14,229 bases of DNA from Fonticula alba ATCC 38817. Lineage: Eukaryota; Protista; Nucleariida. Positions 1 to 14,229 of the stretch are shown in pieces. How positions within the stretch are numbered: the first letter of the stretch is position 1; the number at the start of each line of letters is the position of its first letter. Made by a program: the position numbers and the translations under genes. The notes beneath the pieces are model-generated. The model worked only from the letters and a program-made list of their open reading frames with translations. It did no database searches and was not told the DNA's origin. The stretch lies in the NCBI GenBank assembly GCA_000388065.2, contig KB932216.1; one strand, 5' to 3'.

Positions 1-115
1 CAAAATAATACCATCAATGACTTTCTCCGGACAGGTGCCATGTGTATGCCTCCCCTCGCAGGGGCGCGCAGAAGGGAGCGGAGGAGAGACCCGGGCAACG
101 GCCCGCCCCCCCCCC

Positions 116-1490
116 CTACAGGAGGGGCGAGGGCTCCGGCGTGGCCGGGCCCCCGAAGGCCGGGCCCTTGCGCCGGACAAACGTCACGGCCCCCCGGCCC
201 GGGCTGGCCGGCGCCGCGTACGACGGCCCCCCCGCCGGCAGCGCACCATAACGCCCGGCGGCCGGCTCGGCCTCCCGGTGCTGGTGCACCGACGCCAGGG
301 CCCCCTGGAAGGCCGGGCTCGCGCCCAGCGCCTGGTTCAGGGTCGTCATGGACCGGTTCAGCTCCAGCAGGGCCAGCACCAAGTCCCGCTGGGCCGGCAG
401 GTCCCCCGGCGCGGGCAGGCTGCCCGGGCCTGGCGCCAGCAGCTGCTGGCCGCCCGCCGGCGAGGGGGACCCAAGAATCCCGGCCGGGCCCGGCGAGCCC
501 AGCAGACCCCCCGACCCCGGGCATGGCGTCCAGTCCGCCGGCCGGGCCAGCTCCCCCGGGCCCGGCGCACCGGCCAGGCGCCCCGGATCGAGGGCCCGGC
601 CAAAGTCCGAGCCCTCCACCCGCGGCGGCGACGCCCCCAGCCGGGGGCTCAGCCTCCGGCTCAGCAGGCTGTCCGTCAAGGGCGACCGGTTGCGCCCGGC
701 GCTGTCCGGCGAGTCCGGCAGCAGGACAATCCGCGGGGGGGACTCCCCCACCCCGGGCGAGGCCGAGTGCGACCCGGCGCCCGGGGCCCAGCCCGACCCG
801 GGATGCCGAGCGGGAGCGGCCTCCGCCGGCAGGGGCGCCGGCCGCGGCATCCGCTCGGCCACGGCGGCCCCTGCTCCGGCCGGCGATGCCGGTGGGCCCG
901 CGGCCCGCCCCCAGGCGGGGCTTGCCACCGAGCCCAGATGCTGATGGGGCGATGGACGCGCCGGGGGCTCCGGCAGCGGGCCCAGCTCGGCGGCCCGCCC
1001 GCCCCACACCGGGGCCGGGGGGGAGGAAGGGGGCCCACGCGGGGCCTGGCCCCAGGCCGGGGCCGCTCCCGGCTCCGGCCCCTGGGAGGCGGCCGACGCG
1101 CGCCGCTGCGACAGCCGGCTGTATGGCGACAGGAAGGCCGAGCTGTCGACCCTGCTGCCGGCCGCCAGACCCGCGGCCGGGGACGCCAGGTCGCTGGCCC
1201 ATTGCGGCCGGCCGCCGCGGAGCCGCTCTTGCACGGAGGCGTGCGTCGATGCCGAGGGAGCTACGCGCGCGCCCGGGGCGCACATATCGCGTGGCAGACA
1301 TGGAATGCACGATACACACGACAAGCACGAGGAAGGCGACAAACACGAGAAAGGCGACAAACACGAGAAAGGCGACAAACACGAGAAAGGCGACAAACAC
1401 GACAAAGATGACAAACGCACAAACACAACAAACATGACAAAAGCACAAACACACAATCGCACAAACACGACAAACACGACAAACGCACAA

Positions 1491-1524
<34 letters not shown>

Positions 1525-4500
1525 GGCAGCGCCGTGACCACAGGCAAAGGCAAGCATCGTCAGTAGCCGGAAGGGAAAGAAAGGAGAGCAGGCAAGGCAC
1601 GGAGCCGGGCAATCGGGAGGCCATACCCTCTGGTGCCGCCGGCAGCGGCGACAAGCCCTCCGCCGGGCCGGCGCCCACGCGCGGCAGACGCCCACGACGA
1701 ACACGCCCCCGCACGAAGTCCGTATTCCAGGGGGAGGCCAGGGCCGCGGCGCGATCGTCCCCGCACGCCAGCCAGTCGCCGGCGCTCGGGGACGCCCGGG
1801 CCCCGGCCTCCAGGCGAGCCACCGCCCCCGGGCCGCCGGCCAGCCGGAAGGACACCACCGCACACCCGGTGGCCAGGACCACGCTCCGACTGCCGGCCAC
1901 ATAGGAAATGGCCACCGGCGCGTCGCGCCGCGCAAACAGCGGCAGCCGCACCGCCCCCGGGCCCCGGGGCAGCGACGAAAAGAGCGTCCGCCCGGTGGCC
2001 AGGCACACGCACCGCGCCTCCAGGTAGTACTGGTCCTCCACGCACGGGCTCACCAGGGCCACCAGGGCCACGGTGCCGTACACGCGGAAGTCCGCCACCG
2101 CCAGGCTCGGCCGCCCGGCCGACGGCCCGCCGCCCGGGGGGGCCCCCCCATCGCGGTCCGAGCCCAGCCGCATTTGCCGCACGGCCGCCAATGCCCGGAG
2201 CAGGCCGCGCGTCAGGGCGGCATCCTGGCCCCCGGGCAGGGCGGCCCCCGGGCCCGGGTCCGGCCGGACCCGGCGCCGGTCCACCTCCCCCAGCACCCGG
2301 CCGAGGCCCGCCAGGTCGAACGTCCGGACCAGGCCACACACCGACACCGTGTGGCACCACGCCCCGGCCAGGGCAAACCGCCGCACCGGGCGCCCGGTCA
2401 CCAGGCGCCCGACAAACCGCACCCCCGGCCCGCCGGGACTCGTGGCCAGCACCAGCACATGCCCCTGCACCAGCAGCAGCAGCAGCAGCAGGTGCCCCTC
2501 CTGGGCGAAGCCCAGCTGCGAGGGCGGGCCGGCCGCCGGGGGCCCGCCGCCACCGGACCTCGGCGACCCGGGGCACTCCCCGGCGCCGGGGCCGCCGCCC
2601 GCGGCCCGGCCAGCCCCATGGCCACCGTCCTCCTCGGCATCGCCATCATCGGCCCCGAGCCCGGGCGCTTGGAGTTCGGTCGCCAGCTCCGCCAGTACGG
2701 ACGGGATCTCGGCCGACTCGCCGAGCAGCCCGCCCCCCGACCGGAAGGGGCTCCAGGCGTGCGCCTCCGACAGGGGGACCGCCACCAGCGACTCGGCCCC
2801 GGCGCCGCGCGCCAGCCGGAGTTCCTGCACTCTCAGCCGGCCGTCGATGTCCACCGAGGCCACGATCAGCCGCGAGTCTGGTCAAATGCGACCGGTCGGT
2901 TGGGCAGGTAGGGGGTTAGGGAGGCAAGTAGGCAAGCAGGCAAGTAGACAGACAGCTAGCCAGCCACTCGAGCAAGCACAGCCATGGCAGACAGACAGCC
3001 ACTCGAGCAAGCACAGCCATGGCAAACTGCCAGACAGCCCCCATCCGGGGCAGGGAGCAAAGGCGGATCGCCGCAGGCAGGCAGGGGAAAAGGAGGAAAG
3101 GAGCAGAAAGAGGGCCACACATGACCCTCCCCGCCACGCAGGCCCCGGGGAGGACGCACCATTCACATGGATTTCGCATGCGGCCACCGGCCGCGGATGG
3201 GCGTCCTCCTGCTCGAAGAGAACGGCCTGCTCATCGCCGGAGAACAGCCTGCCAAGCACGGGCGCGGTTAGCGCATGCCAGCGTGCGCTCGCACAAACAG
3301 CCGACACCCGGGCGAAGGAAAAGGGGGGGAAAAAAAGCAGAAAGAACACCGCCGCCCCCCAGGAAGGGAGGGGGGGGGGGAATGACGCACACCAGACCGC
3401 CCGAGCGCAGGCCGGCCAGCACCAGCGGCACCGCGCCCGCGTCATCGACATCCTCGGCCCCGGCCGAGCGCGGCCCCACCAGCAACTCACGCAGGGACTC
3501 CGCCAGGGCCGCCATGGACCAGGGCCCGGCCGCGCCGGGGGGGACCACCTCCGACAGGGCCGCCACCGGGACGGCCGCCTGTGCCAGGCAGGTCACCCCG
3601 AAGGCGGCCCCGGGGCCCGGGCGCCCGGCCGCGCCATCGGCTCCCGGCTGCCGGGCGGCAAGGGCCCGCGCGGCGTCGACCGCCGCCCCGGCCAGCCGCC
3701 CGAGCAGGGGCGACGCCGGCCGCACACCGGCCGTCATCTCGGCCACCGACCGGTCCCATGCACGCCACAGGGGCGTCACGCCGTCCGGCGGCCGGTCCGA
3801 TGCCGCATCCGGCCACTCGACCGCCGCCAGGCGCCCGGCCGCCAGCGACACATGGACCGGCTGGCCCGGGGCCAGGCGCCCGGGGCCGCCCGCGCCCGCG
3901 GCCTCCGGCCCGGCCACCACCGCCGACCAGCCAGCGGCCCAGGGCCACCCGGCCCCGGGGTCCGGCAGGGCAAGCTGCCGGACCGCCCCATCCGCCCCGG
4001 CCAGCAGCGGCCACCCGCCGGCAGGGCATGGGCCCGGCACCGCGGCCAACACCCGCGGCTCCTGCACCACATCCACCGGGAAGAAGCCGGCCTCCACCGG
4101 CGTCGACACCGCCAGCCGGGCGCCCTCCGGCGTGTGGACATCCGCCAAGTGCAGGAAGTGGGCATCGGCCCGGTCGGCCGCGCGCGCGACCAGATGCTGC
4201 CCCGCCGGCCCGGCGGCCGTCGCCACCGATGGCCCCGCCAGCCGGACCCCCTCCACCACCAGGCGCCCGGTCAGCATGGCCGACAGGCCCCCGGCATCGG
4301 TCACCTCCAGGAAGGTGACCACCGCCGAGGCCGCCGCCGCCGCCGCCGAGGTCGACGCCGCCGCCGGGGCCGCCGCCGCCGCCGCCCGGCGGGGCAGCCG
4401 CACCGCGGCCTCGGCCAGCCCGGACAGGAGCCTCGGCAGCAGGGCCCCGGGCCCGGGGCCGGCCCCGGCCGGGGCCTCGCCCGGGGCCGCCCCCGGGACC

Positions 4501-6676
4501 AACGGCGCCAGGTCAAGCTGCCGCCAGTTGGCCAGCAGCGGCAGGTCCGCCAGCAGGACCGTGCACCCCCGGGCCACGGCCACCACCGACCCGCTGGCCG
4601 CCACATGCAGGCAAAGCCCGGCCAGCAGGCCGGCGCCCGAGGCGGCCCGGCGCTCGGCCGGCTCCTCCGCCCCCCCGGGCCACGGCAGATGGAACCCCAC
4701 GCAGCTCGGCCCCGGGCCGCGGCCAAAGCGCAGCCGGTCAAAGTGCGCCCACCGCCGGGGGACCGCCACCGACAGAACCTGCCCGCCGGCCGTCAGACAC
4801 AGCAGCCGCCGGCCGCCATTGACCACCACCGCCGCGGTCAGAGCCTCGCCGGCCGCCGGCCCGGCCGCCTCGGCCCCGAGCGAGGCCCCCACCACCGGCA
4901 GGCCCCGGCCCGAGGCCCCGGCATCCGGCACCCCGGGCCCCTGGGGCAGATCACTGCGCAGGCATTCGGCCGCATTCCAAAAGTGCACCGGGTCGCCGGC
5001 CACCGAGCCCGGGCACCCGGCCACCGTGGCCAGCGGCCCGATGAACGAGTACAGCTCCTCGGCCAGCTGGGAAAAGCCCCCGCCGGCATGGGACCCGGCC
5101 CCGGACGCCGGCCACAGCCCCGGCAGGTCGGCCGACTGCCGAGCCGGCAGGCTCAGCGGCAGGTCATCCGCCAAGCCGGCCGCCGCGTCCGGGCTCGGGC
5201 AGAACCCGGCCCACACCACCGGGGCGGCGGCTTGGCCGGTGGCCACCGGCCGCCGGACCGCCGGCCCGCCCGGCGTCACCAGAAACACCGACACCGCCCC
5301 GGCCGAGCCCCGGCACACGGCCAGCGCCACACGACGGCATGGCTCCCCCGGCCCGGCGCCCGGCGGGTCCCCCGGCGACAGCCCGCCCGCCAGCGGCCGG
5401 ACCAGCGGCGAGTCCGGCCACACCGGCCAGGCCCCCGGGCCCGGCTGCCGGGCCGCCGGCCCCCCGGCATGCCGTTGGCGGCACCCCTCGCACCGGGGCA
5501 GCAGCCGCCCCGGCCCGGACAGACACGCCGGCAGCCGGGCCAATGCCAGGGCCGTGATCTCGGCCCCGGGGTCCTCGCACTGGGCGTAGGCCACCGGCTG
5601 CCGGAGGCCCGGCTGCCGGGCCACATCCGCCAGCGACCGGGGCCCGGCCGCCGGCCGCCGGCCATGCTCCTCGGCCGGGGCCAGCCCCGGCCACGGGCTC
5701 CCCGGCCAGTCGCCCAGGTCATACACGGCCACCAGCCCCGAGGCCAGCCCCGCGGCCAGGAAGGCCCCGCACCCGGAGAAGGCCAGGCTCACCACCGGGC
5801 AGACCGACCGCGCCAGCGGCACCGACGCGCACAGCGGCCGGCCCAGCACCACCGACCGCCGGCCCTGTCCGGACCCCTCCCAGCAGGGGGCCGTCAGGGT
5901 GATCAGCCCGCCGGGGCCCGGCGACGCGGTGGCCAGCCGCCCGGACCCGGGGTGCGACGCGGCCACCGGCCGCGGCCAGTCGGCCGACAGCCCGGCCGGC
6001 GCCCGCCACTGCCGCTGCTGCTGCTGCTGCTGCTTCAGCGGGTCCCCCCCGGCGAAGGCCGCCTCCTGCGGCTGGTGCACGAAGAGCGGCCCCAGGTCCG
6101 GCGGGAAGAGGGCATGCTGCAGCCCGGTCAGGGCCATCGGCTCCAGGCTGTTCCCGGAGCCGCGCGAAAACTAACACCCAAGCGAAGAGCACAAACGGTC
6201 AGCATGCGTCCATGCGCCCATGGGTCAGGGCGGGGGATAGGGAGTGAGACACCCCCGGGGGCGGTGGCAACGTGCAGCGCAAGTACATCATCATCATCAT
6301 CATCATCATCATAACCATCGACGTCGTGGCCGTCGTCGTCGTGGCCGCCGCCGGTGGCCGCCCCCGCCGAGGGGGCAGCCTCATCCCAGGGCAGGATCTG
6401 GCTGGCGAGCGGGCTGAAGGACCGGGGGCCCGGGCTCGGCCCGAGCCCGGGCGCGCCGGCCGGCCCCGGCCGGAAGAACGGCGACACCGTGGCCGGGGCC
6501 AGCCCCGGCGAGGGGTACCGCGTGCCGAGGGTCAGTCGCGAGCGTAGGTGCGCCCCGCGGCCGACCGGCGTCCGGGCCAGCCCGGCCCCCCGGGGCGCCG
6601 ACCCCGACGAGTAGGACACCACCCCGGCCGGCAGCGACGCCGGGGCCCAGTGGTGCGGCTGGCGCAGGGCATCCAT
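116..6676 (-). CDS. Large divergent WD40/beta-propeller-like protein, about 1880 aa; exons (minus) 6676..~6287, 6170..3391, 3248..3160, 2877..1627, 1260..116
   Basis: The ORFs 6128..7216 (from MDALRQ, ATG at 6676), 3231..6137, 2882..3490 (part) and 116..2863 join in frame through GT-AG introns with matching phases. Blade-like motifs include VVSLAFSGCGAFLAAGLASGLVAVYDL, LLAGADGAVRQL, LVLAGLRSGGLVLF, DAHPRPVAACEI and LIVASVDIDGRLRV. Codons are strongly G/C-ending. The first donor is ambiguous (6286, 6271 or 6250). The stop TAG at 118..116 overlaps a possible donor (GTAGGG at 119), so one further exon cannot be excluded. No specific family recognised. Confidence 0.72.
1323..1412. repeat. Intronic minisatellite, 5 x 18 bp (AAACACGAGAAAGGCGAC)
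   Basis: Three exact central units (1341-1394) flanked by two degenerate units. Confidence 0.95.
1493..1522. repeat. (AC)15 microsatellite in intron
   Basis: Read directly from the sequence. Confidence 0.95.
2878..3159 (-). other. U2 intron (282 nt, phase 1) of the WD40-like gene
   Basis: G|GTGCGT donor; CCCTAAC with branch A at 2916; ACCAG| acceptor; joins IHVN-D-SRLIVASVD. Confidence 0.85.
2961..3024. repeat. Exact 29-bp direct repeat x2 (CAGCCACTCGAGCAAGCACAGCCATGGCA), 35-bp period, intronic
   Basis: Copies at 2961-2989 and 2996-3024. Confidence 0.9.
3249..3390 (-). other. U2 intron (142 nt, phase 2) of the WD40-like gene
   Basis: GT|GTGCGT donor; GCTAAC with branch A at 3268; GGCAG| acceptor; frame closes. 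Confidence 0.85.
6171..6286 (-). other. Probable first intron of the WD40-like gene; donor uncertain (6286, 6271 or 6250)
   Basis: GCTGAC with branch A at 6199 and GTTAG| acceptor at 6171 are clear. Three phase-0 GT candidates exist (GTACTT, GTTGCC, GTCTCA), all weak. Confidence 0.5.
6287..6311 (-). repeat. (GAT)n coding trinucleotide repeat giving a poly-Asp tract
   Basis: ATC repeats on the plus strand; the other two minus frames give poly-Met or stop codons. Confidence 0.8.
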
Positions 6677-7239
6677 GCCGGCGCTTGTGCGAGGGGGAAG
6701 GGGGAAACGGAAAAGGCGAAGGAGAGGAGGAAGGTCTGCGCGCGCGCTCGTGTGTGTGTGTGCGTGTGCGTGTGTGGCAACGAAGTGGCGGAGGAAGAGG
6801 GGGAAGAGTGCCACCGGCCCGGGGCCACTGGTCGGCCAGCGGCACCGGAAAAATGTCCCCCCCCCCCGCCTCGCCGCCCAGGCGGGGGGCCTCGAGTCCC
6901 GGCCCCACCTCCCGACGAGACGATCGCCCAGGTCCGCCCCCGCCTGGGGGGATCCCGCGGCCATCTCCCCGCGCCGGCCCCGCCCTCGCGCGGCGATCTG
7001 CCGCGGACTGCCGCCGTTACCACCGCCGGCGCCGGCCGGCGGGCAAAAGAGACAAGCAAAAAAAGAGACAGGGAGGGCTCTCTGCCGGTCCGCCCCCCCC
7101 CCCCCCCCGCCCCCCGTGTGGCGGCGAAGCAGCGGGCGAGAGAGTGTATTGTTTCCGTGGGTGCCACCGGATTGGCGCACAAACATGGCTCCAGCGGACG
7201 GGAGCGCCACCGGCACGCGGGGGGCCGGGGCATAACGGC

Positions 7240-10200
7240 CTACGAACTGCCCACGGGGAAGGGTTGGCTGTTGCTCAGAACCAGCATCCCATGCTCGTGC
7301 GACACGTAGCCCTTCATGAAGCCCTGCGTGTGTGTGTGTGTGGGGGGGGGGGGGGGCGAGGAAAAAAGCGCTCGGGGTCAGCCGCGTCGCCGGGAGACGG
7401 TGCGCAAGCAGCGAGAAGTGGGAGCCGGGCGGGAGGTCGGCGGGGCCGTCCCCTCGCCTCCGGGGCGGGGGGCGAAGCCCGCATCGCCCGGGCGCGCACC
7501 TGGTCGATCAGCGAGCTGAGCATGGTCTCGATGTGGACGAGATCGGCCTCCGCGCCCTTGTCCTCGGCCGCCGGCCGGGCGCCCTTCGCCTGGGGGTCGA
7601 GACGCGCGATGGCGTCCAGATGCCGGCGCGAGGGGCCCGACGGATCGGCGAAGGGGGTCAGCAGCTCGGCCAGCGAGGGCGCCGGCCCGGGGGCCCGGTG
7701 CGACGTGTATGGCAGGGCCGCCGGCAGCGTGCGCACCACCTCGCGGCAGGCTGCCAGCGTGGTAAGCGGCACGCGCGACGAGCCGATCGCCGCCGCACTG
7801 CCCGCGTTGAGGGGAGCCGGCGGGGGGGAGGGGGGAGGAGGGGGAGGGGGAGAAGAGGAGGAGGGGGAGAAGAGGAGGAGGGGGAAAGAGAGACACGGAA
7901 GAGAGACAAAAGGAGAGGCAGAAAGAGAGGCAGAAAGAGAGGCAGAAGAGAGACAAAAAACACACACAAAAACACACAAAAGAAGACAATAAGAGACACA
8001 AACAAAGACAATAAGAGACACAAACAAAGACAATAAAAGACACAAACAAAGACAATAAAAGACACAAAAACACACAAAAAAGAAAAAGATAGAGAGCAGA
8101 CACCCAACAAGCAAACCGACACCGGTGCGTTAGACACACACGTCCAGGAGCAACAGGGCCAAAGACACAGAACAGGAGCATGGAGGGCCATACCTGCGCC
8201 GGACGAGGCTGGCCCAGGTGCAGATGCGCGCGCGCTCCCACAGCAAGAGCAGCCGCCACCGGGCCAGCCAGCTGCTGCAGGACCCGAGCACCGCATCGAA
8301 GAGCCCCAGATGCCCGGCCACCACCGCATACAGCAGGGCGTAGCACGGCGCCGGCAGGTGCCCCAGCACCACCGGGCCCTTGCCGGCCCCCGGGCGCTGG
8401 TAACTCCCAGCCAGCCAGGCCGTCGTGGCCGGCCCATACAGCGCCTGCTCCACGGCATATGGCCGGCCCCAGCGCGAGCCCGCCGAAGGGCCGCCCAGGT
8501 ACACCCGCAGCCCGGCCAGGCCCACCGGCCGGTTGAGGATCAGCGAGCAGGGCACCAGGTACATGAGGATTAGACTGGAGGGCGCGGTGAAGACCACCCA
8601 CCGGCACCGGCAGCAACAGCAGCAACAGCAGCAACAGCGCCAGGCAAGTGGCCAGGCCGCGAGGGAGGCAGCGAGGCGCGCCCGGGCGCGCCGGAAACCC
8701 CGGTCGAGTAAGCGCCGTCCGTCAGTTGGCTGGCCCGGCAAGCCGGCAGAGGAAGGGACACAAGGGAAGGCCCGAGCTGACGTACCGGCGATTGGTGGCG
8801 CTGGCGTTGACGCGTGGCGAGCGCCACAGCAGCGAGAAGTCCTCGAAGGCCGCCTCAATGCGCGACGCCTCGATCGACCGCAGGGCACGCAGGAAGATGC
8901 TCACGATGTTCGGCGACCCGAGGTCCCCGTGGAAGGAGTAAAACCGCGAGGCCAGCGACGCCGGCGGGTAGATGGCCGCCTGCACCGCGCGATAGATGGC
9001 CTCCATTTCGCGATGGCGCAACAACTGCCCACATTCCCCCCGGCGGAGTCGCCGGGCCGCCGCCCACCAACACCACCACCCCAGGCACGGGAGTCAGAAC
9101 CACAACCACAAAAGAGGGACGCCGGACACGGGCCCAGCGAGGGAGGCCAGAAAAAAAAAAAAAAAAAAAAAAGGGTGGGGGGGAAAAAAAATGGCGGGGG
9201 GCCCCGCGCACCAGGAACAGCACGCGCGAGTATTCGTTGGCCAGCGTGGCCGCGGCCCAGCGCCGGGCCCCGCCGCCGCCGCCCATGATCATCTGCTGGG
9301 TGACGCTGTGCAGCAGGGTGGCACACTGGCGCAGGAGGCCCTGGGCCAGGTCCCGCCGGCGCTGGCCGGCCGCCCCGCGCGCCGCCAACGCATCCAGCGC
9401 CACCGAGCTCCGGGAGGCCGTGCGCAACAGGTCGTCGGTCGAGTCGCCGGGCTCGGCGGCCGAATCGTCGGCCGCCAGCAGCAGCAGACGCCGCGCCACG
9501 GCGTATGTGGCCAGGCGGAAGCTCCGCGCCAGGCTCGCCCCGAGCCCGGCATAGAAGAGGGCATTGCCCCGCAGGTGCGGCTGCAGCGACGTACAGGCGG
9601 CGCAGGGAGGAACCAGCAGGGGACATCGGCAGGGGGGGGGGGGAAGGCGGAAGTTAAGGAGACACCGTTCACATGGCCATTCGGGCGGGGAAGGAGGGGA
9701 GAGAGAGAGAGAGAGAGAGAGAAAGCAGGGCCGAAGGGGACAGGGGGCGGGGCAGGAAAAGGGACGGGAAAAAAAGAAGCGGGCGAAAGCGCGCATGCCG
9801 GCGAAGCGCCAATGTAGGGCGGCATCCGCCGGCATGACACAGGCAACCGGCACAGGAAGGATATTGCAAAGCGGCCTGCGTGGCCAGCAGCTCGCCGAGA
9901 GCGCACTCCAGCAGCAGCGCGTCGAAGGACCCGACCGCCAGTGGGCGCACAATGGCCGCCACCCGGGCCGCGGCCCGGCCCTGGCCGGCCAGGCGGTGCC
10001 AAAACCGCCCGGCCATGGCCTCGGCCGGCGCACCGCCACCAGGCAGCAGCAGCCCGGCCAGCGGCGGCGGCGACGGCCGGTGCTGCTGCGGCAACCCCCG
10101 CGACGAGGCCACCGGCGGGGTGCCGTCCTCGCGCAGGAACAGCGGGTCGGCCAGCGCCTCGGCCAGCAGGGCCGCCGCCGGGGCGGCCGCGGCGCCCTTG

Positions 10201-10563
10201 CCACCGGCCGCAGGCTCGGCCGGGCAGCCCGACGGCAGCACCGCCCCGGGGTCCGCACCGGCGGCATACTTCGCGGCCCCGGCGAAGCCCCGGTCGCGGG
10301 CCGCCTGGGCCAGCTGCTCGGCCCGCGCGCGCCAGCCCCACCCCGTCACCACGGCCTCCAGCAGGTCCGCCATCCAGCCGGCCAGGCCCGGCGCGCCGGC
10401 CACCGCCATCTGGTCGCTCAGCAACAGGACCAGAGCCGGCCCGGCGGCCCCGACGCCCGAGGCCCCGCTCGTGCTGGCTGCCAGCCCGGCGCCAAGGACC
10501 CGGGCCAGCCCCAAGCGCCGGAGGTAGTCGGCCCGGAAGTCGGCGTCCGGGCCCGGGGCAGCG

Positions 10564-10597
<34 letters not shown>

Positions 10598-11120
10598 ATG
10601 CTGAGCCGCCGCCGGCACCCGGCCAAAAGAGCCCGGCCGTGCCCGGGTCCCGCGGCGCTCCGCACGGCAGGCTCAGCAAGCGCCCAAGCAGGTCGGTGCG
10701 CTCGACCCCGGCCGCGATGGCCAGCTGGAAGCGCGCCGCCGGCGTCCCGGCGTCAATCTGCCCGAAGTCGAAGTCGGCCTCCAGCCGCGGGTCATCCCCG
10801 GAGGCCGAGGCCCCCGGCTCGGCCAGCAGCTCCGCCGCCCGGGCGAAGTAGCCCAGCACGGCGGCGCGGCTGGCCGGGTCGGCCGGCGCCAGCGGCGCCC
10901 GCAGCGGGCCCGGCCCGGCGCCCAGGCGCGTCCCGGGGACCGCCTGCGGCCCGGGCCCCGGCGACACGGGCGGCGAGGCGCGCTTGCGCGTGCGCTCGCC
11001 CTCCTCGCTGGCGCCGCCATCGGCCGGCGCCGCATCACGCGCCCGGCGCCGGGTGCCGGATGCCGACCCGGCACCGGACCGGGCCTTCGCCCTCGTCTGG
11101 ACAGACCGCGGGGGGGCCAT
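7240..11120 (-). CDS. PCID2: PCI-domain protein of the PCID2/Thp1/Csn12 family (TREX-2 subunit-like), about 878 aa; exons (minus) 11120..9865, 9590..9212, 9024..8786, 8574..8194, 7797..7500, 7323..7240
   Basis: The spliced product contains RRWAAATLANEYSRVLF (cf. PCID2 KKWGMLFLVNQLFKIYF), NRRLILMYLVPCSLIL (cf. NKRMILIYLLPVKMLL) and the C-terminus IETMLSSLIDQGFMKGYVSHEHGMLVLSNSQPFP (cf. [34 protein letters not shown]). Reference motifs are quoted from memory. Exon lengths sum to 2637 nt (879 codons) and all phases close. Confidence 0.87.
7324..7499 (-). other. U2 intron (176 nt, phase 0) of the PCID2 gene
   Basis: CAG|GTGCGC donor; GGCTGAC with branch A at 7378; CGCAG| acceptor; joins LIDQ to GFMKGY, restoring the family motif. 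Confidence 0.92.
7798..8193 (-). other. U2 intron (396 nt, phase 2) of the PCID2 gene with a distant branch site
   Basis: CAG|GTATGG donor; GTCTAAC with branch A at 8130; GGCAG| acceptor at 7798; no internal AG. Confidence 0.87.
7983..8070. repeat. Intronic minisatellite, 4 x 22 bp (AAGACAATAARAGACACAAACA), next to about 3 x 12 bp (GAGAGGCAGAAA, 7913-7947)
   Basis: Units start at 7983, 8005, 8027 and 8049. Confidence 0.92.
8575..8785 (-). other. U2 intron (211 nt, phase 2) of the PCID2 gene
   Basis: CG|GTACGT donor; AACTGAC with branch A at 8722; TCCAG| acceptor; joins TNR-R-LILMYL, restoring the family motif. Confidence 0.9.
8611..8638. repeat. (CAGCAACAG)x3 repeat inside an intron
   Basis: Lies within intron 8575..8785; the poly-Q and poly-C translations in the ORF track are artefacts. 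Confidence 0.85.
9025..9211 (-). other. U2 intron (187 nt, phase 0) of the PCID2 gene
   Basis: CTG|GTGCGC donor; TTCTGAC with branch A at 9094; the first downstream AG is GGCAG| at 9025; frame closes. Confidence 0.87.
9591..9864 (-). other. U12-type (minor spliceosome) AT-AC intron, 274 nt, phase 2
   Basis: 5' end CA|ATATCCTTCC (9864..9855); branch box TCCTTAAC (9660..9653); 3' end TGTAC| (9591). Splicing joins ORF 9669..11120 in frame to the downstream PCI exons (AALQ-SLQPHL). Confidence 0.85.
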
Positions 11121-11344
11121 GGCTACAGCGGGCGATAAGAGACAACAAAGGGGGGGGGGGGAGGGGAGGGAGGGAGGGAGAGGAGGGGGGAAAAGGGGAA
11201 AAAGGAAGGAGCAAATGCGGCGAGAGGCGCGGATCGACTCTAGAGAAGGCGCGGCTAGCCCCCGGGGCCCGGCCGAGCCCCCTCCCCCGGCACCGGAGCG
11301 GCTCTTGTCCCCCCGCCGCAGGACGCGTGCGTTGGCACTTGGAT

Positions 11345-11376
11345 GGAAAGCAGTTTATCGAGATATAATGTACAGA
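11345..11376 (-). promoter_or_regulatory. AT-rich island, candidate 3'-end processing signal of the MFS gene (or core promoter element of PCID2)
   Basis: The minus strand reads TGTA-CAT-TATAT-CTC-GATAAA; it is the only AT-rich patch in a very GC-rich intergenic region. Confidence 0.35.
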
Positions 11377-11731
11377 GAAGGTGAAGGTGAAAGGGGGGGC
11401 GGGGGGCGGGGGGGGGCGGGGGCGACCCGCAACAGGCGAGCCCCGGGAAAGGGCGGAGACCGCGGAGGGCGGGGCGGGGCCGTGCCTCGGGGGCGCGGGG
11501 CGCAGCCGGAGGACCGGCGGCAACGGCGACGGCAGACGCGGGAGGGGGGGGGGCGGCGGGAGGGACGGAGCCGGCCCGCCCCGGGGCCGGGGGGCCGGGG
11601 GGGGGGGCGGGCGGCGGGCGGCAGCCGGGTCCGGCCTGCGCGCGCGCGCGCGGAGCATGCGCAGTTCCGCCCGCTGCCTGGCCTGCCCCCGCCCGCCCCG
11701 GCCGGCTTCGCGCGCCTCAGCCCTCCTGGCG

Positions 11732-14136
11732 TCAGAGCCCCCCCGGGAAGTAGGCGTCCTGGAGCAGGTCGCCCGGCCCGGCGCCCGGTGGCACCCGGCC
11801 GCCATCCGGATCGTCGCTCCACTCGTTGTCGCTCATGTAGTCGATCATCCACGAGGAGAGGGCCATGTGCTGGTCGCTGGCCGCCTCGGCCAGGAGGTCG
11901 GCGCTCCGGCGCGACAGCTCCGCCGCCGGCTTCGAGCCCCGCGGCCCGGCCGCCGGGGCACCAGGCGCCAGGGACGTGCCGAAGAGCGTGGCCGCCGACG
12001 CATCCGAGGCCGACCGCGCGGCCGGCACCGGCCGGCTCGCCCCGCCGCCGGGAATGTCCCCTGCCGCCGTGGCCACTGCCACTGTCGCCTCTTGTTGCTG
12101 CGGCTGCGGCAGCGGCTGCGGCTGCGGCTGCGGCTGCTGCTCCGGTCGCAGGGTGTACGGGTTGGTGGTGAAGTCGTCCCCGACATCGCCAAACTCATCG
12201 AGAGTCGAATAGTCGTGCTGCAGCAGGAAGGACACGCCCCGGGCCCGGCCCCCGGCCCGGGGATTGCCCAGCCCGGCGGCCGTGAACGAGCCGGACCCCG
12301 GGTCGGCCATCGACCCGAAGGTCGTGGTCGAGTGCCGGGCCCATGCCCGGCCGACGTCCGAATCCAGCGACATGGTGGACATGCGCCGGCTGTCGGCGTC
12401 CGAGGCGTCGGCAACACGGGCACCGCCGCCGCCGGAGCCGGCCCCGCTGGAGCTGCCGCCGGTGCCGCCATCGTGCCGGGAGCCCGCGGCGCGGCCGGTC
12501 GACCGGGCGTCAAGGCGCTCCGCCTCGGAGCTCAAATCCACGGCCTCCTGGTAGGGATCGAAGTCCGGCGGCCGGCGGTGCGGCACCAGCCGCGGCCAGA
12601 ACACCAGCAGCAGGGCAATGGCGAAGATGGACGCAAAGAAGCACGCATACAACAACGCATCACCCAGGGGATTCAGGTCGTAGAAGACCACCGACAGCAT
12701 GTGCCCCAGGGCCCGGGCAAAGAGCGTGGCCCCGAGGATGATCGGAATCAACAGCGAGTAGTACATGGGCCCGGAAATTTGGATGAACATCATCATGGAG
12801 AAGGACTGCAGCAGCGGGTAGCCGATGGCGAAAAACAGGTCGAACACCAGGAACCGCCAGATGGGGGTGATCTCCTTGGAGAAGCTGTTGGCTCCGATCG
12901 AGCCGACTGCATCGCCCGGGCAAGCGCGACATCATTAGTATCATTCGGCCGGCGGCCACTGTCCTTCCCCTGCCCTGGCCCGCGCGGCCGCCCACGGCCC
13001 CACCCTCGCGACACCAGCGCCCGGGGCACCCCTCGCTCCCGCCCTGGCGGCTGGGGAGGGGGGGAGAGGGAGAGGAAGGGGGGGGGGGGGGGGGGACAAA
13101 GACGCACCTGCCATGATGACCAGCCCCAGCAGCATGCCAATCCGGTAGTTGGGGAAGATATTGGCCAGCCGGAAGATGAAGACCGTCAGCGAGGAGAGGA
13201 TGGCCAGCACGGCGTAGAAGTAGGACACCGCATTCAGGTCCCAGTCGTAGAGCTCCGTCAGGAAGGGCGGCGTGGCCGTGAAGAGGGCCGAGCACACCAA
13301 ATTCCCCACGCCCGAGAGGGTGGCCGTGATGAGGAGGGCCCCGCGGTCGACGCCGCGCATCCTGAACATGCTGAACAGCTGCATGACATTCTCGCGCTTG
13401 ATGGCGCGGCGGAGGCGCCGCTGGGGGGGTGGGGAAGGTGGGGGGACGAGGGAAGAGGAGCAGAGACAAGTGGAGCAGAGACAAGAGGAGCAGAGACAAG
13501 AGGAGCAGAGACAAGTGGAGCAGAGACAAGTGGAGCAGAGACAAGAGGAGCAGAGAGAGAAGAGAAAGAGAGGAGAAGAGAAAGGAAAGAGAGAAGAGAA
13601 AGGAAAGAGAGAAGAGAAAGAGAAGAAACAAGCAACAGAAGGCAGGGGCAATCCGAAAAAGGGCTCCACGTCAGACACCGCCCGTGGCAGGCACACAGAA
13701 GAAAAAAAACGACAACGAACCCGCTCTTGCTGACGATGGAAAGAATCCAGCGCCTCCTGCTCGGCCTCCGACAGGGACGGCCGCCGCGGGGGCGCATTGG
13801 CGTCCGAGGCCGAGGCGCCGGCCACCTCACCGGCGGCCACGCCGTCCGGAGGATTCACCGGAGCCGTGGCCTCGGCCGCGCTGTAGGGCTCATCGCCATC
13901 GGCCAGCAGCGGCTGTGCCAGATTCCCCTCCGAAGGGTCGGCCGCCTCCTCGCCGGAGCCCACCAGCGTCGGGCGCCGGCTCGGCACCGATTGCAAGCTC
14001 AGCGCCTGCCCGGCCACCAGGAGGACCTGCGTCGGGCGGTACTCATCGAACAGGAAGATGGCGATGGCCACCAGCACGAAGGAGAAGACAATGGACAGGA
14101 GCCCCGGCGCGCGGAACGGCGTGATGAGGATTTTGC
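11732..14136 (-). CDS. MFS transporter, MFSD8/CLN7-like, 5'-partial (start lies beyond the window); exons (minus) 14136..13721, 13420..13108, 12906..11732
   Basis: Several hydrophobic transmembrane segments. The order PFRAPGLLSIVFSFVLVAIAIFLFDEY, long loop, DRGALLITATLSGVGNLVCSALFTATPPFLTELYDW, then FDLFFAIGYP and LLLVFWPRLVP resembles MFSD8-family helices 6-12. Splice phases (1/0/1) close and the stop is TGA at 11734..11732. Confidence 0.78.
12907..13107 (-). other. U2 intron (201 nt, phase 1) of the MFS gene
   Basis: CAG|GTGCGT donor; TACTAAT with branch A at 12935; TGCAG| acceptor; frame closes. Confidence 0.9.
13421..13720 (-). other. U2 intron (300 nt, phase 0) of the MFS gene with a distant branch site
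   Basis: CGG|GTTCGT donor; GTCTGAC with branch A at 13671; CCCAG| acceptor; no AG between 13663 and 13423. Confidence 0.85.
13457..13555. repeat. Intronic minisatellite, 6.5 x 15 bp (GGAGCAGAGACAAGW), followed by an 18-bp unit x~2.7 (13573-13620)
   Basis: Units start at 13457, 13472, 13487, 13502, 13517 and 13532. Confidence 0.93.
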
Positions 14137-14229
14137 CTGCACCCAACCGCACGAAAGGCAGCCGGACGGGACGGGAGAGAGGCAGGGAGAGAGAGAGAGA
14201 GGGAGGGAGAGAGGGAGAGGGAGAGAGAG
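14137..14229 (-). other. 3' part of an MFS gene intron running off the window
   Basis: (CT)n/pyrimidine tract ending GTGCAG| at 14137; no other AG and no branch motif within the 93 nt visible. Confidence 0.75.

Follow-up and report, generated by a model that had tools for sequence, protein, structure and literature searches.

The minus strand of this Fonticula alba locus carries a homologue of PCID2/Thp1, the PCI-domain subunit of the TREX-2 machinery for mRNA export, and the question it raises is whether the segment 9591-9864 within that gene is a minor-spliceosome (U12-type) intron with AT-AC termini, as the original prediction claimed from the DNA alone. The window, that is the whole stretch of 14,229 nucleotides that was analysed, has a GC content of 73.7%, as against 70.3% reported for F. 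alba. In this study, we report transcript evidence for the removal of this segment, the signals that it carries, and its likeness to an intron of animal PCID2.

RNA evidence was taken from assembled Logan contigs of four runs (X1-X4), representing two samples of one study. In these contigs position 9865 was joined directly to position 9590, with the 274 bases of 9591-9864 removed exactly. Each run contributed one long contig with this joint, which had flanks of at least 255 nt and could be placed unambiguously ('both' = 0). Contig depth was zero in the intron-internal bin 9646-9792, and neither an alternative joint nor retention of 9591-9864 was found among the contigs of the four runs. The skipped segment has the ends GT..AT when read on the plus strand and hence AT..AC in the direction of the gene, in which the sequence reads GCTTTGCA/ATATCCTTCC ... 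TCTCCTTAAC ... CCTGTAC/GTCGCTGCAG at just the coordinates predicted. Because the contigs show an unambiguous 9590/9865 joint, the expected junction GCTTTGCA-GTCGCTGCAG is the real one. Three GT-AG alternatives that are in frame in the DNA (9962, 9950 or 9935 to 9581) were unused in the contigs, so that splicing by GT-AG junctions only, for example 9950 to 9581, which had been named as the outcome that would speak against the prediction, was absent among the contig joints. The segment 9591-9864 is confirmed as a genuine, precisely removed AT-AC intron.

The structure of the gene is given in Table 1. The other four introns are all GT-AG. Exon 1 is covered by the RNA contig pieces 9865-10538 and 10606-11141, has a GC3 of 0.86-0.98 throughout, and has no further ATG upstream as far as 11400. 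Its length of 1256 nt, that is 418 codons plus 2 nt, places the AT-AC intron in phase 2. The spliced coding sequence of 2637 nt keeps its frame, with GC3 of 0.86-0.98, and encodes 878 amino acids, in agreement with the continuous 878-aa product and the phase-2 intron that had been proposed. A correct model of the PCID2/Thp1 gene needs AT-AC junctions to be allowed.

Table 1. Coordinates of the PCID2/Thp1 gene of F. alba and of the signals of its AT-AC intron within the window.
Feature	Coordinates	Strand	Details
Exon 1	9865..11120	-	ATG at 11120; 418 codons + 2 nt; ends ...GCT TTG CA
AT-AC intron	9591..9864	-	274 nt; phase 2; splits Gln419 (CA/G)
5' splice-site motif ATATCCTT, U12-type	9857..9864	-	Exactly at the RNA-defined intron start
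Branch-site box TCCTTAAC, U12-type	9653..9660	-	Candidate branch adenosines 9655 and 9654
Spacer, branch box to 3' site	9593..9652	-	60 nt; 80% pyrimidine (55% C); one adenosine (9626)
3' terminal AC	9591..9592	-	Context CTGTAC/G; first AC or AG 3' of the branch box
Exon 2	9212..9590	-	G + 126 codons; starts SLQPHLRG...; contig piece 9212-9590
Intron 2, GT-AG (GTGCGC...GGGCAG)	9025..9211	-	187 nt; contig pieces stop at 9212 and restart at 9024
Exon 3	8786..9024	-	Transcript contigs
Intron 3, GT-AG	8575..8785	-	211 nt; contig joint 8574/8786
Exon 4	8194..8574	-	Contigs; PCI region starts (RLILMYLVP...); matches profile columns 244-263 and 283-351
Intron 4, GT-AG	7798..8193	-	396 nt; contig joint 7797/8194; packed with tandem repeats
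Exon 5	7500..7797	-	Transcript contigs
Intron 5, GT-AG (GTGCGC...ACGCAG)	7324..7499	-	176 nt; contig offset of 3 letters used to refine the boundaries
Exon 6, coding part, GFMKGYVSHEHGMLVLSNSQPFPVGSS + stop	7240..7323	-	Transcript contigs; 3' UTR to about 7131

The identity of the gene was established by profile comparison. The relatives' loci were obtained from a metagenome scan with a two-row C-terminal alignment, and the members of the resulting profile are true PCID2 (locus L052 against human PCID2, 8r7j, E 1e-162; Pfam PCI domain). Against the PCID2 profile, hhalign gave the 878-aa protein a probability of 98.2% (E 3e-14) over residues 366-878, and hmmsearch with the profile of PCID2 open reading frames from metagenome loci gave 55-57 bits in three colinear stretches. 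The homology to PCID2 is full-length and takes in the KGY(I/V)SH...PFP motif at the C-terminus as well as the PCI region. The Fonticula protein has 878 residues as against 399 in the PCID2 of the vertebrate/L035 comparison. Judged by sequence, the gene at 7240-11120 is a PCID2 homologue. In PDB, exon 6 matched the C-terminus of human PCID2 with E 4e-4 and yeast Csn12 less well, with E 0.83; on this one-exon comparison, placement of the gene with PCID2/Thp1 and not with the Csn12 paralogue is tentative. When single exons were searched against Pfam and PDB, this last exon was the only one to give matches. An exhaustive HMMER search with exon 2 returned three low-complexity matches, with neither a self match nor an orthologue among them, and a metagenome scan with exon 2 returned no relatives. 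Searches for homologous proteins with a stretch of exon 1 and with a staggered 'pseudo-spliced' alignment (A2) were empty because low-complexity words swamped them. Two further leads were discarded: a profile (A1) from which the exon-6 columns had been dropped, whose PDB matches were junk, and spurious hits of exon 4 to bacterial FtsW clusters in the protein atlas.

The AT-AC intron carries perfect U12-type motifs, one at its donor and one as its candidate branch box. RTATCCTT occurs once on the two strands of the 14-kb window (0.07 expected), and that occurrence is the donor of the intron; TCCTTRAC likewise occurs once (0.28 expected), as the box within the intron. Both lie on the gene strand, in the correct order, inside 9591-9864, and the earlier count of 8 matching positions out of 9, for RTATCCTTT as for TTCCTTRAC, is correct. 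The four GT-AG introns have the donors GTGCGC, GTACGT, GTATGG and GTGCGC. Nothing but +2T and +3A is common to these and the AT-AC donor, so that recognition of the latter by machinery of the major type is unlikely. Canonical U12-type introns, as known from animals, plants and some fungi, likewise have the motifs RTATCCTT and TCCTTRAC, AT-AC ends and a phase other than zero (PMC3584512); the termini of this intron type in general are either AT-AC or GT-AG. Taken together, the RNA junction, the perfect donor, the window-unique box and the homology to PCID2 support the U12-type reading, and we put the probability that 9591-9864 is a U12-type AT-AC intron of PCID2/Thp1, excised by the minor spliceosome with the first AC as its 3' site, at roughly 0.8. 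For its removal, the ATATCCTT donor would base-pair first with U11 and then with U6atac, TCCTTAAC would base-pair with U12, and the minor spliceosome would excise the intron. After branching, the first AC 3' of the branch box would be taken for the second splice, beyond 60 nt of pyrimidine-rich sequence that lacks AG and AC, a spacing much greater than that of U12 introns in animals and plants. Excision of U12-type introns depends on the U11, U12, U4atac and U6atac snRNPs, and from the splicing outcome we infer a working minor spliceosome in F. alba. An Rfam scan of the 14-kb window found no snRNA; it gave a sub-threshold match to mir-1538 in GC-rich coding sequence. Nor does the window hold a U11/U12-specific protein.

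The 3' half of the intron departs from the canonical arrangement. The candidate branch adenosines 9655 and 9654 lie 64 and 63 nt from the intron 3' end, and the spacer 9593-9652 is free of AG and AC. Adenosines occur in the last 70 nt only at -65/-64, -36 and -2, with none from -35 to -3. The fold of the spacer was no more stable than that of shuffled sequence (z -1.16), so that RNA structure does not obviously shorten the 63-nt distance. In U12 introns the optimum distance from branch to 3' site is 11-13 nt and a distinct pyrimidine tract is normally absent (PMC3584512), whereas here the distance is 63 nt, which the original prediction had left out of account, and the spacer is pyrimidine-rich. 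A short spacing typifies these introns in animals and plants without defining them mechanistically, and it is not found here: the box falls outside the -55..-5 region in which intronIC searches for the branch, other minor-intron classifiers using -45..-5. Nor is the 3' end tract-free, the spacer being 80% pyrimidine, a figure of doubtful functional meaning in so C-rich a genome. The intron is of a known kind with a variant architecture, namely the 63-nt branch-to-3' distance and the pyrimidine tract; use of TCCTTAAC as the branch site is predicted from its sequence.

Three other explanations of these observations were weighed against removal by the minor spliceosome through the TCCTTAAC box. 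That the 9590/9865 junction is an artefact of assembly, of template switching by reverse transcriptase or of a genomic deletion allele has to be considered, since the evidence consists of Logan contigs rather than reads and the RNA nature of the runs was guessed. The joint, however, involves no shared sequence ('both' = 0) and recurs in four runs from two samples, the same contigs lack all five introns, the frame is kept and the ends carry splice signals, and we regard an artefact as extremely improbable. An AT-AC intron of the U2-type, removed by the major spliceosome, would account for the pyrimidine tract and the distant branch as the usual 3' architecture of this genome, and the 80% pyrimidine spacer without AG and AC fits it. 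Within the gene, the GT-AG introns too are A-poor and largely AG-free, with their best CTRAC boxes 54-332 nt from the 3' site, and for this reason the 3' half of the AT-AC intron resembles the local major introns. Known U2-type AT-AC introns share the AT-AC termini, but they have U2-like donors such as ATAAGT and are not known to contain TCCTTAAC, whereas both U12 motifs are perfect in the Fonticula intron. The perfect ATATCCTT donor differs at most positions from the local GT(A/G)(C/T)G donors, the perfect TCCTTAAC box is unique in the window, and the orthologous-looking intron of animals is clearly U12-type; a U2-type intron is therefore a poor explanation, if a less remote one than an artefact. 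Slightly more room is left for a minor spliceosome that acts through a branch elsewhere than TCCTTAAC, either A9626 (CCGATG, 35 nt from the 3' end) or a nearer residue other than adenosine, as the canonical U12 spacing of 10-26 nt (PMC3584512) would suggest. Given the distribution of adenosines in the last 70 nt, a closer branch must use A9626 or a C, U or G. CCGATG has no complementarity to the branch-recognition sequence of U12, whereas TCCTTAAC is perfect and unique, and A9626 too lies past the usual range, so that this alternative is also unlikely.

Minor-spliceosome excision through TCCTTAAC, at a distance of 63 nt, has partial parallels in other systems. Some U2-type introns of vertebrates are known to have a distant branch point and an AG-exclusion zone. 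As in the Fonticula intron, they contain a long AG-free pyrimidine-rich stretch and use the first suitable dinucleotide downstream, and the GT-AG introns of the same gene look like them too; they are, however, removed by the major spliceosome, whereas the Fonticula AT-AC intron has a minor-type donor and branch box. The transformed minor introns of Physarum polycephalum have a changed branch sequence (TTTGA) and a spacing of 9-12 nt (bioRxiv 10.1101/2020.10.12.336362). Physarum is likewise an amoeboid lineage whose minor introns keep a canonical 5' motif but do not follow, in their 3' signals, the rule of animals and plants; its branch sequence is altered and its spacing tight, however, where the Fonticula intron has a canonical sequence and relaxed spacing. 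Tentatively, and with odds somewhat against it, the minor spliceosome of this lineage may have lost the tight branch-to-3' site spacing of animals, plants and Physarum. In such a lineage-wide variant, a canonical TCCTTAAC would be paired 60-100 nt upstream and the first downstream AC or AG would then be taken, the intervening pyrimidine-rich tract having neither dinucleotide, much as the major introns of the genome appear to do with far-upstream CTRAC boxes.

These results provide direct transcript evidence that U12-type introns are still spliced in a relative of Fungi outside Fungi proper. A literature search found no paper naming Fonticula together with U12 or minor introns, and neither Fonticula nor PCID2 is mentioned in the supplement text of large minor-intron surveys. 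Should TCCTTAAC prove to be the branch site in use, the textbook spacing constraint of the minor spliceosome is not universal; if the 63-nt spacing is real, surveys confined to the last 45-55 nt would mis-score such introns, and if it is lineage-wide, standard classifiers with that search range would find too few minor introns in genomes of this sort.

A list of 'twintron' genes includes human PCID2 for a U12 intron whose conservation extends to lamprey (PMC3564746 and supplement). The original suggestion that vertebrate PCID2 is a minor-intron gene is correct, and it agrees with an AT-AC U12 intron found in a mammal-like metagenome locus, L035. This intron (ATATCCTTTT...TTCCTGAATACAATAC/) is 540 nt long and in phase 2, with the junction ATT GTC CA/A TCT TTC (IVQ/SFL, human Gln89); an animal-like locus, L014, has GTATCCTAT and TTCTTAAC at the same codon. 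The Fonticula junction is TTG CA/G TCG CTG (ALQ/SLQ). The vertebrate (L035) and Fonticula introns have in common the AT-AC termini, the ATATCCTT donor, phase 2 and a Gln codon split as CA/R and followed by a Ser codon, and both fall within the helical N-terminal portion of the protein. They differ at the 3' end: the L035 branch box TTCCTGAAT ends about 9-10 nt before the 3' site, which is canonical, whereas the Fonticula intron has 63 nt and a pyrimidine tract.

From these sequence likenesses, the Fonticula intron and the AT-AC U12 intron of animal PCID2 are probably one and the same ancestral intron. The N-terminal half was aligned by MAFFT --add, hmmalign, hhalign of sub-pieces and our own forward-backward posterior, all of which were unstable: hhalign confidences were 0-2, and the posterior for pairing Gln419 with human Gln89 ranged from 0.00 to 0.21 according to settings. 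Because these alignments are unstable and unreliable, positional identity with the animal intron is not claimed and shared ancestry is unproven. The intron may instead be U12-type and non-orthologous, either a different ancestral minor intron or one specific to the lineage, at a position close to human residue 60 or at some other site. When hhalign was run on the N-terminal half alone, PHLRG was paired with human AHLRC, so that the junction falls close to residue 60, and a wide-window posterior favoured the columns of human residues 52-55. Other lineages have GT-AG introns close to the animal site, 2 codons upstream of it in L056 and 4 codons downstream in L013; the region thus holds several intron positions, which was counted in favour of non-orthology. 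On the other side, both introns are AT-AC and in phase 2, with CA/R for Gln, then TCN for Ser, and flanking hydrophobic residues (LQ/SL as against VQ/SF); Gln89 ranked first among the columns under about half of the alignment settings; and the YAVA anchor (residues 448-451 in F. alba, 109-112 in human) has the junction 29 and 20 residues upstream of it, respectively, the Fonticula protein being rich in insertions. U12 introns are, moreover, rare and mostly old, and on balance a separate origin is the less probable account, at rather under one chance in two. The original estimate that the junction falls at aa 60-70 of typical PCID2 agrees with the one hhalign alignment near residue 60, but it would give way to human Gln89 if the intron is orthologous to that of animals. 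If the two are the same intron, the minor intron of PCID2 is at least as old as the ancestor that animals and fungi share.

Four small sequencing runs of 2012 (two samples from one study) contained about 75% of the sampled words from 8800-11200, and their Logan contigs were placed on 7000-11400 of the window. One contig of ~2.2 kb per run covered 9865-10538, 9212-9590, 8786-9024, 8194-8574, 7499-7797 and 7131-7319, and joined 9590 explicitly to 9865, skipping 274 nt (flanks 255 nt, 'both' = 0). The ends of the skipped stretch read GT..AT on the plus strand, that is AT..AC on the gene strand, and contig depth was zero in bin 9646-9792, inside the intron. Four further introns were missing from the same contigs, so the runs represent RNA. 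Exact excision of the AT-AC intron was thereby shown, and the 9865/9590 junction of the original prediction is the real one. Exclusive use of GT/GC-AG sites (e.g. 9950 to 9581) had been named there as an outcome that would speak against it; none of the in-frame GT-AG alternatives in the DNA (9962, 9950 or 9935 to 9581) was seen in the contigs of the four runs, which join 9590/9865 instead. A separate joint, 7116/9976, present in all four runs, skips 2859 nt with just 21 nt on one side; it adjoins G-rich and GCC-rich repeats and has the look of a contig chimera caused by repeats rather than of splicing.

The spliced coding sequence comprises 2637 nt and encodes the continuous 878-aa product that had been anticipated, with the AT-AC intron in phase 2 within Gln419 (CA/G). 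GC3 was 0.86-0.98 over the full length of the coding sequence, and the stretch upstream of 11120, up to 11400, contained no ATG. The GC content of the window was 73.7%, in line with the reported value of 70.3% for Fonticula alba, which is extreme among eukaryotes (PMC10752896). In exon 1, a (GCC)11 repeat at 10564-10596 codes for a stretch of alanines. The RNA contigs are interrupted there, stopping at 10538 and restarting at 10606; assembly or filtering is the presumed cause, not an intron. A sub-threshold Rfam match to mir-1538 in GC-rich coding sequence (10042-10093, minus strand; 32.6 bits, gathering score 78) is most likely due to chance.

Features of the Fonticula PCID2/Thp1 gene and of the PCID2-like metagenome loci compared with it (a slash marks a splice site)
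Feature	Coordinates	Strand	Phase	Sequence or type
PCID2/Thp1 coding exons (from contigs and sequence)	9865-11120, 9212-9590, 8786-9024, 8194-8574, 7500-7797, 7240-7323	minus		
AT-AC intron with flanks	9591-9864	minus	2	...GCC GCT TTG CA/ATATCCTTCCTG ... GTGTCTCCTTAACTTCC ... CGCCGCCTGTAC/G TCG CTG CAG...
Candidate branch-site box	9653-9660	minus		TCCTTAAC
Other four introns (2-5)	within 7324-9211	minus		GT-AG; starts GTGCGC, GTACGT, GTATGG, GTGCGC
L035 U12 intron (540 nt)	1104-1643		2	ATATCCTTTTCA...TTTTCCTGAATACAATAC/
L014 possible intron, U12-like donor and box	1654-1769			GTATCCTAT, TTCTTAAC; end ...AAATCAT/A TCG
L056 intron, non-animal	2911-2981		0	GT-AG; QVTL/VQNF
L013 intron, non-animal	7188-7447		0	GT-AG; VQPFIK/AFRED

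The motif RTATCCTT occurred once in the 14,229-nt window, both strands included, against 0.07 expected from shuffles, and TCCTTRAC also once, against 0.28 expected. Both are located inside the AT-AC intron, in gene orientation and in the right order, and RTATCCTT starts exactly at the RNA-defined first intron base. The intron is U12-type; the earlier interpretation of a U12-type intron in PCID2/Thp1 is supported by the exact AT-AC junction, both motifs and the PCID2 homology described below. The minor spliceosome would carry out the excision, with TCCTTAAC as the branch site and the first AC downstream of it picked as the 3' site. No discussion of U12-type introns in this lineage was found in the literature searched.

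The spacing of the candidate branch box departs from the known rule. U12 introns have no pyrimidine tract and an optimal distance of 11-13 nt from branch to 3' site (PMC3584512); the scoring range of intronIC is limited to -55..-5 (PMC7367187), and in a Physarum study only -45..-5 was scored (bioRxiv 10.1101/2020.10.12.336362). In TCCTTAAC, the adenosines that could serve as branch point, 9655 and 9654, are at 64 and 63 nt from the final base of the intron, whereas in the U12 intron of L035, a mammal-like genomic contig, the box ends ~9-10 nt before the 3' site. The branch point cannot be an adenosine within the canonical window, because, apart from 9655 and 9654, the last 70 nt have adenosines at -36 and -2 only. 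The 60-nt spacer from the box to the 3' site is 80% pyrimidine and contains neither AG nor AC, so the first such dinucleotide past the box is the real 3' site; folding of the spacer revealed no stable structure (z -1.16).

The four GT-AG introns of the same gene have little A (4-10%). In two of them the terminal AG is the only one; the other two have AG-free stretches of 155 and 47 nt ahead of the 3' site. The best CTRAC boxes of the four introns are located 69, 147, 332 and 54 nt before the 3' site. This pattern suggests that branch points far upstream, together with long AG-exclusion zones, are the norm in the Fonticula genome. Since these introns are likewise poor in A and AG, with distant CTRAC boxes, the AT-AC intron may owe its long spacing to a 3' site architecture common to the whole genome. 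For two of the four best CTRAC boxes the distance to the 5' site is exactly 61 nt. A long T/C homopolymer run is present in intron 2 and a (GCAGCAACA)3 repeat in intron 3, and intron 4 is packed, at 7827-8083, with tandem repeats whose periods range from 10 to 22 nt, such as a 22-nt unit repeated 5.3 times with 90% match.

Searches of single exons against Pfam and PDB gave no match except for the last exon. In PDB this exon matched human PCID2 at its extreme C-terminus (3t5x, 8r7j and others; E 4e-4), with a weak match to yeast Csn12 as well. Neither exon 1 nor exon 2 retrieved the product of this gene or any orthologue from protein databases. Metagenome contigs were scanned with an alignment that paired the exon-6 peptide to the 25 residues of human PCID2 in the PDB match; 73 PCID2-like loci were identified, and full-length ORFs from 17 to 27 of these were used to build a PCID2 profile. 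The profile members are true PCID2, the ORF from L052 matching human PCID2 with E 1e-162 and containing the Pfam PCI domain. The spliced Fonticula protein matched the profile with 55-57 bits in three colinear stretches, and hhalign gave a probability of 98.2% (E 3e-14, residues 366-878). The protein therefore belongs to the PCID2/Thp1 family, with a long extension at its N-terminus and large insertions specific to the lineage.

Human PCID2 is among the genes with a U12 intron, as the original prediction had suggested for vertebrates; the 399-aa protein is its U12-spliced form, the intron is kept from human to lamprey (34/35 genomes), and Drosophila PCID2 is intronless (PMC3564746). The spliced translation of L035 is identical to human PCID2 residues 67-103, but its C-terminus differs from that of human PCID2. 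Its intron splits the Gln89 codon in the context ATT GTC CA/A TCT TTC CTG (IVQ89/S90FL), and the Fonticula context is GCT TTG CA/G TCG CTG (ALQ419/S420L). Both introns are AT-AC and phase 2 within a split CA/R glutamine codon, followed by a serine codon and set among hydrophobic neighbours. The animal-like L014, with an exon pattern as in L035, also carries U12-like motifs at the Gln89 codon; its only in-frame acceptor gives an intron ending in AT, 12 nt past the box, so that on its sequence a GT-AT non-canonical minor intron is possible.

The position of the Fonticula intron cannot be fixed by sequence alignment alone. The confidence of hhalign around the junction was 0-2 out of 9, with Gln419 four columns from Gln89, and the forward-backward posterior was highest for the Gln89 column in about half of the settings, without ever exceeding 0.21. 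The predicted location at aa 60-70 agrees with hhalign of the N-terminal half alone, where PHLRG pairs with human AHLRC and the junction falls near residue 60; other alignments differ. Among non-animal loci, L056 has a GT-AG intron two codons upstream of the animal site and L013 one four codons downstream of it; these may be remnants of shifted U12-to-U2 conversion or independent introns. When the agreement in subtype, phase and codon context is weighed against the ambiguous alignment, orthology of the Fonticula and animal introns is given a probability of about 0.7; the AT-AC intron is probably ancient.

Upstream of the gene, 11732-14152 (minus strand) appears to encode a multi-exon membrane protein with transporter-like hydrophobic segments and repeat-rich introns. 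Downstream, 116-6137 (minus strand) contains two very long ORFs of 915 and 968 aa, probably exons of one large gene.
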